Virus record (IMG/VR): IMGVR_UViG_3300021373_001378
Span: 4,570 to 68,569 of that record
Source of the DNA: a virus
Length of the DNA stretch: 64,000 nt
Strand: one strand, 5' to 3'
Shown here: piece after piece, positions 1 to 64,000 of the stretch
How the letters are laid out: every line of letters starts with the position of its first letter
Position numbering within the stretch: the stretch's first letter is position 1
The notes under the pieces: model-generated
Told to the model about the DNA's origin: nothing
The model's database searches: none
The model's input: only the letters and a program-made list of their open reading frames with translations
Translations under genes and position numbers: made by a program

Positions 1-307
1 TTGTTTCTATTATAAAGTTTTCGCCTATAAAATCTGGTGTGTATTTAATTGGTAGTATTCTTTTACAACCTCTATTTTTAAATATACCTTTACTGTTAGA
101 TTGTCTTTCGTATACTTTGTTTTCAAAATGAAAACCATTTACTAGTACAAAAGTTTCACCTTCATATTTAGCCCTTATGCCTGCTTTTTTTAACGAGCAA
201 TACATATATTTTTCTAAACCTGAAGCGAATTGGATCCCATCATATATAATTTTCTTAGATACAACAGGACCTCTTTTTTTTCTTCTTTTATAAGGTTTTT
301 TCATCAT
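1..307 (-). CDS. PD-(D/E)xK endonuclease, T7 endonuclease I/DUF1064-like (3' end runs off window)
   Basis: Manual translation MMKKPYKRRKKRGPVVSKKIIYDGIQFASGLEKYMY...IKYTPDFIGENFIIET; FxSxLE and YTPDF...IIE(T)K motifs. Confidence 0.7.
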   Translation of the reverse strand, partial: MMKKPYKRRKKRGPVVSKKIIYDGIQFASGLEKYMYCSLKKAGIRAKYEGETFVLVNGFHFENKVYERQSNSKGIFKNRGCKRILPIKYTPDFIGENFIIET

Positions 308-617
308 GTACTTCTATGTCGCCTAAAGGATCATAATCATAATGCTCTCCTGTGTTACCATTTTGAGCTATTATATTTATTCTTCTTAGCATAGACTCCT
401 CTATCTCGTCTTGCAAACATCTTTTTGCAGCTTCAATATATAATAATGCATCCATTAATTCTTCTTGTACGTCAATTAAAAATCTATTTAAATCTTTTTC
501 TTGACCTTCAATTTCTTGCATCATCGTGGCTCCATACTTTTTTTGGCCTATTAAACTTCGTTCGTCCATTTTAGCTAATACAGCTTGGACTATTTTATCT
601 TTAGTTTTAATCTTCAT
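288..617 (-). CDS. Hypothetical protein, possible all-alpha NTP pyrophosphohydrolase-like
   Basis: KKYGATM...DVQEELMDALLYIE acidic helix (EExxD) in a nucleotide-metabolism context. Confidence 0.45.
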   Translation of the reverse strand: MKIKTKDKIVQAVLAKMDERSLIGQKKYGATMMQEIEGQEKDLNRFLIDVQEELMDALLYIEAAKRCLQDEIEESMLRRINIIAQNGNTGEHYDYDPLGDIEVHDEKTL

Positions 618-1368
618 CTTTTACAAATGTTCCGTTAATCATTTTACCTGTTCTCTTATTAATTACTTCATAAGCTGTTTGTATACACTCTTCTATATAA
701 ACACCTCGCTGATGAGCTAGGTTTGTTAATACAACAACCATATCACCTATAGCATCAATAACTTCTGGTTGATCATCTTTTAATAAAGCTTTAGCTAATT
801 CACCAGCCTCTTCTTGTAATTTAACATATTGAATTTTTGGATTACCACTTTTATATAAACCTCTTATTTCAGCCCATGTTCTTATTTTATTAAAAATATC
901 AATAGGTGAAAACTTAGGTTCAATTAAATCTGGTTTTAAATATTCTGCAAAAGCTTTATTATATACATAAGATCTGTTGTCATTGTACATAGAAACTTTA
1001 GCATTTTTCATTATCCATTGAATTGTCTGCATATCTAAATGGAAGGTACCATGAGATGTTTCCCATTCCATACCTATATTATCCATAAGATGTCCTTTTA
1101 ATTTGTTTAAAGGACAGGCAAACGTTGAAGTTTGTTCTGTTACGTTTATTTTCATTTTATTAACTACGTTTTTATATTTTTTTCTATCTACTTTATAGCC
1201 ATAAGACTTTTGAAGCTCTATCTCTTTGTCCGATATATAATTTATATCGTCCGACTGATCAAGAACTTCATATTCGTTAGGTTTATAACCCTGAATTAAC
1301 GTAACTCTTGTATTAAGATCACGCGTAACTCCGATTTTTTTACCTGGTATGTGGTATAAATAATACAT
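607..1368 (-). CDS. MazG-like NTP pyrophosphohydrolase with N-terminal GIY-YIG-like segment
   Basis: C-terminal KLQEEAGELAKA...VIDAIGDMVVVLTNLA MazG motif; N-terminal YLYHIPGKKIGVTRDLNTR. Confidence 0.75.
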   Translation of the reverse strand: MYYLYHIPGKKIGVTRDLNTRVTLIQGYKPNEYEVLDQSDDINYISDKEIELQKSYGYKVDRKKYKNVVNKMKINVTEQTSTFACPLNKLKGHLMDNIGMEWETSHGTFHLDMQTIQWIMKNAKVSMYNDNRSYVYNKAFAEYLKPDLIEPKFSPIDIFNKIRTWAEIRGLYKSGNPKIQYVKLQEEAGELAKALLKDDQPEVIDAIGDMVVVLTNLAHQRGVYIEECIQTAYEVINKRTGKMINGTFVKDED

Positions 1369-1369
1369 A

Positions 1370-2017
1370 TTATGTTATTTTATCGTTATACAAATGTAAG
1401 TTGTGTGCAAAATGGTAATAAGTACCGATCTCATATCCTGTCCTCTCTGAGACTAATTTTTGTAACATTGAAAAACAATACTGATCATTACAGAAACCAT
1501 ACCAGAGATCATTAGATCGCATTACAACTGACATATTTAATTTATTGTTTAATACTGTAAACTGAACTGCATACGTACAAGGTGTATCTTTGCGGTATGT
1601 TTCAAATTCTTTACAGTCATATATACTAATAGCTGCATGTCTAGTGTTTGGATTATCTTTTAACTTAGCTACAACATAATCTAACTGATGATTACGTTCC
1701 CACTGATAACCATAATTACTATTAACATTACCATCACTATCAGCCATACGCTCCCATATCGGTGGTATCTTACCATATATCTGTCCTAGTTTAATTATAT
1801 TAGGATCACCTGATAAATACCACTGCCATTCAGCTTCTGCATATTCATGATTCCATTTTCTGTGTTTAGCTAATATATGGTTATCCATAGGTTTTTCTAT
1901 ATAAAAGCCTACATTAAATAAAGCTCTTGTATTGTCAAACTCTACTCCATCAAAAGTTATTTTTGGAAAAAAATAATTAAATGCATCACTTGCTGTTTGA
2001 AACTTTGTTTTTGTCAT
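1370..2017 (-). CDS. Thymidylate synthase-family protein, dCMP hydroxymethylase-like
   Basis: PC catalytic motif (DTPCT), MRSNDLWYGFCND, NSNYG, HNLHLY; likely start MTKTKF at 2017. Confidence 0.85.
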   Translation of the reverse strand: MTKTKFQTASDAFNYFFPKITFDGVEFDNTRALFNVGFYIEKPMDNHILAKHRKWNHEYAEAEWQWYLSGDPNIIKLGQIYGKIPPIWERMADSDGNVNSNYGYQWERNHQLDYVVAKLKDNPNTRHAAISIYDCKEFETYRKDTPCTYAVQFTVLNNKLNMSVVMRSNDLWYGFCNDQYCFSMLQKLVSERTGYEIGTYYHFAHNLHLYNDKIT

Positions 2018-2258
2018 AATAAAATCTATATAATTCAAATATTTTCTTGTTAATTTGTCTACCGTCATATTTAAATGGCGATCGTTTTTTTGCTCCGTTA
2101 ACCTCTACGTCTATCCACCAGTAGTAATTGTCATAATCACTACTTGCAGCCCATGGAGATATTTTAATACCATTTCTTACACACCATAAATATGCTTCAG
2201 TATCTTCATCAGTCCATTCTGGAGCTACAACAAGAACTTTTTTCTTACGCCAAGCCAT
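1986..2258 (-). CDS. Hypothetical protein
   Basis: ORF in operon; ATG (MAWRKKK) overlaps the primase-helicase stop. Confidence 0.6.
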   Translation of the reverse strand: MAWRKKKVLVVAPEWTDEDTEAYLWCVRNGIKISPWAASSDYDNYYWWIDVEVNGAKKRSPFKYDGRQINKKIFELYRFYYDKNKVSNSK

Positions 2259-3976
2259 TAATCCCAAGGCATAGCTTCGTCATCAGCCATAACTGGTAAG
2301 ACGTGTGGAACAAAACAACCTGATCTAGGTTCCCATTTAAAATGAGCTTCAGCACCATTTTCACCTAAGTTTTGAAACTTAACTTTAAGTATTTTAGCTT
2401 TTACAGTTTTAGCCTCATAATCTCTATGAACTAATATACCGTGATAACTAGCATCATACCATTCACCACCACCTTTTATATTATACATTGTAGGTTCTTC
2501 TATATTACCTTCTTTATCTCTGTACATTTTAGTTGGATGTGCTACTATAAAAACCAATACATCATACTTTTTAGCAAACGTTTCAATTTTAGTCAGATAT
2601 TCCATTGTGTATCTATTTACATCTTCAGTTTTACAATCAACATCTCTAACTTTATTAAATGGGTCTATGACTAAACATTTAATACCTTTACGTTTTACTA
2701 GTTCAGCACCTTTTCTTAATACTGATTCTAATGTATAACGTTCCATGTCTATAAAAAAGAAATTATCGTTTACATGTTCTGCAACTTTATTCCATTTGTC
2801 TGTACCTATATCATTTCTTGTAGGCATATCTTGCCAAACCTTTCTCATTAATTTATGAGCATGTAAATATGTAGGAGCATTTTCAGGAGATGCAAAAGCT
2901 GTTTTCCATGCATACTTCTGATTATAACCTACTACCATCTGATCAACGAAGTCTGATTTTCCGCTACTAGGTATGCCAGTAACAGTGATAAACTGACCAG
3001 TATAAGTACTGAAAATATCGTCAAAATTAGGTATGCCAATTTGATAACCAGGCTTGAAACCGTTTTTAACAAAGTCTGTGATTTCATCTTCTATATCTTT
3101 TAATGTGGTTACATTTTCTAATGGAACTGGTCTTGCTCCTTCAATACGTTTAATTAATTTTTCTTTACCGTATTTTATTAAATACTCATTAGCATCTTTA
3201 CAGTCTTCAAATGTAACTAAAAAACAAACTTCAGCACCAAGACGTCTAATTAACTCTTGTTGTAAAGCTTGACCTGGTTCGTCATTATCTACAGCTAGTA
3301 TTACTTTTTCTTTATCTTCAAAGTAATCTATACAGTTATCTAAATAGTCTAAGTTGTTAGAATTTAATGTAGCTCCGTTGGGTACTGATATTGCATTAGT
3401 AATTCCAGCTTCATGTAATGCTAACACATCCATTTCACCTTCAGTTATAACGCAATTGTCATAACCAACTATACTGTTTATGTTGTAAAATACTTTTTCA
3501 GCACCTTTATATAACTTAAAATTCTTACGACCGTCTCTATATTTTACATTAATAAGCTGATCGCCTATTATGTAATTAAATTTAATGGTGTTCTCGGACT
3601 TGCCGGTTTGTGGCATAAACTCAGGACCCTCGCTGACTTTTAAATCAGCAAGAGTCTTTTGAGATATACCTCTTGTTTTAAACCATTCCTCTACTTTTGT
3701 ACCTGGCGCGTGTATAGCAACTGGTTCTGGTCTAACATAAATCTTTTCGCTAGCTCCTTTACGCTGGTATGTATGTAGTTGAAATGATGAATCACAATGG
3801 TGACAAGTACCCAAACCTCTTTCCCAATCATAACTAGCACATTTAGCCTTTTGATTTTTAGGCTTCCTATCATGTGAACACAGGGGACAAATCCCCTGCG
3901 TTTTACCTACATCTAAGTTATGTTGGTTAAACTGGTCGATTAAAAAACCATTAATCTCCGTGTTGTTTACTTGCAT
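2258..3976 (-). CDS. DNA primase-helicase (T7 gp4/Twinkle-like)
   Basis: N-terminal CPLC..CHHC Zn finger, TOPRIM EGEMD and DND, Walker A GIPSSGKS, LVIDP, VAHP. Confidence 0.93.
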   Translation of the reverse strand: MQVNNTEINGFLIDQFNQHNLDVGKTQGICPLCSHDRKPKNQKAKCASYDWERGLGTCHHCDSSFQLHTYQRKGASEKIYVRPEPVAIHAPGTKVEEWFKTRGISQKTLADLKVSEGPEFMPQTGKSENTIKFNYIIGDQLINVKYRDGRKNFKLYKGAEKVFYNINSIVGYDNCVITEGEMDVLALHEAGITNAISVPNGATLNSNNLDYLDNCIDYFEDKEKVILAVDNDEPGQALQQELIRRLGAEVCFLVTFEDCKDANEYLIKYGKEKLIKRIEGARPVPLENVTTLKDIEDEITDFVKNGFKPGYQIGIPNFDDIFSTYTGQFITVTGIPSSGKSDFVDQMVVGYNQKYAWKTAFASPENAPTYLHAHKLMRKVWQDMPTRNDIGTDKWNKVAEHVNDNFFFIDMERYTLESVLRKGAELVKRKGIKCLVIDPFNKVRDVDCKTEDVNRYTMEYLTKIETFAKKYDVLVFIVAHPTKMYRDKEGNIEEPTMYNIKGGGEWYDASYHGILVHRDYEAKTVKAKILKVKFQNLGENGAEAHFKWEPRSGCFVPHVLPVMADDEAMPWD

Positions 3977-3986
3977 TTATTATTAT

Positions 3987-4298
3987 TTAAAATGGTAAAT
4001 CATCTTCAATAGCTTGAGCTGGTGCAGCTGTTGGAGCTGTTGCCTGCTGTGGGTTATCAAATTTCTTAACTTCTCCGTTGGTCCATACTAATTTTACATT
4101 ACCTAAATATGTCTTTGCTTGTTTCGCTTCGCGTTCTTCTTTGCTCTGCGATACAATGACTGGACCTTGATTACCGAACTGATCAAGCTCATCATTAAGA
4201 GTAATACTGATAGGTAAGTATTTACCTTTCTTACCAACGATGATCTTATCTTTAGGTATTTCATTTAGATTAATGCTTGCTGCTAATATTAATGCCAT
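3987..4298 (-). CDS. Putative single-stranded DNA-binding protein
   Basis: Small beta-rich protein with acidic C-terminal EDDLPF tail, next to primase-helicase. Confidence 0.7.
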   Translation of the reverse strand: MALILAASINLNEIPKDKIIVGKKGKYLPISITLNDELDQFGNQGPVIVSQSKEEREAKQAKTYLGNVKLVWTNGEVKKFDNPQQATAPTAAPAQAIEDDLPF

Positions 4299-4516
4299 TA
4301 TACTGCCGTTTGAAATAAATTATTAAACATAGTTCTTAGCTCAGTAGTTCCTACTGTAGCTCCTGTAGCTTGTAATCTTCTTCTAAAATTATCTGCTTTC
4401 TTACTATATGCGTGTAAACCATCATTTGATGTTTTGTTTGCATAAAATTCTGACGTTGGAAATGTCATTCCTGTCATTGCACATTGCTTAGTTGTTACTT
4501 TTTTTCTTCTTGCCAT
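4298..4516 (-). CDS. Hypothetical basic protein
   Basis: ORF overlapping neighbours in the replication operon. Confidence 0.6.
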   Translation of the reverse strand: MARRKKVTTKQCAMTGMTFPTSEFYANKTSNDGLHAYSKKADNFRRRLQATGATVGTTELRTMFNNLFQTAV

Positions 4517-4527
4517 AATAATTGGTT

Positions 4528-5256
4528 TTAAAGGGTTTTACTAATAAAATATTGTTTCGGATCGAAACTGTCTGTCTTATAAAACAGATCGTAAGCCTCA
4601 CTGGCTCTTTTAACCTTGTCTTGCCCAGCTTCATAAAACTGAGGCGAACAGTCAAATATACCTATTTGATGTGTTTTTTTGTCTATAACTATAAACATAA
4701 ATTCATAACCAAATAGACTACTATAAATAAAAGCTTGACTATCGTAATTGTATTTAGATGCTGAGAATTTAAACTTAGAAAGATCTGCTGTAGTTTTTAA
4801 ATCAATAATTAATTTTTCATCGTGATTAACTATATCAGCTTTGCCTTTCCACATTTGACCTTCAAGCTCTGTAATACCAGGTTTTTCGTATTCAACATTA
4901 CCTGTTATTAAACTTTTACATACATCATTACTCATGATTTTTTCTCTCATTAATTCTATAGAGTCAACTTCATGTTGTAACAAGCATAGCTCTCCTCCAG
5001 CTATGTCTTTGTAAGCTTTTGTATTTCTAGTAGACGATTTCACAACTTTATATTTATCAAGCTTATTAGGCTCTAATATAGCTGTGTGAAAGTAGCCACC
5101 AACTAAAAATGCAGCTGATGGTTTTGACTGTTGTCCAAGTGCTAAAGGGTTGTTTAATAAAGCTGAAATATCTGAGTTACTTAAGTATTGTTTACCAAAG
5201 TCACCGTAGTAATGCTCATCAATTTTAAGCTTATCTAACACCTCTTTTTTAGTCAT
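4528..5256 (-). CDS. PD-(D/E)xK exonuclease (RecE/exonuclease VIII-like)
   Basis: LSNSDI, GGYFHTAILEP, KGKADIV...IIDLKTT, YDSQAFIY motifs. Confidence 0.85.
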   Translation of the reverse strand: MTKKEVLDKLKIDEHYYGDFGKQYLSNSDISALLNNPLALGQQSKPSAAFLVGGYFHTAILEPNKLDKYKVVKSSTRNTKAYKDIAGGELCLLQHEVDSIELMREKIMSNDVCKSLITGNVEYEKPGITELEGQMWKGKADIVNHDEKLIIDLKTTADLSKFKFSASKYNYDSQAFIYSSLFGYEFMFIVIDKKTHQIGIFDCSPQFYEAGQDKVKRASEAYDLFYKTDSFDPKQYFISKTL

Positions 5257-5257
5257 A

Positions 5258-5764
5258 CTATAATGTTATTTGTTTTTCAATTTCAGGAGTTACATTATAT
5301 TTCTTTTTGATAGCCTCAAGCTTACCGCCGGCTTGTACAAAGCTTTTTGCTTTTTCTATAGCAGCTTTATTCATTGGCAAACCATTTGTTGCGTCTGCAT
5401 CTTGAGTGTCATCAATTAGGAATAAATTTCCTAGTGCATACTTCTTACCATAACTCGAGGCTGTACCAAACTGTTGTGGAGTTTGCATACCTTTTTGTTG
5501 AAGGTCTACACCTACAAGAGCTACTGCGTGTATAGCATTTTCGCCATCACTAACAGTAGCTTTTGATTCAATTATAGGTATAGGATTAGCTTCTATAAGT
5601 TTTTCGCTTATAGTAACCGTTACTCCTAGTTCTAATAAATAGGGTTTTGTAGCTTCGAGAATGTCTTCGGCTGATCTGAAGTAATATTTGCCGAATGAAT
5701 TAAATCTACTTTTTTTCGATTTAAATTTTGTTTGGATTGTGGCTAATTTCTGGTTTAAGGTCAT
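5258..5764 (-). CDS. erf: ERF-family ssDNA annealing protein
   Basis: NSFGKYYFRSAEDILE and QQFGTASSYGKKYALGNLFLIDDTQDAD ERF signature. Confidence 0.88.
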   Translation of the reverse strand: MTLNQKLATIQTKFKSKKSRFNSFGKYYFRSAEDILEATKPYLLELGVTVTISEKLIEANPIPIIESKATVSDGENAIHAVALVGVDLQQKGMQTPQQFGTASSYGKKYALGNLFLIDDTQDADATNGLPMNKAAIEKAKSFVQAGGKLEAIKKKYNVTPEIEKQITL

Positions 5765-5770
5765 AGTTAT

Positions 5771-5797
5771 ATAATTACATGTTTTTAATTAAACTTA
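5771..5797 (-). promoter_or_regulatory. Class II (middle/late) phage promoter TAA-N14-ATGTAATTAT
   Basis: Matches four plus-strand copies with identical spacing; lies just upstream of the erf operon. Confidence 0.6.
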
Positions 5798-5817
5798 AAT
5801 TTATATCAATGTGTAAC

Positions 5818-6582
5818 CTACAGATAATCAATCACTTGCGAGTGATCTACATTATCTATAAGACGTTGTATTCCTTCACGTTTTATCTGTGAAATACGTA
5901 CATGAGCTGTGCTTACGTTTATACCTAGTTTAGCTGCTATTTCATTAGCAGAATGTTTGTCACAATTTAAACCATAGCTTAATCTTATGACTTCGTATTG
6001 TTTAGCATCTAAATGAGTTTTCATTAATGATAATAAATAAGTATTTAGTAAAGCTATATTATATGGTTCAGACTTATCTATAACTTGATAAGCCATATTG
6101 TCATCATCATTAGGTTTATCATCAATACTAGAAAATACACTATTAAAAAACATAGCTACCATCCTTTCATCTTTAGGATTTCTACGTATTTCATTTAGTT
6201 TATGTTCAGGTATTCTTATATCACCCCTATGTTTGTCTACAGCTCTTCTAATAGCTCCTTTAATTCTTTTTGATAAGAAAGATTTTAATGTTTTTTCTTG
6301 ATCATCTGAACTTTTTAAAAGAGTTCTATCTACTTTACCTACAGCTGCTGTTAATGCTAAATTACCTTCTTGTATTAAATCATTTATACTCATAACACCT
6401 GATGCTTGTTGTGATGTTGATTGTTTGTGAGCTAGATTAAATACTAGTAACAAAAATGTTTTAATCATTTCATCATTAGTAAGGGGAGTATAATCACCAT
6501 CAATTATTTCAGGTAATGTTTTTTGTATTTCCTCCACTTCTAATTTATATCTTACATAATTTTGAACGTTATATTTTTTCAT
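5818..6582 (-). CDS. Phage sigma-70 family factor
   Basis: Region 2 DLIQEGNLAL..AV, IRIPEH, region 4 VIRLSYGL...EIAAKLGI...RISQIKREGIQRL. Confidence 0.9.
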   Translation of the reverse strand: MKKYNVQNYVRYKLEVEEIQKTLPEIIDGDYTPLTNDEMIKTFLLLVFNLAHKQSTSQQASGVMSINDLIQEGNLALTAAVGKVDRTLLKSSDDQEKTLKSFLSKRIKGAIRRAVDKHRGDIRIPEHKLNEIRRNPKDERMVAMFFNSVFSSIDDKPNDDDNMAYQVIDKSEPYNIALLNTYLLSLMKTHLDAKQYEVIRLSYGLNCDKHSANEIAAKLGINVSTAHVRISQIKREGIQRLIDNVDHSQVIDYL

Positions 6583-7210
6583 TTTCTTTATTTAAAAGTT
6601 CTTTTTCTTTTTTAAGTTCATAGCTCATGTTTCTATGTATTGTTCTTACTGAACAATTTAATAGGCTAGCTATACGGCCTATAGTTATTTTCTTACCCAT
6701 TTCGTGTAAATCAATCATACACTCATATATATCGTCTTGATGTATTCTTTTAGATCTACCTATTAGTTTACCTACTATACTTAGTTTTTCGCTAAGACTC
6801 AAACCGCAACCTTGTTTAAATACAACTTTACGCAGTTTGTTTTTAGGTGGTTCTTCAAGATCTAACATGCTAACGTCATATACTATTTTCTTTAATAATT
6901 GTTTAGGTATATCAAATGCTATAAAACCATATTTATAATCTGCTATTATTTCCGACAGCTCATGAAATTCATTTTGATCAAGCTGAGGATTTAAATACCA
7001 TAGAACTAACAAATGCCATTTTAAAGATTTATAAGTAGTTATTTTAGCTTTACTTCTAAATAAATGATAGCATTCGTGAGTTCCGTTTTCATAAAAGTTA
7101 TAATGTTTAGTCGATGCAGTTGGTATATCATTAACTGGATCTCGTCTGTACACTATTCGCCTCTTATTCAGGTAGTTAAGGTATCTTGGTATGGTTATGT
7201 ATCGTGACAT
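6569..7210 (-). CDS. DNA-binding protein with C-terminal HTH (possible replication initiator/regulator)
   Basis: KITIGRIASLLNCSVRTIHRNM HTH; start codon lies inside an inverted-repeat site. Confidence 0.6.
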   Translation of the reverse strand: MSRYITIPRYLNYLNKRRIVYRRDPVNDIPTASTKHYNFYENGTHECYHLFRSKAKITTYKSLKWHLLVLWYLNPQLDQNEFHELSEIIADYKYGFIAFDIPKQLLKKIVYDVSMLDLEEPPKNKLRKVVFKQGCGLSLSEKLSIVGKLIGRSKRIHQDDIYECMIDLHEMGKKITIGRIASLLNCSVRTIHRNMSYELKKEKELLNKENEKI

Positions 7211-7249
7211 TTGCCTATTACTCTATTTATTATATACCCTTTTGTCACG
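7203..7249. promoter_or_regulatory. Inverted-repeat site CGTGACA-N33-TGTCACG (copy 1)
   Basis: Similar to 14621-14666 in both arms and spacer. Confidence 0.65.
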
Positions 7250-7345
7250 TCTTTTTCTAGGTTTTTGAAAGTTTTTAACTTTCTCTGCAATATTGAAAAC
7301 ATTAGTTTTCATAAGATGCTTAATTTGTTGTGATGTTTTACTCAT
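7223..7345 (-). CDS. Small basic hypothetical protein (40 aa)
   Basis: Manual translation MSKTSQQIKHLMKTNVFNIAEKVKNFQKPRKRRDKRVYNK; fills operon gap. Confidence 0.5.
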   Translation of the reverse strand: MSKTSQQIKHLMKTNVFNIAEKVKNFQKPRKRRDKRVYNK

Positions 7346-7679
7346 ATAATTCAATTTTTACGTTAGTCCATTTACCGCCTTTCATAGTTGTATCAACAAG
7401 AAAATCTATTCTATTAGTCCATCGTTTATTCATACGATCTCTAATAACCCAAAGGCCATCCATATCACCTGCTCCAGTTACACGTATTACTTTATTCATA
7501 GTAAAACCTTTTTTTTCTAGATCTCTAGACACGGCTACAATTCTGTGTATAGCAGGATTTGACATATCTATTTTAAAATTAGTAGCAGTTCTATCAGGCG
7601 TACTGTCGGTTTGTGAGGGAGTCGCATGATATATAGTAGCGGTCACAGTCAATAGGGTACTTAGTATAAGGTTGTTCAT
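7338..7679 (-). CDS. 3D/RlpA-like double-psi barrel protein (putative peptidoglycan lytic enzyme)
   Basis: VTATIYHA..QTDSTP..TA, VAVSRDL, DRMNKRWTNRIDFLV; hydrophobic N-terminus. Confidence 0.7.
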   Translation of the reverse strand: MNNLILSTLLTVTATIYHATPSQTDSTPDRTATNFKIDMSNPAIHRIVAVSRDLEKKGFTMNKVIRVTGAGDMDGLWVIRDRMNKRWTNRIDFLVDTTMKGGKWTNVKIELYE

Positions 7680-8121
7680 TTTTATTTATTATAGTTTTTT
7701 TATCATTAATATAATAATTCCAATAAGCTTTTACAGAATTATTTTCTACTTTATATTCATCAGGCATGCACTGAGGCGGCTGTTTAAACGAACCGCCTGG
7801 TATGTTTGGAGGGTAATGAGATAAAGGTTCTTTACATTTAGTTATTGTCAAATGTTTTTTACCGTACCTTTGCGTGTACTCATGACCTAGTCCTAACATA
7901 TAGTTATATAACCATCTGTAATGGTTTTTATTTTCACGACACCAAATGGTAGAAGGATGATTATAATGAGCTTTTTTATAAGGTACATTATCTCCGTTAC
8001 CGTAATGGTGGTGAGCAGTGCATAACATCTGAGCTGCTTCGAGTATCATCTTAACTTTATGCTTGTCATAATGATAAGCTGCAGCTTCATAAGGATCTGG
8101 GTGTAAATAAAATATATTCAT
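7594..8121 (-). CDS. Pyrimidine dimer DNA glycosylase (DenV/Pyr_excise-like)
   Basis: MNIFYL..DP..AA...DKH.VKMILEAAQMLCTAH, HYNHPSTIW, PQCMPDEYK. Confidence 0.8.
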   Translation of the reverse strand: MNIFYLHPDPYEAAAYHYDKHKVKMILEAAQMLCTAHHHYGNGDNVPYKKAHYNHPSTIWCRENKNHYRWLYNYMLGLGHEYTQRYGKKHLTITKCKEPLSHYPPNIPGGSFKQPPQCMPDEYKVENNSVKAYWNYYINDKKTIINKNEQPYTKYPIDCDRYYISCDSLTNRQYA

Positions 8122-8228
8122 TTATATCTTTTATTTTCTAGTCTATTATAATGTTTGTCTAATAAGAGGTTTGCTACCTCTTCTGATATTAAGTTTTCGT
8201 TGTATAATTGCCATATTAGTTTACTCAT
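8118..8228 (-). CDS. Small hypothetical protein (36 aa)
   Basis: MSKLIWQLYNENLISEEVANLLLDKHYNRLENKRYK; ATGA-coupled to neighbours. Confidence 0.5.
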   Translation of the reverse strand: MSKLIWQLYNENLISEEVANLLLDKHYNRLENKRYK

Positions 8229-8332
8229 AATACTATTATTTTTAATTTATGAACAAAATCATATGCATCTATATGGCCTTCTTCAAATTCCCATATTAAA
8301 TCTTTTATTTTTTCTTGTACTTTTTTATTCAT
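8225..8332 (-). CDS. Small hypothetical protein (35 aa)
   Basis: MNKKVQEKIKDLIWEFEEGHIDAYDFVHKLKIIVL; overlaps ligase stop and next ATG. Confidence 0.5.
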   Translation of the reverse strand: MNKKVQEKIKDLIWEFEEGHIDAYDFVHKLKIIVL

Positions 8333-9179
8333 AATTTCTGATAGTTTTAAATAATGGATGTCTGTAACTACCGGCTTGAGTACGTTCAAAATATGTAAAC
8401 GTAGCTGTTTTACCTATGTAGTCATGAATGTTTTTAAGCATATCGGCTAGAGCTTTGTAGTTGTAACCTTTACCTGGAGGACAACCAAACTTGTTACCAT
8501 CATCATCTTGCATTAAGAACTTGCCAAGAGTACCTTCACGTTTGCCTTTACCTTCTTCGTAGCCAATAATTGTAGCTTCGGTGTCACTAAAGTCTTTAAA
8601 CTTTTGTAAATTGTAAGAACGTTTTTGCTCATAAGGTTTGTCTAGACGTAGTATAGAGCCTTCGTAACCATTATTTAAGTTATATTGATGTCTTAATTGT
8701 GCAGACTCTTTAGAATTAACTAGATTAGTTTCTACATATTTAATACAATAATTGTACATGTCAGAACAAGTTAGTTGATCAGATCTGTAACTATAAGGTT
8801 TATTCATTACTGTTTCTATATAGTCATAACAATGAAACTGTATTAGTTTTTTAGCATCAGCTTTATCAACATCAGTTGGTTTTTGTTTTCTAACAAGAGA
8901 TATAATTTTTTCAAAGTCATCTTTAAGATCATGATTGTATAATTCACCGTCAAGAACTATATCTACGTTTGCATTATCAAAAAAGAATTCTCTAAGAGAG
9001 TCTTTAATATGTTCAAGATTGTGAAATTCTTTACCTGTTCTAGAAAAACAAACTATTTCTTCTTTGTCGTTGACATATATAACACAACGTACGCCGTCAA
9101 GCTTAGGTTGAATGTATACTTTCTCGGACCAGTCTACAGGTTTTTTGTCTACTTTGTATGCGAGCATTGGTTTAATCAT
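8325..9179 (-). CDS. lig: ATP-dependent DNA ligase
   Basis: KPMLA, QPKLDGVR, LDGELY, YEGSILR, KRSYNLQKFK, RHPLF motifs. Confidence 0.93.
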   Translation of the reverse strand: MIKPMLAYKVDKKPVDWSEKVYIQPKLDGVRCVIYVNDKEEIVCFSRTGKEFHNLEHIKDSLREFFFDNANVDIVLDGELYNHDLKDDFEKIISLVRKQKPTDVDKADAKKLIQFHCYDYIETVMNKPYSYRSDQLTCSDMYNYCIKYVETNLVNSKESAQLRHQYNLNNGYEGSILRLDKPYEQKRSYNLQKFKDFSDTEATIIGYEEGKGKREGTLGKFLMQDDDGNKFGCPPGKGYNYKALADMLKNIHDYIGKTATFTYFERTQAGSYRHPLFKTIRNYE

Positions 9180-9466
9180 AATTTATTTATTTTATTTTGA
9201 ATTTTTATTATTTTATTTTTAAGTACATTAGCTTTTTCGTATTCTTCATTGTCTACATATTTATTTTGTAGCATACAAAGTCTACCAAGCTCATCTTGTA
9301 GTATTTCTCGTTCAGATAATATATTATCGTATATATCTTCTGGACCAGTTATATTTTCTTCTTCAATATATTTAATACCATAATGAGCAGTTTCAGGATT
9401 TATAAATTCATTATATAAATCTCGTTTAATTCTATTTAATAGGTTTTCGTATTCTTGTTCAGTCAT
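9176..9466 (-). CDS. Hypothetical protein with C-terminal UVR-like helix
   Basis: EEYEKANVLKNKI resembles a UVR coiled coil. Confidence 0.55.
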   Translation of the reverse strand: MTEQEYENLLNRIKRDLYNEFINPETAHYGIKYIEEENITGPEDIYDNILSEREILQDELGRLCMLQNKYVDNEEYEKANVLKNKIIKIQNKINKL

Positions 9467-9609
9467 TAGTAGTTTAATTTACTAGGGTTAGCTAAAAAAT
9501 ATCTAATATCTAATTGTTTTTCTTCTAAGTCTTCAATTCTAACTAATAATTCTTTCAAAGTATAAGACTCACCATCTCTATGAGATTTTATTTTTATATT
9601 ATTATCCAT
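9466..9609 (-). CDS. Small hypothetical protein (47 aa)
   Basis: MDNNIKIKSHRDGESYTLKELLVRIEDLEEKQLDIRYFLANPSKLNY. Confidence 0.45.
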   Translation of the reverse strand: MDNNIKIKSHRDGESYTLKELLVRIEDLEEKQLDIRYFLANPSKLNY

Positions 9610-9631
9610 TTGTTGTCGTATTTATTTTGTA
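9600..9631 (-). promoter_or_regulatory. Class I (early) motif TACAAAA-N4-TACGA-N8-GGATAATA, copy 1
   Basis: One of 7 exactly spaced copies. Confidence 0.7.
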
Positions 9632-10078
9632 TTTTTCTTTCCAATCAGTGTAACCATACTGCTTGTCTTCATATTTATCAAGTAGTTTTTGTGCACCACC
9701 AACAAATTCACAAGTGTTAGTATACTGATTATAAGCACTTAGCCATACATCAGATTTACCTGTCCATATAATCCAAGTATATTCATGATCAATAGAATCA
9801 ACATTTGGATATAAATATTGACTATTATAATGAAAGTCATAAACTAGATGTGATGCTATTCTTGAACCATCACCAAAGTTTTTAAAACCTCTGTCATACT
9901 GCATATGTTGTATCCAGTTAGCAAGTTCAACACCTCTCCACTCAGGATAACCATCGTGGTGCATATACATGTGAACATAAGCTTTATCGCTTACCAGTTG
10001 AGGTTTTACAGCAAAGCCTTTATCAAAGTTTTCAGCGTGTCGTCTATCTACGACCATTGTTATATTTCTTGTACTCAT
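9602..10078 (-). CDS. Conserved phage hypothetical protein (MSTR...YxHxDGYP family)
   Basis: MSTR N-terminus, YMHHDGYPEWRG, DHEYTW. Confidence 0.75.
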   Translation of the reverse strand: MSTRNITMVVDRRHAENFDKGFAVKPQLVSDKAYVHMYMHHDGYPEWRGVELANWIQHMQYDRGFKNFGDGSRIASHLVYDFHYNSQYLYPNVDSIDHEYTWIIWTGKSDVWLSAYNQYTNTCEFVGGAQKLLDKYEDKQYGYTDWKEKYKINTTTNG

Positions 10079-10236
10079 ACTAATTCTTCAAATATGCTGA
10101 TTATTTCAGCGATTATTAATATAGCTACACCAAGAGGTATAGATGACATTAGGATACTAAATCCCATTATTCTCACAATAGACTTAAATAAACTAGCCTT
10201 AAAATGTGGAGTGAATTTACTTTTTAATTTACTCAT
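10075..10236 (-). CDS. Small membrane protein (53 aa)
   Basis: MSKLKSK... with hydrophobic C-terminal half; true start downstream of the tRNA. Confidence 0.6.
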   Translation of the reverse strand: MSKLKSKFTPHFKASLFKSIVRIMGFSILMSSIPLGVAILIIAEIISIFEELV

Positions 10237-10256
10237 GTTAAAATATTTAATGTTAG

Positions 10257-10329
10257 TTGCGGCGGATAGATTCGAACTACCGACCTTCGGGTTATGAGCC
10301 CGACGAGCTGACCACTGCTCCACGCCGCA
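10257..10329 (-). tRNA. tRNA-fMet (CAT), initiator type, no encoded CCA
   Basis: TGCGGCG/CGCCGCA acceptor, D arm GAGCAGTGGTCAGCTC, anticodon arm TCGGG-CTCATAA-CCCGA with 3 G-C pairs, T loop TTCGAAT. Confidence 0.95.
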
Positions 10330-10341
10330 AAATGTATAGCA

Positions 10342-10599
10342 TTAATCTAGTAATACCATATAAGCTTTAGAATTATTTGTTCTAAACCAGTCTAATGCTT
10401 TTTGATGTAAAACTATTTGTCTGTCTGGCATACTACCTAGCATTGCAGCTACATAATTAAGACCCATAATAAAGTCATACATACTTAATTCTAAGTTGTT
10501 TAGTTTGTAGGTCTCACCTGAAAAAGGGTTTGTTACCGTGTCACCTTTATCATATATTGTACCGTCAAACCATTTAGGTAATTTCATTTTGTTTTTCAT
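10342..10599 (-). CDS. Conserved phage hypothetical protein
   Basis: VTNPFSGE..L...ELSMYDFIMG...LDWFR..N.KAYMVLLD. Confidence 0.75.
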   Translation of the reverse strand: MKNKMKLPKWFDGTIYDKGDTVTNPFSGETYKLNNLELSMYDFIMGLNYVAAMLGSMPDRQIVLHQKALDWFRTNNSKAYMVLLD

Positions 10600-10831
10600 A
10601 GTCTAAATAATCTATTCTTTCGTAATCTTTTTCTATTAATGTTGCTATATAATCCCACACTTTACGTTGTTTTTTAGTGTGATCTAATACACCTTGAAGT
10701 TGTTCAAGAGTTAAAAATGGAGTTAAACCATCTTTAATCTCTTGTTTTAACCTGCTAATGTCAGTATCTAGTGTATAAATATTAGCAAAAGCTTTATCAT
10801 GAGCAAGATCTTTTATATCTCTATCTGTCAT
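10574..10831 (-). CDS. Hypothetical early protein
   Basis: ORF track; overlapping operon. Confidence 0.65.
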   Translation of the reverse strand: MTDRDIKDLAHDKAFANIYTLDTDISRLKQEIKDGLTPFLTLEQLQGVLDHTKKQRKVWDYIATLIEKDYERIDYLDYEKQNEIT

Positions 10832-11064
10832 GCTTTGTTAATTATATTGTTACCATACATAAAATCTACAGCTGTTAACTTGTAAGTAGGTATATCACAG
10901 TATACTGACATATCAGATACATCACTTATAGTTAAATCATGCCATGAAGTTTTTGACATAAGAGTATACTTAAGTCTTTTAGCGCTAGAATATTGTCTAG
11001 CATTTTTTTGCAGCGACGACTTAAAACCTGGTTTTAGTCTGTCATAAATTGTTTTAATTCTCAT
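10828..11064 (-). CDS. Hypothetical early protein
   Basis: ORF directly downstream of class I motif copy 2. Confidence 0.65.
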   Translation of the reverse strand: MRIKTIYDRLKPGFKSSLQKNARQYSSAKRLKYTLMSKTSWHDLTISDVSDMSVYCDIPTYKLTAVDFMYGNNIINKA

Positions 11065-11069
11065 ATTTA

Positions 11070-11101
11070 TATTATCCGTATTAAATCGTATTTAGTTTGT
11101 A
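11070..11101 (-). promoter_or_regulatory. Class I (early) motif copy 2
   Basis: TACAAAC-TAAA-TACGA-TTTAATAC-GGATAATA. Confidence 0.75.
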
Positions 11102-11307
11102 TTTAATCTTTCTTTTTCTCTGTCTATTATATTACCAATGTGATCTTGCATAGATATAATGTCCATTGCTAATAGTTGTAAAGATGCTAAACCATTAACT
11201 TCATATACACTCATGTACTCGTGTAAGTCGTTGTTTTGTAGAGCTTCAACACAGTCTGCTAAATCTCTTGCAGTATTTTCAAACCTGCAATAACTCATAT
11301 TTGCCAT
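11092..11307 (-). CDS. Conserved phage hypothetical protein (MANMSYCRFENT family)
   Basis: N-terminal NMSYCRFENTARDLADC. Confidence 0.75.
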   Translation of the reverse strand: MANMSYCRFENTARDLADCVEALQNNDLHEYMSVYEVNGLASLQLLAMDIISMQDHIGNIIDREKERLNTN

Positions 11308-11333
11308 ATTTAATTATTTAATGTTAGAGTGGC

Positions 11334-11400
11334 GACCAACCTGTGAGCAATGTCGTAAGCTTCTCACGGTGAATGCAACGTGTGACTAATTTCACCAGTC
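11334..11400 (-). ncRNA. Putative structured RNA unit D (two hairpins)
   Basis: GGTGAA/TTCACC and GTGAG/CTCAC stems closed by GACT/GGTC. Confidence 0.4.
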
Positions 11401-11405
11401 TGTAG

Positions 11406-11505
11406 TGGACGTGGCAGGAATCGAACCTGCGTTAAGCGTCACGAAAGACATCCAGTACTCTTTCAACTGTTCCAATCGTTCTTAGCTTCTTACCAATTCA
11501 CGCCC
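11406..11505 (-). ncRNA. Mini-tmRNA-like RNA (tRNA-like domain only, G3-U70, no anticodon, no tag ORF)
   Basis: GGGCGTG/CACGTCC-A acceptor with G3-U70; unpaired D-loop AATTGGTAAG; irregular long stem; AAC linker; T arm GCAGG-TTCGATT-CCTGC. Confidence 0.75.
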
Positions 11506-11509
11506 TTAT

Positions 11510-11587
11510 GAGAGGCACCAGTCGCGGACCGGTACTAACTAGTATTATGCTTTATCCGCGCTTTTGACCAGTATGCCGCCGCCTCTC
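11510..11587 (-). ncRNA. Putative structured RNA unit B (long bulged hairpin)
   Basis: GAGAGGC/GCCTCTC, ACTGGTC/GACTGGT, GCGGA/TCCGC nested stems; GC-rich in an AT-rich genome. Confidence 0.55.
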
Positions 11588-11588
11588 T

Positions 11589-11675
11589 GCCAGCTATTCA
11601 CTTACGTGTTTGTAATACACTTCCGTAATGCCTAAAAAGGACACACATACAAACCTATTAAGCTACTCGTCTGGC
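11589..11675 (-). ncRNA. Putative structured RNA unit A (multi-stem)
   Basis: GCCAG/CTGGC closing stem; internal CCT-TTTT-AGG and TTAC..GTGT/ACAC.GTAA hairpins. Confidence 0.4.
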
Positions 11676-11681
11676 TACTTT

Positions 11682-11870
11682 TTACTTTCTACGCCAAGAT
11701 TTATGAACTGCGTTACTTAGTTCTTGACTTACTATCTGTACTTCGAGTACTTGTTTGTTTGCAATGATAGGTATATAACTATATTGCTTTGTTTCACTGC
11801 AGTTTACACAGGTTGAATAACCTAGTGCTAGTCTGCCTGCTGGAATTTTATTATTACATTTGCATCTCAT
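11682..11870 (-). CDS. DksA/TraR-like C4 zinc-finger protein
   Basis: MRCKCNNKIPAGRLALGYSTCVNC matches the CxxC..IP..RL.....CxxC pattern. Confidence 0.6.
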   Translation of the reverse strand: MRCKCNNKIPAGRLALGYSTCVNCSETKQYSYIPIIANKQVLEVQIVSQELSNAVHKSWRRK

Positions 11871-11875
11871 GTTTA

Positions 11876-11907
11876 TATTATCCAATTTTATTCGTATTAA
11901 GTCTGTA
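11876..11907 (-). promoter_or_regulatory. Class I (early) motif copy 3
   Basis: TACAGAC-TTAA-TACGA-ATAAAATT-GGATAATA. Confidence 0.7.
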
Positions 11908-12006
11908 ATTATAACGTCTATAGTATTCTGTTTCGAACATTTCTATCTCACGTTTTGTTACTTTTAGTAGTTTAATGTGCTTATGTCTCCTTTTATTTTG
12001 TGTCAT
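11878..12006 (-). CDS. Small basic hypothetical protein (42 aa)
   Basis: MTQNKRRHKHIKLLKVTKREIEMFETEYYRRYNYRLNTNKIG; stop supplied by the motif. Confidence 0.5.
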   Translation of the reverse strand: MTQNKRRHKHIKLLKVTKREIEMFETEYYRRYNYRLNTNKIG

Positions 12007-12175
12007 TATATAGTTTTTCTATTGCTAATTTCATTACATAACTATGTAGTGCGTTATAATCGTCGCCTTCAACTGGTTGATCCGCTATTTGCCAATCAAT
12101 ACTGTCATACATTAACTCTTTAGTTATATCAGCGACACCTTGTGCTATTGCATCTATTTCTTTCATTTTGCTCAT
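11993..12175 (-). CDS. Hypothetical early protein
   Basis: ORF track; overlapping operon. Confidence 0.65.
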   Translation of the reverse strand: MSKMKEIDAIAQGVADITKELMYDSIDWQIADQPVEGDDYNALHSYVMKLAIEKLYNDTK

Positions 12176-12429
12176 AATCTAGCTTTTTTTAATTGTTTTA
12201 AATCAAATTTTTCATTATTATCTCGCCACATTGCGCTGTAAGTAAACTTTTTACCTTTAGAATAAGACGATTTACCGTATAATTTTACTTTTTTATACTC
12301 ACGATCAGTAAAAGGACGGCACTCACCGTATACTTTGTTTAGCTCGTAGTGTTGAAAACCACGTTGTTTACGCTTGTTTGCAACATATTGCTTAAGTTCT
12401 TGCATATTACTACACATATATTCTATCAT
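12172..12429 (-). CDS. Hypothetical early protein
   Basis: ORF track; overlapping operon. Confidence 0.65.
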   Translation of the reverse strand: MIEYMCSNMQELKQYVANKRKQRGFQHYELNKVYGECRPFTDREYKKVKLYGKSSYSKGKKFTYSAMWRDNNEKFDLKQLKKARL

Positions 12430-12556
12430 TTATGCGATAAAACTTAGTGTAATCTGTATACTCTGTGTTTTGATGTAGCCGAGTAAGAGCTTGGTAACCA
12501 TTGTCTGTTTCGATCAGAACATTACCTGTTTCTGTGTTAAATTTTATTTTTTTCAT
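12410..12556 (-). CDS. Small hypothetical protein (48 aa)
   Basis: MKKIKFNTETGNVLIETDNGYQALTRLHQNTEYTDYTKFYRINDRIYV, directly after class I motif copy 4. Confidence 0.55.
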   Translation of the reverse strand: MKKIKFNTETGNVLIETDNGYQALTRLHQNTEYTDYTKFYRINDRIYV

Positions 12557-12563
12557 ACAATTA

Positions 12564-12595
12564 TATTATCCTTTCTTGTTCGTATTTTGTTTGTA
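12564..12595 (-). promoter_or_regulatory. Class I (early) motif copy 4
   Basis: TACAAAC-AAAA-TACGA-ACAAGAAA-GGATAATA. Confidence 0.75.
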
Positions 12596-13006
12596 ATTTT
12601 TAATATAAAACTCTAACATAAATTTAAGTCTTGCCATACCAGACCATATTTTAGCTCTTGATATAGTAGTATATTTTTTAGTTACAGTTTTATCACCTTC
12701 TAAAAATACCCACCTTTTTTCACGTTTATAAGTAGGATTTAGTTGATAGTTAGACGAGCAAGAGTTTACATTTCTTACATAACCTGATTTATACACTGCT
12801 AATCTTAGTTTTATTTTAGAAGCAAATCTTTCACCTTTTAAGTGAAAATATCTTGATGGTACAGGAAATTCAAACTCTCTTGTGCCATTTTTTGCTTGTC
12901 TTTGTGTAGTTACTTCGCGAATATTATATTCTACTAGTAATGCTCTTGCAAATGAATCTTCTAACATTTGCTGTTCTTGTCTCCAAGTGTATTTATTTGT
13001 ACTCAT
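12566..13006 (-). CDS. Hypothetical early protein
   Basis: 146-aa ORF; TTQRQAKNGT and YKSGYVR motifs. Confidence 0.7.
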   Translation of the reverse strand: MSTNKYTWRQEQQMLEDSFARALLVEYNIREVTTQRQAKNGTREFEFPVPSRYFHLKGERFASKIKLRLAVYKSGYVRNVNSCSSNYQLNPTYKREKRWVFLEGDKTVTKKYTTISRAKIWSGMARLKFMLEFYIKNYKQNTNKKG

Positions 13007-13238
13007 TGTAATAAGGTTTAGTGTAATCTGTGTTAAAATTAATTGATTTTGCTACGTTTTGTCGCCATTGCCACTCGTTTTTACGATATTCATAGCTGTT
13101 ACACCACTTTTTGATAGCAGCGACTGTAGCATTTGTACCATATTTTGCTTCGTAATCAATACATTCTTGCAATTTAGCTTTGATTTGTGAAGCAGGATAG
13201 TCTTTAAACTGAGTAGCTTGAGTATTTGTCTTCTTCAT
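12993..13238 (-). CDS. Hypothetical early protein
   Basis: ORF track. Confidence 0.65.
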   Translation of the reverse strand: MKKTNTQATQFKDYPASQIKAKLQECIDYEAKYGTNATVAAIKKWCNSYEYRKNEWQWRQNVAKSINFNTDYTKPYYNEYK

Positions 13239-13383
13239 AATTATAATTCTTGTTATTAATTAGTTTAAATAGTTCTTTTTTAGATGATATATGATAGTTA
13301 GAGAAAAACTTATTGTTGTTTTTAATAACTAAGTCATATAGTTTATATTTTTTAGAGTAATAGATGTGATAAGATAAATTCAT
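13204..13383 (-). CDS. Hypothetical protein (59 aa)
   Basis: MNLSYHIYYSKKYKLYDLVIK...; follows class I motif copy 5. Confidence 0.4.
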   Translation of the reverse strand: MNLSYHIYYSKKYKLYDLVIKNNNKFFSNYHISSKKELFKLINNKNYNYEEDKYSSYSV

Positions 13384-13399
13384 ATAGTTAATTTTATTA

Positions 13400-13431
13400 T
13401 ATTATCCAACAGTGATCGTATTTAGTTTGTA
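13400..13431 (-). promoter_or_regulatory. Class I (early) motif copy 5
   Basis: TACAAAC-TAAA-TACGA-TCACTGTT-GGATAATA. Confidence 0.75.
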
Positions 13432-13553
13432 TAATGATAGTCAGTATATTCTTCAACAGTCACCCATTTTTCTATATCATGAGAGTAAATCATACCATCA
13501 ATTACATGTTCGTCACTAAATGACCATATTTTATTGTGTTTATGTTTTCTCAT
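13422..13553 (-). CDS. Small hypothetical protein (43 aa)
   Basis: MRKHKHNKIWSFSDEHVIDGMIYSHDIEKWVTVEEYTDYHYTN. Confidence 0.55.
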   Translation of the reverse strand: MRKHKHNKIWSFSDEHVIDGMIYSHDIEKWVTVEEYTDYHYTN

Positions 13554-13735
13554 AGTGAATTAGTTAGTTTACCATCTTCTGTAAAATGACCATATAGTTT
13601 ACCATTTACTCTATACTCACTTTCAACTTTGTGAGTTTCAATTATACCAAGAACATCTGCTCTTGTTAATTTGTTTTCCATTTGTAGACCAATAGCCCAC
13701 GTTAAATCATTGTTATATTTATCAGTGAAAATCAT
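13550..13735 (-). CDS. Hypothetical early protein
   Basis: ORF track; ATGA-coupled. Confidence 0.6.
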   Translation of the reverse strand: MIFTDKYNNDLTWAIGLQMENKLTRADVLGIIETHKVESEYRVNGKLYGHFTEDGKLTNSL

Positions 13736-13872
13736 ACGCCTACAAATATTAGTTGATAAAACATAAATAGTATTCCAGATACTGACATTGGTAGTAATAC
13801 ACCAAGACCATAAATCTCTGCTATTACTTGAAGTAAAGGTTTTGACTTTACATATTTTCTAATTTTTTTCAT
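13732..13872 (-). CDS. Small single-pass membrane protein (46 aa)
   Basis: MKKIRKYVKSKPLLQVIAEIYGLGVLLPMSVSGILFMFYQLIFVGV. Confidence 0.55.
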   Translation of the reverse strand: MKKIRKYVKSKPLLQVIAEIYGLGVLLPMSVSGILFMFYQLIFVGV

Positions 13873-13896
13873 ATTATTAAATTTTATTATTGTTAG

Positions 13897-13937
13897 TAGA
13901 CATGGTGAGAATCGAACTCACATTAACCATTATGTCT
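13897..13937 (-). ncRNA. 41-nt anticodon-less mini-tRNA (acceptor stem + D-loop-like linker + T arm)
   Basis: AGACATA-ATGGTTAAT-GTGAG-TTCGATT-CTCAC-CATGTCT-A followed by CTAACA, the same trailer as the tRNA-fMet. Confidence 0.7.
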
Positions 13938-13995
13938 TGTACTCATTCGCAATTTATACTGTTAGAAACAAGTGGAACTCGCAGTGAAGTTAAAG

Positions 13996-14223
13996 TTATA
14001 CTAACTCTTTACCTCTTAACACTACTGGAATATTATTAGTTGCAGTGTATGATTTGTACTTTATGAAACACGCCATTTTTTCTAAGTTTGATTTCATAAT
14101 GTTGTACGCTTTGTCGTGATTGTACACATGTTTAACACCTTTTTTGTTAGTGAATTCAATTGTTACATTTTTACCAATTAGTGACTGTCTGATGACAAAT
14201 CTTTTTGAAATTAAGTTACTCAT
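13996..14223 (-). CDS. Conserved first early gene, hypothetical
   Basis: KRFVIRQSLIGKN...YNHDK...KYKSYTATNNIP. Confidence 0.75.
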   Translation of the reverse strand: MSNLISKRFVIRQSLIGKNVTIEFTNKKGVKHVYNHDKAYNIMKSNLEKMACFIKYKSYTATNNIPVVLRGKELV

Positions 14224-14261
14224 AGTTATTATATTTATTTATTATTTATTAGTTACATTAG

Positions 14262-14293
14262 TATTATCCAATTCTGTTCGTATTAAGTTTGTA
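14262..14293 (-). promoter_or_regulatory. Class I (early) motif copy 6
   Basis: TACAAAC-TTAA-TACGA-ACAGAATT-GGATAATA. Confidence 0.75.
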
Positions 14294-14387
14294 AAAGTAT
14301 GTAGTTTGTTTACTCATTTATTTTTGTTAGTAAGTATACCACACTGTCTCTCAATGTTGAATTAAATTACTTAATTACTTACATTTA

Positions 14388-14419
14388 TATTATCCATATA
14401 GTGTCGTAGTGAGTTTGTA
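14388..14419 (-). promoter_or_regulatory. Class I (early) motif copy 7
   Basis: TACAAAC-TCAC-TACGA-CACTATAT-GGATAATA. Confidence 0.75.
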
Positions 14420-14441
14420 ATAAAACTTGAATATTAGTTTA

Positions 14442-14449
14442 CAAATGTA
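14442..14449 (-). promoter_or_regulatory. Possible host (Bacteroidota sigma-A) -7 element TACATTTG
   Basis: Matches TAnnTTTG at the head of the early arm; no clear -33 element. Confidence 0.35.
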
Positions 14450-14520
14450 TATAAAAATTAGTTGTTGTAACATGTGTGAACAGTAAAACCTAAAAAATTC
14501 ATGGCGAAACGTTATAAACA

Positions 14521-14595
14521 GGTGGGGCCCGGGTAAAACATTTGACTTCTGGTTACAGCACCGGTACGAGGGGAGTAGGGGCAACACCCTACCCC
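14521..14595. other. GC-rich island with GGGCCCGGG overlapping palindromes and GTAGGG/CCCTAC hairpin
   Basis: Visible sequence; sits in the divergence point between the arms. Confidence 0.5.
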
Positions 14596-14620
14596 TATAT
14601 TTGAAACAACTTTTAAAACA

Positions 14621-14666
14621 GTGACATTAGCTATTAAATGTATATATAGTAATACCCTATTGTCAC
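14621..14666. promoter_or_regulatory. Inverted-repeat site GTGACA-N34-TGTCAC (copy 2)
   Basis: Similar to 7204-7248 with AT-rich core. Confidence 0.65.
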
Positions 14667-14671
14667 ACTTT

Positions 14672-14698
14672 TAATTAGTTAGCGTTTCAAGTGATTAT
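14672..14698 (+). promoter_or_regulatory. Class II promoter TAA-N14-AAGTGATTAT
   Basis: Upstream of the first plus-strand gene. Confidence 0.6.
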
Positions 14699-14704
14699 TA
14701 CACT

Positions 14705-14938
14705 ATGGCAAGAAAACAACCGGGTAACTCCCAAGGATTATCACCTGCAGCACTAAGAGCGAAGCGCGCTAGAGACAAAGCAGCTGCAATGACTACTAAG
14801 CGTAAGAAAAGAAAAGCTGAAAATCAGCGCATCGGACAGAGATCTGACTCAGATTTGCACCACACTCCTGGTGGTTCCATCACAAGAACTACTACGGCTT
14901 ACAACAGAGCAACACACACAAGAGGGGAGGTAGGTTAG
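14705..14938 (+). CDS. Small basic protein with degenerate HNH-like motif
   Basis: K/R-rich N-terminus; DLHH...AYNRA. Confidence 0.6.
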   Translation: MARKQPGNSQGLSPAALRAKRARDKAAAMTTKRKKRKAENQRIGQRSDSDLHHTPGGSITRTTTAYNRATHTRGEVG

Positions 14939-14967
14939 TAATTTACACCCTATAACAATAAAAACAC

Positions 14968-17900
14968 ATGGCTAGAATATCAACGTATACTAAAGATACA
15001 ACACCTAATGATAATGATTTATTAGTAGGATCAGAATATATAAACACTATAAATGGTGTAGATAATTTTGATACAAAATCCTATAAGTTAAGAGACTTAG
15101 CTACTTACTTTGCTAACTTTACTTCACAAGCTGGTGATAGCTTTAATCTAGCTACGTTTGATCAAAATATCACAACTAATGCTACTAATATAGGTAATAA
15201 CTCTTCATACTCAGTTACATTGGCTGGTAACTTTGGTACGTTCGATGCTAGTGGTAATTTAGTTACTTTATCAGAGGCTTTCGCTAATCAAGTGTTTACT
15301 ACTACAACTAACGCTAGATTTGCTGAAGCCACATATGCTACTAACTTAGCTAGTACTTTTGGTACTTTTGATGCTAACGGTAATTTAACATCTTTATCTG
15401 AGGCTTTTGCAAATAGCGTAATGAACACAACAACGTCTCAGGATGCTGCATCTGCCACTGCTTTAACTAATTTAACAGCGATAGTAAATAATAATACAGC
15501 TAGTATAACAACTAACGCAGCGGACATAACAACAGTTACTGCCTCAGCTACAACAAATGCGTCGAATATAACAACAAACGGAACTAATATAACGTCTGTT
15601 ACTAATACGGCTAATGCTAATGCTACTGATATAGCTACGTTAACATCTAGTCTTTCTACAGCTAACGCAAATATTTCACAAAATGCTAGTGATGTAACTA
15701 GTCTTACAGCTGATGTTACTACGAATACAACAAATATAACTAGTAATGGATCAAGTATTACTACAAATACATCTAATATTTCAACCAACGCTAGTGATAT
15801 AACCACTCTTACTAATAACTTAACAACTGCAAACACAAATATACAGCAAAATGCTAGTGACGTAACAAGTTTAACTAGTACTGTAACCACAAATACAGCT
15901 AATATAACAAGTAACGATGCAGATATAGTAACAGCAAACTCTAATATATCAACAAACGCATCGGCAATTACTACGTTAACTAACGATTTAGCGACAGCAA
16001 ACACAGCAATTACTCAAAATACTACAAATGCTACGAATTTAAGCAGTACAGTTGCAACAAATACAAGCGATATAACCACTGCAAACAGCAATATAACTAC
16101 CGCAAACACAAATATAGCGACAAATGCGTCAGATATAACCACGCTTACTAACAATTTAGCGACTACTAACGCAAATGTAACGCAAAACGCAACAGATGTC
16201 ACTACTTTAGAAACTGATTTAACTACAGCAAACACTAATATTGCTACAAATGGAACCAATATTACCACTGCTAACACTAATATTGCTACAAATGCGGCTG
16301 CAATTACAACTTTAACCAATAATCTTGCTACTACAGACGCTAATGTAACACAAAACGCTAGTGATGTTACCACGTTAACAACAAATGTGACAACAAATGC
16401 AGCTAATATATCAGCGAATGACACAGATATTACAACAGCTAACACAAATATAGCTACTAATGCAACAGATATAGCTACTTTAACCAATGATTTAGCTACC
16501 GCGAACACAGATATAACACAAAATGCATCAGATGTGACATCTTTAACATCAACTGTCACCACTAACACTACAAATATTGCTGGAAAGCCAAATGTGTACA
16601 GGCAAGCGGCAGCACCTGCTGTAACAGTACCAGTTGGATCAATATGGTACGATAGTGATGATGGAAATAAGCTTTATGTTTTAGTTTCTGGCTCGCCTAA
16701 TGTGTGGACTGTTACTGATAATGCTGGTATAGCGACTAATTCTACAGCTATATCTACCAATGCAACAGATATTGCCACTTTAACTAATAATTTAGCCACA
16801 ACAAATGCTAACGTTACTCAAAATGCAACAGATGTTACTAGTTTAACTACAGATGTAACAACGAATACTGCTGATATTGCTACAAACGCAGGTGATATTA
16901 CAAGTGCTAATACAAATATTGCTACAAACGCCACTAATATAACAACGTTAACGAATGATTTAACAACAGCTAACACGGCTATCACTCAAAACGCAACAAA
17001 TCACACAAGTTTATCAAGTGATGTTACAACAAATACTACTAATATAGCCACTAATGGTACTAACATTGGTACAGCAAATACTAACATAGCTACTAACGCA
17101 ACCAACATTACTACACTTACAAACGATTTAAATACAGCTGAAGCTGATATTGTACAAAATGCATCAGATGTAACTTCATTGACAAGTACCGTGGCTACAA
17201 ACACAAACGATATAGGTACAGCTCAAACTGATATTACAACTAATGCAACAAATATTACAACTTTAAACACAGGTTTAACTACAGCAAATACAAATATAAC
17301 AGCAAACTCTAATGATATAACGACTTTAGATACATCTGTAACAAATAATGGTACTAATATAACAGCTAACGCGAGTAATATAACTAGCTTGTCTACAACA
17401 GTTGGTGGTCACACTACTACTATAAACTCTCATACTAGTTCTATAAATGGTATACATGGTAAATATGGTGTAACTATAGACAGTAATGGTGCTTTAACAG
17501 GTTTTGAATTAGTTGGTGGTGGAGGATCAAGTGTATTTAAAATAAACGCTGATGATTTTAAAATATATAATTCAGGTGGTGATTTAAATCCATTTAGTGT
17601 TTCTGGCGATAGAGTACAAATAAATGGAGATCTTAATGTTACATCAGCCGCTGTTATTGGTGGTACGGCTACAGGTAACGATTTAAATGGTAGACCAACA
17701 GCATTGTTCTTAAAAAACCTAGGCGCTGTATCTGGTGATGATGCCGCGGTATGTATGGAAATGCAATCATCTTCAAGATGGCACCATGTTATAAGAATGT
17801 TTGGTGGTCAAGATGAAGATGGTAATTTTGATTTAAGCGCGCAATACAGATTAGGTAAATCACTTGTAGCAGGAAACGAAGGTGATAATTACTCTACAGT

Positions 17901-18636
17901 AAAAATGATTATGAACGGCGGAGGAATTTGTATTCCAGATGTAGCAGAAAATGCACCTTCAAGTTATGATCCCGCAACTTCAGGCGCAGATTTTCAGTAT
18001 GGTTCAAATATATTTTTTAATAGCAATAATGCAGCTACTAATAATTTCAACTATGCTAGATTTCATGTAAACGAATACTATAAAACATTTTTTCAAGATG
18101 TTCCAGGTGGTGCAAGCCACAGTTCAGGAAGTACAACTTATGATAATATGAGTTGGGTAATGAGAAAAAGAAAATACGATTCTAATACATCTACATATTA
18201 TAGTTCAGCTATAATGAAGATGGATACGTCAGAAGTGTTACATGTTGGTAAAATTGTGGACATTGGTAGCACTGCGCATTATTTAGATCCTGGAAACACC
18301 TCTACATCAATAAATGTTGCTGGAGATATTATAGCTTATGCTTCTTCAGATAAAAGATTAAAAGATAATATTAAACCTATTGAAAACGCTTTAGATAAGG
18401 TAAACAAAATATCAGGTGTAACATTTGAATGGAATGAAATATCTCATAAAGAAACTGGTAAAAAAGATGTAGGTGTAATAGCACAAGAAATTGAAGAAAT
18501 ATTACCAGAGCTTGTAGACAACAGGTCAAACGGTTATAAAGCTGTTGATTATCCAAAACTAACCGCATTACTTATAGAAGCTGTAAAAGATTTATCTAAC
18601 CAAGTAAAAGAACTAAAAGATGGCGTTGCAAAGTAG
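14968..18636 (+). CDS. Long tail fibre: T/N/A-rich trimeric coiled coil, host-specificity-like region, C-terminal S74 chaperone
   Basis: Heptad repeats; KYGVTIDSNGALTGFEL..FKINADDFKI; SSDKRLKDNI...GVIAQE...VDYPKL. Confidence 0.85.
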   Translation: MARISTYTKDTTPNDNDLLVGSEYINTINGVDNFDTKSYKLRDLATYFANFTSQAGDSFNLATFDQNITTNATNIGNNSSYSVTLAGNFGTFDASGNLVTLSEAFANQVFTTTTNARFAEATYATNLASTFGTFDANGNLTSLSEAFANSVMNTTTSQDAASATALTNLTAIVNNNTASITTNAADITTVTASATTNASNITTNGTNITSVTNTANANATDIATLTSSLSTANANISQNASDVTSLTADVTTNTTNITSNGSSITTNTSNISTNASDITTLTNNLTTANTNIQQNASDVTSLTSTVTTNTANITSNDADIVTANSNISTNASAITTLTNDLATANTAITQNTTNATNLSSTVATNTSDITTANSNITTANTNIATNASDITTLTNNLATTNANVTQNATDVTTLETDLTTANTNIATNGTNITTANTNIATNAAAITTLTNNLATTDANVTQNASDVTTLTTNVTTNAANISANDTDITTANTNIATNATDIATLTNDLATANTDITQNASDVTSLTSTVTTNTTNIAGKPNVYRQAAAPAVTVPVGSIWYDSDDGNKLYVLVSGSPNVWTVTDNAGIATNSTAISTNATDIATLTNNLATTNANVTQNATDVTSLTTDVTTNTADIATNAGDITSANTNIATNATNITTLTNDLTTANTAITQNATNHTSLSSDVTTNTTNIATNGTNIGTANTNIATNATNITTLTNDLNTAEADIVQNASDVTSLTSTVATNTNDIGTAQTDITTNATNITTLNTGLTTANTNITANSNDITTLDTSVTNNGTNITANASNITSLSTTVGGHTTTINSHTSSINGIHGKYGVTIDSNGALTGFELVGGGGSSVFKINADDFKIYNSGGDLNPFSVSGDRVQINGDLNVTSAAVIGGTATGNDLNGRPTALFLKNLGAVSGDDAAVCMEMQSSSRWHHVIRMFGGQDEDGNFDLSAQYRLGKSLVAGNEGDNYSTVKMIMNGGGICIPDVAENAPSSYDPATSGADFQYGSNIFFNSNNAATNNFNYARFHVNEYYKTFFQDVPGGASHSSGSTTYDNMSWVMRKRKYDSNTSTYYSSAIMKMDTSEVLHVGKIVDIGSTAHYLDPGNTSTSINVAGDIIAYASSDKRLKDNIKPIENALDKVNKISGVTFEWNEISHKETGKKDVGVIAQEIEEILPELVDNRSNGYKAVDYPKLTALLIEAVKDLSNQVKELKDGVAK

Positions 18637-18868
18637 TGGTCAAATATCTTTTTCTGATATAGCTTCAGAGCTTTCATTAACAGGCACACTTATAATGGCA
18701 GGTTCGTCAATACCGGTTGGTTCAAGTTTTTTTGGAACAGCAAGTTCTGCTGTAAACAAACAAGCTCCTCATAAGATTAGTGAATTTTATGGTTACACTC
18801 ACATTAGTGGTGGCGGAGGCCCTCCTCCTCCTGGCGGTGGTGGTGGTGGTGGATTAAGCGGTCCATAA
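18620..18868 (+). CDS. Small fibre-associated protein with Gly/Pro tail
   Basis: MALQSSGQISFSDIASEL...ISEFYGY, a pattern typical of genes after S74 fibres. Confidence 0.65.
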   Translation: MALQSSGQISFSDIASELSLTGTLIMAGSSIPVGSSFFGTASSAVNKQAPHKISEFYGYTHISGGGGPPPPGGGGGGGLSGP

Positions 18869-18869
18869 T

Positions 18870-18896
18870 TAAAAGTGCACTTTACCATGTGATTAT
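18870..18896 (+). promoter_or_regulatory. Class II promoter TAA-N14-ATGTGATTAT
   Basis: Upstream of the chaperonin operon. Confidence 0.65.
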
Positions 18897-18920
18897 ATAC
18901 TTATAAATAACCAATAACCA

Positions 18921-19214
18921 ATGACTTATTTTTACAAAACCTACTCTTGGTCACAAGGTGACTCAGGAGTACCCGAAGAAACCAGGATGCTTTGGGAGCA
19001 CGTCGCTAATAAAAAGAACTGGCGAATTGTTCAACTACCAAATGGTTTTTATCAAGCCGAACACTCAGACTTAAAAGATGAGAATAAATGGCACGATACA
19101 ACCAGAAGGGAAACTTTAAAAGGAGCTGAAGCCGCTATTGATGGTAGTGTAGATCACTACAAAAAAAAGCTTGACTTTTTAAAAGGACCTAAAGTAGTTA
19201 AAACCTTTAAATAA
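18921..19214 (+). CDS. Conserved hypothetical protein upstream of groEL
   Basis: NWRIVQLPNGFYQAE...TRRETLKGAEAAIDGS. Confidence 0.75.
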   Translation: MTYFYKTYSWSQGDSGVPEETRMLWEHVANKKNWRIVQLPNGFYQAEHSDLKDENKWHDTTRRETLKGAEAAIDGSVDHYKKKLDFLKGPKVVKTFK

Positions 19215-19241
19215 CCACTTATACTAAAAAAATTTAATTAA

Positions 19242-20792
19242 ATGGAATATAATAACCCAAGTGAGATAGTAAAGGATCTGTCGTTCGGGACAGATGCTAG
19301 AGCAAAAATAATGGTAGGTGTTGATAAATTAGCCAAAGCGGTTAAATCAACCCTTGGCGCTTCTGGTAAATGCGTAATTTACGAGGACGCACTAGGAAGA
19401 CCGGTGATAACAAAAGACGGAGTAACCGTTGCGGAAAGCGTAGTCTTAATTGACCCGGTCGAAAATATAGGTGCAACCTTAATAAAAGAAGCGGCTAAAA
19501 ACACAGTGAAAGAAGCAGGTGACGGTACTACTACAGCTACCGTCCTTGCTCAATCACTTTTACAAAATGTGTATGCTGGGCAGAACACAGACATAAGACA
19601 AATAAAAAATGGTATATCTAGCGGACTGCAAAAAGTTAATAAGTATTTATCAAAACACAGCAAAGCAGTATCTGGCAATATGCTTAAAAACGTTGCGAGT
19701 ATTTCTTGCAACAATGACAAAGAATTAGGTTACACTATAGCTTCTGCTTTTGAACAAGTAGGTAAAAATGGTGTAGTTTTAATGGAAGAGTCTGAAACTG
19801 ATCAAACTTATGTAGATATTGTAGATGGTGTGCAAATTGATTCAGGTATTAAGTCACAACATTTAATAACTGACAAACAAAAAAATAAAATAGAGCTAGA
19901 AGATGCTTATGTATTAATTGTATCTTCACCTATACCAAACATTAGAAAAATACAAAGCGTATTAGAGTTTGTTATAAAAAATAAAAAATCATTACTTTTA
20001 GTAGCTGAAGTTGATCAACAACCATTTTCAGCATTATTAATGAATAAAGTTAAAGGTAATATAAAAATAAACATAATTGATCCACCAGGTTTTGGACCAA
20101 GTAGATTAGAAACTTTAGAGGATCTAGCTATGCTAACAGGTGCAAAACTTATAAATGAAGAACTTGGTGATGATCTTGATATGATTAGTCCTGATGTTTT
20201 AGGATTTACTAAAAAAGCAGTGACTGATAATAAAACTACAGTAATAACTATAGATGAAAGAAGCGAAGATGTAGTAGAAAGAATAAAAACTGTAGAAAAT
20301 AAAATTAAAGAAGAAAAGCACGCATACTTAAAAAAGAAACTAGAGCAAAGGTTAGCTATGTTATCAGGAGCTGTAGGTGTTGTTAAGGTTGGTGCTAATT
20401 CTAAACTAGAATTAAAAGAAAAGAAAGATAGAGTTGAAGATGCTATTTATGCAACTAAAGCCGCTTTAAAAGAAGGTATTGTTCCAGGAGGTGGAGTAGC
20501 GTTATTAAATGCTGCTCAAAATATTGAAGCAAAAAACGAAGGAGAGAAGATACTATTACAATCTATAAAATGGCCATACTCTACAATACTAGAAAATGCT
20601 GGTATACCTTATATAGAACCTAAACAAAAAGGTTTCGGTGTAGATGTTACAAATGGTGATGTGTATAGCATGATGAAAGCAGGTATAATTGATCCTGTGC
20701 TTGTAACTAAAACAGCTTTAATAAATGCGGTAAGTGTTGTAAATACAATTATCTCTGCAGATTGTGTAATATCAAATGTAAGAGAGGTATGA
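19242..20792 (+). CDS. groL: Chaperonin GroEL (phage-encoded)
   Basis: ITKDGVTVA, AGDGTTTATVLA, GIVPGGG, GIIDP..VT; lacks the GGM tail. Confidence 0.97.
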   Translation: MEYNNPSEIVKDLSFGTDARAKIMVGVDKLAKAVKSTLGASGKCVIYEDALGRPVITKDGVTVAESVVLIDPVENIGATLIKEAAKNTVKEAGDGTTTATVLAQSLLQNVYAGQNTDIRQIKNGISSGLQKVNKYLSKHSKAVSGNMLKNVASISCNNDKELGYTIASAFEQVGKNGVVLMEESETDQTYVDIVDGVQIDSGIKSQHLITDKQKNKIELEDAYVLIVSSPIPNIRKIQSVLEFVIKNKKSLLLVAEVDQQPFSALLMNKVKGNIKINIIDPPGFGPSRLETLEDLAMLTGAKLINEELGDDLDMISPDVLGFTKKAVTDNKTTVITIDERSEDVVERIKTVENKIKEEKHAYLKKKLEQRLAMLSGAVGVVKVGANSKLELKEKKDRVEDAIYATKAALKEGIVPGGGVALLNAAQNIEAKNEGEKILLQSIKWPYSTILENAGIPYIEPKQKGFGVDVTNGDVYSMMKAGIIDPVLVTKTALINAVSVVNTIISADCVISNVREV

Positions 20793-21046
20793 AAGCAATA
20801 AACTACTATCTAGTAATAGAAAAAATAAAAGAAGAGCCTAAAAATGTCGGTGGCTTTATTATAACAGATAAACAGTCTAATGACATTAGGTATTTAAAAG
20901 CAAAAGTAATTAGTGCTGGTGATATGGTCAAAGGTGTAAGTGATGGAGATATTATACATTACGATAAACATGCAGGCCACGGTATAGAATGGGAGGACAA
21001 ACTTTACCAAGTTATACAACATCAGGACATAGTCATAGTAGAATGA
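20789..21046 (+). CDS. groS: Co-chaperonin GroES
   Basis: GGFII mobile loop, AKVISAG, V..GD.I.Y; ATGA overlap with groEL. Confidence 0.88.
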   Translation: MKAINYYLVIEKIKEEPKNVGGFIITDKQSNDIRYLKAKVISAGDMVKGVSDGDIIHYDKHAGHGIEWEDKLYQVIQHQDIVIVE

Positions 21047-21483
21047 GATTAAGTACTAGTGACATAAGGGAATTAAATTTATTTAAATATTACAGGCTCG
21101 TTAGAAAATGGGCCTGTAAAACTTATGCCCTAACCGATGCTGATTTAGAATTATTAATATATCTTGATTGCAAAAAGCAATTTACACGTAATGATTTTAT
21201 TGATGGCACTTACACTTATAGTTGGGATAAAAACAGATGGGAAAGGCTTAGAAGAGATGGTTGGATAGAAGCTTGGAGACATAGAAACAGAACTACTATA
21301 AAATATAGTATATATAAAGTTTCATTTAAAGGTCAACAATTAATTAGTAGAATATATAGAATATTGTTAGCTGAAGAAGACCTACCAACATCAACAAGAA
21401 GTAAATTTTTTAATAATAAATCATATACGGACAAGGTTTATAATAAAGCTATAGATGATATGATTAAAGATAAAGATAGATAA
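21043..21483 (+). CDS. Putative winged-helix protein
   Basis: LTDADLELLIYL...RLRRDGWI...YKVSFKGQQLI, MarR-like pattern; start at ATGA overlap. Confidence 0.55.
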   Translation: MRLSTSDIRELNLFKYYRLVRKWACKTYALTDADLELLIYLDCKKQFTRNDFIDGTYTYSWDKNRWERLRRDGWIEAWRHRNRTTIKYSIYKVSFKGQQLISRIYRILLAEEDLPTSTRSKFFNNKSYTDKVYNKAIDDMIKDKDR

Positions 21484-21845
21484 TGGCTTTTAAACTTAAA
21501 AACATACATGATGTTATAGGCATAGACAAAGAACTATCAGAATATGGTAGACCTGTTTTTGTCAAAAAACTAGAAGGTGGTGTTAAAGCTGAGGCTAATA
21601 GAGACGGTACAACGTTTATAGATCCAAAAGTAAAAGGTAAAGAAAAAATAGAAGCTATAGTACATGAAAACGTACATCATGAACAAATGATGCAAGGTAG
21701 ACTAGGTTATGATGATAACAATGTATACTGGAAAGAGTCTACTAGATCTCCAATGAAAACTTTTAATAGAGAAGTTATGGAGGAAGGTGCAAAAACAAAT
21801 GCTTGGGAAGCTGAAGCTTACCATGAAAGCGATAAAGTAAAATAA
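21483..21845 (+). CDS. Zincin-like metallopeptidase
   Basis: IVHENVHHEQ (HExxH) and downstream WEAEAY. Confidence 0.7.
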   Translation: MAFKLKNIHDVIGIDKELSEYGRPVFVKKLEGGVKAEANRDGTTFIDPKVKGKEKIEAIVHENVHHEQMMQGRLGYDDNNVYWKESTRSPMKTFNREVMEEGAKTNAWEAEAYHESDKVK

Positions 21846-22144
21846 TGAAAACACAACCAATAACTCAAAAAGCAAAAGGTTCACCTTTTAAAATGAATGA
21901 AAACTTAGTTCAGGGTGCTGCAGATTTAGGGGCTTCTACTTTTACTAAAAAAAGTGAAAAAACTAAACCTTCACCTGGTAATAATCAACAACCAGCTCAA
22001 TCTATTTCTATAGACTTAACAAACATGAAATCTAAAGAAACAGAAAAAACAAATGAAAAGGTTAAAGAAGAAAATAATATTGTTGAAAACTATAAACCTA
22101 ATGATGTAGTTGGTTTTTTTAATAATATACTTAAAAATCAATAA
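21845..22144 (+). CDS. Small protein with KGSPFKM motif
   Basis: ORF track. Confidence 0.7.
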   Translation: MKTQPITQKAKGSPFKMNENLVQGAADLGASTFTKKSEKTKPSPGNNQQPAQSISIDLTNMKSKETEKTNEKVKEENNIVENYKPNDVVGFFNNILKNQ

Positions 22145-22146
22145 TT

Positions 22147-23097
22147 ATGGCATATATACAGAAAGGTTCTCCTTTTAAAAATACAGATCCTAAAGTTACA
22201 AAAAACGTAACAACTAATTCAGCAGGTGAGTTATTATTACAAACTAACAGCACTGAAACATCAACAAGCCCTGATGTCGTAAAGAAAAGATTAAGTTATG
22301 ATGATGCTTGGAGCCAAAATTTAGAAGGAATACAAGGTATGTATAAAGACAAACAGGCTTATATAGATGACAGAGAAAGTCAAAGAAAAAAAGATCCTGT
22401 AAAGTTTGAAAAAGATTTAGTTGATAAAACTGGTGTTTCTGGTGGTCCTGGTGAAGTTATAATTCCAGGTGAAACAATTGAAACAGTAACTACAAATACT
22501 GATCCTATAATGTATACTCCAACGGGTAAATCTCAAGCTTCCTGGCAACAAAGAAGTAATATAAGAGCTATTAAAAATCTTACAGGTCAATCTAAAAGAA
22601 ACCAAATGAGAAACCTTAGAGAAGGTAATATTGAAGCTGGTATCAGTGATTATGCTCCTTATGGAACTGATGGTACAGAAAACTATACGGATAAAAAAAT
22701 GATCAGTAAGAAAAACACAAGGCAAGATGTTAAAAATGCTAGAAAAGCATTAAGAAATATTGGCCCTACAACTGATCCTGAATATGCTAAAGCTAATGCA
22801 AGAAAAACTTTAGAAGAAGCTAAAGGTCGCCACAAAACAATGAAGAAAATATATAAAGATAAGAAAAGAGAAATAAAAGGTGATAAAAGAAAAAATAGAC
22901 AAACAGTAATAGATCAAGAAATAAGAAACAGAATAAATCAATCTGCTAGTGGAAATAAAAATACTTACAATATGGATCCTGTAGCGGTTACAAATGCTAC
23001 AAGCAGTGATATAGTTAATGATAGAACAAAAAATTCTAAAAAAATAAACACACCGTTTAAAATGGGTGGCTACGGTTCAAAAAATAAAAATAAATAA
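22147..23097 (+). CDS. Basic low-complexity protein with KGSPFK and TPFKM motifs
   Basis: ORF track. Confidence 0.75.
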   Translation: MAYIQKGSPFKNTDPKVTKNVTTNSAGELLLQTNSTETSTSPDVVKKRLSYDDAWSQNLEGIQGMYKDKQAYIDDRESQRKKDPVKFEKDLVDKTGVSGGPGEVIIPGETIETVTTNTDPIMYTPTGKSQASWQQRSNIRAIKNLTGQSKRNQMRNLREGNIEAGISDYAPYGTDGTENYTDKKMISKKNTRQDVKNARKALRNIGPTTDPEYAKANARKTLEEAKGRHKTMKKIYKDKKREIKGDKRKNRQTVIDQEIRNRINQSASGNKNTYNMDPVAVTNATSSDIVNDRTKNSKKINTPFKMGGYGSKNKNK

Positions 23098-23100
23098 ATC

Positions 23101-23349
23101 ATGGGAACAAAAGGTGCAAAAGCTGGTAACATATACAGCTCATTAAAAAGTAGAGGTCTAGTAGGTACAGATGGTAAAGATCCAATGTTAAACTTAGGTT
23201 CAGCCGCAAAGTTTAATGCAGGTTTAAAAAAAGCTTCAGCTGATGGTAAACTTGATAATAACGAAAAGTTTAAAAAGCTTGTTGATAATTCATCTGTTGC
23301 AAAGTATGGAAAACCAACACCAGCTAAAAAAAAAGGTTGTTATAAATAA
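23101..23349 (+). CDS. Small basic protein (SAAK/SVAK/TPAK motifs)
   Basis: ORF track. Confidence 0.7.
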   Translation: MGTKGAKAGNIYSSLKSRGLVGTDGKDPMLNLGSAAKFNAGLKKASADGKLDNNEKFKKLVDNSSVAKYGKPTPAKKKGCYK

Positions 23350-23810
23350 TGAGTAAGCCAAAAAAGAAATTTGCAGAAACTACTGTAGGTAAATTATTAT
23401 TTGGAGCCGCATCACTTGCTAGTCCAGCATTAGGTAATATAATCAGTGGTGTTACAACACCTGCTGAAGCTATTGCAGCTATTGGTAAGTCTGATGTAAG
23501 TGGTGAAGAAAAAATAAAATTACAGCAACTTATATTTGAACAACAAAATAAAGAGATGGAGGCTATCACCTCAAGGTGGCAAGCAGACTCCATGTCAGAT
23601 TCGTGGCTTTCGAAAAATGTACGCCCACTGGTTTTAGTGTGGTGTATTGTTATATTTTCTGTTGCTGGTTTACTTGACAGTGTAGACTCAATACCATTTC
23701 ATATAGGTGAAACATGGAATGATACTTTTGAAAAGGTCATGATGTCCGTTGTTTTAGCTTATTTCGGTGGACGTACGACAGAAAAGGCTACAAGCTTATT
23801 TAAAAAATAA
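23349..23810 (+). CDS. Holin-like protein (GTA 3TM holin family)
   Basis: RWQADSMSDSWLSKNVRPL + TM + AYFGGRTTEK. Confidence 0.75.
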   Translation: MSKPKKKFAETTVGKLLFGAASLASPALGNIISGVTTPAEAIAAIGKSDVSGEEKIKLQQLIFEQQNKEMEAITSRWQADSMSDSWLSKNVRPLVLVWCIVIFSVAGLLDSVDSIPFHIGETWNDTFEKVMMSVVLAYFGGRTTEKATSLFKK

Positions 23811-23816
23811 AATTTA

Positions 23817-24515
23817 ATGGCTAGAATTAGTACATACGATTTAGATGAATCAGTACAAGCAACCGACAAGTTGCTAGGCTCTAATGCTGGAGGAGCTACT
23901 AAAAATTTTAAAATAGAAGATATAACAGATTTTTTAAACACATCTGGTTCTATAAATCTAAATGGCGTAGTAGAGCAATTTATAACACAAAATATACCTT
24001 TAGAAAGAGGTAAATTTAAATTACCGTTAGGCGGTAATGGTATTGCTTTTAGTAGTATAACATCATTAAAAGTTTCAACAAAAAATTTAAGTGATGTTGA
24101 TGTTTCTGAGTTTTACAACCATTTAGTAGGTCAAGGTCTTAAAATATCTAAAGTAGATAATTTAAATGAGTTTGGTCAATTTGTATTAATTAGCGTAACT
24201 AAAGCTAATCCTAGCGATACATTTGCTACATTTTCACTTAGTTTTTTAAATGGTAATGGAAATTTAAGAAACGACAATTTTTATTTATTTAATCTTGATA
24301 ACACAGGTAGAACAGATAAAAACTTTGTTACACCTAATATTAATTTTACAGCTGGTACAGCTCATACGGTATCTCATAATTTATCCAAGTTTCCAGCGGT
24401 TACAACAGTAGATTCAGCAGGATCTCATATAGTAGGTGAGGTACAACATATAGATAACAATAATTTCACTATAACATTTAAAGCCTCATTTCAAGGTAAA
24501 GTATACGTAAACTAA
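23817..24515 (+). CDS. Virion structural/tail-associated protein
   Basis: MARISTY N-terminus shared with 14968 fibre; C-terminal HNL.KFPAVTTVD domain. Confidence 0.65.
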   Translation: MARISTYDLDESVQATDKLLGSNAGGATKNFKIEDITDFLNTSGSINLNGVVEQFITQNIPLERGKFKLPLGGNGIAFSSITSLKVSTKNLSDVDVSEFYNHLVGQGLKISKVDNLNEFGQFVLISVTKANPSDTFATFSLSFLNGNGNLRNDNFYLFNLDNTGRTDKNFVTPNINFTAGTAHTVSHNLSKFPAVTTVDSAGSHIVGEVQHIDNNNFTITFKASFQGKVYVN

Positions 24516-24521
24516 TAAACT

Positions 24522-25490
24522 ATGGCACTTTCATATTTAACAGACATTAATTTAAACAAAAACGAATTACAGAATGCGGTAATTCAGAAACTAGGTACAG
24601 ATCCTTCATCGGGTCAAACAGCTGGTTGGATAATATATAACACAACCTCAAACCAACTAAAGGTATATGACGGATCTGCATGGACTAATGTAGGTGGTGA
24701 TATAACTGGGGTTAACATAACAGCTGGAACTGGTTTATCAGGAACAGTTAGTACAACATCAGGTCAACACACTCAAACAATTGATTTAGCGGATACAGCT
24801 GTAACAGCTGGATCTTATGGTTCTGCTACAGCAATACCAGTAATTACTATAGATGCACAAGGTAGAATAACAAGTGCAAGTACAGCTGGTATAACAACAA
24901 CGCTTACAATAGATGGTGATTCAACTACTCAAGATGTAGCGTTAGCAACTGATGATTTAAAAATAGTTGGTACAACTAATGAGATAGAAACGACAGTAAC
25001 TAAATCAGGTACAGACGTATCTTTAACTATTGGTTTACCTAGTGATGTTACAATTGGAAACGATTTAACAGTACTTGGAGATCTTCAAGTTACAGGAACA
25101 ACAACAACAAACAATGTAGAAACAGTAAGTACATCAAATGGTGTAATATTTGAAGGTACTGTTGCTGATGCCAACGAAGGTACTTTAATAGCTGGTGCGT
25201 TATCAGGTGATAGAACTTATACATTACCAGATGCTACAGGTACAGTTGCTTTAACATCTGATATAACTGGTAGAACTTACGCAACTTCAATAGGTGATGG
25301 TTCTGCAACTTCTTATACTGTAACACATAATTTAGGTTCTCAAGATGTTATCGTACAGCTTTATGATGTTAGCTCACTAGATACAGTCTTTGCAGATGTA
25401 GTTAGAACTTCAACTTCAGTTGTTACAATTGATTTTTCATCCGCACCAACAGCAAACGATATAAGAGTACTAGTTACAAAGATTGGATAA
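24522..25490 (+). CDS. Tail fibre-like structural protein
   Basis: VTAGSYGSATAIPVITIDAQGRIT, RTYTLPDATGTVAL, HNLGSQDV. Confidence 0.7.
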   Translation: MALSYLTDINLNKNELQNAVIQKLGTDPSSGQTAGWIIYNTTSNQLKVYDGSAWTNVGGDITGVNITAGTGLSGTVSTTSGQHTQTIDLADTAVTAGSYGSATAIPVITIDAQGRITSASTAGITTTLTIDGDSTTQDVALATDDLKIVGTTNEIETTVTKSGTDVSLTIGLPSDVTIGNDLTVLGDLQVTGTTTTNNVETVSTSNGVIFEGTVADANEGTLIAGALSGDRTYTLPDATGTVALTSDITGRTYATSIGDGSATSYTVTHNLGSQDVIVQLYDVSSLDTVFADVVRTSTSVVTIDFSSAPTANDIRVLVTKIG

Positions 25491-25504
25491 TTTAAATAAA
25501 ATTC

Positions 25505-28500
25505 ATGGCTAAAAAGTTTTTAACCGATATTAACATAGCCGGAGGAGTATATGATTCTAGTGGTGACATAGGAAACAGTGGACAAGTATTATCATCTACT
25601 GGTTCTGGTGTTAACTGGATAAACGCGACTTCTTCAGCAAGTATAATTTACCAAGACGGTTTCACAGGTGATGGTAGCACGACTGCTTTTACATTAGCCA
25701 ACAGTCTAGACAATGAAAATAAAACACAAGTATATATAGACGGTGTATACCAACATAAGGATAATTATTCTTTAAGTGGTACAACTCTTACCTTTAGCAC
25801 CGCTCCTCCAAATTCAAGTGATATAGAAGTAATGTCATTCAGTAGCGTTTCAGCTGCTGATGATATTTTATACGATGACGATTTCACATCCGCTGGTTTA
25901 ATGACAACCAACGGGTCGGGCGTGTATAGCATAACTACAAATAATTCATCAAACTGGAATACTGCTTACGGCTGGGGCGATCATTCTACTCAAGGATATA
26001 TAACAGATGGTAATACAAATTGGAATAACTCATATGGATTTATTACAGCATCATCAACTGATACGCTTACAAATAAATCAGGTAACGTTTCAATGTTTAC
26101 TAATGATAGTGGGTATATTACAGATGGTAATACAAACTGGAATAATAGCTATGGATTTATTACGTCTAGTTCTACAGAAACTTTAACTAACAAGTCGGGT
26201 AACATTTCTATGTTTACCAACGACTCTAATTACGCTACGCAAAGCTACGTTAATACACAGGTTTCAAACCTTGTAGATTCAGCACCTTCAACTTTAGATA
26301 CACTGAATGAACTTGCTGCTGCATTAGGTGACGACGCTAATTTTAGTACTACTGTAACTAACTCTATAGCTACAAAATTACCACTTGCTGGTGGGACAAT
26401 TACCGGCGATTTAGAAGTAAATAGTATTTTATATAATAGATCTACATTAAGAGTTTTAAACGCAGCTGGAACTGGTTGGCACGACTGGGCAACTAGAGGT
26501 GGTGGCAAATACGATTTAAATGTAAATAATATTACAGTAGCGGCAATAACCGCTTCAGGAAATGTAACAGCTTCATCTGGTACTGGTCATTTTTCTGTAG
26601 TTAATTCTTCAGCATATCAGTTAAACGGTACTTATGTAATGGATTCCAGTAGGAATTTAGTTAATATAGCTAATATAACCGCTTCAGGAAATGTAACTGT
26701 TACTGGTAATGTAGCATCTTTAGATACTTTTTATTTACAAAATGGTAGTGGTAAAAGATGGCAAATGCTATTTGATACTAATGATTTTAATTTAAGATAT
26801 TATAATGGTAGTAGTTGGAGTGCAGATGCTTTAGCGATAGACACTTCAAATAACGCAACGTTTGCAGGTAATTTAATGCTATTGAGTGGAACAAGTGGCA
26901 CAACCGATAAACTAATATTTAAAAGAACAGATAATGCTAGCGAAGCAAGCTTCATAAGAACTAATGCGTATTGGAATGAATATGGAGCACATACTAACGA
27001 AGGTCATAAATTTATAGACAGTTCCGGTAACATACTACTTCAATTAAACGGTGGTAATAGTACAACTGGTAATGGTTCGTTGTCAGCAACTTTTGCAGGC
27101 AATGTAACCACTGGCGCCCTACAAGCGCAATCCTGGTTATTTAGATCAATGTCCGGCCAAGTTGAATATCATGTGCTAAATAATGGTAATATAAATGGAC
27201 CTAGTTGGAAATTTAGATACGATGGTGCCACTGCTAATAGATGGGTTGATTTTGGGTATAAAGATGGGAATGGAACATATTATGAAGGTTTAAAATTATA
27301 TAATAATTCAACGATAACTTGGAAAGGAAACACAATGTGGCATGCTGGCAATGACGGCTCAGGTTCTGGATTAGATGCAGATTTATTGGATGGTGTTCAA
27401 GGTAGTGGGTATTATCGTTATTATGAAACAACTGCAATTTCTAGTTATGACTCTCTCACTGCAGGAGCATGGAGTACAAACAGCACATCCGCAACAAATA
27501 TTCCTTATGGTAATTATAATGCAACTTGGCATATTTCTGATACTGCGAGTGATAGACAATATCAAATATGGATGGGGGATACTTCTGCAGGTGGTTTAAG
27601 ATTTAGAGCAAAACAAGGCTCCTCTACTGGGTGGCATGGTTGGGAAAAAGTTTGGACAGATGTAAATGACGGCCCAGGATCAGGTTTAAATGCTGACTTG
27701 TTAGATGGTATAGGTGGTGATGGTTATTTAAGAAGCAACGCTGCGGATACACTTAGTGCTGCAATAACGTTAGATAATAATGGTTATTTTGTAGGTTCAC
27801 CAACCCATGGGTTTAGATTCAATAATAGTGGAGATACGATAAATGCTTTAATAGTAGATAATAGCGGTAATTCAATAGCTTATGCATCCCACAGAGCACC
27901 TATATTTTATGATTCAAATAATACAGCTTATTTTTATCACGGGGATAGTAGTGCTTCACTTGCTGGTCAAATGAATATTCACGGAGGAACATCAGGCAGC
28001 TATGGTAACCAATTAGTAGTAGGGCAATCAAGTATTAATTTACCATATACACTTCAAGATACCAATCAAAGACCTATAATAGCGGCTACTGGAGCATATC
28101 CAGTATTGCATTTAAACCACACTGTAACATCTAACTCTGCTCATGGACCAACAATACAATTTACGCATAATGGAAATGCCGGAAGACAATGGCTAATTGG
28201 TAGTAGTGGTGATGGGGAACATTTGTTTATTGGATTTTCAAATACTAGCCAAGGCAATTCAAGCTGGAATCCTCATAATGGTATATCTGGGTATTCAGGC
28301 ACAAGTCCAATGACATTTCACGAAAACGGAAGAGTTGGTATTGGAGGTGATTGGGGCGTATACGGATCAGGAGATCCAGGATATGCAATTGATACAAGAG
28401 GTACATTATATAATAATACAGATGTTAGAGCACCAATATTTTATGATTCAAACAATACAGGTTTTTACGCACATCTGGACAATTCTGGTGTAAACACTAG

Positions 28501-29617
28501 TATTAATGCAGCTGGCGTGATTAGAGGCAACTGGTTTGTAGCTAGTAACTATACTTCCACTGGTTATACAGTATATAAAGGTTATGATAACTGGAATCAC
28601 TTTATATCAATTAGAGGACATGCAAGACCTGGGCAATCAAAAGCACAAGCTGCAATATTAGGTGGACATCAAACATCATTTGTAGAGTATGCTGAAAATA
28701 ATTCAACAACAGGTTGGTTTTTTATAGGTTCAGCAGGTTCAACTTATGAAGAAATTGCAAAAATTACAAAAGATTTTGCCTTATTTACACAGGTTAGAGC
28801 ACCTATATTTTATGATTCTAATAATACAAATTATTATACAGACCCTGCTTCTACTAGTGTTTTAAACGCGTTGCAATTTAATTATACGCAGCATGGTTCT
28901 GCTAATAACATAAGAATGGGTAATAGTACCACTATGAATGCTATTTCGTCTGGTACTAACAATGCGGCTTTTGGTGTTGAGGCATTAGGAAACTGTACCA
29001 CTGGTAGTAGAAACTTTGCGTATGGTTATGCAGCTTTATATAGTGTAAGCAGTGGTAGTAATAATATTGCAATGGGTGATGCTGCTGGTTATAATGTTTC
29101 TAGTGGAGGCAATAACCTGCTATTTGGAATAAATTCAGGTAGAACAGGTTTTCAATCGCCTCAATCTATAGCTGGAGTAACTACAGGTAGTAATCAAATA
29201 CATATGGGTAACGAATCCCATACTACAGCAAGAATACAAATTAGTTGGACAGTAAATTCGGATCAAAGAGATAAAACAGATATAACACCAATTAATGTAG
29301 GTTTAGATTTTGTTAATAAATTAAATCCAGTAACATTTAGATGGGATAAAAGATCTGATTATGAAGATAGAACACCAACTGGTGAAAACAAACTAGAAGA
29401 ATTAACATTAGGATTTTTAGCACAGGAAGTTGAAGAAGTAGAAAAATCTTATGGTTATGATGTTTCAACTAAAACAAATTTAGTTGTAGATAGAGATGTA
29501 GAGCAAGATCATTTTGGAATAACATATGAAAAAATGATACCTATATTAACAAAGGCAATACAAGAATTAAAAGCAGAAGTGGAAACTTTAAAAAATCAAA
29601 TAAATGGCATTAACTAA
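25505..29617 (+). CDS. Tail fibre/spike with S74 chaperone
   Basis: GSGLDADLLDG, TLDTLNELAAALGDD, 3x RAPIFYD, SDQRDKTDI...GFLAQE. Confidence 0.88.
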   Translation: MAKKFLTDINIAGGVYDSSGDIGNSGQVLSSTGSGVNWINATSSASIIYQDGFTGDGSTTAFTLANSLDNENKTQVYIDGVYQHKDNYSLSGTTLTFSTAPPNSSDIEVMSFSSVSAADDILYDDDFTSAGLMTTNGSGVYSITTNNSSNWNTAYGWGDHSTQGYITDGNTNWNNSYGFITASSTDTLTNKSGNVSMFTNDSGYITDGNTNWNNSYGFITSSSTETLTNKSGNISMFTNDSNYATQSYVNTQVSNLVDSAPSTLDTLNELAAALGDDANFSTTVTNSIATKLPLAGGTITGDLEVNSILYNRSTLRVLNAAGTGWHDWATRGGGKYDLNVNNITVAAITASGNVTASSGTGHFSVVNSSAYQLNGTYVMDSSRNLVNIANITASGNVTVTGNVASLDTFYLQNGSGKRWQMLFDTNDFNLRYYNGSSWSADALAIDTSNNATFAGNLMLLSGTSGTTDKLIFKRTDNASEASFIRTNAYWNEYGAHTNEGHKFIDSSGNILLQLNGGNSTTGNGSLSATFAGNVTTGALQAQSWLFRSMSGQVEYHVLNNGNINGPSWKFRYDGATANRWVDFGYKDGNGTYYEGLKLYNNSTITWKGNTMWHAGNDGSGSGLDADLLDGVQGSGYYRYYETTAISSYDSLTAGAWSTNSTSATNIPYGNYNATWHISDTASDRQYQIWMGDTSAGGLRFRAKQGSSTGWHGWEKVWTDVNDGPGSGLNADLLDGIGGDGYLRSNAADTLSAAITLDNNGYFVGSPTHGFRFNNSGDTINALIVDNSGNSIAYASHRAPIFYDSNNTAYFYHGDSSASLAGQMNIHGGTSGSYGNQLVVGQSSINLPYTLQDTNQRPIIAATGAYPVLHLNHTVTSNSAHGPTIQFTHNGNAGRQWLIGSSGDGEHLFIGFSNTSQGNSSWNPHNGISGYSGTSPMTFHENGRVGIGGDWGVYGSGDPGYAIDTRGTLYNNTDVRAPIFYDSNNTGFYAHLDNSGVNTSINAAGVIRGNWFVASNYTSTGYTVYKGYDNWNHFISIRGHARPGQSKAQAAILGGHQTSFVEYAENNSTTGWFFIGSAGSTYEEIAKITKDFALFTQVRAPIFYDSNNTNYYTDPASTSVLNALQFNYTQHGSANNIRMGNSTTMNAISSGTNNAAFGVEALGNCTTGSRNFAYGYAALYSVSSGSNNIAMGDAAGYNVSSGGNNLLFGINSGRTGFQSPQSIAGVTTGSNQIHMGNESHTTARIQISWTVNSDQRDKTDITPINVGLDFVNKLNPVTFRWDKRSDYEDRTPTGENKLEELTLGFLAQEVEEVEKSYGYDVSTKTNLVVDRDVEQDHFGITYEKMIPILTKAIQELKAEVETLKNQINGIN

Positions 29618-32600
29618 AGTAACAGGTGATTTTATAAAAGCGGGTTCAATAACCCAGGGACATTTACATTCAAGTCACGGTATAACAACATCTCATGTTG
29701 GTGAAGGTAGTAATCTGTATTTTACTAATGCTAGAGTTGATTCAAGAATAGGTGATTTAAGTACATCGAATTTATCTGAAGGTACTAATTTATATTATAC
29801 AGACGCAAGAGCTGACGCTAGAATTGCATTACAAGTTGGTAGCAATTTAGATTTAAGTAACAAATCAACTTCAGACCTATCTGAAGGAACAAATTTATAT
29901 TATACACAAGCAAGATTTAATACTGCTTTTACAGCTAAATCAACGAGTGATTTAAGTGAAGGTACAAATCTTTATTATACTGATGCAAGAGCTAGAGGTG
30001 CAATTAGTGTATCTGGTAATGCTTTAAGTTATAATTCAAGTACAGGTGTTATAACATCTAATTTTGAGGAGTCACCAACATTTTCAGGTAATGTTGTAAT
30101 TAATGGCAGCGGGTCTAGTGGTAATGCTTTTTATGTATCCAGAGGTTCTGATAGTTCTGCAGCATTTAGAGTAACAAATTCAGGTGAAGTTGTAACAAAT
30201 GCAAATTATTTTTATGCAGCTGCTTCTGGGGTATCAATGTATGTACAAAATACAGCCGTATTTAGAGGTGCTATTATGAACGATCAGAGTAACGCTGCTG
30301 TAAGAATTGGTGATGCTTTAACAATTGATGATAACTTAACGGTTACAGGTGGTGATATTACTTTGGGTGGCACTGGTAGAATACAAGGTATTGATACAGT
30401 TTCAGCAAATACAGACGCAGCTAATAAATTATATGTAGATAATCAAGTTGCAGGTATAGTTGACAGTGCACCAAGCACATTAGATACATTAAATGAATTA
30501 GCAGCGGCTTTAGGTGATGATGCAAACTTTAGCACAACAGTTACAAATAGCATTGCAACTAAATTACCGCTTGCTGGTGGTAATATGACAGGAGCTATCA
30601 ATTTTGATCAAACAAATTCATCCGGAGGGGGCGACTTTGATTTTATTATAATGGGTTATAATGGAAGCTGGTCAAATAATCAAAATGGTCTTGCTTCAAT
30701 TGCTGTAAATGATGGGACTGGTATTGTTGGAAGATACGGTATAACATATGGTAGTGGTGGTGGACGCTTTGTAGTAACAGATTTATATGACGGAGGCTAT
30801 GGAGCAAGCGGAGATATTCTTACAATTGCAGGTAATGGAGCAACAAACTTAAATGGTTCTTTTGCTGCTACAGGGAATGTAACTGGTGCAAATTTAAATA
30901 TTTCAAACTGGGATACAGCGTACGGATGGGGTAACCATGCAAGCGCAGGTTATTTAACTTCATTTGATATAACGACTCAAACAGATTCTAAATATTTAAG
31001 AAGCAACGCAGAAGATACTACTACTGGGTCTTTAATAGTAGATAATGATTGGAGTAGTGGCACATATTCAGACTCATTAACAATATACGGAACATATCCA
31101 TCTTTTAGTCTTAGAAGCACTAATTCAAATTCAAATACTGGTAGTACATTTTTATTCCATACGGATTCTGCAGGAGATATTCAATATTATTTTTCAACAA
31201 CTGGTATAAATGAAAATTGGACAAAAAGATTTTCATTTTATACTAACGGTAGATTTGATGCTTTAACACAAATAAGAACACCTATACTTTATGATTCAGC
31301 GGATACCGGTTATTATATAGACCCAGCTAGCACAAGTAATGTAAATCAGTTTAATGTATATAGTACAGCAAGATTAATAAATGGTGGTAGTGGCATGGCT
31401 AGTCATGCCGCATTGAATATTGGATTTACTAGCTCCGGAGAAACCAGAGCAATAGACATGGATGGTAGTTGGAGCTCTGGCGAAAGTAAATCTATTACAG
31501 CAACTCATGGCACCGCATCAACAAACATTGTTGGTCAATTAAATTTTCAACACAACAACCCAGGATCAAAAATAAGGTGGGGTAAATTATATCACGGCGG
31601 TGATAGCTCCACTTATCACATGGAGTTAATATCTGAGTCTACTTCTACAGCGTATTTAACTGTAAATGGTAGTATGCGAGCACCAATATTTTATGATAAA
31701 GATAATACTGCGTTTTATGTTGATCCTAGTAATGGTGCTAATGGGATTTCTGCAAATTTACAAGGTAGAATACAAGTTGGTACATTTAGTCACTCACAAA
31801 CAAATACAGGGGAAGCATGGATTGGTAGGGCATCAGACAGAGCTGCGGGTGTACTAACAGTTCAATTAGGCACAGGCACGGGTAGGAAATTTGAAGTTGT
31901 AGATTATGGTTGGAATACTGTAGAATTTTCAGCTGACGATTCGGGTGTTGCAACAGCTAATTCAAGCTTTAGAGCACCAATATTCTACGATTCAAATGAT
32001 ACAAATCATTATTTAGATCCGGCGTCAACAAGTGTTGTTAATACACTTCAATTTAGTGGTTCTAGCAATAATGGTAGATTTGATGCAGACGAATGGGGCG
32101 TTAGATTTAAAACAGATGCTGGATACATATTATTTGGCCCTGCTAATACCAGCCACGCTCATATATATACTGATAGAGATAACTTCTATTTTAATAAACA
32201 AATAATACTAAACGGCGGTAGTACAATAAACACCGCTGATATAAGAGCAGGTATATTTTATGATATAAATAATACCGCTTATTATACAAACCCCAATAGC
32301 CAAAGCAGCTTATGGGGCGTTGCAATTAGAGGTGATAATGGTACAACATCAACAGACAACCAAATATTTTTCTACGGGGCCGGAAATACAACAACTTCGG
32401 CAATAGGCTTTAAAGCTAATGGGGGAAATTTTGCAAATCCAACAGGAAATGGAGATGGCTGGAATACTTATTTAACTATGGATACCAGCGGTAGAGGGTG
32501 GGTGTTTAGACGAGGCACTGGCGGTAATAACTTTACCTCTGCATATACTTCAGGATGGATATTAAATAATGGTGTATGGCAAGCAAACGCAAGTATGCGA

Positions 32601-34319
32601 TCACCAATATTTTATGATTCAAATGATACAACGTATTATACAAACCCCGCTAGCACAAGCAATATGTTTCAGGGGTATTATAAAGGAAAAACAGATGGGT
32701 GGAGCTTACAGCTTGGGGATAGTGATATTACTAGGGTTTATGATGATGATGCTAGGGCATCTTTAGTAATAAATGCCGCTTACTACCCTCATTTATATAT
32801 AAATGCAAATTCAAATAATTCCAACTCAAATCATGGTTCTGTGTTTTCAATGACTGGTAATATATCTGGTGGTTTTAGAAGATGGTCAATGGGTTGGCCT
32901 AATTACAATCCCACTGTGTTTAGTATGGGATCTTATGACAACCAAGATAACCCTCATTATGGCTGTGGTGGAGGTTTGGGCGTTACAACTTGGGGATCAA
33001 GATATTGGTTTGATACATCTGGTAATGGTCAGGCGCACACCTCTTGGAGAGCACCAATATTTTACGATTCAAATAATACAAGTTATTATGTTAACCCTGA
33101 TTCAACTACATCACTTAGAACAGTAGGCTCTTGGAGATCAAATAGCTCTACTTGGGATGGTGAATTTGCTGGTAAAATGCAATACCATTCTAATTGGTGG
33201 TATATACAAACAACTAATGGGGTATTTATTAGGAATGCATCAGGTGCTAATAATATAACATTAAGTGCCGCGGGCACAGGTACTGCCAATAATGATTGGA
33301 GAGCACCTATATTTTACGATTTAAATAATACAGGTTATTATACAGACCCAGCTAGCACAAGTAATGTTAACGCTATGACTTTTGCGGGTGTTGCAGATTT
33401 TAATGGAGGTCATGGTGGTGTTAATATAACGAACACATCTATATTATCTTCCGCTTCTTCAACTTGGACAGGTAATCCAGGTGGTGCGGGTAAAATACAA
33501 TATCACTCAAATAGATGGTATATAGTTTCGGATTCTTCATCAAATAGAATTGTACAGTTTAGAAGAGATGGTTCGGATAAATGTTATATAGATAATGATG
33601 GTAGATTAATGGATGTTTATGACGTAAGAGCATATGAATATTACGATAGAAATGACACAAGTTATTATTTAAATCCTAATTCAACAAGTAATTTAAATGC
33701 AGCAACGTTTGCGGGTAATGTAATTGGTCAAAATGCTTATTTTGGTCAAGATGTAGGTATTGGATTTACATCTGGTAATATTGGAGGTAATCTTAACATA
33801 AAAAATAGTGCCGCTGGACAAATTGCGGCAAAAATAGAATTAGGAAGCAGTTCAAATGGTAGCACAATTGGAGCGTTTATACATACTGGAGCCTCTTATG
33901 CAAGTTCTGGAATGTTTTTAAATTTCCAATCAAACCATATATCTGGAGATGACAACGTGTTAATTTGTTACTTAGACGGTGATTTAGTAAACAAAAACAA
34001 TAGTTATACTCAATATTCGGATGAAAGATTAAAAGAAAATATAGTTGATGCAACTCCTAAATTAAATGAAATAAAACAAATTAAAGTAAGAAATTTTAAT
34101 TTTAAAGGGGAGGATTTAAAACAAATAGGTGTTGTAGCACAAGAATTAGAACCTATATTCCCAGCTTTGGTTAAAGAAAGAGAAGTTCCAGGCCATGATG
34201 ATCCTGTAAAAACAGTTAAGTATTCTGTTATGGTTCCTATATTAATTAAAGCTATGCAAGAACAACAAACTATTATTGACGATCTTAAGTCAAGACTTGA
34301 AACTTTAGAAAATCAGTAA
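29604..34319 (+). CDS. Tail fibre/spike with S74 chaperone
   Basis: LSEGTNLYYT repeats, 8x RxPIFYD-like repeats, SDERLKENI...GVVAQE. Confidence 0.88.
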   Translation: MALTKVTGDFIKAGSITQGHLHSSHGITTSHVGEGSNLYFTNARVDSRIGDLSTSNLSEGTNLYYTDARADARIALQVGSNLDLSNKSTSDLSEGTNLYYTQARFNTAFTAKSTSDLSEGTNLYYTDARARGAISVSGNALSYNSSTGVITSNFEESPTFSGNVVINGSGSSGNAFYVSRGSDSSAAFRVTNSGEVVTNANYFYAAASGVSMYVQNTAVFRGAIMNDQSNAAVRIGDALTIDDNLTVTGGDITLGGTGRIQGIDTVSANTDAANKLYVDNQVAGIVDSAPSTLDTLNELAAALGDDANFSTTVTNSIATKLPLAGGNMTGAINFDQTNSSGGGDFDFIIMGYNGSWSNNQNGLASIAVNDGTGIVGRYGITYGSGGGRFVVTDLYDGGYGASGDILTIAGNGATNLNGSFAATGNVTGANLNISNWDTAYGWGNHASAGYLTSFDITTQTDSKYLRSNAEDTTTGSLIVDNDWSSGTYSDSLTIYGTYPSFSLRSTNSNSNTGSTFLFHTDSAGDIQYYFSTTGINENWTKRFSFYTNGRFDALTQIRTPILYDSADTGYYIDPASTSNVNQFNVYSTARLINGGSGMASHAALNIGFTSSGETRAIDMDGSWSSGESKSITATHGTASTNIVGQLNFQHNNPGSKIRWGKLYHGGDSSTYHMELISESTSTAYLTVNGSMRAPIFYDKDNTAFYVDPSNGANGISANLQGRIQVGTFSHSQTNTGEAWIGRASDRAAGVLTVQLGTGTGRKFEVVDYGWNTVEFSADDSGVATANSSFRAPIFYDSNDTNHYLDPASTSVVNTLQFSGSSNNGRFDADEWGVRFKTDAGYILFGPANTSHAHIYTDRDNFYFNKQIILNGGSTINTADIRAGIFYDINNTAYYTNPNSQSSLWGVAIRGDNGTTSTDNQIFFYGAGNTTTSAIGFKANGGNFANPTGNGDGWNTYLTMDTSGRGWVFRRGTGGNNFTSAYTSGWILNNGVWQANASMRSPIFYDSNDTTYYTNPASTSNMFQGYYKGKTDGWSLQLGDSDITRVYDDDARASLVINAAYYPHLYINANSNNSNSNHGSVFSMTGNISGGFRRWSMGWPNYNPTVFSMGSYDNQDNPHYGCGGGLGVTTWGSRYWFDTSGNGQAHTSWRAPIFYDSNNTSYYVNPDSTTSLRTVGSWRSNSSTWDGEFAGKMQYHSNWWYIQTTNGVFIRNASGANNITLSAAGTGTANNDWRAPIFYDLNNTGYYTDPASTSNVNAMTFAGVADFNGGHGGVNITNTSILSSASSTWTGNPGGAGKIQYHSNRWYIVSDSSSNRIVQFRRDGSDKCYIDNDGRLMDVYDVRAYEYYDRNDTSYYLNPNSTSNLNAATFAGNVIGQNAYFGQDVGIGFTSGNIGGNLNIKNSAAGQIAAKIELGSSSNGSTIGAFIHTGASYASSGMFLNFQSNHISGDDNVLICYLDGDLVNKNNSYTQYSDERLKENIVDATPKLNEIKQIKVRNFNFKGEDLKQIGVVAQELEPIFPALVKEREVPGHDDPVKTVKYSVMVPILIKAMQEQQTIIDDLKSRLETLENQ

Positions 34320-34332
34320 AACAAGTGATAAT
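34306..34332 (+). promoter_or_regulatory. Class II promoter TAG-N14-AAGTGATAAT
   Basis: Upstream of the packaging operon. Confidence 0.55.
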
Positions 34333-34364
34333 AAAATATAAGTCAAACAATTAAAAAATAAATT

Positions 34365-34718
34365 ATGAATTTATCTTATGAATGGAAGATCACGGCTATG
34401 AAAAAAGCACCATCACTTGACGGATTGTCAGATGTGATCACACACGTTAACTTTGAATATAAAGGTACAGATGCTGATTCTGGAGAAGAAGCTGCTTTCA
34501 GCGGCGCTTGTCCAATTGGTGCACCTGATTCAGAAAACTTTACAGCGCTTGCGGATTTAACAGAAGCAGATGTAATTGCATGGGCACAAGCTAATCACCC
34601 AGTTGATCACATGAATGAAGTGATTGAAAAAGCAATTAGCGATAAAATAACACCAAAAAACGAACAGGCAGAAATGCCATGGGCTCCAGTTGAAGAAACA
34701 ACTGAAGATCCAGCTTAA
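34365..34718 (+). CDS. Fibre-associated hypothetical protein
   Basis: YEWKIT...FTALADLTEADVIAW...PW pattern common after fibres. Confidence 0.7.
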   Translation: MNLSYEWKITAMKKAPSLDGLSDVITHVNFEYKGTDADSGEEAAFSGACPIGAPDSENFTALADLTEADVIAWAQANHPVDHMNEVIEKAISDKITPKNEQAEMPWAPVEETTEDPA

Positions 34719-34754
34719 TTTAATTTAATTTAATAACATTTTAATTTTAAAACC

Positions 34755-35027
34755 ATGAATGAAAACAAAATTACCCAAGAACAATTAGAAGAACTGCAAG
34801 GTTATGTAGGAAAACTAAATAACGCTGCAGCACAAATTGGAAACCTTGAATTACAAAAGCATCAAATTAATCATGCTGCTGCTGAAGTTCAAAATGATTT
34901 AAACAAATTCCAAGCTAAACTTGAAGAAAAGTACGGTAAAGTTCAAATCAATATCCAAGATGGAACCTATAAACCAATCGAAGAAGAAGAAGAAGTTGTA
35001 GGACCAGAAGTATTAAAGAAAGCGTAG
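34755..35027 (+). CDS. Coiled-coil hypothetical protein
   Basis: LEEKYGKVQINIQDG. Confidence 0.7.
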   Translation: MNENKITQEQLEELQGYVGKLNNAAAQIGNLELQKHQINHAAAEVQNDLNKFQAKLEEKYGKVQINIQDGTYKPIEEEEEVVGPEVLKKA

Positions 35028-35245
35028 TGAACCTAGTTCGTAAAATAAGCATCGGTAGAGATTACAAAAACGATGCAATGCACTACTCTGTTGGACAAGA
35101 GGTATACGGTGGACATATCATTTGTGATATAATAGAAGAAGACCACAAGTTTTCTGTTTATATAAAAAAGAAAGATGAAGTCCTACCGTGGAAAGATTTC
35201 AATAAAAATATGGCTATAGCTGTTGAATATAACCTAGAGTACTAA
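35027..35245 (+). CDS. Conserved hypothetical protein
   Basis: RKISIGRDYKNDAMHYSVGQEVYGGH; GTG start. Confidence 0.75.
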   Translation: MNLVRKISIGRDYKNDAMHYSVGQEVYGGHIICDIIEEDHKFSVYIKKKDEVLPWKDFNKNMAIAVEYNLEY

Positions 35246-35835
35246 TGCAGAGTATATTTAACTTCATTGTCAAGCCTATAGCAGGTCGGTATGACAACAA
35301 GAAGAAAATAGATGATAAGGAGCTCATTTTAAACACTGAGCTCCAAAATCATCAATATGTCAGTAGAAACGCTATAGTTGTACAGACACCTAGATCTTTA
35401 AAAACAGATATAAAAAAAGGTGATGAAGTTATAATTCATCATAATATTTTTAGAAGATTTCACGATATAAAAGGTGAAGAAAAAAATTCTAAAAGTTATT
35501 ATAAAGAAGATATGTATTTTGCTTGGCCTGACCAAGTGTATATGTATAAACAGAATAACAAATGGATAGCTAATGACGGTTATTGTTTTGTTAAACCTAT
35601 ATGTTCTAAAAACAAATTAAGTTTAGATAAAGAACAACCATTAATGGGTGTTGTTAAATTTTTAGATAATAAAACAAATTATATAAAAGAAAACGATCTA
35701 ATTGGTTTTGTTCCAACTAGTGAGTTTGAGTTTATCATTGATAATCAAAGAATGTATAGAGTAAGAATTCAATCAATTACAATTAAATATGAACGTCAAG
35801 GAAACGAAAAAGAGTATAATCCAAGCTGGGCATGA
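35245..35835 (+). CDS. Tandem GroES-fold-like protein
   Basis: Two units: FIVKP..LILNT..AIVV..IKKGDEVII and FVKPI..MGVVK..IKENDLIGF..IDNQRMYRV. Confidence 0.55.
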   Translation: MQSIFNFIVKPIAGRYDNKKKIDDKELILNTELQNHQYVSRNAIVVQTPRSLKTDIKKGDEVIIHHNIFRRFHDIKGEEKNSKSYYKEDMYFAWPDQVYMYKQNNKWIANDGYCFVKPICSKNKLSLDKEQPLMGVVKFLDNKTNYIKENDLIGFVPTSEFEFIIDNQRMYRVRIQSITIKYERQGNEKEYNPSWA

Positions 35836-36064
35836 AGCAGTCAAAGAACTTATTAAAGTCGCGAAAGAACCTATTGTTGAAACTGATGATGACATTTCAG
35901 CCGATAGACTCAAGAACGCTGCAGCCACTAAAAAGCTCGCAATATTCGATGCATTTGAGATCTTGACTAGAATACAAGAAGAAGACGATATTCTTAATAA
36001 TAAACCAAAAGAAGAAGTGGAGTCTGAAGTATTTAGTGGTTTTGCAGAACGAAGATCTAAATAA
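35789..36064 (+). CDS. Putative terminase small subunit
   Basis: Helical 91-aa protein immediately upstream of terL. Confidence 0.55.
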   Translation: MNVKETKKSIIQAGHEAVKELIKVAKEPIVETDDDISADRLKNAAATKKLAIFDAFEILTRIQEEDDILNNKPKEEVESEVFSGFAERRSK

Positions 36065-38271
36065 TGTACGAACAAAGCTTATATAAGGTTATAGAACCTA
36101 TTAAAATAAACACTATAAAAAGATTAAACAAATCTAAAAAGTGGAAGTACGGATACAATAAAGAACATGATGTTGTTGTAATAAGTAAAACAGGTCAGAT
36201 AGGTGAAGTGTATAGCATACAAGGATTAAGCATAGCTTTACCAAAAGAGTTTGATGTTGTTAATACAGATAATAGATGGGTTCCTCATGAATACCCAAAA
36301 GAACTAAAATCTATTAAAAGTATATTTGATTGGAAAGATTATCCTAACGAATTTAAAAAAAAGTGGCATACGTATATTGATAAAGAGTTTACTAGAAGAG
36401 AAGAAGGGTATTGGTTTAAAAACAAAAACAATTCTACTTATATCACTGGTACTCATTATATGTATTTACAATGGACAAAGATTGATGTAGGTAAACCTGA
36501 TTTTAGAGAAGCAAATAGATTATTTTTTATTTATTGGGAAGCTTGTAAAGCAGATTCTAGATGTTATGGAATGTGTTATCTCAAAAACAGACGTAGTGGT
36601 TTTTCATTTATGGCGTCTGCAGAAACAGTTAACTTAGCTACAGTATCTTCTGATTCAAGATATGGTATATTATCTAAATCAGGTGCTGATGCTAAAAAAA
36701 TGTTTACAGATAAAGTAGTGCCAATATCAATTAATTATCCATTTTTCTTTAGACCTATTCAAGACGGTATGGATCGTCCTAAAACGGAACTTGCGTATAG
36801 AGTTCCTGCTCAAAAGTTTACACGTAAAAGATTTGAGTCAAAAGATAAAGGACAACAGATGGAGGGATTAGACACAACTATTGACTGGAAAAATACAGGT
36901 GATAATAGTTATGATGGTGAAAAATTAGCACTATTAGTACATGATGAAGCTGGTAAATGGGAAAGACCAGAGAACATATTAAATAACTGGAGAGTTACAA
37001 AAACCACTTTAAGACTAGGTAGTAGAATTATTGGTAAATGTATGATGGGATCAACGAGTAATGCTCTTGATAAAGGTGGAGAAAACTTTAAGAAATTATA
37101 TACAAACTCAGATGTTACAAAAAGAAACGCCAATGGCCAGACTCGCTCAGGATTATATTCTTTGTTCATACCTATGGAATGGAACTACGAAGGATTCATT
37201 GATATGTATGGAATACCTGCGTTCAACACTCCTACAGAAGAAACTGTTGGGCCACAAGGTGATCCGATAGAAATAGGTGTAATAGAACATTGGCAAAATG
37301 AAGCTGATGGTTTAAGAAACGACCAAGATGCTTTAAATGAATTTTATAGACAGTTTCCAAGAACAGAAGAACATGCTTTTAGAGATGAAACTAAAAATAG
37401 TATATTTAACTTAGTTAAAATATATGAACAAATAGATTATAATGAAGATTTAAAAAGCTCTGCTGGTATTACACAAGGTAATTTTCAGTGGTCTATGGGT
37501 AATAAAGATTCTAAAGTAATATTTTATCCAGATATAAACGGTAGATTTAAAGTTAGCTGGGTTCCACCAGTTCACTTACAAAATAACATTATAATTAAAA
37601 ATGGAAGAAAAAAACCTGGTAATGAACACATGGGTGCATTTGGTTGTGACTCATATGATATATCAGGAACTGTAGACGGAACAGGATCTAAAGGTGCATT
37701 GCACGGGTTAACAAAGTTTTCTATGGAAAACTGTCCACCTAATCAATTTTTTTTAGAGTATATAGCAAGACCTCAGACCGCTGAGATCTTCTTTGAAGAC
37801 GTTCTAATGGCACTTGTATTTTACGGGATGCCTATACTTGCAGAAAATAATAAACCACGTCTATTGTATTATTTAAAAAGGCGAGGTTATAGAGGTTATT
37901 CAATGAATAGACCAGATAAAGTTTGGAATAAACTGTCTGTAGCAGAAAAAGAAATAGGTGGAATACCTAACTCAAGTGAAGATATTAAACAAGCTCATGC
38001 AGCTGCTATAGAAATGTATATACAAGATCATGTAGGTTTAAAGCAAGATGGTACGTATGGTACTATGTATTTTAATTCTACATTAAACGATTGGGCTGGA
38101 TTTGATATAAATAAAAGAACGAAATACGATGCTGCAATAAGCTCTGGTTTAGCGGTCATGGCTTGTAATAGGCATTTATACACTCCACACGCATCAATGG
38201 AAAAACAAAAATTAAACATAAGTTTTGCTAGATACAAACAATCTGGCATGCGATCTAAAATAATAGAATAA
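36064..38271 (+). CDS. terL: Terminase large subunit
   Basis: Walker A-like KNRRSGFS, Walker B LLVHDEAGK, MGSTSN, nuclease FGCDSYD, AENN. Confidence 0.92.
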   Translation: MYEQSLYKVIEPIKINTIKRLNKSKKWKYGYNKEHDVVVISKTGQIGEVYSIQGLSIALPKEFDVVNTDNRWVPHEYPKELKSIKSIFDWKDYPNEFKKKWHTYIDKEFTRREEGYWFKNKNNSTYITGTHYMYLQWTKIDVGKPDFREANRLFFIYWEACKADSRCYGMCYLKNRRSGFSFMASAETVNLATVSSDSRYGILSKSGADAKKMFTDKVVPISINYPFFFRPIQDGMDRPKTELAYRVPAQKFTRKRFESKDKGQQMEGLDTTIDWKNTGDNSYDGEKLALLVHDEAGKWERPENILNNWRVTKTTLRLGSRIIGKCMMGSTSNALDKGGENFKKLYTNSDVTKRNANGQTRSGLYSLFIPMEWNYEGFIDMYGIPAFNTPTEETVGPQGDPIEIGVIEHWQNEADGLRNDQDALNEFYRQFPRTEEHAFRDETKNSIFNLVKIYEQIDYNEDLKSSAGITQGNFQWSMGNKDSKVIFYPDINGRFKVSWVPPVHLQNNIIIKNGRKKPGNEHMGAFGCDSYDISGTVDGTGSKGALHGLTKFSMENCPPNQFFLEYIARPQTAEIFFEDVLMALVFYGMPILAENNKPRLLYYLKRRGYRGYSMNRPDKVWNKLSVAEKEIGGIPNSSEDIKQAHAAAIEMYIQDHVGLKQDGTYGTMYFNSTLNDWAGFDINKRTKYDAAISSGLAVMACNRHLYTPHASMEKQKLNISFARYKQSGMRSKIIE

Positions 38272-38272
38272 T

Positions 38273-40699
38273 ATGGCTGAATCAGTTGTAAAAGGTTACT
38301 TTCCAAGTCAAATCGCTAGCGATTTAGAAAAGATTAGCCAAGAGTACGGATTAAAGGTTGCTAAAGCTATAGAATCTGAATGGTTTAAAAGAGACTCAGG
38401 TACTAATAGATTTTATAGTAATTCTAATGAGTTTCATAGGTTAAGATTATACGCTAGAGGCGAGCAGTCGATTCAAAAATATAAAGATGAACTATCTATT
38501 AATGGTGATTTATCTTATTTAAACCTAGACTGGAAACCTGTTCCTATTATACCTAAATTTGTAGATATAGTTGTTAACGGAATATCAGAAAGAACATATG
38601 ATATAAAAGCATACTCTCAAGATCCATATGGTGTTAGTAAAAGAACTAAATACATGGAATCTGTATTAAGAGATATGCAAACTAAAGAGCTTATACAGTT
38701 TGCAAAAGAAAATTTTAATGTAGATATGCAGGAAAATCCAAGTGAGGAACTTCCTGATTCAAAAGAAGAGCTTGATTTACACATGCAATTAAACTACAAG
38801 CAAGCTGTAGAGATAGCAGAAGAGCAAGCTATCAATACTTTATTAGAAGGTAATAGATACGAACAAACAAGAAAAAGATTAAATTACGATTTAACAACAA
38901 TAGGTATAGCAGCTGTTAAAAATTCTTACAATAAATCTGAAGGAGTTACTGTTGAGTACTGTGATCCAGCTAATATGATATGGTCATATACTGAATCGCC
39001 TTATTTTGACGATATATATTATGTAGGTGAAATAAAAGCAATACATATAAATGAACTTAAAAAACAGTTTCCTGATTTATCTAATGAAGATTTAGAAAAT
39101 ATAACTAAACAAGGAGTACAAAACACTGGTTTGTTTAATAGAACTGTATCTGAAACAAATAACTTAGATCAAAATACTATTCAAGTTTTATATTTTAATT
39201 ATAAAACTTACGCTAATGAGGTTTATAAAGTAAAAGAAACAGCTACTGGTGCTACTAAAATTATAGTAAAAGATGATAGTTTTAACCCACCAGGTTTAGA
39301 TGAGCAACTAGAAGCTAGATATGGTAAACTGTCTAGATCTGTAGAAGTTTTATATGAAGGAGCTTTAGTATTAGGTACTAAAAAGTTATTAAAATGGCAA
39401 CTAGCTAAAAACATGATGAGACCTAAAAGTGATTACACTAAGGTTAAAATGAATTACAATATTGTTGCTCCAAGAATGTATAAAGGCAGAATAGAGTCTT
39501 TAGTTAGTAGAATAACTGGTTTTGCAGATATGATACAGCTTACACATTTAAAGTTACAACAAGTAATGTCTAGAATAGTACCAGATGGTATATATTTAGA
39601 TGCAGATGGTTTAGCTGAAATTGATTTAGGTAATGGAACTAATTATAACCCACAAGAGGCATTAAATATGTTTTTCCAAACTGGTTCTATACTAGGTAGA
39701 TCGTTCACATCGGAAGGTGATATGAATCCAGGTAAAGTACCTATTCAAGAAATAAACAGTAGTTCTGGTGGTCAAAAAATGCAAACATTAATACAGACAT
39801 ACAACTATTATTTACAAATGATACGCGATGCTACTGGATTAAACGAAGCAAGAGATGGTAGTATGCCAGATAAAAATGCTTTAGTTGGTGTTCAAAAATT
39901 AGCTGCTGCTAATAGTAACACTGCTACAAGACATATATTACAAGCTGGTTTATACTTAACTGCAGAGACAGCTGAATCATTATCGTTAAGAATATCTGAT
40001 ATACTTGAGTTTTCGCCAACAAGAGACGCTTTTATACAGGCTATAGGTGCTCATAACGTTGCTGTTTTAAGCGAAATGCAAGAATTGCACTTGTATGATT
40101 TTGGTATATTTATAGAGTTGGCGCCTGATGAAGAAGAAAAACAATTATTAGAAAACAATATACAGGTTGCTATAGCTCAAAAACTTATAGACTTAGAAGA
40201 TGCTATTGATCTTAGAAATATTAAAAATATAAAACTTGCAAATCAATTACTTAAAATTAGAAGAAAAAAGAAACAAGAAAGAGATCAATTATTACAAGAA
40301 AGAAATATACAAGCACAAGCAAAAGCTAATGCTGAAGCTCAACAAGCTGCATCTCAAGCTGAGGTACAAAAGCAACAAGCTCTTATACAGATACAAACAG
40401 CATTAGAACAAACAAAAGCTCAACTTGAGTTACAAAAATTACAGCAAGAAGTTAATAGTAAAAAAGAGTTAATGCAGTTAGAATTTCAGTTAAACATGCA
40501 ATTAAAACAACTAGAGAACAAAACTATTAACGATAAAGAAAAATACAAAGAAGACAGAAAAGATGAAAGAACTAAAATTCAAGCATCTCAACAGTCTGAA
40601 TTAATAGATCAAAGAAATAACGCTAAGCCACCTAAAAACTTTGAATCTACAGCAAACGATACTATGGGTGGTATAGATTTAGGCTTATTTAAAGCTTAA
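38273..40699 (+). CDS. Portal protein
   Basis: 808 aa after terL; PIIPKFVDIVVNG, TGLNEARDG, Q-rich C-terminal barrel helix. Confidence 0.85.
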   Translation: MAESVVKGYFPSQIASDLEKISQEYGLKVAKAIESEWFKRDSGTNRFYSNSNEFHRLRLYARGEQSIQKYKDELSINGDLSYLNLDWKPVPIIPKFVDIVVNGISERTYDIKAYSQDPYGVSKRTKYMESVLRDMQTKELIQFAKENFNVDMQENPSEELPDSKEELDLHMQLNYKQAVEIAEEQAINTLLEGNRYEQTRKRLNYDLTTIGIAAVKNSYNKSEGVTVEYCDPANMIWSYTESPYFDDIYYVGEIKAIHINELKKQFPDLSNEDLENITKQGVQNTGLFNRTVSETNNLDQNTIQVLYFNYKTYANEVYKVKETATGATKIIVKDDSFNPPGLDEQLEARYGKLSRSVEVLYEGALVLGTKKLLKWQLAKNMMRPKSDYTKVKMNYNIVAPRMYKGRIESLVSRITGFADMIQLTHLKLQQVMSRIVPDGIYLDADGLAEIDLGNGTNYNPQEALNMFFQTGSILGRSFTSEGDMNPGKVPIQEINSSSGGQKMQTLIQTYNYYLQMIRDATGLNEARDGSMPDKNALVGVQKLAAANSNTATRHILQAGLYLTAETAESLSLRISDILEFSPTRDAFIQAIGAHNVAVLSEMQELHLYDFGIFIELAPDEEEKQLLENNIQVAIAQKLIDLEDAIDLRNIKNIKLANQLLKIRRKKKQERDQLLQERNIQAQAKANAEAQQAASQAEVQKQQALIQIQTALEQTKAQLELQKLQQEVNSKKELMQLEFQLNMQLKQLENKTINDKEKYKEDRKDERTKIQASQQSELIDQRNNAKPPKNFESTANDTMGGIDLGLFKA

Positions 40700-40728
40700 A
40701 CAATTGTTTAATTTTATAATATTATATT

Positions 40729-41928
40729 ATGTCAGAAGAATTAGAAGAAGTTGTAGAGGAATCTACAGTTGATCAACCAACTGAAGAAGTGGTTGAGCAA
40801 GAAAAACCGGCTGATGATAAACCTAAAAATGAGGTTACAGAAGACGGAACAATTAAATTGGATTTAAGTAATTTAAATAAAATACCAAATCCAGTTGAAA
40901 CTACTGAAGAAGTAGTAGAACCTGTTGAAGAAATAAAACAGGAAAAAGAAGAAGAAAAAGAAGTTGTTGAAGAAGTTGTTGGAGAGCAACAAGAAGAACA
41001 ACCGGTATTAGAAGAAATAACAGAAGAAGAAGTTCAAGAACAAACAGAACAATTAACAGAAGAAGTAGAAGAAGCGGTTGCAGAAGCTAAAGAAACTGGA
41101 ATTGAATTACCTGAAAATATACAGAAAGCTGTAGATTTTATGAACGATACAGGCGGAAGTTTAGAAGACTACGTAAGGCTTAATCAAGATTTTAGTAGCT
41201 TTAATGACAACCAACTGTTAAAAGAATATTATAGCCAAACAAAACCTCATTTATCAAACGAAGAAATTGATTTCTTAATAGATGATAGTTTTAGTTATGA
41301 TGAAGAAGAAGATACTGAAAGAGAAATAAAAAGAAAAAAATTAGCGCTTAAAGAGCAAGTTGCCAGTGCTAAAAGCCACTTAGACAGGCAAAAGTCTAAA
41401 TATTACGAAGAAATCAAAGCTGGAAGCAGGTTAGCGCCTGAACAACAGAAGGCTATAGATTTTTTCAACAGATACAACAAGGAGTCTGAGCAAAATAACA
41501 AGGTATTACAAACTCAGAAGTCTATATTTAACAAAAAGACTGAACAGGTTTTCTCTAATGAATTCAAAGGTTTTGAATATAAGGTTGGGGATAAAAAATA
41601 TAGATTTAACGTAAAGGATGTAGATAGTGTAAAAAACTCTCAAAGCGACATTAATAATTTTGTTAAGAAGTTTCTTAACGATAAAAATGAAATGCATGAC
41701 GCAAAGGGATACCATAAATCATTATTCACAGCCATGAATCCAGATATTGTAGCAAACCATTTTTATGAACAAGGTAAAGCTGATGCTATTAAAAACAGTA
41801 TGGCAAAATCTAAAAACATAGACATGGAGCCTAGAAAAGGGCATGAAAATGTTATAAAAACAGGATTTAGTGTTAGAGCAATACCAGGTGAAAGTGCATC
41901 TGATTTCAAAATTAAACTAAGAAAATAA
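40729..41928 (+). CDS. Scaffolding protein
   Basis: Very acidic N-terminus, helical, between portal and capsid genes. Confidence 0.7.
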   Translation: MSEELEEVVEESTVDQPTEEVVEQEKPADDKPKNEVTEDGTIKLDLSNLNKIPNPVETTEEVVEPVEEIKQEKEEEKEVVEEVVGEQQEEQPVLEEITEEEVQEQTEQLTEEVEEAVAEAKETGIELPENIQKAVDFMNDTGGSLEDYVRLNQDFSSFNDNQLLKEYYSQTKPHLSNEEIDFLIDDSFSYDEEEDTEREIKRKKLALKEQVASAKSHLDRQKSKYYEEIKAGSRLAPEQQKAIDFFNRYNKESEQNNKVLQTQKSIFNKKTEQVFSNEFKGFEYKVGDKKYRFNVKDVDSVKNSQSDINNFVKKFLNDKNEMHDAKGYHKSLFTAMNPDIVANHFYEQGKADAIKNSMAKSKNIDMEPRKGHENVIKTGFSVRAIPGESASDFKIKLRK

Positions 41929-41946
41929 CACTTAAAAATTTAAAAA

Positions 41947-43362
41947 ATGGCAATAGCAAGTTCTGGTGCTGCTTTACAGCACCTAACTCCAAGACCCGTG
42001 AAAGATTTATTTGGAGACAATTATTTAAGCATTACCGGGAATGACTTTAACTTTACAAAACAATTCTTACCAGAAGTATATGAAAAAGAGGTAGAGAGAT
42101 ATGGAAATAGAACTATCTCTGGTTTCTTGAAAATGGTAGGAGCTGAAATGCCTATGGCTTCTGACGAAGTTGTATGGTCTGAACAAGGTAGAATTCACGT
42201 TGCTTACGACGATGTTGTAGGTACTGATGTTTCTGCTAACTTATTAACTTTTTCTGCTGCTCACTTAATTAACATTGGTGATACTATCATTGTTAGCAAA
42301 GGTGGTGCAACATTAAAATGTTATGTATCTGCTGTTCCTTCTGCAACTACAATTACTGCACAACCTTACACTGCTGCTGATATTTCAGGTATCGGTGCTG
42401 ATGGAGTTTCTGCTGTAAAAGTATTTGTTTATGGTTCAGAGTACAAAAAAGGATCGGCTAACGCTGGTAACACAAAGGATGCTGACTTCACATCTTTTAG
42501 TAATAAGCCAATTATTCTAAGAGATAAATACAGTGTAAATGGTTCTGATACTGCTCAAATTGGGTGGGTTGAAGTAACTACTGAATCTGGAACTGGAGGT
42601 TACCTTTGGTATTTAAAATCTGAGCACGAAGCAAGATTAAGATTTGAAGATCAATTAGAAATGGCTATGATTGAAGCTGAAAAGAAAGCAGGTTCTTCTG
42701 CTATTTCTGCTGCAGGTATTTCTGGATCTGAAGGTTTATTCGCTGCTATCAACTCTAGAGGTTTAGTATTTAACAATGCTGACTTTGGAGGTTCAGAAGC
42801 TACTGACGGTTTAGCTGACTTTGATTTAATTCTACAAGAATTAGACAAACAAGGATCAATTGAGGAAAACATGTTATTCTTAGATAGAGGAACTTCTCTA
42901 GCTATTGACAATATGTTAGCTGCTCAAAACTCTTACGGTACAGGTGGTACATCTTACGGTGTTTTCAGTAACAGCGAAGATATGGCATTAAATTTAGGTT
43001 TCTCTGGTTTCAGAAGAGGTTCTTATGACTTCTATAAAACTGACTGGAAATACTTAAATGACTCTACTACAAGAGGTCTAGTTGGTGATGTTGAAGGTGT
43101 ATTTGTTCCTGCTGGAACTTCTACAGTTTACGATCAGCAATTAGGTAAAAACATTTCAAGACCATTCTTACACGTTAGATACAGAGCTTCTGAAGCTGAC
43201 GACAGAAGAATGAAATCTTGGATCACTGGTTCTGTTGGTGGAAACTACACAAGTGACGAGGATGCAATGAACGTACACTTCTTATCTGAAAGATGTCTGT
43301 GTGTTCAAGCTGCAAACAACTTTATCTTGTTGAAATCTTCTGATGGAGTTATCGGTGACTAA
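41947..43362 (+). CDS. Major capsid protein
   Basis: 471 aa after scaffold, strong codon bias, followed by a terminator. Confidence 0.85.
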   Translation: MAIASSGAALQHLTPRPVKDLFGDNYLSITGNDFNFTKQFLPEVYEKEVERYGNRTISGFLKMVGAEMPMASDEVVWSEQGRIHVAYDDVVGTDVSANLLTFSAAHLINIGDTIIVSKGGATLKCYVSAVPSATTITAQPYTAADISGIGADGVSAVKVFVYGSEYKKGSANAGNTKDADFTSFSNKPIILRDKYSVNGSDTAQIGWVEVTTESGTGGYLWYLKSEHEARLRFEDQLEMAMIEAEKKAGSSAISAAGISGSEGLFAAINSRGLVFNNADFGGSEATDGLADFDLILQELDKQGSIEENMLFLDRGTSLAIDNMLAAQNSYGTGGTSYGVFSNSEDMALNLGFSGFRRGSYDFYKTDWKYLNDSTTRGLVGDVEGVFVPAGTSTVYDQQLGKNISRPFLHVRYRASEADDRRMKSWITGSVGGNYTSDEDAMNVHFLSERCLCVQAANNFILLKSSDGVIGD

Positions 43363-43374
43363 TAATTACCAATA

Positions 43375-43422
43375 GTAATTTTTACCCTCGTTGTTCTGAC
43401 GAGGGTAATTATTACCTTTATT
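43375..43422 (+). terminator. Intrinsic terminator after major capsid gene
   Basis: TTACCCTCGT-loop-ACGAGGGTAA stem, then T-rich tail. Confidence 0.75.
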
Positions 43423-43444
43423 AACATTTATATTATATTATATC

Positions 43445-44200
43445 ATGAAAAAAGAAAAAACAGCATCAAGCTGGGAAATAAAAGATAGACTTTACGTATT
43501 AAAGTCTGGCGTTCAACCACTAGTTTTTACATTACCATCAAAACATACTAGAAGAAAATCATTATTATGGTTTGATGAAGAAAGTGGATCACAAAAAGAA
43601 ATTAGATACGCTACAAATCAAGCTTCACCTTTAGTTGAAGAACAAAAAGGATCAGTAACACTAGGTCATATTATTTTTAGAGATGGGACTTTAAGTGTGC
43701 CGAGGCAAAAACAAAATTTACAAAAACTACTTTCTTTATATCACCCTGCAAAGGACATTATATATAAAGAACATGATTCAGTAGAAGAAGCTAAAGATGA
43801 TTTAGAATATATGACTTTAGAAATAGATGCATTAGTTGCAGCAAAAGACATAGAAATAGATCAAGCAGAAGCTATATTAAGAGTAGAGATCGGTTCTAAG
43901 GTTAATGACATGACTTCTAAGGAGATTAAAAGAGATTTATTAATCTTCGCTAAAAGAAATCCTGCTTTATTCTTAGATTTAATTCAAGATGATAACGTAG
44001 AATTAAGAAACTTTGGTATAAAAGCTGTTGAAGCTGGAATATTAAAGCTGTCTCCGGATCAAAGAAATTTTACTTGGGCTAGTAACGGAAGAAAAGTATT
44101 AACAGTTCCGTTTGATGAACACCCATATTCTGCATTAGCAGTATTTTTCAAAACTGATGAAGGTATAGAGATATATAAAAACATCGAAAAGAGACAATAA
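43445..44200 (+). CDS. Conserved hypothetical protein downstream of capsid gene
   Basis: 251-aa ORF. Confidence 0.8.
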   Translation: MKKEKTASSWEIKDRLYVLKSGVQPLVFTLPSKHTRRKSLLWFDEESGSQKEIRYATNQASPLVEEQKGSVTLGHIIFRDGTLSVPRQKQNLQKLLSLYHPAKDIIYKEHDSVEEAKDDLEYMTLEIDALVAAKDIEIDQAEAILRVEIGSKVNDMTSKEIKRDLLIFAKRNPALFLDLIQDDNVELRNFGIKAVEAGILKLSPDQRNFTWASNGRKVLTVPFDEHPYSALAVFFKTDEGIEIYKNIEKRQ

Positions 44201-44205
44201 CAATT

Positions 44206-44241
44206 GTAGGTGGGGCCTACTTTTGTAGGCCTTTTCCTATA
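44206..44241 (+). terminator. Intrinsic terminator
   Basis: GGCCTAC-TTTT-GTAGGCC followed by TTTT. Confidence 0.7.
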
Positions 44242-44254
44242 ATAAAAAAATAAC

Positions 44255-44956
44255 ATGAGTGTAAATATAGATACAGTTTATCAAAGAGTATTAAACATTG
44301 CTAATAAAGAGCAAAGAGGTTATATAACACCGCAAGAATTTAATTTATTTGCAAATCAAGCACAAATGGATATATTCGAGCAGTATTTTTACGATTTAAA
44401 TCAATTTAGCAGAATACAAGGCAATGATTCTACATATTCAGATATGGTTAGTATTTTGCAAGAAAAGATAGATGTTTTCGAAAAGTTTAGACAAAATGTT
44501 AGTATGTCTTCTGGAGGCGTTGGCACTTTACCCACTCATTATAGAATGGGTGAGCTATACTACAACAACTCAGGAAGCTATGTTGAAATTGAAAAATTAC
44601 AACAAAATGAACTACACCATTACATAAATTCCCCTTTAACAACACCATCCGTTTCACTTCCTATATATGTTAACACATCAGCTAGTGCTATACAAGTTTA
44701 TCCAGTCACTATAACTTCTGGAGTAACGTGTAACTATATAGCTAGACCCGCTACTGTAAAATGGGCTTATACTGTAGTTTTTGAACAAGCTATGTATAAT
44801 TCAAACAATAGTGTGAACTTTGAACTACATGAATCAGAGGAAACAGAATTAGTTATAAAAATACTTTCTTTAGCTGGAGTAATGCTTAAAGATCCTAATA
44901 TGTATCAAATAGCTAGCACAGAAGACCAGAAATCAATACAACAAGAAAAACAATAA
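44255..44956 (+). CDS. Head-tail adaptor/tail ring protein
   Basis: NKEQRGYITPQEFN..ANQAQ, Y..RP; position in the structural module. Confidence 0.7.
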   Translation: MSVNIDTVYQRVLNIANKEQRGYITPQEFNLFANQAQMDIFEQYFYDLNQFSRIQGNDSTYSDMVSILQEKIDVFEKFRQNVSMSSGGVGTLPTHYRMGELYYNNSGSYVEIEKLQQNELHHYINSPLTTPSVSLPIYVNTSASAIQVYPVTITSGVTCNYIARPATVKWAYTVVFEQAMYNSNNSVNFELHESEETELVIKILSLAGVMLKDPNMYQIASTEDQKSIQQEKQ

Positions 44957-44959
44957 TAA

Positions 44960-45838
44960 ATGGGATTATTTCAAGGAACACAACAAAACTACTACACTAC
45001 TGCTTCTAGTTTCGGAAATTATCAAACTATAAGTCTTCAAGATATAATTAACAACTTTGAAATAGCTTATGTTGGTGAGGGTAAAATAATACCAAAACAA
45101 AAAAGAAGCAATATAGTATTTTTTGCTAAAAGAGCTTTACAAGAGTTAAGTTACGATACTTTAAAATCAGAAAAATCACAGGAGATAGAAATATCTCCAA
45201 ATCTAGTTATGACATTACCTCATGATTATGTTAATTATGTTAAATTATCGTGGAAAGATACATCTGGTGTAGAAAGAATAATATACCCTACTGATAAAAC
45301 AAGTAACCCTTTGTCTATTCTTCAAGATGGAGATTATAATTATTTATTTGATAGTAGTAGCAACTTATCAACATCTACTGATGCTGACACTTGGACATCG
45401 TTTAAAGCATCTTCAAACTCAACTTCAGACACAACCGTTAATGATGATGGTTTTGATACATCTACGTCTAACGGTGGTAGGTTTGGTATTGAGCCGTCAA
45501 AAGCTCAATCAAATGGAGTTTTTTATATAGATCCATTAAAAAATAGAATACATTTTAGTGCTGATATAAATGGTAAAACAGTTACTTTAAAATACATATC
45601 TGATAGTTTAGCTACAGATGATGAAATGAAAGTACATAAATTTGTTGAAGAAGCTATATATAAATATATTGCTCACGCAATTTTAGCTTCATCTTCAAAT
45701 GTACAAGAATATATAGTTGCTAGATTTAAGAAAGAAAAGTTTGCAGCTATAAGAAACGCAAAATTAAGATTATCTAATTTAAAAATAGAAGAGTTAACTC
45801 AAGTAATGCGAGGTAAGTCTAAACAAATAAAACACTAG
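44960..45838 (+). CDS. Tail ring/tubular protein
   Basis: LPHDYVNYVKL, LKYISD; position. Confidence 0.65.
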   Translation: MGLFQGTQQNYYTTASSFGNYQTISLQDIINNFEIAYVGEGKIIPKQKRSNIVFFAKRALQELSYDTLKSEKSQEIEISPNLVMTLPHDYVNYVKLSWKDTSGVERIIYPTDKTSNPLSILQDGDYNYLFDSSSNLSTSTDADTWTSFKASSNSTSDTTVNDDGFDTSTSNGGRFGIEPSKAQSNGVFYIDPLKNRIHFSADINGKTVTLKYISDSLATDDEMKVHKFVEEAIYKYIAHAILASSSNVQEYIVARFKKEKFAAIRNAKLRLSNLKIEELTQVMRGKSKQIKH

Positions 45839-45841
45839 CAC

Positions 45842-48800
45842 ATGCCAGAATTAAAACACCATTTTCGTCTAGGTAAAATGAATAAAGACCTTGACGAAAG
45901 ATTAGTTAACAATGGCGAATACAGAGATGCATTAAATATAGAAATTGCCAGCTCTGAAGGTTCAGATGTAGGTTCAGTACAAAACATACTAGGTAACAAG
46001 ATTGAAAATGTAAACACATATAATTCTGATACAAAGGTGTATACTTACTGGGCTAATTCATTTGGTTTGTCAAATGCAAAATGTGTTGGTTCTATTAGAG
46101 ATACTGAAAACGAAAAAATATACTGGTTTTTAACATCTGACTCAGCTGATTGTATTATAGAATTTAATCAAACAAATAAAGAAATATCACCAGTACTTGT
46201 TGATACACAAAATATATTAAACTTTTCTAGCGATAATTTTATAACAGGTGTAAACATATTAGAGGGTTTGTTGTTTTGGACAGATAATGTTCATGAACCT
46301 AAAAAAATAAACATATCTAAGTTTAAAAAAGCAACAAACAACACGTTTACTCATACGCAAATAAATGGTGGTAATTTTATAGAAGATCATATTACTGTTA
46401 TAAAAAAAGCACCTATTAACGCTCCAACGTTAACAATGTCTTCTTCTAAAAGATCAGGAATTATAGAATCATCTACAAGTTATAACTTTACTAGTGGTGG
46501 CGATCCTTTGCCTACAACCACACCTGCTTTTACATTAACATTTAATCCAGCACCTAACTTTATAGTTGGAGACACTATTGTTCTTAGTGCTAGCGAAGAC
46601 GATGCTAATTTTGAAGATGAAATAGAAGTAAGAATTAAAATAGAATCTGTAATATCAAACACTAGTTTTTCTGTTGTGTTACAGTCTGTGTCTAGCTTAG
46701 TACCTACAGAAACTATAGTTTTTAAAGCTGTATTAGAACAGGAAGAACCTTTATTTGAATTTAAATTCCCTAGGTTTGCGTATAGATATAAGTATGAAGA
46801 TGGTGAATATTCATCGTTTTCTCCTTTTTCGGAAATAGCTTTTTTACCTGATGAGTTTGATTATAACCCTAAAAAAGGTTATAACTTAGGAATGACTAAC
46901 AATATAAGAAGTTTAACCATATCTGGTTTTAAACCATCTGATATACCTTATGATGTAAAAGAAGTTGATTTACTATATAAAGAGTCAAACTCCACGAACG
47001 TATATAGTGTTAAAACTTTTGACAGTGATGACACTGAGTGGACTAGTAATAGTTTTAATATAGAATCAGAAATAATCTATGCTACATTACCTAGTGATCA
47101 ACTATTAAGACCTTGGGATAATGTGCCTTTAAAAGCTAAAGCACAAGAAATGATAGGTAATAGATTGATATATGGTAACTATACTCAAAACTACGATTTA
47201 ACAGACTATAACAATAACATTGTAAAACCTAAATTTGACGTTATAATAGAACAACCCACGAATAAATCTGTTGTAGTTAAATCACCTTCTAAATCTATAA
47301 AATCACTAAGAACATATCAATTAGGTGTAGTTTATAAAGATAAATATGGTAGAGAAACACCTGTTTTAACTGATAACTCAGGTTCTAAAAAAATTGGTAA
47401 AAAATCTGCTGATAATTATAACAATATAAACGTAAAACTTACTAATCCAACATATCCATCTTGGGCAACTCATTTTAAATATTACATAAAAGAGCCATCA
47501 AACGAATATTATAATTTAGCTATGGATAGATGGTATAATGCAGAAGATGATAATATTTGGTTAAGTTTTCCTTCTAGTGAAAGAAATAAAGTACAAGAAG
47601 ATAGGTTTTTAATATTAAAGAAAAAACATGACTCAGATGATTTTGTAAAAGAAGATGCAAAATATAAAGTAATAGCAATATCAAATGAAGCTCCAGATTT
47701 CTTAAAAGAATCTAAGAAAAGTAAAGGTATAATGGACACTAACTTTTTAGCATCTGGTTTTCCACAAAAAGAAGGTACTTTTGTAGATATTGGTGCTACT
47801 GAATTTGAACAAAAAACTTTTGGAGTTGGTGAAAACAGTAATCCTGAAATTATATCAAAATCAGATTTATATATAAGATTTAGAGCCGGTGGTAATTTAT
47901 CTAAATATTATGAGGTTGTTAGCTTTGCTAAGGTTTCAAACCCAGATAGATATAGAATTACTATAGATAAAGTTTTTAAAGAAGATGTTAGCTTTGCTGG
48001 AACAGCTGGTTCACCTATATCTGACTTAAAACTAGAAATAGCACAACAAGTAATGGAAAACAAACCTGAATTTACAGGTAGATTTTTTGTTAAGGTATAT
48101 AAAGATCAAACATTACAAAACAATATACTTAGTAAAATCAACCAACAAACAAGTTATGGTATTGTTGCTAAAGAAAAAATGTTTGTAATAAAAAACAAAA
48201 GCAATAGTAAAAGTTGGTGGAGAGATGCTAACAAAGGTAATGGTGATGTAAACGCTGGTTGGTTTTTTGATAACAACAATACTTACAACAACCATGATAC
48301 TGGTGGTGGTAGCTTAGATCCTACAAAAAGAAGAGAAGGTAAGATAATTGGAGGTAAAAATTCTGGTTACGGTATACAAGCTGGTAGAAAAACAATATCA
48401 ATAGCTTACCATTGGTTTGGAGGTAAAGATAGAGATGGTTGGAGAGCTAAATGGAATCAGTTTCCTAGTGATGACGATGACCAGCAATATAAAGATTTTG
48501 TTAACGCGTTAGAAAATGATGGTATGAAGTTTAGGTTAACTGACGACCCAACTAACACTGTTTATGAAATAAAAAAACATTTAAGAACTCATTTAGTTGC
48601 TTATGATCAATCTAGAGTGAAAATAGGTAAGTTTGCTAGCATGAGAGTTATAAGATGGACTTTAGCTTTAGACAAACCTATAAAATGGTCACCAGAAACA
48701 AATGTAACAGGTATAATAAATAATAAAAGTAATAGTACTGGTTTTGAGTTTTTAACTCCTTATAACGACGATAAAGAGTTTACTACAGATAATCCAGCTA

Positions 48801-50077
48801 TATGGGAGACAGAGCCATTAGAAGATGTAGGTTTAGATCTATACTATGAAGCTAGTAATGCATACCCTATTAATCAACATGGTAACATGCATACTTTAAA
48901 CTGGCACAACTGTTATTCTTTTGGTAATGGTGTAGAGTCAAACAGAATAAGAGATGATTTTAATGCTGTTCAAATAGATAAAGGGCCTAAAGTTTCAACT
49001 ATATTAGCAGAGCAGTACAAACAAGAGGTAAAAAAGACAGGTTTAATATTTTCAGGTATATTTAACTCTACATCTGGAATAAATAGAACAAATCAATTTA
49101 TAATAGCTAATCCTATAACTAAAGATTTAAACCCATACTATGGTAGTATACAAAAATTGTATTCTAGAACTAGAGACGGTGATTTAATTACTTTATGTGA
49201 GGATAAATCTTTAAAAATATTAGCTGATAAAGACGCTTTATATAATGCTGATGGTAATGCCAATTTAACATCTGTAAACAGAGTTTTAGGCCAAGCAATA
49301 CCTTACGTAGGAGAGTTTGGTATAAGCAAAAACCCTGAATCTTTTGTTCAATATGGTTTTAGATCTTATTGGGCTGACAAAAATAGAGGTGTTGTTTTAA
49401 GGTTATCAAATGACGGTTTAGAAGAAATATCTGATAAAGGTATGTCAGATTTTTTTAGTGATAACTTAGCTGTAGCAACAAGTGTTGTTGGTAGTTATGA
49501 CAATGACAAAGGTTTGTATCACATAACTTTAAATAACAATACAATTAGCTATAAAGAAAATGTTAGAGGTTGGACCACTAGATGTTCTTTTATACAAGAA
49601 AGTGGCGTAAGTTTAAACAATAAGTTTTACACATTTAAAGATGGTAACTTATGGGTTCATTACTCTAATGATTTAAGAAATAATTTTTATGGTGTTCAAT
49701 ACAACTCTACTATAAAGTTATTAATAAACGATGCTCCAAGTTCTGTTAAATCTTTTACAGCTTTAAACTACGAAGGCTCACAAGCTGTACAATATACTTA
49801 TGATATAGACCCTAATGATGGAGAAACTGATTCACAAGTAAAAACAAAAAACGGTTGGTTTGTTAATAGTATTACTACAGACCAACAAACTGGTTCTATA
49901 AAAGAATTTAAAAACAAAGAAGGTAAATGGTTCAACTATATAAAAGGAGAAGCTACAACATTATCTAATTTAGATACAAAAGAGTTTTCTGTACAAGGTA
50001 TAGGTAATCCTTCTGTTGTCGGATCATTAGTGCCACAATATGTAATAACGGTTTCAGACACTGGAGATCAAGATTAA
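45842..50077 (+). CDS. Tail nozzle/stabilisation protein
   Basis: GKMNKDLDERL..GEYRDALN, LFWTDN..EPKKINI, YGISKNPES-like motifs; 1411 aa. Confidence 0.75.
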   Translation: MPELKHHFRLGKMNKDLDERLVNNGEYRDALNIEIASSEGSDVGSVQNILGNKIENVNTYNSDTKVYTYWANSFGLSNAKCVGSIRDTENEKIYWFLTSDSADCIIEFNQTNKEISPVLVDTQNILNFSSDNFITGVNILEGLLFWTDNVHEPKKINISKFKKATNNTFTHTQINGGNFIEDHITVIKKAPINAPTLTMSSSKRSGIIESSTSYNFTSGGDPLPTTTPAFTLTFNPAPNFIVGDTIVLSASEDDANFEDEIEVRIKIESVISNTSFSVVLQSVSSLVPTETIVFKAVLEQEEPLFEFKFPRFAYRYKYEDGEYSSFSPFSEIAFLPDEFDYNPKKGYNLGMTNNIRSLTISGFKPSDIPYDVKEVDLLYKESNSTNVYSVKTFDSDDTEWTSNSFNIESEIIYATLPSDQLLRPWDNVPLKAKAQEMIGNRLIYGNYTQNYDLTDYNNNIVKPKFDVIIEQPTNKSVVVKSPSKSIKSLRTYQLGVVYKDKYGRETPVLTDNSGSKKIGKKSADNYNNINVKLTNPTYPSWATHFKYYIKEPSNEYYNLAMDRWYNAEDDNIWLSFPSSERNKVQEDRFLILKKKHDSDDFVKEDAKYKVIAISNEAPDFLKESKKSKGIMDTNFLASGFPQKEGTFVDIGATEFEQKTFGVGENSNPEIISKSDLYIRFRAGGNLSKYYEVVSFAKVSNPDRYRITIDKVFKEDVSFAGTAGSPISDLKLEIAQQVMENKPEFTGRFFVKVYKDQTLQNNILSKINQQTSYGIVAKEKMFVIKNKSNSKSWWRDANKGNGDVNAGWFFDNNNTYNNHDTGGGSLDPTKRREGKIIGGKNSGYGIQAGRKTISIAYHWFGGKDRDGWRAKWNQFPSDDDDQQYKDFVNALENDGMKFRLTDDPTNTVYEIKKHLRTHLVAYDQSRVKIGKFASMRVIRWTLALDKPIKWSPETNVTGIINNKSNSTGFEFLTPYNDDKEFTTDNPAIWETEPLEDVGLDLYYEASNAYPINQHGNMHTLNWHNCYSFGNGVESNRIRDDFNAVQIDKGPKVSTILAEQYKQEVKKTGLIFSGIFNSTSGINRTNQFIIANPITKDLNPYYGSIQKLYSRTRDGDLITLCEDKSLKILADKDALYNADGNANLTSVNRVLGQAIPYVGEFGISKNPESFVQYGFRSYWADKNRGVVLRLSNDGLEEISDKGMSDFFSDNLAVATSVVGSYDNDKGLYHITLNNNTISYKENVRGWTTRCSFIQESGVSLNNKFYTFKDGNLWVHYSNDLRNNFYGVQYNSTIKLLINDAPSSVKSFTALNYEGSQAVQYTYDIDPNDGETDSQVKTKNGWFVNSITTDQQTGSIKEFKNKEGKWFNYIKGEATTLSNLDTKEFSVQGIGNPSVVGSLVPQYVITVSDTGDQD

Positions 50078-50087
50078 AATATAAAAA

Positions 50088-52163
50088 ATGCCAAATAACT
50101 ATACAGTATCATCACTTGAAACGCCTACAGGAATAATAGAGACACCAGGAGATAACGTTAGCAACTCAACGCCCACGTATATACTAACTTTAACACCTGA
50201 TCCAGGATATTCTATAACTCACAGTAATTTTTCAGCTAGTTCATTGCCAAGTGAAATAAGTAGTGTTACGTTTGCTCAAAACGGAGAGCTTGTTATAGCT
50301 ACTGCAACTTTTGCAACAAACTTTATAATGCCAGCTAATAATGTAAATTTACTAATAGATATTGATGGGTCTGCACAATTAAAAAATTATACAATAGCAG
50401 GCGTGTATAGCACGATAGAAACAAATACAACTAGTAGTAGCGTTAGTAATGTTGCTTATAGTAATAGTGGAAATTATACAACTTCAGAATTAATGTTTAC
50501 TAAAACTTTTACAGCAAGCTCTGCTACTGGAACAGGTTTTAGTGGTTATTACTTTGAGCAAGAACCTTATATAAATTTTAGTAGTATGGATCTTTTTGGT
50601 GAAACAAGTAATTATACTGTTACAACATCAAAAACATATTCTTCAGGAAAACTTACGTCTAAAACTTTTAATATATCTTATACTTATCCTGCTAAAAACG
50701 TATCAGGTGACTCTATATCTTTTATAGCTAATGCTGTAAAAATATACACTGAACCTTTAGAAATAAAAAGTTACAGTATAGTTAAAAACAACTTAAGTAA
50801 GTTTGGTGAAACTAGAGCATTGAGAGTGTATGGTGCGCCTGGTTCTAAATTTGATTTAACAATAACAAAAACAAGTGGAGATACATATGACTTTACATCA
50901 GATACTTTTACATCGTCTTCTACATTAGATGATGATAGAACAATACCCGATGTTGGTTATTATGATTATGATATAATATTCCCTGGTGGTTCAGCCGCTG
51001 ATAACTCAATAACACAAGATACAAATTATACTTTTGTTATAGCAGCGGGCACAAACACAGCTTTAAGTTTGCAGTCTCCGTTACAGTCTACGTTTGATAT
51101 AAAACAATTACTAGACAAATCAATTACTATAAGCGTTTCTGATAGTGGAAGCACAGGGTATACTATATCAACTTTTGACCCTATAACAGGTTCTGTTGGA
51201 GAACAAGATCCGGTTTTAGAATTTAATAATACATTTACAATTGCTTATAGCAGCGCTATAACTATAACGTCTCAACCAACTATTAGTAATCTTATTCCAA
51301 CTCCTTCTGATCCAGGTGATACTGATGTTGCTTTTTCAGATATAAGTTTATCTCAAGGTGCTACAAACACGGTAAACTTAACTATACCTAAAAGTTATAT
51401 TTATGAAATAGGAGAAAGTAATGTGGCTTATAATTTAGATATAGCTAGTTTTATAAGTGTAGCTACAAATACTCAACCGGTTGCAACTGCTCAAACTAGA
51501 TCAGCTATTAGTGCTGTAGGTAAAAGTTTAACACTTGCTGGTACAGATGCAGAAAACTCACCACTTACTTTTGCTATAGCTAGTAATCCAACCAATGGTA
51601 CGTTGAGTAACTTTAATTCAAACAATGGTTTTGTAGTATACACATCTAACTCTGGTTATACAGGATCTGATTCGTTTACATTTACCGTTAACGATGGTGC
51701 TTTAACAAGTACAGCTGCTACAGTAACGTTAAACGTCGCTGCACAAGCAATAGCTCCAACATCTACAGAAACTTTCTCATGGAGAGAAGGTTCTGGCTCA
51801 TATACACAAACCGTAGGGGTTTGGTCTGGTTCAACTACGTATACTAACTTAACAGCTGGTAGTAGTACCGTAACAATACTTGTTGAAGGTTGGTCATTAG
51901 ATAGTATACACGGAGGTTATCCAAACTATGTTGATGGTTTTGAGGATTTTGATGTTATCTATGAGTTTAAATATGGTAATACATTATTAAATTCTGGTGC
52001 TTTATTTATAAACCAATCAACTTCTAATATTGGACCTTATGGTGCTGATTTAGATTTTAATTCAAGAAATATATCTATACCAAGTAGCCATAACGGCGGT
52101 AGCGGATTAATATCTGGTGGAGCTTATACATTAGACGTTAAATTAACATACAATAATAATTAA
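50088..52163 (+). CDS. Ig/cadherin-like domain structural protein
   Basis: LAGTDAENSPLTFAIASNPTNGTL...YTGSDSFTFTVNDG (Big_9/cadherin-like). Confidence 0.75.
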   Translation: MPNNYTVSSLETPTGIIETPGDNVSNSTPTYILTLTPDPGYSITHSNFSASSLPSEISSVTFAQNGELVIATATFATNFIMPANNVNLLIDIDGSAQLKNYTIAGVYSTIETNTTSSSVSNVAYSNSGNYTTSELMFTKTFTASSATGTGFSGYYFEQEPYINFSSMDLFGETSNYTVTTSKTYSSGKLTSKTFNISYTYPAKNVSGDSISFIANAVKIYTEPLEIKSYSIVKNNLSKFGETRALRVYGAPGSKFDLTITKTSGDTYDFTSDTFTSSSTLDDDRTIPDVGYYDYDIIFPGGSAADNSITQDTNYTFVIAAGTNTALSLQSPLQSTFDIKQLLDKSITISVSDSGSTGYTISTFDPITGSVGEQDPVLEFNNTFTIAYSSAITITSQPTISNLIPTPSDPGDTDVAFSDISLSQGATNTVNLTIPKSYIYEIGESNVAYNLDIASFISVATNTQPVATAQTRSAISAVGKSLTLAGTDAENSPLTFAIASNPTNGTLSNFNSNNGFVVYTSNSGYTGSDSFTFTVNDGALTSTAATVTLNVAAQAIAPTSTETFSWREGSGSYTQTVGVWSGSTTYTNLTAGSSTVTILVEGWSLDSIHGGYPNYVDGFEDFDVIYEFKYGNTLLNSGALFINQSTSNIGPYGADLDFNSRNISIPSSHNGGSGLISGGAYTLDVKLTYNNN

Positions 52164-52165
52164 TT

Positions 52166-52489
52166 ATGCCTTCATTAACATTAACATTTGCAAATAAAAT
52201 AAACGACTCACTACAAGTTGGAGATACTTTGTATTATACAAATAATGGCACTGATGTTATTGAAATGGGTGTAGTCACATCACCTTTGTCAACAACACAA
52301 ATACAATTAACAGTTGCTAGCACTTTAGTTTTACCTACAACTAATAGTTTTATATTGTTTAGTAAAGACAATAAAGCTAACTTGTCTAGTTTAGTAGGTT
52401 ATTTTGCAGAAGTAGAATTAACAAACGATTCTACATCAGCAGCAGAACTGTTTACGGTCAGTGCAGAGATGGTAGAAAGTAGTAAATAA
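52166..52489 (+). CDS. Hypothetical structural protein
   Basis: INDSLQVGD..YY, FSKDNKANLSSLVGYFAEV. Confidence 0.7.
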   Translation: MPSLTLTFANKINDSLQVGDTLYYTNNGTDVIEMGVVTSPLSTTQIQLTVASTLVLPTTNSFILFSKDNKANLSSLVGYFAEVELTNDSTSAAELFTVSAEMVESSK

Positions 52490-52509
52490 CACGAAAAAAG
52501 TGTAATAAT
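52483..52509 (+). promoter_or_regulatory. Class II promoter TAA-N14-GTGTAATAAT
   Basis: Upstream of the ejection-protein operon. Confidence 0.6.
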
Positions 52510-52529
52510 ATAATAATAAACAACACATT

Positions 52530-53159
52530 ATGGATCCAATATCAATGGGTGTAAGTGCGTTAGGATCTATTGCCGGTGGAATGATAGGAAGCGGCAAGCG
52601 AAAAAGAGAGCAAAGACAAGCTCAAGCTGAGTTTGATAGAAACAAAGCTAGATATGAATCTCTTGATACATCTAACCAGTACACTAATTTAGAAAACACA
52701 TACGAAGACTTAACAGTAAACACTCAGGCTGCTGATTTTGCAGCTCAACAACAACAACAGGTATTAGCAAATACTATGAGTGGTATGCAAGGTGCTGCTG
52801 GTGGTGGTGGTGTTGCTGCTTTAGCACAAGCTATGGCTAATCAACAGTCTGCTAATATGCAGGCTGCATCAGCTGATATAGCTAGACAAGAATCTAGTAA
52901 TCAAGCTGCACAAGCTCAAATGGCTGGAAGTTTACAAATGGCTGAAAGAGCAGGTGCTGAAAAATCTAGAGCTGCTGAATTAGACAAAACAGAAACGTTG
53001 CTAGGTATGTCACAACAGAGACTGTCTGCTGCAAATCAAGCTAGACAAGCTGCAACACAAAGTATAATAGGTGGTGTAACTGGAGCCGCTACAATAGGAC
53101 TACAAGGTGCTTTAGGCGGCGACGGTAGTTTTATGGAAAACTTAGGACTAGGTAAATAA
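52530..53159 (+). CDS. Putative ejection/pilot protein
   Basis: Gly/Ala hydrophobic N-terminus and Q/A-rich helices. Confidence 0.6.
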   Translation: MDPISMGVSALGSIAGGMIGSGKRKREQRQAQAEFDRNKARYESLDTSNQYTNLENTYEDLTVNTQAADFAAQQQQQVLANTMSGMQGAAGGGGVAALAQAMANQQSANMQAASADIARQESSNQAAQAQMAGSLQMAERAGAEKSRAAELDKTETLLGMSQQRLSAANQARQAATQSIIGGVTGAATIGLQGALGGDGSFMENLGLGK

Positions 53160-53164
53160 TAGAC

Positions 53165-54475
53165 ATGGGAAATCAAGCATTAATAAAAGGAGCTGCTTTA
53201 GTTGCTCCAAAATTTAACGATATAGGAGCTGTGGTTAGTAAAGCTACTTCAAGTATTGGTGAATACTACGCTAATCTTAGAGCAGAAAAAAAGCGAGAAG
53301 AGAGAGCTCAAAAAGCTAAAGTAGAAACATATTTAAATAATATGCCTGCTGGTATAGAGCTTAGCAAAATACCACCTGCTCAACAAGAAAACGTAGCTAA
53401 CTGGAGTAAACAAATGAAGTTTAAATATGCTGAAGCTGCAAGAATTTTACCTACATTAGAAGCTGGATCAGAAGAGTATGTTGAGGCTATGAGCACAATG
53501 ACTAATATAAAAAACTCTTTTGTTAATTTAAATAATAACTTAGAAACATTTAAAGCTAATAAAACAGAATATTTAAAAAGTAGCTCTTCAGGAGCATTAT
53601 CTAAAGGTAACGACTCTAAACAAGGTAATTTGCTAGCTAGTATTTATACTGATGAATCAAATATGATATTTGATGAAAATGGTAATATGGCTTTTCAAAA
53701 CGGTGATGCTGTTGTAAATATTAATGATGTACCTGATTATTTTAATAAAGATTTTAAGAGTGCTGATACGCTTATAAATATAAACTCAGATATATATAAT
53801 GCTGGTCAAAAGTTAGACCCTACTATGTCTAACATGTATAGACAAAAAATATTAAATATGATAAGACAAGGTGGTAGAGAAACTACATTGTCACTAGCTA
53901 CAGATGATTTAATACAAGAAGGTGGTTTAGGTATTGTAGATCAAGATTTATTATATAACCCTGAAAGACAAGAGGAACTAGAACAGGTGGTTGTAGACAA
54001 TTACATGAACATATTAAATAGCTCAGCTAATTCTGGATATGCTAAAAAACAAGCAGCTTCTGCAGCCGCGTTAGCAGCAAAAAATAAAAATAAAGGAAAC
54101 AATAGTTTTAACTATGGTCAAAGAATAAACGCTGACTTAGAGATATATCAACAAAAATCTTTAGACACATACAAGTCAATATCAACAAACCTACCAAAAT
54201 TTAATGACCCTAAGTTAAAAGTTGATTTTCTTAATAAAACTTTAAAACAAGGTAATTCACAAGCTTTAGAAATTAAATTAGATGATGATGGTATTTATAT
54301 AGAGTTTGAAAACGAAAGAGGTAGGATTGAAAAATTAGATCCAGGCTTTAAACTTGATGACCCTGTTTCTATGGTTGATTTTATTTTAGATAATATTGGA
54401 GGTGATTTAGATGCCGATGCTAGAGAAATTGTAAGACAAACAATGCTTAGAGAATCTAAAACCGAAGGTTTATAA
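53165..54475 (+). CDS. Putative internal virion (ejection) protein
   Basis: Helical 436-aa ORF between pilot and giant protein. Confidence 0.55.
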   Translation: MGNQALIKGAALVAPKFNDIGAVVSKATSSIGEYYANLRAEKKREERAQKAKVETYLNNMPAGIELSKIPPAQQENVANWSKQMKFKYAEAARILPTLEAGSEEYVEAMSTMTNIKNSFVNLNNNLETFKANKTEYLKSSSSGALSKGNDSKQGNLLASIYTDESNMIFDENGNMAFQNGDAVVNINDVPDYFNKDFKSADTLININSDIYNAGQKLDPTMSNMYRQKILNMIRQGGRETTLSLATDDLIQEGGLGIVDQDLLYNPERQEELEQVVVDNYMNILNSSANSGYAKKQAASAAALAAKNKNKGNNSFNYGQRINADLEIYQQKSLDTYKSISTNLPKFNDPKLKVDFLNKTLKQGNSQALEIKLDDDGIYIEFENERGRIEKLDPGFKLDDPVSMVDFILDNIGGDLDADAREIVRQTMLRESKTEGL

Positions 54476-54476
54476 T

Positions 54477-57400
54477 ATGAATAATTTCGCAGAACTTGTT
54501 AGAGATCTTTACGGTAAATATGCGCCAGATGTAGATATTAACGAAAAGTTTAAATACATAGTTGATAATGATTTAAACGTTAGTGATTTCGTAAAAGAGT
54601 TTTACGGAAAATACGCTCCGGAAGAAAACCTACAAGAAAAGGAAGATTATATATTTAAAAATTATTTTCCAGATCAATATAACGTTAATACTATAAAATC
54701 TAAACCTAAAGAAATAGATCCTAGTGATTTTGAAAATACACAAGAAAAAAATACTTTTCTTGAAGATTGGTTTGGTAAAGGTCAAGTCACAGACTTTTTT
54801 GGTGATTTTATAAGAGCTGGTAAATCAGGTTGGCACGGTGGAACAAGCGTAAACGAATCTTTTGATTTATTTAAAAAAGGCAAGGACATGACGGATGAAG
54901 AAGTTGTAGAGCTTGTTAAAAGATTTAGAGAAATGGAAGGCGCTGGTCAAACAGACGAAATGCTAGCTTTTTCTGAAAGATTTGAAAAATTAAAAGAAAA
55001 ATATGGTGGTATTGGAGGAACTTTAGCGGCTTGGTGGGATAATCCAACCGTTATGGCACAATACACAACACAATCTTTAGTTCAAATGGCTGCATCAGCT
55101 TTAGACAGTGAAGAAGTGCTTGGAACAGCCGCTGCTTCATCTGGAGCAGGAGCGTTAGCAGGCGCTGGAACAGGTGCGGCATTAACTTCTGTTGGAGGTC
55201 CTTTTGCTATTTTTGGTGCAGCTGCTGGGGGTATTGGTGGTGGAGTTGGAGGTTTTATGGGTGGATTATCTGGTGCTATGGAAACTGGCTTAACAACAGC
55301 TCAACTTGTACAAGAAACAGCTGAAGAGCAAGGTTTGAATTGGGCTACAATGACTGATGAAGAAAGAATAGGTTTTATTAGAAAAGCAACAAATGATGAA
55401 AAATCATTTAATGATATAAAAAGTAAAGCATTAGCAAGAGGTATAACTATAGGTGCTATAGATGGTCTTGTGGGCGCTGTTTCAGCTGGAGCAGGTAAAA
55501 CAATATTTTCTGGTGTGGCAAAAACTAGCTTAAGCAAAACAGCTGGTTTAGCGGCTACAGGTGGTATAGCCACTTTAGAAACAGCTGGTGGTATGGCTAG
55601 TGAATATTTTGGTCAAAAAGCAGCTGGTCAAGAATATAATTTAGAAGAAATAATGATTGAAGGTTTTGCTGATAAAACCTTTACTGGTATTCAAGCTGTA
55701 AAATCTTTAAATCAAGGTGTACCAAAATATACATTAAACGGTCAAAAGCTTAATGGAAAAGAGTTTAGTGATGCTTTAAAAATAATGGACGATGAGGCTT
55801 ATGTTAGCGCTAATATAAAAATAGAAAATTCTCCTGGTGTACAAAAACTAGTAGACAATAGAAAAGAAAACATAAATATAGACCAAGATATTAATAGTAA
55901 AATATCTGATATAAATGATAGGTCAGAGGCTATAAAGCTTGAAAAACAAAAAAGAGCATTAGAAAATAATAAAACTGAATCAGGTAAAATTAGACTTGCT
56001 CAAATAAAAAATAAAATATCAGATTTAGAAAAAAAGTATGAAAACTCTAAAGTAGATGTTTCTATTGAAAATAGAAAAAAAGCAATAGCTAATGCTTTAG
56101 ACACTAAGTTTGAAAAGCAATTTAATAAAAACTTACAAAGTGTACAAGATTTTGCTGATCAAAAAGGTTTAGATATAGACATAAATGAAAACGAGGATAC
56201 TTATTTTCAAAAAATAGCTGATGCAACAGGTCAAACGTTAGAACAAATAAAACAAAAAGCTGTTGGTAGTGATGGTGCTTTTATTGGTAAGGGTAAGATA
56301 TTTATAAATAAAACTCAAGCTAAAAAAATAGGTGCAGTAAATGTAGCATCACACGAAGTCTTACACCCTGTTTTAAATGCTTTGGTAGGTGGTACAAAAG
56401 CACAACAAAATCTTGTTAATGGTTTTAAAAACAAGCTAAACAGCAAACAAAGAGCAATGATGGACAAGTTTATGGGTACTCAACCAGAAGGCACTGAGTA
56501 TTTAACTGTTTTTACTGATAACTTTGATGCTATTATGGCTGAGCAAAATATAACTCAAAAAATAAGTGATTTCTTTAGAAACATGTATGTTAAGCTTGGT
56601 TATGAAAATATAAATTTTGACAGCGGTGAAGGTATATATAACTTTTTAAAAGAATATAGTAAAAGTACTAGAGAAGGTAAATTAAGTGATAGAGCTACAC
56701 AAGCTATAGATAAAGCTGAAGCAAAAGTTGATACTAAAATAGGTGATGTAGATAGATCTTCTAAAATAGCTGATTTTTCTAAAACATCTCAAGAAGCTAA
56801 AGAAGTAAATGATATTTATAATTCTACAGCTAACAAAACTGAAGCCGGTTTTAATATAGCTATGAAATATAGAGGTATGGCTGAAAATACTTTTAAAAGC
56901 ATCAGAGATGGTGGTAACTATACTCAAGACCAAATAGATAAATTAAACGAAAACAAAGACGACATTATCGCTATGATGTTGTATGATAAAATACCTAGTC
57001 AAAAAAAGGATTCAAAAGCTAGAAACGTTTTAGGTTTAGTACAGGATTTTATAAAAGAAAAACAAAAATATGGTAACCCTGCTGCTTATATAAATACATT
57101 TTTTAAAAGCAGATCTAAAGAGGTTATAAACTATTTTGTTCCAGATGCTGTTGTAGAAAGCATGAACGACAAAGAAGGTAATGTTAAATCTTCTGTTGCT
57201 AAAAAATCTAATACAACAACTAATAAAGATCAAGGTCCTGCCGCTAGAGCGTTAACAGATTTTAATGATTTAATGATTAACGACGAAAACTTTATAACAT
57301 CAGATATATATAATAACATAAAAAGCTTAATAATAAAAAACATAAGTTTACTTTTAAGTAAAAATAAACTAAATGTTAATGAAATGACCAATGTTATTGA

Positions 57401-60400
57401 AAAAGAAATTTCAAATATTATCAAAAAAGCACAGGGTAAAATATCTAAAGTAGATGGTAAAGTTGTAATATCTAATGAATATAATAATTTTGTAAGAGAT
57501 GGTTACGAAGGTGGTATAAAATCTTTACCTATTAGGGTTATAAAAGATAGTTATTTAAATAAATTATTTCCTAGTAAAAAACTAGGCAAGATTGATTTAC
57601 AAAATAAAAAAGCAGATAATCCGAATCTTAAAAAAGACAGCAATTATAGAATAGACAAACTAGAAATAAAGAAACCAACTATAGGTAATTGGGTTAAATA
57701 TTTTACAGAAGGTGGTTATACAACTTTACTAGCTAAACAAAAAAAATATGCTACTGAAATAGCTAAAGCTGTATCTTTAAAAGTAACCAGAGAATCATTA
57801 ACAGATCCTGTTATTTTACAAGAAATAATAGCCAAAAGTACTTTAAACGAAAACATTACACCTGAAATAGTAGAAGGTTATCTAAACACGCTAGAGTCTA
57901 CTTTAGATACAAAGTCAAATGAAGCTTTAGGGTTTGATGATCTTGATTTTAGTAGAACTGAAACTAGAACTGAAATAAAAGAATGGTCAAAAGGTAATTT
58001 AAAACTAGATGATTTAAGTATTAAAGTAAAACAGTTTGTTCAAGATAGGTTTATAGATATGGGTATTAGCCCTGAAAAAATAAATTTTGTTAAAATGATA
58101 ATGAAAGACACTTCAATAGGTGAATTTCAAAGACTTGGAAATATATGGAGGGTTGTTGCTGGTAAAAAAATTGTTGATGAGCAAGTAATGAAAACAATGA
58201 AGGCTGAAGCTCAAAAAATAATTGATATAATGCCTGGAGAGCTTTTAGAGGTTATAGGTTTAAAATGGCTAGGCGTTCATTATAGAGGTATAAACTGGAC
58301 GGCATCAGAGCAAAAAGCTATAATTAAAAAAGCTAAACAAAATAAACTAAGTAAAAGATCCCAAGAATTATTTGATAAAATAAACTTAGAACATGTATCT
58401 AAGCATGTACAAGGAGATTATTCTTTTAAACTGGCTTTAAAGTTTGCTGCTGAAAAAAGTTTAAGCAAACAGCAACAAATGTTAATTGATGAAAGGGTTA
58501 ATATAAAACTAGCTAATGAAGCTAATTCTGCTTTGACAAACTTTATGGTATCATTGATGGACGAGTCTAAAGCTTCTGAAGGATATTTGTTTAACATGCT
58601 TCAATTACAAACTAACATAGTTGATGGTTTTAGAGCATTTTCTACACTAGAAGCTATGTATTTAGAAGAAGGAGCTTTAGTTCCTCCTCTTACAAAACAA
58701 GGTAATATAATAGCTGAACCAACAGCGCCTAAACAACCAAAAGAGCTTACAGAAAAAAGTATTAAAGCTTTTGAAAAAGCTAAAGAGATATATCCTAAAA
58801 AATTAGAAAATTATTTTGCTAAATGGGAAGCTACAAAACATTGGAAACAAGAGCTTGCGAAAGCCAAGAAAAGGTTTCCTAAACTTAGCTTAATAGAACA
58901 AAAGAAAAAAACTGTATTACAGTTAATGCCTAAGAACGAACATTTATTTCCAAACGCATTAAGTATGGGTAAATTATTTTTATCTTTATTTAAAAAAGGT
59001 TTTGATTTAAAAACTATTAGTAAAATATTTAGCGAACACAAAACATTATACGCTCCTAAATGGGTTTGTGATTTAATAGATGTTGGAGGATCAACAAACC
59101 AATCTGGTAGTAGAAGAATATTTTTCTTACCTGAAAATGTTAGAAAAAATATATTTGCAACAGAGAATAGCCAAGTTTTTCAAGAAAAAGTTATAGATGA
59201 CAACACTTTAGATCTTAGCAAAACAGAACAATCTAACTCTGATCAGTTCAATAAAATACTAGAACAAACAAAAGGTGTTGACTCTGTTAAAAGATTTTCA
59301 GATGCTGCTGCTAAATCAAGAGGAGCTAAAAAAGGTTTATACGACTGGTTTATACCACCATCTGCTGAAGATTTTTCTGGTTTACTTTATAAGTTTTTAG
59401 GCAAAGGTAAAATAGGGGATAAGCAGATGAAGTTTTTTAAAGATAAACTAATAAACCCGTTTGCTTCTGCTATGGCTGAAATAGATAGAAGAAAACAACA
59501 AATGTCTAATGAGTATTTAGCGTTAAGAAAGAAAATGCCAGGTGTTAAGAAAATGTTAGGAAAAAACACTGGTTATAATGAATTCACATATGATAGCGCT
59601 GTGAGAGTTTATTTATGGGATAAAGCTGGTTTTGAAATACCTGGTTTATCTAAAAGAGATCAAACAGAGTTAGTTAAAAAAATAAAAGAAAATGCTGATT
59701 TAAAGTTATATGCTGACACTTTAGGTGTGATAAGTAAGCTTAAAGATGGTTGGGTTAAACCAAGTGAAAGTTGGTTAGGTGGTAATATACCTACAGATCT
59801 TAGCGATATAAATCAAAAAGTAAATAGAAAAGAGGTTTTAGCTGAATGGGTTAAAAACAAAAACGAAATATTTAGTAAAGAAAACTTAAATAAAATTGAA
59901 GCTATATATGGCACAGATTTTAGAGAGTCTTTAGAAGAAATATTAGGTAGAATGGAAAGAGGTTCTAATAGACCTATAGGTTCTAATCAAAACAAACTTA
60001 CTACTAGGTTTATGAACTGGGTTAATAACTCGGTTGGTGCTATAATGTTCTTTAATGCTAGATCTGCAATATTACAGACTATATCTATGGCTAACTTTGT
60101 TAACTTTAGTGACAACAATATATTTGCAGCGTCAAAAGCTTTTGCTAATCAAAAACAATTTTGGGCAGATTTTACCATGTTGTTTAATAGTGATTTCTTA
60201 AAACAAAGAAGGTCAGGTTTAAAAACAGATATAAATGAAGCTGAAATATCTAACGCTGTTGGTACTGCGCCTAATAAAGCTACAGCTGCTTTTAAATACA
60301 TGTTGAAAAAAGGTTTCTTACCTACACAAATTGCGGATAGTTTTGCTATAGCAATGGGTGGGGCTAGTTTTATAAGAAATAGAATAAATTCTTTAGTTAA

Positions 60401-61274
60401 AAGTGGTATGACCAAGCAAGAGGCTATGGATCAAGCTATGTTAGATTTTAGAGAAATATCTGAAGAAGCTCAACAGTCTAGTAGACCTGATAGAATTAGT
60501 TCACAGCAAGCTGGACCACTTGGTCGTGTAATATTAGCTTTTGCAAATACACCTATGCAGTATGCAAGAATGCAGAAAAAAGCAATACTTGATTTAAAAA
60601 ATGGTAGAGGTGATTGGAAAACAAATATGAGTAAAATACTTTACTATGGTGTTATACAAAACTTCATATTTAATGCACTGCAACAAGCGTTGTTTGCTAT
60701 GGCATTTGATGATGACGAAGAAAAATTAGAAGAAAAAGAATTAGGTATATTAAATGGTATGGCTGATTCATTGTTGAGAGGTACTGGTGTTGCTGGAGCT
60801 GGTGTAGCTACAGTAAAAAATATGGTTATGGAATTAATAAGACAAAACCAAAAAGATAGACCTGATTATGTAAACGTTGCATTAAAGTCAACAACAATAT
60901 CACCACCTATATCTTCTAAATTAAACAAATTAGTATCTGCAGCTAGAACATTCCAATGGAATGGTAAAGAAATAAGAGAAGAAGGTTTAAGTTTAGATAA
61001 TCCAGCTAATTTAGCTGTAGGAAAAACAGTATCCGCTTTTACTAACGTGCCTTTAGATAGGGTTGTACAAAAAATAGATAATTTAAAAACAGCTACAGAA
61101 GAAGAAACTGCAGCTTGGCAAAGTATAGCTTTGGTATTAGGATGGGATCAATGGAGTTTAGGTATGAACCCATATCAAAGTAAAAAGAAATCTAGTAAAA
61201 TTAAAACATATCAAGATCTGTTAAAAAAGAGAAAAAAATCTTCTAAAAAATCAAAATATAAAGCAAGAAAATGA
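54477..61274 (+). CDS. Giant internal virion/ejection protein with glycine-zipper segment and HExxH motif
   Basis: 2265 aa; GAGALAGAGTGAA...GGIGGGVGGFMGG; VASHEVLH. Confidence 0.65.
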   Translation: MNNFAELVRDLYGKYAPDVDINEKFKYIVDNDLNVSDFVKEFYGKYAPEENLQEKEDYIFKNYFPDQYNVNTIKSKPKEIDPSDFENTQEKNTFLEDWFGKGQVTDFFGDFIRAGKSGWHGGTSVNESFDLFKKGKDMTDEEVVELVKRFREMEGAGQTDEMLAFSERFEKLKEKYGGIGGTLAAWWDNPTVMAQYTTQSLVQMAASALDSEEVLGTAAASSGAGALAGAGTGAALTSVGGPFAIFGAAAGGIGGGVGGFMGGLSGAMETGLTTAQLVQETAEEQGLNWATMTDEERIGFIRKATNDEKSFNDIKSKALARGITIGAIDGLVGAVSAGAGKTIFSGVAKTSLSKTAGLAATGGIATLETAGGMASEYFGQKAAGQEYNLEEIMIEGFADKTFTGIQAVKSLNQGVPKYTLNGQKLNGKEFSDALKIMDDEAYVSANIKIENSPGVQKLVDNRKENINIDQDINSKISDINDRSEAIKLEKQKRALENNKTESGKIRLAQIKNKISDLEKKYENSKVDVSIENRKKAIANALDTKFEKQFNKNLQSVQDFADQKGLDIDINENEDTYFQKIADATGQTLEQIKQKAVGSDGAFIGKGKIFINKTQAKKIGAVNVASHEVLHPVLNALVGGTKAQQNLVNGFKNKLNSKQRAMMDKFMGTQPEGTEYLTVFTDNFDAIMAEQNITQKISDFFRNMYVKLGYENINFDSGEGIYNFLKEYSKSTREGKLSDRATQAIDKAEAKVDTKIGDVDRSSKIADFSKTSQEAKEVNDIYNSTANKTEAGFNIAMKYRGMAENTFKSIRDGGNYTQDQIDKLNENKDDIIAMMLYDKIPSQKKDSKARNVLGLVQDFIKEKQKYGNPAAYINTFFKSRSKEVINYFVPDAVVESMNDKEGNVKSSVAKKSNTTTNKDQGPAARALTDFNDLMINDENFITSDIYNNIKSLIIKNISLLLSKNKLNVNEMTNVIEKEISNIIKKAQGKISKVDGKVVISNEYNNFVRDGYEGGIKSLPIRVIKDSYLNKLFPSKKLGKIDLQNKKADNPNLKKDSNYRIDKLEIKKPTIGNWVKYFTEGGYTTLLAKQKKYATEIAKAVSLKVTRESLTDPVILQEIIAKSTLNENITPEIVEGYLNTLESTLDTKSNEALGFDDLDFSRTETRTEIKEWSKGNLKLDDLSIKVKQFVQDRFIDMGISPEKINFVKMIMKDTSIGEFQRLGNIWRVVAGKKIVDEQVMKTMKAEAQKIIDIMPGELLEVIGLKWLGVHYRGINWTASEQKAIIKKAKQNKLSKRSQELFDKINLEHVSKHVQGDYSFKLALKFAAEKSLSKQQQMLIDERVNIKLANEANSALTNFMVSLMDESKASEGYLFNMLQLQTNIVDGFRAFSTLEAMYLEEGALVPPLTKQGNIIAEPTAPKQPKELTEKSIKAFEKAKEIYPKKLENYFAKWEATKHWKQELAKAKKRFPKLSLIEQKKKTVLQLMPKNEHLFPNALSMGKLFLSLFKKGFDLKTISKIFSEHKTLYAPKWVCDLIDVGGSTNQSGSRRIFFLPENVRKNIFATENSQVFQEKVIDDNTLDLSKTEQSNSDQFNKILEQTKGVDSVKRFSDAAAKSRGAKKGLYDWFIPPSAEDFSGLLYKFLGKGKIGDKQMKFFKDKLINPFASAMAEIDRRKQQMSNEYLALRKKMPGVKKMLGKNTGYNEFTYDSAVRVYLWDKAGFEIPGLSKRDQTELVKKIKENADLKLYADTLGVISKLKDGWVKPSESWLGGNIPTDLSDINQKVNRKEVLAEWVKNKNEIFSKENLNKIEAIYGTDFRESLEEILGRMERGSNRPIGSNQNKLTTRFMNWVNNSVGAIMFFNARSAILQTISMANFVNFSDNNIFAASKAFANQKQFWADFTMLFNSDFLKQRRSGLKTDINEAEISNAVGTAPNKATAAFKYMLKKGFLPTQIADSFAIAMGGASFIRNRINSLVKSGMTKQEAMDQAMLDFREISEEAQQSSRPDRISSQQAGPLGRVILAFANTPMQYARMQKKAILDLKNGRGDWKTNMSKILYYGVIQNFIFNALQQALFAMAFDDDEEKLEEKELGILNGMADSLLRGTGVAGAGVATVKNMVMELIRQNQKDRPDYVNVALKSTTISPPISSKLNKLVSAARTFQWNGKEIREEGLSLDNPANLAVGKTVSAFTNVPLDRVVQKIDNLKTATEEETAAWQSIALVLGWDQWSLGMNPYQSKKKSSKIKTYQDLLKKRKKSSKKSKYKARK

Positions 61275-61729
61275 TAAGCAAACACATAAGCATGAAAGAA
61301 GCTGTGTATAGCAATACAGCTATAAGGCGAGGTATAGATAATACACCAGGAGAGTACGAACTACAAAACATGGAGTTACTTGCAAGAAAAGTATTTGAAC
61401 CTCTTAGAGAGCACGTAGGTAAGCCTATAAAGATTAATTCGTTCTATCGATCAATAGAGCTTAACCAAGCTATAGGCGGATCGTCAAAATCACAACATTG
61501 TGAAGGCCGTGCAATTGATATTGATGATACTTATGGTCACATGTCTAACGCAGATATGTATGCTTTTATAAAAGAAAATTTAGACTTTGACCAAATGATA
61601 TGGGAATTTGGTACAGAAGAAAATCCTAACTGGGTTCATGTTAGTTACATAGATCCAGAAACAAATAGAAACAGGTGTTTACAAGCATATAAAGATAATA
61701 ATAACAAAACTCAATATAAAGTAATATGA
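61271..61729 (+). CDS. Endolysin, peptidase M15A family
   Basis: SFYRS..LN..IGG..KSQHCEGRAID, WVHVS. Confidence 0.88.
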   Translation: MISKHISMKEAVYSNTAIRRGIDNTPGEYELQNMELLARKVFEPLREHVGKPIKINSFYRSIELNQAIGGSSKSQHCEGRAIDIDDTYGHMSNADMYAFIKENLDFDQMIWEFGTEENPNWVHVSYIDPETNRNRCLQAYKDNNNKTQYKVI

Positions 61730-61923
61730 ACTGGTTAGTAAGACAAAAACAAACAAGAAGCTCAAGCTGCGACTGTACAGATAACTGCAACTGTAAGTCA
61801 CCTATGCAATTTAAGGGAGCTAATTCTAAAAACTCTAGTTGTTGGAAAGGCTACAAAAAAGTAGGTACAAAAAAATCTCCAAGCGGAACTGGTGAAACGG
61901 TTAATGACTGTGTTAAAATATAG
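61726..61923 (+). CDS. Small Cys-rich protein (CWKGY...NDCV)
   Basis: ORF track; contains KSPMQ. Confidence 0.65.
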   Translation: MNWLVRQKQTRSSSCDCTDNCNCKSPMQFKGANSKNSSCWKGYKKVGTKKSPSGTGETVNDCVKI

Positions 61924-61925
61924 TT

Positions 61926-62189
61926 ATGGCTATAGGTAAAGGATGTGGACCACGTGGGCTAGGCTCACCGTTCAAGAAAAGAATTAAACCTCACAAAGGA
62001 GGTATGACAGCTGCTGAAAGAAGAGAGTATAATAATAGAACTGGAGGTAATTTACAAGGCCCACAACCAGAGGGCGGTGATAGAAAAAAATCTTACTGCG
62101 CAAGATCTGCTGGTATTAAAAAATGTAAAAACCCTGACAAAAACGGTGATTGTCCAAATGACATAGCTAGAAGAAAATGGAAATGTTAA
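61926..62189 (+). CDS. Small basic Cys-containing protein
   Basis: GSPFKK, RKKSYCARSAG, ARRKWKC. Confidence 0.7.
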   Translation: MAIGKGCGPRGLGSPFKKRIKPHKGGMTAAERREYNNRTGGNLQGPQPEGGDRKKSYCARSAGIKKCKNPDKNGDCPNDIARRKWKC

Positions 62190-62199
62190 AAAAAATATA

Positions 62200-62364
62200 A
62201 TGGATACACAAGACCTAAAAGTTTTAGCGTTGAACACATCAGCGTTTACAGTTTCAATGACTTCAGTCGAAGACATACTTAAAATAATTTTACTATTAGT
62301 TTCAATAGGCTTTACTGTTCAAAGATGGTATGAAGTACGTAAGAGGAGTAAAGATAATAAGTAG
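62200..62364 (+). CDS. Small membrane protein, putative holin (54 aa)
   Basis: MDTQDLKVLALNTSAFTVSMTSVEDILKIILLLVSIGFTVQRWYEVRKRSKDNK; hydrophobic helix with basic tail. Confidence 0.55.
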   Translation: MDTQDLKVLALNTSAFTVSMTSVEDILKIILLLVSIGFTVQRWYEVRKRSKDNK

Positions 62365-62794
62365 TTTATTGTTTTGCGTTTTAATATCTGCACAAGATAT
62401 AAAAATAGCTGATGTTAAAAATTCAATCCAGACCGGTCCTTTAGTCAACAATAGGGATGTTGGTTTTGGATTGAAAAACATATTAGAAGAGTTGGTTCAA
62501 GATTTAGACTACAATTTAAACGAGAGAGCAAAAGACGCTTTATATGTTGAGTTACTTTATTTTGACGTTAAAAGAACACAGTCTAATATTGCTTTATATA
62601 GTAAATCTTCTAGTCAAACAGAAATAATAGCTTTAGCTAAATTTAAAAATAAAAAAGCAAAAGTAAAAGGTACATCAAAAGATATTACAACTTCTTTAAT
62701 TTTATTAAATGAACAAGGTAAATTTACACAAAACAGTGTAAGCGTCGCGTTAAAAAAATTATCTGAAAACATTATTAAGAAATTAAAACTATGA
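62330..62794 (+). CDS. Secreted protein, possible CsgG/TolB-N-like fold
   Basis: Signal peptide ending ISA-QD; FGLKNILEELVQD. Confidence 0.5.
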   Translation: MKYVRGVKIISSLLFCVLISAQDIKIADVKNSIQTGPLVNNRDVGFGLKNILEELVQDLDYNLNERAKDALYVELLYFDVKRTQSNIALYSKSSSQTEIIALAKFKNKKAKVKGTSKDITTSLILLNEQGKFTQNSVSVALKKLSENIIKKLKL

Positions 62795-64000
62795 GAAAAC
62801 TATTGTTTTTATTATTACCATTATTCTGTTTAGCACAAGATTTAAAACTTGATCACAGTTATATAGATAGCCCAGATTTTGAAGTTGGCGACACTATAAC
62901 TATAAAGTTTAATACAATACAGGTTACGGCAGACGTAGCACCTAACTTGTATATATTTGATTATGAATACAATAATAAATTGTTACAAAAGATTGAACAC
63001 AGGTTTAAAGTTACAGACAACTCAGCAAATACAAATGCACAAACTTCGCTAACACATTGGGATGGTTATAAGTATAAAGTTTTAAGTACTTATGATGAAG
63101 ATAATCTTTCAGCTCAATATTTACATGGTTGGTTTAACAGATCACAAGTGCAAGGAGATACTAACTCATATCCTACGGATAATGATTGGTCGGTTGAAAG
63201 AATAACAATTCAAGACGGTGTAGGTATAACATATAACAATACTTTAATTGAAGTTGATTTTAAAATTAAAGATAAAATTAATACTAATTATAGTAATTAT
63301 AATAATGTAACACATCTTAACTGGATGAGAGCTGAAGATAATTCAACGTCGACAAAATATGATGTTGATGCGATGCAACAAAAAATAACATTATCTGATG
63401 TTGAAGGTGGAGATGCTGGCAGTGTTACTATAAATCTTAAAACCGAAAATGATAAACCGACACATTATAAATATAATATACTAAGTAATAATAATAGTGT
63501 AACGAGTGGTAATTTTGATGCTAATTCACAAGCTATAGTAACTGGATTAGAAAACGATATAAAATACGATATAGAAATAACTGTTGATAATGATCTTGCA
63601 AGCGATTGGTTAGATGATGTGGTTACTGTAACTGATGTATTTTTAGTATTTAAAGAAGCTATTGGAGCTGGTAGTAGTCCAAGTGGTTCAGCAAATACAT
63701 TTACGCATGCAATGCAATATTTATTAGGTGAAGTTAATAACAGCGGGAACATAGACTTTGATGACTCATATGTACTGCTTAGTCATATAATGGATGAGAA
63801 CGTTAGCGAATATTTTACTAGCTCTACTAACGGAGCTAAGAACGTTTGGGGCGAAAAAACTCAATATGGGTACGCTACAGACGATTATTACTTTGGACAA
63901 AAGAAACATTTTACACCTACTGATTCTAATAAAGTTTTTGATTTTGGTCATGGACTTATTGGAGATGTAGACTTTTCACATTCATTTGAACCTATAGTTG
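62791..64000 (+). CDS. Secreted protein with cohesin-like and dockerin-like domains (runs off window)
   Basis: Manual translation MRKLLFLLLPLFCLA-QD...FEVGDTITIKF...FDYEYNNKLL...VTVTDVFLV...GEVNNSGNIDFDDSYVLLSHI; not in ORF track because no stop. Confidence 0.65.
   Translation, partial: MRKLLFLLLPLFCLAQDLKLDHSYIDSPDFEVGDTITIKFNTIQVTADVAPNLYIFDYEYNNKLLQKIEHRFKVTDNSANTNAQTSLTHWDGYKYKVLSTYDEDNLSAQYLHGWFNRSQVQGDTNSYPTDNDWSVERITIQDGVGITYNNTLIEVDFKIKDKINTNYSNYNNVTHLNWMRAEDNSTSTKYDVDAMQQKITLSDVEGGDAGSVTINLKTENDKPTHYKYNILSNNNSVTSGNFDANSQAIVTGLENDIKYDIEITVDNDLASDWLDDVVTVTDVFLVFKEAIGAGSSPSGSANTFTHAMQYLLGEVNNSGNIDFDDSYVLLSHIMDENVSEYFTSSTNGAKNVWGEKTQYGYATDDYYFGQKKHFTPTDSNKVFDFGHGLIGDVDFSHSFEPIV

What the first reader, a model, noticed from the sequence alone, without database searches (positions are those of the whole stretch)
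13897..13937. 41-nt anticodon-less mini-tRNA (elbow mimic)
Seen: AGACATA-ATGGTTAAT-GTGAG-TTCGATT-CTCAC-CATGTCT-A gives a 6-bp acceptor stem (plus one A-C mismatch) stacked on a perfect T arm, linked by 9 nt resembling a D-loop (TGGTTAA, including the GG that contacts the T-loop). The D stem, anticodon arm and variable loop are absent. Established: acceptor+T-arm minihelices are substrates of RNase P, RNase Z and CCA-adding enzyme. Inference: a purpose-built RNA, either a cleavage signal that punctuates the early polycistron or a decoy for tRNA-binding host/defence proteins that cannot be cut at an anticodon. Standard tRNA finders would probably miss it.
Basis: partly seen in the sequence, partly recalled or inferred. 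Interest (0 to 1): 0.82.

Follow-up and report, generated by a model that had tools for sequence, protein, structure and literature searches.

The report
Phage mini-tRNA processing module
A 41-base stripped-down tRNA look-alike in this phage turns out to be one member of a large, unannotated RNA family found in many phages, most likely a signal that lets the host's tRNA-trimming enzymes cut phage transcripts into defined pieces.

Summary
On the minus strand of window 13897-13937 lies a 6-bp acceptor-like stem, a 10-nt D-loop-like linker with GG, a perfect T arm and a discriminator A. ARAGORN and Rfam miss it.

It is not chance. A covariance model built from relatives scores it 69.4 bits (E 1.6e-14). 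The model finds 156 copies, 102 of them distinct, in 125 of 133 fetched IMG/VR loci and 16 of 16 genome loci. In these, 99% of stem cells are paired and 10 of 11 pairs show compensatory changes.

Members occur in marine Flavobacteriia podophages, a crAss-like phage (cr53_1), tRNA-array phages and Streptococcus phages.

The 3' trailer is A-C-U-A-A, with C74 in 85 of 94 copies. This copies the trailer of phage tRNA genes and of tRNA genes in a Flavobacteriaceae MAG.

The element is intergenic and mostly co-oriented with its neighbours. In one phage, five copies each follow a stop codon by 6-16 nt. In 9 of 9 tRNA-array phage loci it starts 8-10 nt after the end of a GOLLD RNA match.

Best reading (0.55): a minimal RNase P / 3'-processing / CCA substrate that punctuates phage transcripts. 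A trans-acting decoy role remains open. No RNA ends were mapped.

The parts
13897..13937 (-). Mini-tRNA: 6-bp acceptor-like stem (13937-13932 with 13903-13898), unpaired A (13931), D-loop-like linker with GG (13930-13922), 5-bp T stem (13921-13917 with 13909-13905), 7-nt T loop UUCGAUU (13916-13910), one spacer C (13904), discriminator A (13897)
   Evidence: Sequence; fold; R1 69.4 bits, E 1.6e-14; covariation
13893..13896 (-). 3' trailer C-U-A-A. C74 is at 13896, in place of an encoded CCA. It is the same as the trailer of the window's tRNA-Met gene.
   Evidence: tRNA-Met ends ...A-C then TAAC; C74 in 85 of 94 distinct minis; U75 in 61; A76 in 74; 23 of 23 tRNA genes of a Flavobacteriaceae MAG have C74 and no CCA
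13873..13892 (-). Short A/U-rich, weakly structured leader between the trailer and the next start codon. There are 25 nt from the last stem base to the ATG at 13872.
   Evidence: distance 25 nt; median 30.5 nt over 143 contexts; downstream 50 nt mean MFE -3.5 kcal/mol
13732..13872 (-). Downstream 46-aa ORF of no known family. The downstream gene differs between relatives.
   Evidence: 93 distinct downstream proteins in 42 clusters; no family
13938..13995 (-). 58-nt spacer between the ORF75 stop and the mini. It holds a block conserved in the closest relatives that may fold into a small hairpin or pseudoknot.
   Evidence: test not decisive
13996..14223 (-). Upstream 75-aa ORF ('ORF75'), conserved and syntenic with the mini in the window's phage clade. 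Confident fold, no known relative.
   Evidence: 37 distinct proteins, 44 loci; AF2 pLDDT 90.3; no Foldseek PDB hit at E<=0.001; no Pfam or PHROG family

Best explanation
The element is the window's copy of a widespread phage RNA module: a minimal tRNA mimic. It consists of a 6-bp acceptor stem stacked on a T arm. A 10-nt D-loop-like strand supplies the two G's that, in tRNA (established knowledge), dock on the T loop to form the elbow. The module is transcribed as part of a longer phage RNA. I propose that the host tRNA-maturation enzymes take it for a tRNA. RNase P would cut at its 5' edge. The 3' tRNA pathway (RNase Z or exonucleases, then CCA-adding enzyme) would act at the discriminator-C74 trailer. 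The cuts would give the upstream RNA a defined 3' end and the downstream cistron a short, unstructured 5' leader. The upstream RNA is an mRNA here and GOLLD RNA in other phages. A mini-tRNA of about 41-44 nt would be released as a by-product or co-product. Shown here: the structure, its conservation and covariation, its tRNA-type trailer, and its genomic positions. Inferred: every enzymatic step and the biological purpose.
For: (1) Structure under selection. In 45 aligned copies 99.2% of stem cells pair, against 59.6% in shuffles and 33-49% when partners are slid. Ten of 11 pairs have changes on both sides. The result is the same on 72 distinct rows, and RNAalifold returns the same fold. There are 22 G.U cells and 8 mismatches, which fits RNA of this strand.
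(2) tRNA signature beyond the stems. GGU in the linker is invariant. The T loop UUCGAUU is nearly fixed: at least 118 loci carry it, against 3 with UUCRAAU.
(3) The 3' trailer matches real tRNA genes. C74 is present in 85 of 94 minis, in every phage tRNA gene listed, and in 23 of 23 tRNA genes of a Flavobacteriaceae MAG. The next bases follow the clade: CUAA in the window clade's tRNA-Met and mini, and CAAA/CAGA in the tRNA-array clade.
(4) Position. It is intergenic in 132 of 143 contexts, with a median of 86 nt after a same-strand stop and 30 nt before the next ATG ORF. It is co-oriented with neighbours in 111 of 140 contexts. No downstream terminator-like structure was seen.
(5) Punctuation pattern. 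Locus L089 has 5 copies in 3.6 kb, each 6-16 nt after a stop codon. About 20-25 of 112 contexts have a strong hairpin ending 0-13 nt before the mini. Such a hairpin would cap the upstream RNA after an RNase P cut.
(6) In 9 of 9 loci of the tRNA-array clade the mini starts 8-10 nt after the last position of a full-length Rfam GOLLD match (277-303 bits). The order is tmRNA, tRNA-Met, GOLLD, mini, tRNA array. In an unrelated 635-kb phage, GOLLD is followed after 10 nt by a longer D-armless tRNA-like element.
(7) Precedent. Plant mitochondrial t-elements are cut by RNase P and RNase Z, CCA-tailed and not aminoacylated (passages of PMC1920247 and PMC11658184).
Against: No RNA ends, cleavage or CCA tails were observed. 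The only RNA data were sparse metatranscriptome contigs, which cannot show ends. Most phages carry a single copy, so it is not a general punctuation system for all cistrons. In the Streptococcus phages it lies about 25 nt behind a sigma-70-type promoter, so there is little upstream RNA to release. The linker and T loop are more constant than in real tRNAs. This may mean a more specific partner than RNase P. All seven Bacteroidota-type phage records tested lack it (MW202828.1, elemoE, phi19:3, phi38:1, Gundel_1, crAss001, phi14:2), so it is dispensable or patchy. The stacked helix is 11 bp, or 12 layers with the A.N mismatch, rather than the canonical 12 bp. The upstream-hairpin signal is weak over all contexts (mean MFE -7.85 against -6.87 kcal/mol for control regions, p=0.07). 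The aligned sets were gathered with sequence patterns that fix the linker and T loop. They were filtered for at least 4 T-stem pairs, which removed 8 of 88 contexts. The acceptor register was chosen for best pairing.
Confidence: 0.55

Rival explanations
1. Trans-acting mini-tRNA. The excised, CCA-tailed 44-nt RNA is the functional product. It would be a decoy or ligand for factors that read only the acceptor end and elbow of tRNA. Candidates, all recalled from general knowledge and not from any call: toxins that modify or cut the tRNA 3' end, RelA, SmpB, the ribosomal E site or the CCA-adding enzyme. Lacking an anticodon, it cannot disturb decoding.
For: There is one gene-like copy per genome at a syntenic place. 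In tRNA-array phages it lies among RNA genes. The linker and T-loop sequence are almost invariant across phages of different bacterial phyla, more than an RNase P substrate should need. The Streptococcus phage copies have a promoter about 25 nt upstream. The T loop UUCGAUU matches the Rfam tmRNA consensus rather than the tRNA consensus.
Against: No terminator follows it. It is always continuous with a downstream cistron or tRNA array. Arrays of five copies with different stems, each tight behind a stop codon, look like punctuation rather than dosage. Acceptor-stem sequences are free (38 distinct 5' strands among 71 copies) and G3.U70 is essentially absent (2 of 72), so it carries no conserved aminoacylation identity. 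No partner protein co-occurs across clades.
Confidence: 0.25
2. Cis-acting 5'-UTR element of the downstream gene. After an RNase P cut, the base-paired 5' end of the mini stays on the mRNA. There it protects the mRNA from 5'-end-dependent decay, or it tunes translation of the ORF that starts 15-30 nt downstream.
For: The distance to the next start codon is short and tightly distributed, with a mode of 15-26 nt and a median of 30.5. The leader behind it is A/U-rich and unstructured. It is promoter-proximal in Streptococcus phages.
Against: The trailer keeps the features of tRNA genes that are cut at the 3' side. Downstream genes are unrelated between phages, with 42 clusters. In nine loci what follows is a tRNA array, not an ORF.
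Confidence: 0.1
3. DNA-level feature or relic: a decayed tRNA gene, an attP-like tRNA fragment, or a recombination hot spot with no RNA function.
For: The downstream gene changes between relatives. An RNA-library contig matches the window at 100% up to the trailer and diverges right after it, so there is a mosaic joint at the mini's 3' edge.
Against: There are compensatory changes in both stems over about 100 distinct copies, and G.U pairs on this strand only. An attP core would keep the host tRNA's 3' acceptor strand fixed, whereas here that strand varies together with its 5' partner.
Confidence: 0.03

Closest known systems
Plant mitochondrial t-elements (tRNA-like processing signals)
   Same: They are tRNA-like structures carrying the T-arm motif, embedded next to mRNAs. 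Their borders coincide with mRNA ends. They are cut by RNase P and RNase Z, CCA-tailed and not aminoacylated (passages of PMC1920247 and PMC11658184). This is the same proposed logic as here.
   Different: t-elements are decayed copies of organellar tRNA genes, often with a non-canonical cloverleaf, in organelles. The phage element is a uniform 41-nt design with no D stem or anticodon arm and a fixed GG linker. It is spread over many phage lineages. Its processing is not yet shown.
MALAT1/MEN-beta tRNA-like mascRNA
   Same: A tRNA-like structure sits directly behind a long structured noncoding RNA. RNase P cleavage makes that RNA's 3' end, and the small RNA is then cut by RNase Z and CCA-tailed (abstract of PMC8457004 in the listing; the rest is recalled). 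The GOLLD-mini arrangement is the same layout.
   Different: mascRNA is a eukaryotic, cloverleaf-like RNA of about 60 nt. There is no homology. Cleavage of GOLLD-mini has not been tested.
tRNA-like domain (TLD) of tmRNA
   Same: It has an acceptor stem plus T arm with a D-loop analogue that has no D stem. The T loop UUCGAUU is as in the Rfam tmRNA consensus. The window also holds a 103-nt TLD-like RNA with the same linker type and trailer.
   Different: The mini has no G3.U70 (2 of 72), no helix 2, no pseudoknots and no tag reading frame. Rfam tmRNA scores it 9.5 bits against a gathering score of 47.
Canonical tRNA and the mitochondrial 'tRNA punctuation' model
   Same: It shares the acceptor/T-arm stack, the GG-T-loop elbow elements, the discriminator and the C74 trailer. 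It also shares a position between cistrons.
   Different: It lacks the D stem, anticodon arm and variable region, so it cannot decode. It is not found by ARAGORN or by Rfam RF00005.
Synthetic acceptor-T-arm minihelices
   Different: Minihelices are laboratory constructs without a D-loop strand. This is a natural, conserved version that keeps the elbow-forming GG.

Membership tests
tRNA (Rfam RF00005, canonical cloverleaf) | Acceptor stem of 7 bp closed by a discriminator base | tested here: inconclusive
   Six pairs are conserved. The seventh position is A opposite C, A, T, G or nothing. The discriminator is present, A in 64 of 94 copies.
tRNA (Rfam RF00005, canonical cloverleaf) | D stem, anticodon arm and variable region | tested here: not met
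   Only 10 nt lie between the acceptor 5' strand and the T stem.
tRNA (Rfam RF00005, canonical cloverleaf) | T arm: 5-bp stem and 7-nt loop of T-loop consensus | tested here: met
   The 5-bp stem covaries in 4 of 5 pairs, the G53-C61 equivalent is invariant, and the loop is UUCGAUU.
tRNA (Rfam RF00005, canonical cloverleaf) | Recognised by tRNA models | tested here: not met
   ARAGORN makes no call. There is no RF00005 hit at E<=10, even in a 141-nt search.
tmRNA tRNA-like domain | G3.U70 alanine identity pair | tested here: not met
   The third pair is UA, AU, CG or GC, and GU in only 2 of 72 distinct rows.
tmRNA tRNA-like domain | Connection through helix 2 to pseudoknots and a tag ORF; score above the Rfam gathering threshold | tested here: not met
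   There is no insert between the linker and the T arm. tmRNA scores 9.5 bits and tmRNA_permuted 12.6 bits, against 47.
t-element-like processing signal (functional class) | tRNA-like fold with the T-arm motif, placed beside other RNAs and co-oriented with them | tested here: met
t-element-like processing signal (functional class) | RNA ends of neighbours coincide with its borders; cut by RNase P/Z; CCA added | not testable with these tools
   Only assembled contigs of RNA libraries were available, and they cannot show ends.
GOLLD RNA (RF02032) | Being part of the conserved GOLLD structure | tested here: not met
   The Rfam GOLLD match ends 8-10 nt before the mini in 9 of 9 loci. The window and most other loci have the mini without GOLLD.
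Bacterial Y RNA / YrlA-type tRNA mimics | tRNA-like module joined to a Ro-binding helix; match to an Rfam model | tested here: not met
   No such Rfam hit was found around the element at E<=10. That the family is in Rfam is recalled.

The most novel reading that the evidence does not exclude
The phage makes a free, CCA-tailed, anticodon-less mini-tRNA that acts in trans. It could act as a sponge for host factors or defence toxins that read only the acceptor end and elbow of tRNA. In GOLLD phages it could instead be a tRNA-shaped handle or cargo tied to the GOLLD nanocage RNA. The processing cuts would then be the way to make it, not the purpose.
Probability: 0.22. Interest if true: 0.9.

Novelty: new variant of a known kind. 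Interest (0 to 1): 0.78.

Why it matters
If the reading holds, many phages carry a purpose-built 41-nt tag that hands their transcripts to the host's tRNA-maturation enzymes. These phages include crAss-like gut phages, marine Flavobacteriia phages, tRNA-array phages and dairy or rumen Streptococcus phages. Such a tag has precedents in plant mitochondria and mammalian lncRNAs. I found no description of it for phages in eight full-text searches, and it is absent from Rfam 15.

It also offers a concrete, testable idea for how GOLLD RNA gets its ends. GOLLD is a nanocage-forming phage RNA of unknown function. Here it has a tRNA-Met on its 5' side and the mini on its 3' side.

Practically, the family fills unannotated gaps in phage genomes, and the covariance model can be used for annotation. 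A natural 41-nt processing module would also be useful for multiplexed RNA expression.

Tried and rejected
Relatives of a virus record cannot be drawn.
- DNA similarity of the 3-kb surroundings to INPHARED phages gave no match. A 41-nt blastn gave only T-arm matches to ordinary tRNAs.
- Model R1 found no mini in MW202828.1, Flavobacterium phage elemoE, Cellulophaga phi19:3, phi38:1 and phi14:2, Tenacibaculum Gundel_1 or Bacteroides crAss001. The weak hits were ordinary tRNAs or a TLD-like 3' half.
- RNA evidence: 24 runs were listed, all kept as assembled contigs. The four that were laid gave a few short contigs over 13391-14214. No contig spans the whole region and no end information is possible, so expression is not shown.
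- The conserved upstream block as a promoter: the TTG...TATAAA...GAA motif occurs once on that strand of the window, so it is not a recurrent promoter.
- The upstream block as a pseudoknot: individual compensatory examples exist, but my helix-search test did not beat shuffled tails (mean 6.8 against 5.6 bp), and MAFFT misaligned the stems. Left open.
- Upstream hairpin as a universal part: it is only a subset of contexts.
- ORF75 as a clue: no Pfam or PHROG family and no Foldseek PDB match at E<=0.001.
- Large Rfam RNAs next to the mini in 16 further loci: none, only tRNAs.
- The Listeria phage LP-125 hit (18 bits, inside a tRNA array) was not accepted as a member.
- Weinberg 2009 and Morgado 2020 on GOLLD are not held. 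Supplements are closed. I therefore could not check whether GOLLD alignments already show a 3' tRNA-like element.

Full report
**1. What is there.**
Read on the minus strand, window 13937-13897 gives:
- a 6-nt strand;
- an A;
- a 9-nt stretch that contains GG;
- a 5-bp stem closing a 7-nt loop of T-loop sequence;
- one C;
- the complement of the first 6 nt;
- an A.

RNAfold gives this structure for the 41 nt alone, at -8.2 kcal/mol. The z-score is only -1.06, so the fold is not remarkable by energy. The same structure appears within a 133-nt context. ARAGORN reports only a tRNA-Met at 10256-10329. Rfam at E<=10 reports nothing for the element in a 7-kb search. In a 141-nt search it reports only T-arm-level hits to tmRNA models, far below threshold.

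The element lies in a leftward operon of small ORFs. It is 58 nt after the stop of a 75-aa ORF (13996-14223) and 25 nt before the ATG of a 46-aa ORF (13732-13872).

The window is bases 4570-68569 of a 68,569-bp IMG/VR virus record. Its large terminase is most like those of Flavobacterium, Cellulophaga, Tenacibaculum and Maribacter phages. All 87 matching records belong to those groups or to one uncultured podovirus. Identity is 62.5% to the uncultured podovirus and 44% or less to the rest.

**2. It is a family, and the structure is under selection.**
The exact 24-mer spanning the linker and T arm occurs in 33 IMG/VR contigs. Their flanks showed different but mutually complementary acceptor strands.

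A looser pattern left the T stem free. Of 88 distinct contexts:
- 79 have 5 of 5 T-stem pairs;
- one has 4 of 5;
- 8 have 3 or fewer and look like chance hits.

Among 71 distinct 48-nt elements with at least 4 T-stem pairs:
- 67 have 6 of 6 acceptor pairs;
- there are 38 different 5' strands;
- the base after the stem is A in 70 of 71;
- the base between the T stem and the 3' acceptor strand is present in 44-45 and absent in 26-27.

The stem is therefore 6 bp, not 7.

On 45 sequences in one register:
- 99.2% of cells pair, against a shuffled mean of 59.6%, with 0 of 500 shuffles reaching the observed value;
- slid partners give 33-49%;
- 10 of 11 pairs change on both sides, and the eleventh, the G-C closing the T loop, never varies.

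Model R1 scores the window copy 69.4 bits (E 1.6e-14). It finds no second copy in the window or in the whole record. Over all fetched loci it finds 156 matches, 102 of them distinct, in 125 of 133 IMG/VR loci and 16 of 16 genome-contig loci. The 8 loci without a match are the chance pattern hits. No ordinary tRNA in these loci reached E<0.01. On 72 distinct rows pairing is 99.0%, with 22 G.U cells and 8 mismatches. RNAalifold returns the same structure.

Caveats: the loci were gathered with patterns that fix the linker and T loop. The alignment is model-fitted. The register was chosen for best pairing.

The model did find linker variants, such as AAAGG, AACGG, AUUGG, GGUUUAU and GGUUCAAU. GGU stays constant in all of them. 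A scan for the same linker with UUCRAAU loops found only 3 loci.

**3. Where it occurs.**
- **Marine podophage clade of the window.** The mini always follows the conserved 75-aa ORF (37 distinct proteins in 44 loci). The downstream gene varies: 93 distinct downstream proteins fall in 42 clusters.
- **crAss-like phages.** In about 30 gut contigs and in uncultured phage cr53_1 (NC_055889.1, Suoliviridae) it lies in the unannotated gap before the DNA primase gene.
- **Marine phages with large tRNA arrays.** It lies on the tRNA strand.
- **Cellular genomes.** Only 16 hits were found among one genome for each of 185,579 prokaryote species. Most are MAG contigs of Bacteroidota, with a few Firmicutes and Gammaproteobacteria bins.
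- **Streptococcus phages P738, CSJC, Taco and Mushu.** These cultured phages carry a variant (25 bits). It has a 7-bp acceptor stem, an 11-nt GG linker and a T arm. It lies about 25 nt behind a TTGAAA-17-TATAAT promoter and about 45 nt before a Shine-Dalgarno sequence and ATG. One A-to-G change keeps a G.U pair.
- **Records without it.** All seven Bacteroidota-type phage records tested lack it.

**4. Signs that it is handled as a tRNA.**
The bases after the acceptor stem are conserved: A73 in 64 of 94, C74 in 85 of 94, U75 in 61 (A in 25), and A76 in 74.

The window's own tRNA-Met gene ends the same way (A, C, then TAAC). So do the single tRNA genes of related phages. In the tRNA-array clade both the tRNA genes (C then AAA) and the mini (C then AGA or similar) use the other variant. 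In a Flavobacteriaceae MAG, 23 of 23 tRNA genes have C74 followed by A/T-rich sequence and no encoded CCA.

The mini thus copies four things from tRNA genes: the acceptor/T-arm stack, the GG of the D loop, the discriminator, and the lineage-specific 3' flank. From established knowledge, the acceptor/T-arm stack with the elbow is what RNase P, RNase Z and the CCA-adding enzyme recognise. C74 can pair with the P15 loop of bacterial RNase P RNA (recalled). Acceptor sequences are free and G3.U70 is absent, so conserved aminoacylation is unlikely.

**5. Context points to RNA punctuation.**
- The element is intergenic in 132 of 143 distinct contexts.
- The median distance is 86 nt from an upstream same-strand stop and 30 nt to the next ATG ORF, with many at 15-26 nt.
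- By a crude ORF-coverage measure it is co-oriented with its neighbours in 111 of 140 contexts. Ten are opposite and 19 are ambiguous, mostly small-ORF or tRNA regions.
- The 50 nt downstream are weakly structured (mean -3.5 kcal/mol), and no terminator follows.
- In about 20-25 of 112 contexts a strong, often terminator-like hairpin ends 0-13 nt before the mini. Over all contexts the upstream signal is weak (p=0.07 against control regions).
- Locus L089 has five copies with different stems in 3.6 kb. Each lies 6-16 nt after the stop codon of a same-strand ORF. L043 has four copies, L046 three.
- In the tRNA-array clade, 9 of 9 loci show a full-length Rfam GOLLD match (277-303 bits, model positions 1-416) ending 8-10 nt before the first stem base of the mini. 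The order is tmRNA, tRNA-Met, GOLLD, mini, tRNA array.
- The cryo-EM preprint on GOLLD says its env-38 RNA came from a marine sample 'downstream of Met-tRNA'. It does not contain the term RNase P. No 3' tRNA-like element is named in the passages I saw. A 2026 review and the 2017 motif paper mention only proximity to tRNA arrays in the passages I saw.
- In an unrelated 635-kb uncultured phage (LR745206.1), GOLLD (287 bits) is followed after 10 nt by a D-armless tRNA-like element of about 95 nt. It has an AAUGG linker, an internal hairpin, a T arm and an A-CUA trailer. This resembles the 103-nt element at window 11403-11505.

The mini and these longer D-armless elements therefore look like interchangeable members of one functional class.

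**6. Mechanism proposed.**
Shown: a conserved, covarying minimal tRNA mimic with a tRNA-gene-type trailer. It is placed between co-transcribed units, including directly behind GOLLD.

Inferred:
- RNase P cuts at its 5' edge. This sets the 3' end of the upstream RNA, which is sometimes capped by a hairpin.
- The 3' tRNA pathway cuts at the discriminator/C74. This sets the 5' end of a short leader for the next cistron.
- The CCA-adding enzyme completes the released mini-tRNA.

This is the logic of plant mitochondrial t-elements and of MALAT1/mascRNA. I put this reading at 0.55.

Rivals:
- The released RNA is itself the product, a decoy or ligand (0.25). This is favoured by the single-copy, gene-like distribution, the extreme constancy of the linker and T loop, and the promoter-proximal position in Streptococcus phages.
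- A 5'-UTR stabiliser or translation element (0.10).
- A DNA-level relic or recombination site (0.03). The compensatory changes argue against this.

The first two readings can both be true.

**7. What is missing.**
No RNA ends were mapped. The RNA runs found were only assembled contigs of marine metatranscriptomes, with a few short pieces. One 261-nt contig matches 13893-14134 at 100% and diverges exactly after the trailer. That shows a mosaic joint in a relative, not an RNA end.

Eight full-text searches found no description of such a phage element. Two key GOLLD papers and all supplements could not be read.

**8. Verdict.**
It is a widespread, unannotated phage RNA family with very strong comparative support. 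It is most likely a minimal tRNA-processing module. It is a new variant of a known kind (tRNA-like processing signals). The trans-acting possibility remains open, and the family has a new, testable link to GOLLD RNA biogenesis.

Noticed in passing
window 11403-11505 (-), within the ORF-free stretch 11310-11700: A 103-nt D-armless tRNA-like RNA. It has a 7-bp acceptor stem with G3.U70, a GG linker like the mini's, a long irregular internal hairpin, a T arm and an A-CUA trailer. Rfam tmRNA scores it 34.8 bits, below the gathering score of 47. It is the second-best R1 hit in the window (26.4 bits). It could be a tag-less tmRNA-like or processing element.
   Followed up: partly
window 10256-10329 (-): tRNA-Met(CAT) with three consecutive G:C pairs at the bottom of the anticodon stem (initiator-like) but a U1-A72 pair. 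It is the only standard tRNA of this phage, and relatives also carry a single tRNA-Met.
   Followed up: no
window 13938-13995 (-): A conserved block between the ORF75 stop and the mini in the closest relatives. It has a short stem that changes in a compensatory way between relatives, then an A-rich tract, then a strand complementary to the stem's loop. This may be a pseudoknot. My statistical test was not decisive.
   Followed up: partly
L094 4455-4867 (-) and eight further loci (L040, L063, L068, L075, L095, L102, L129, L132): Full-length GOLLD RNA matches (277-303 bits) in marine tRNA-array phage contigs. Each lies between a tmRNA/tRNA-Met pair and the mini plus a tRNA array of about 18-20 genes.
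   Followed up: partly
L201 (LR745206.1 419379-422788), locus positions 1497-2010: In a 635-kb uncultured phage, GOLLD is followed after 10 nt by a D-armless tRNA-like element of about 95 nt that ARAGORN and RF00005 miss. A second copy lies about 1.2 kb upstream.
   Followed up: partly
Genome G001 (Flavobacteriaceae MAG), loci L167-L189; phage tRNA genes in L006-L099: All 23 tRNA genes of the MAG, and every phage tRNA gene listed, encode C74 after the discriminator. CCA is encoded in only 5 phage genes and in none of the MAG's. This suggests a lineage-wide rule for 3' processing or RNase P contact.
   Followed up: partly
L089 8962-12517 (-) and L043: Tandem cassettes of paralogous ORFs of about 125-145 aa, each followed within 6-16 nt by a mini with its own compensated stem.
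   Followed up: partly
window 19242-20792 (+); 5818-6582 (-): The phage encodes a GroEL-type chaperonin (PHROG 5725, E 1e-131) and a weak sigma-70-like protein with region 2 and region 4 hits below Pfam cut-offs.
   Followed up: no
window 13893 (junction), RNA-library contig X1 record 3: A 261-nt contig is identical to window 13893-14134 and then continues with unrelated sequence directly after the A-CUAA trailer. The mini's 3' edge is therefore a mosaic joint between related phages.
   Followed up: no
L159 (Cellulophaga phage phi38:1, record 26801-26836, minus strand): The 3' half of a tRNA- or TLD-like element (T arm, acceptor strand, A-CUAA trailer) lies just before an ORF start in a cultured phage that lacks the mini.
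   Followed up: no
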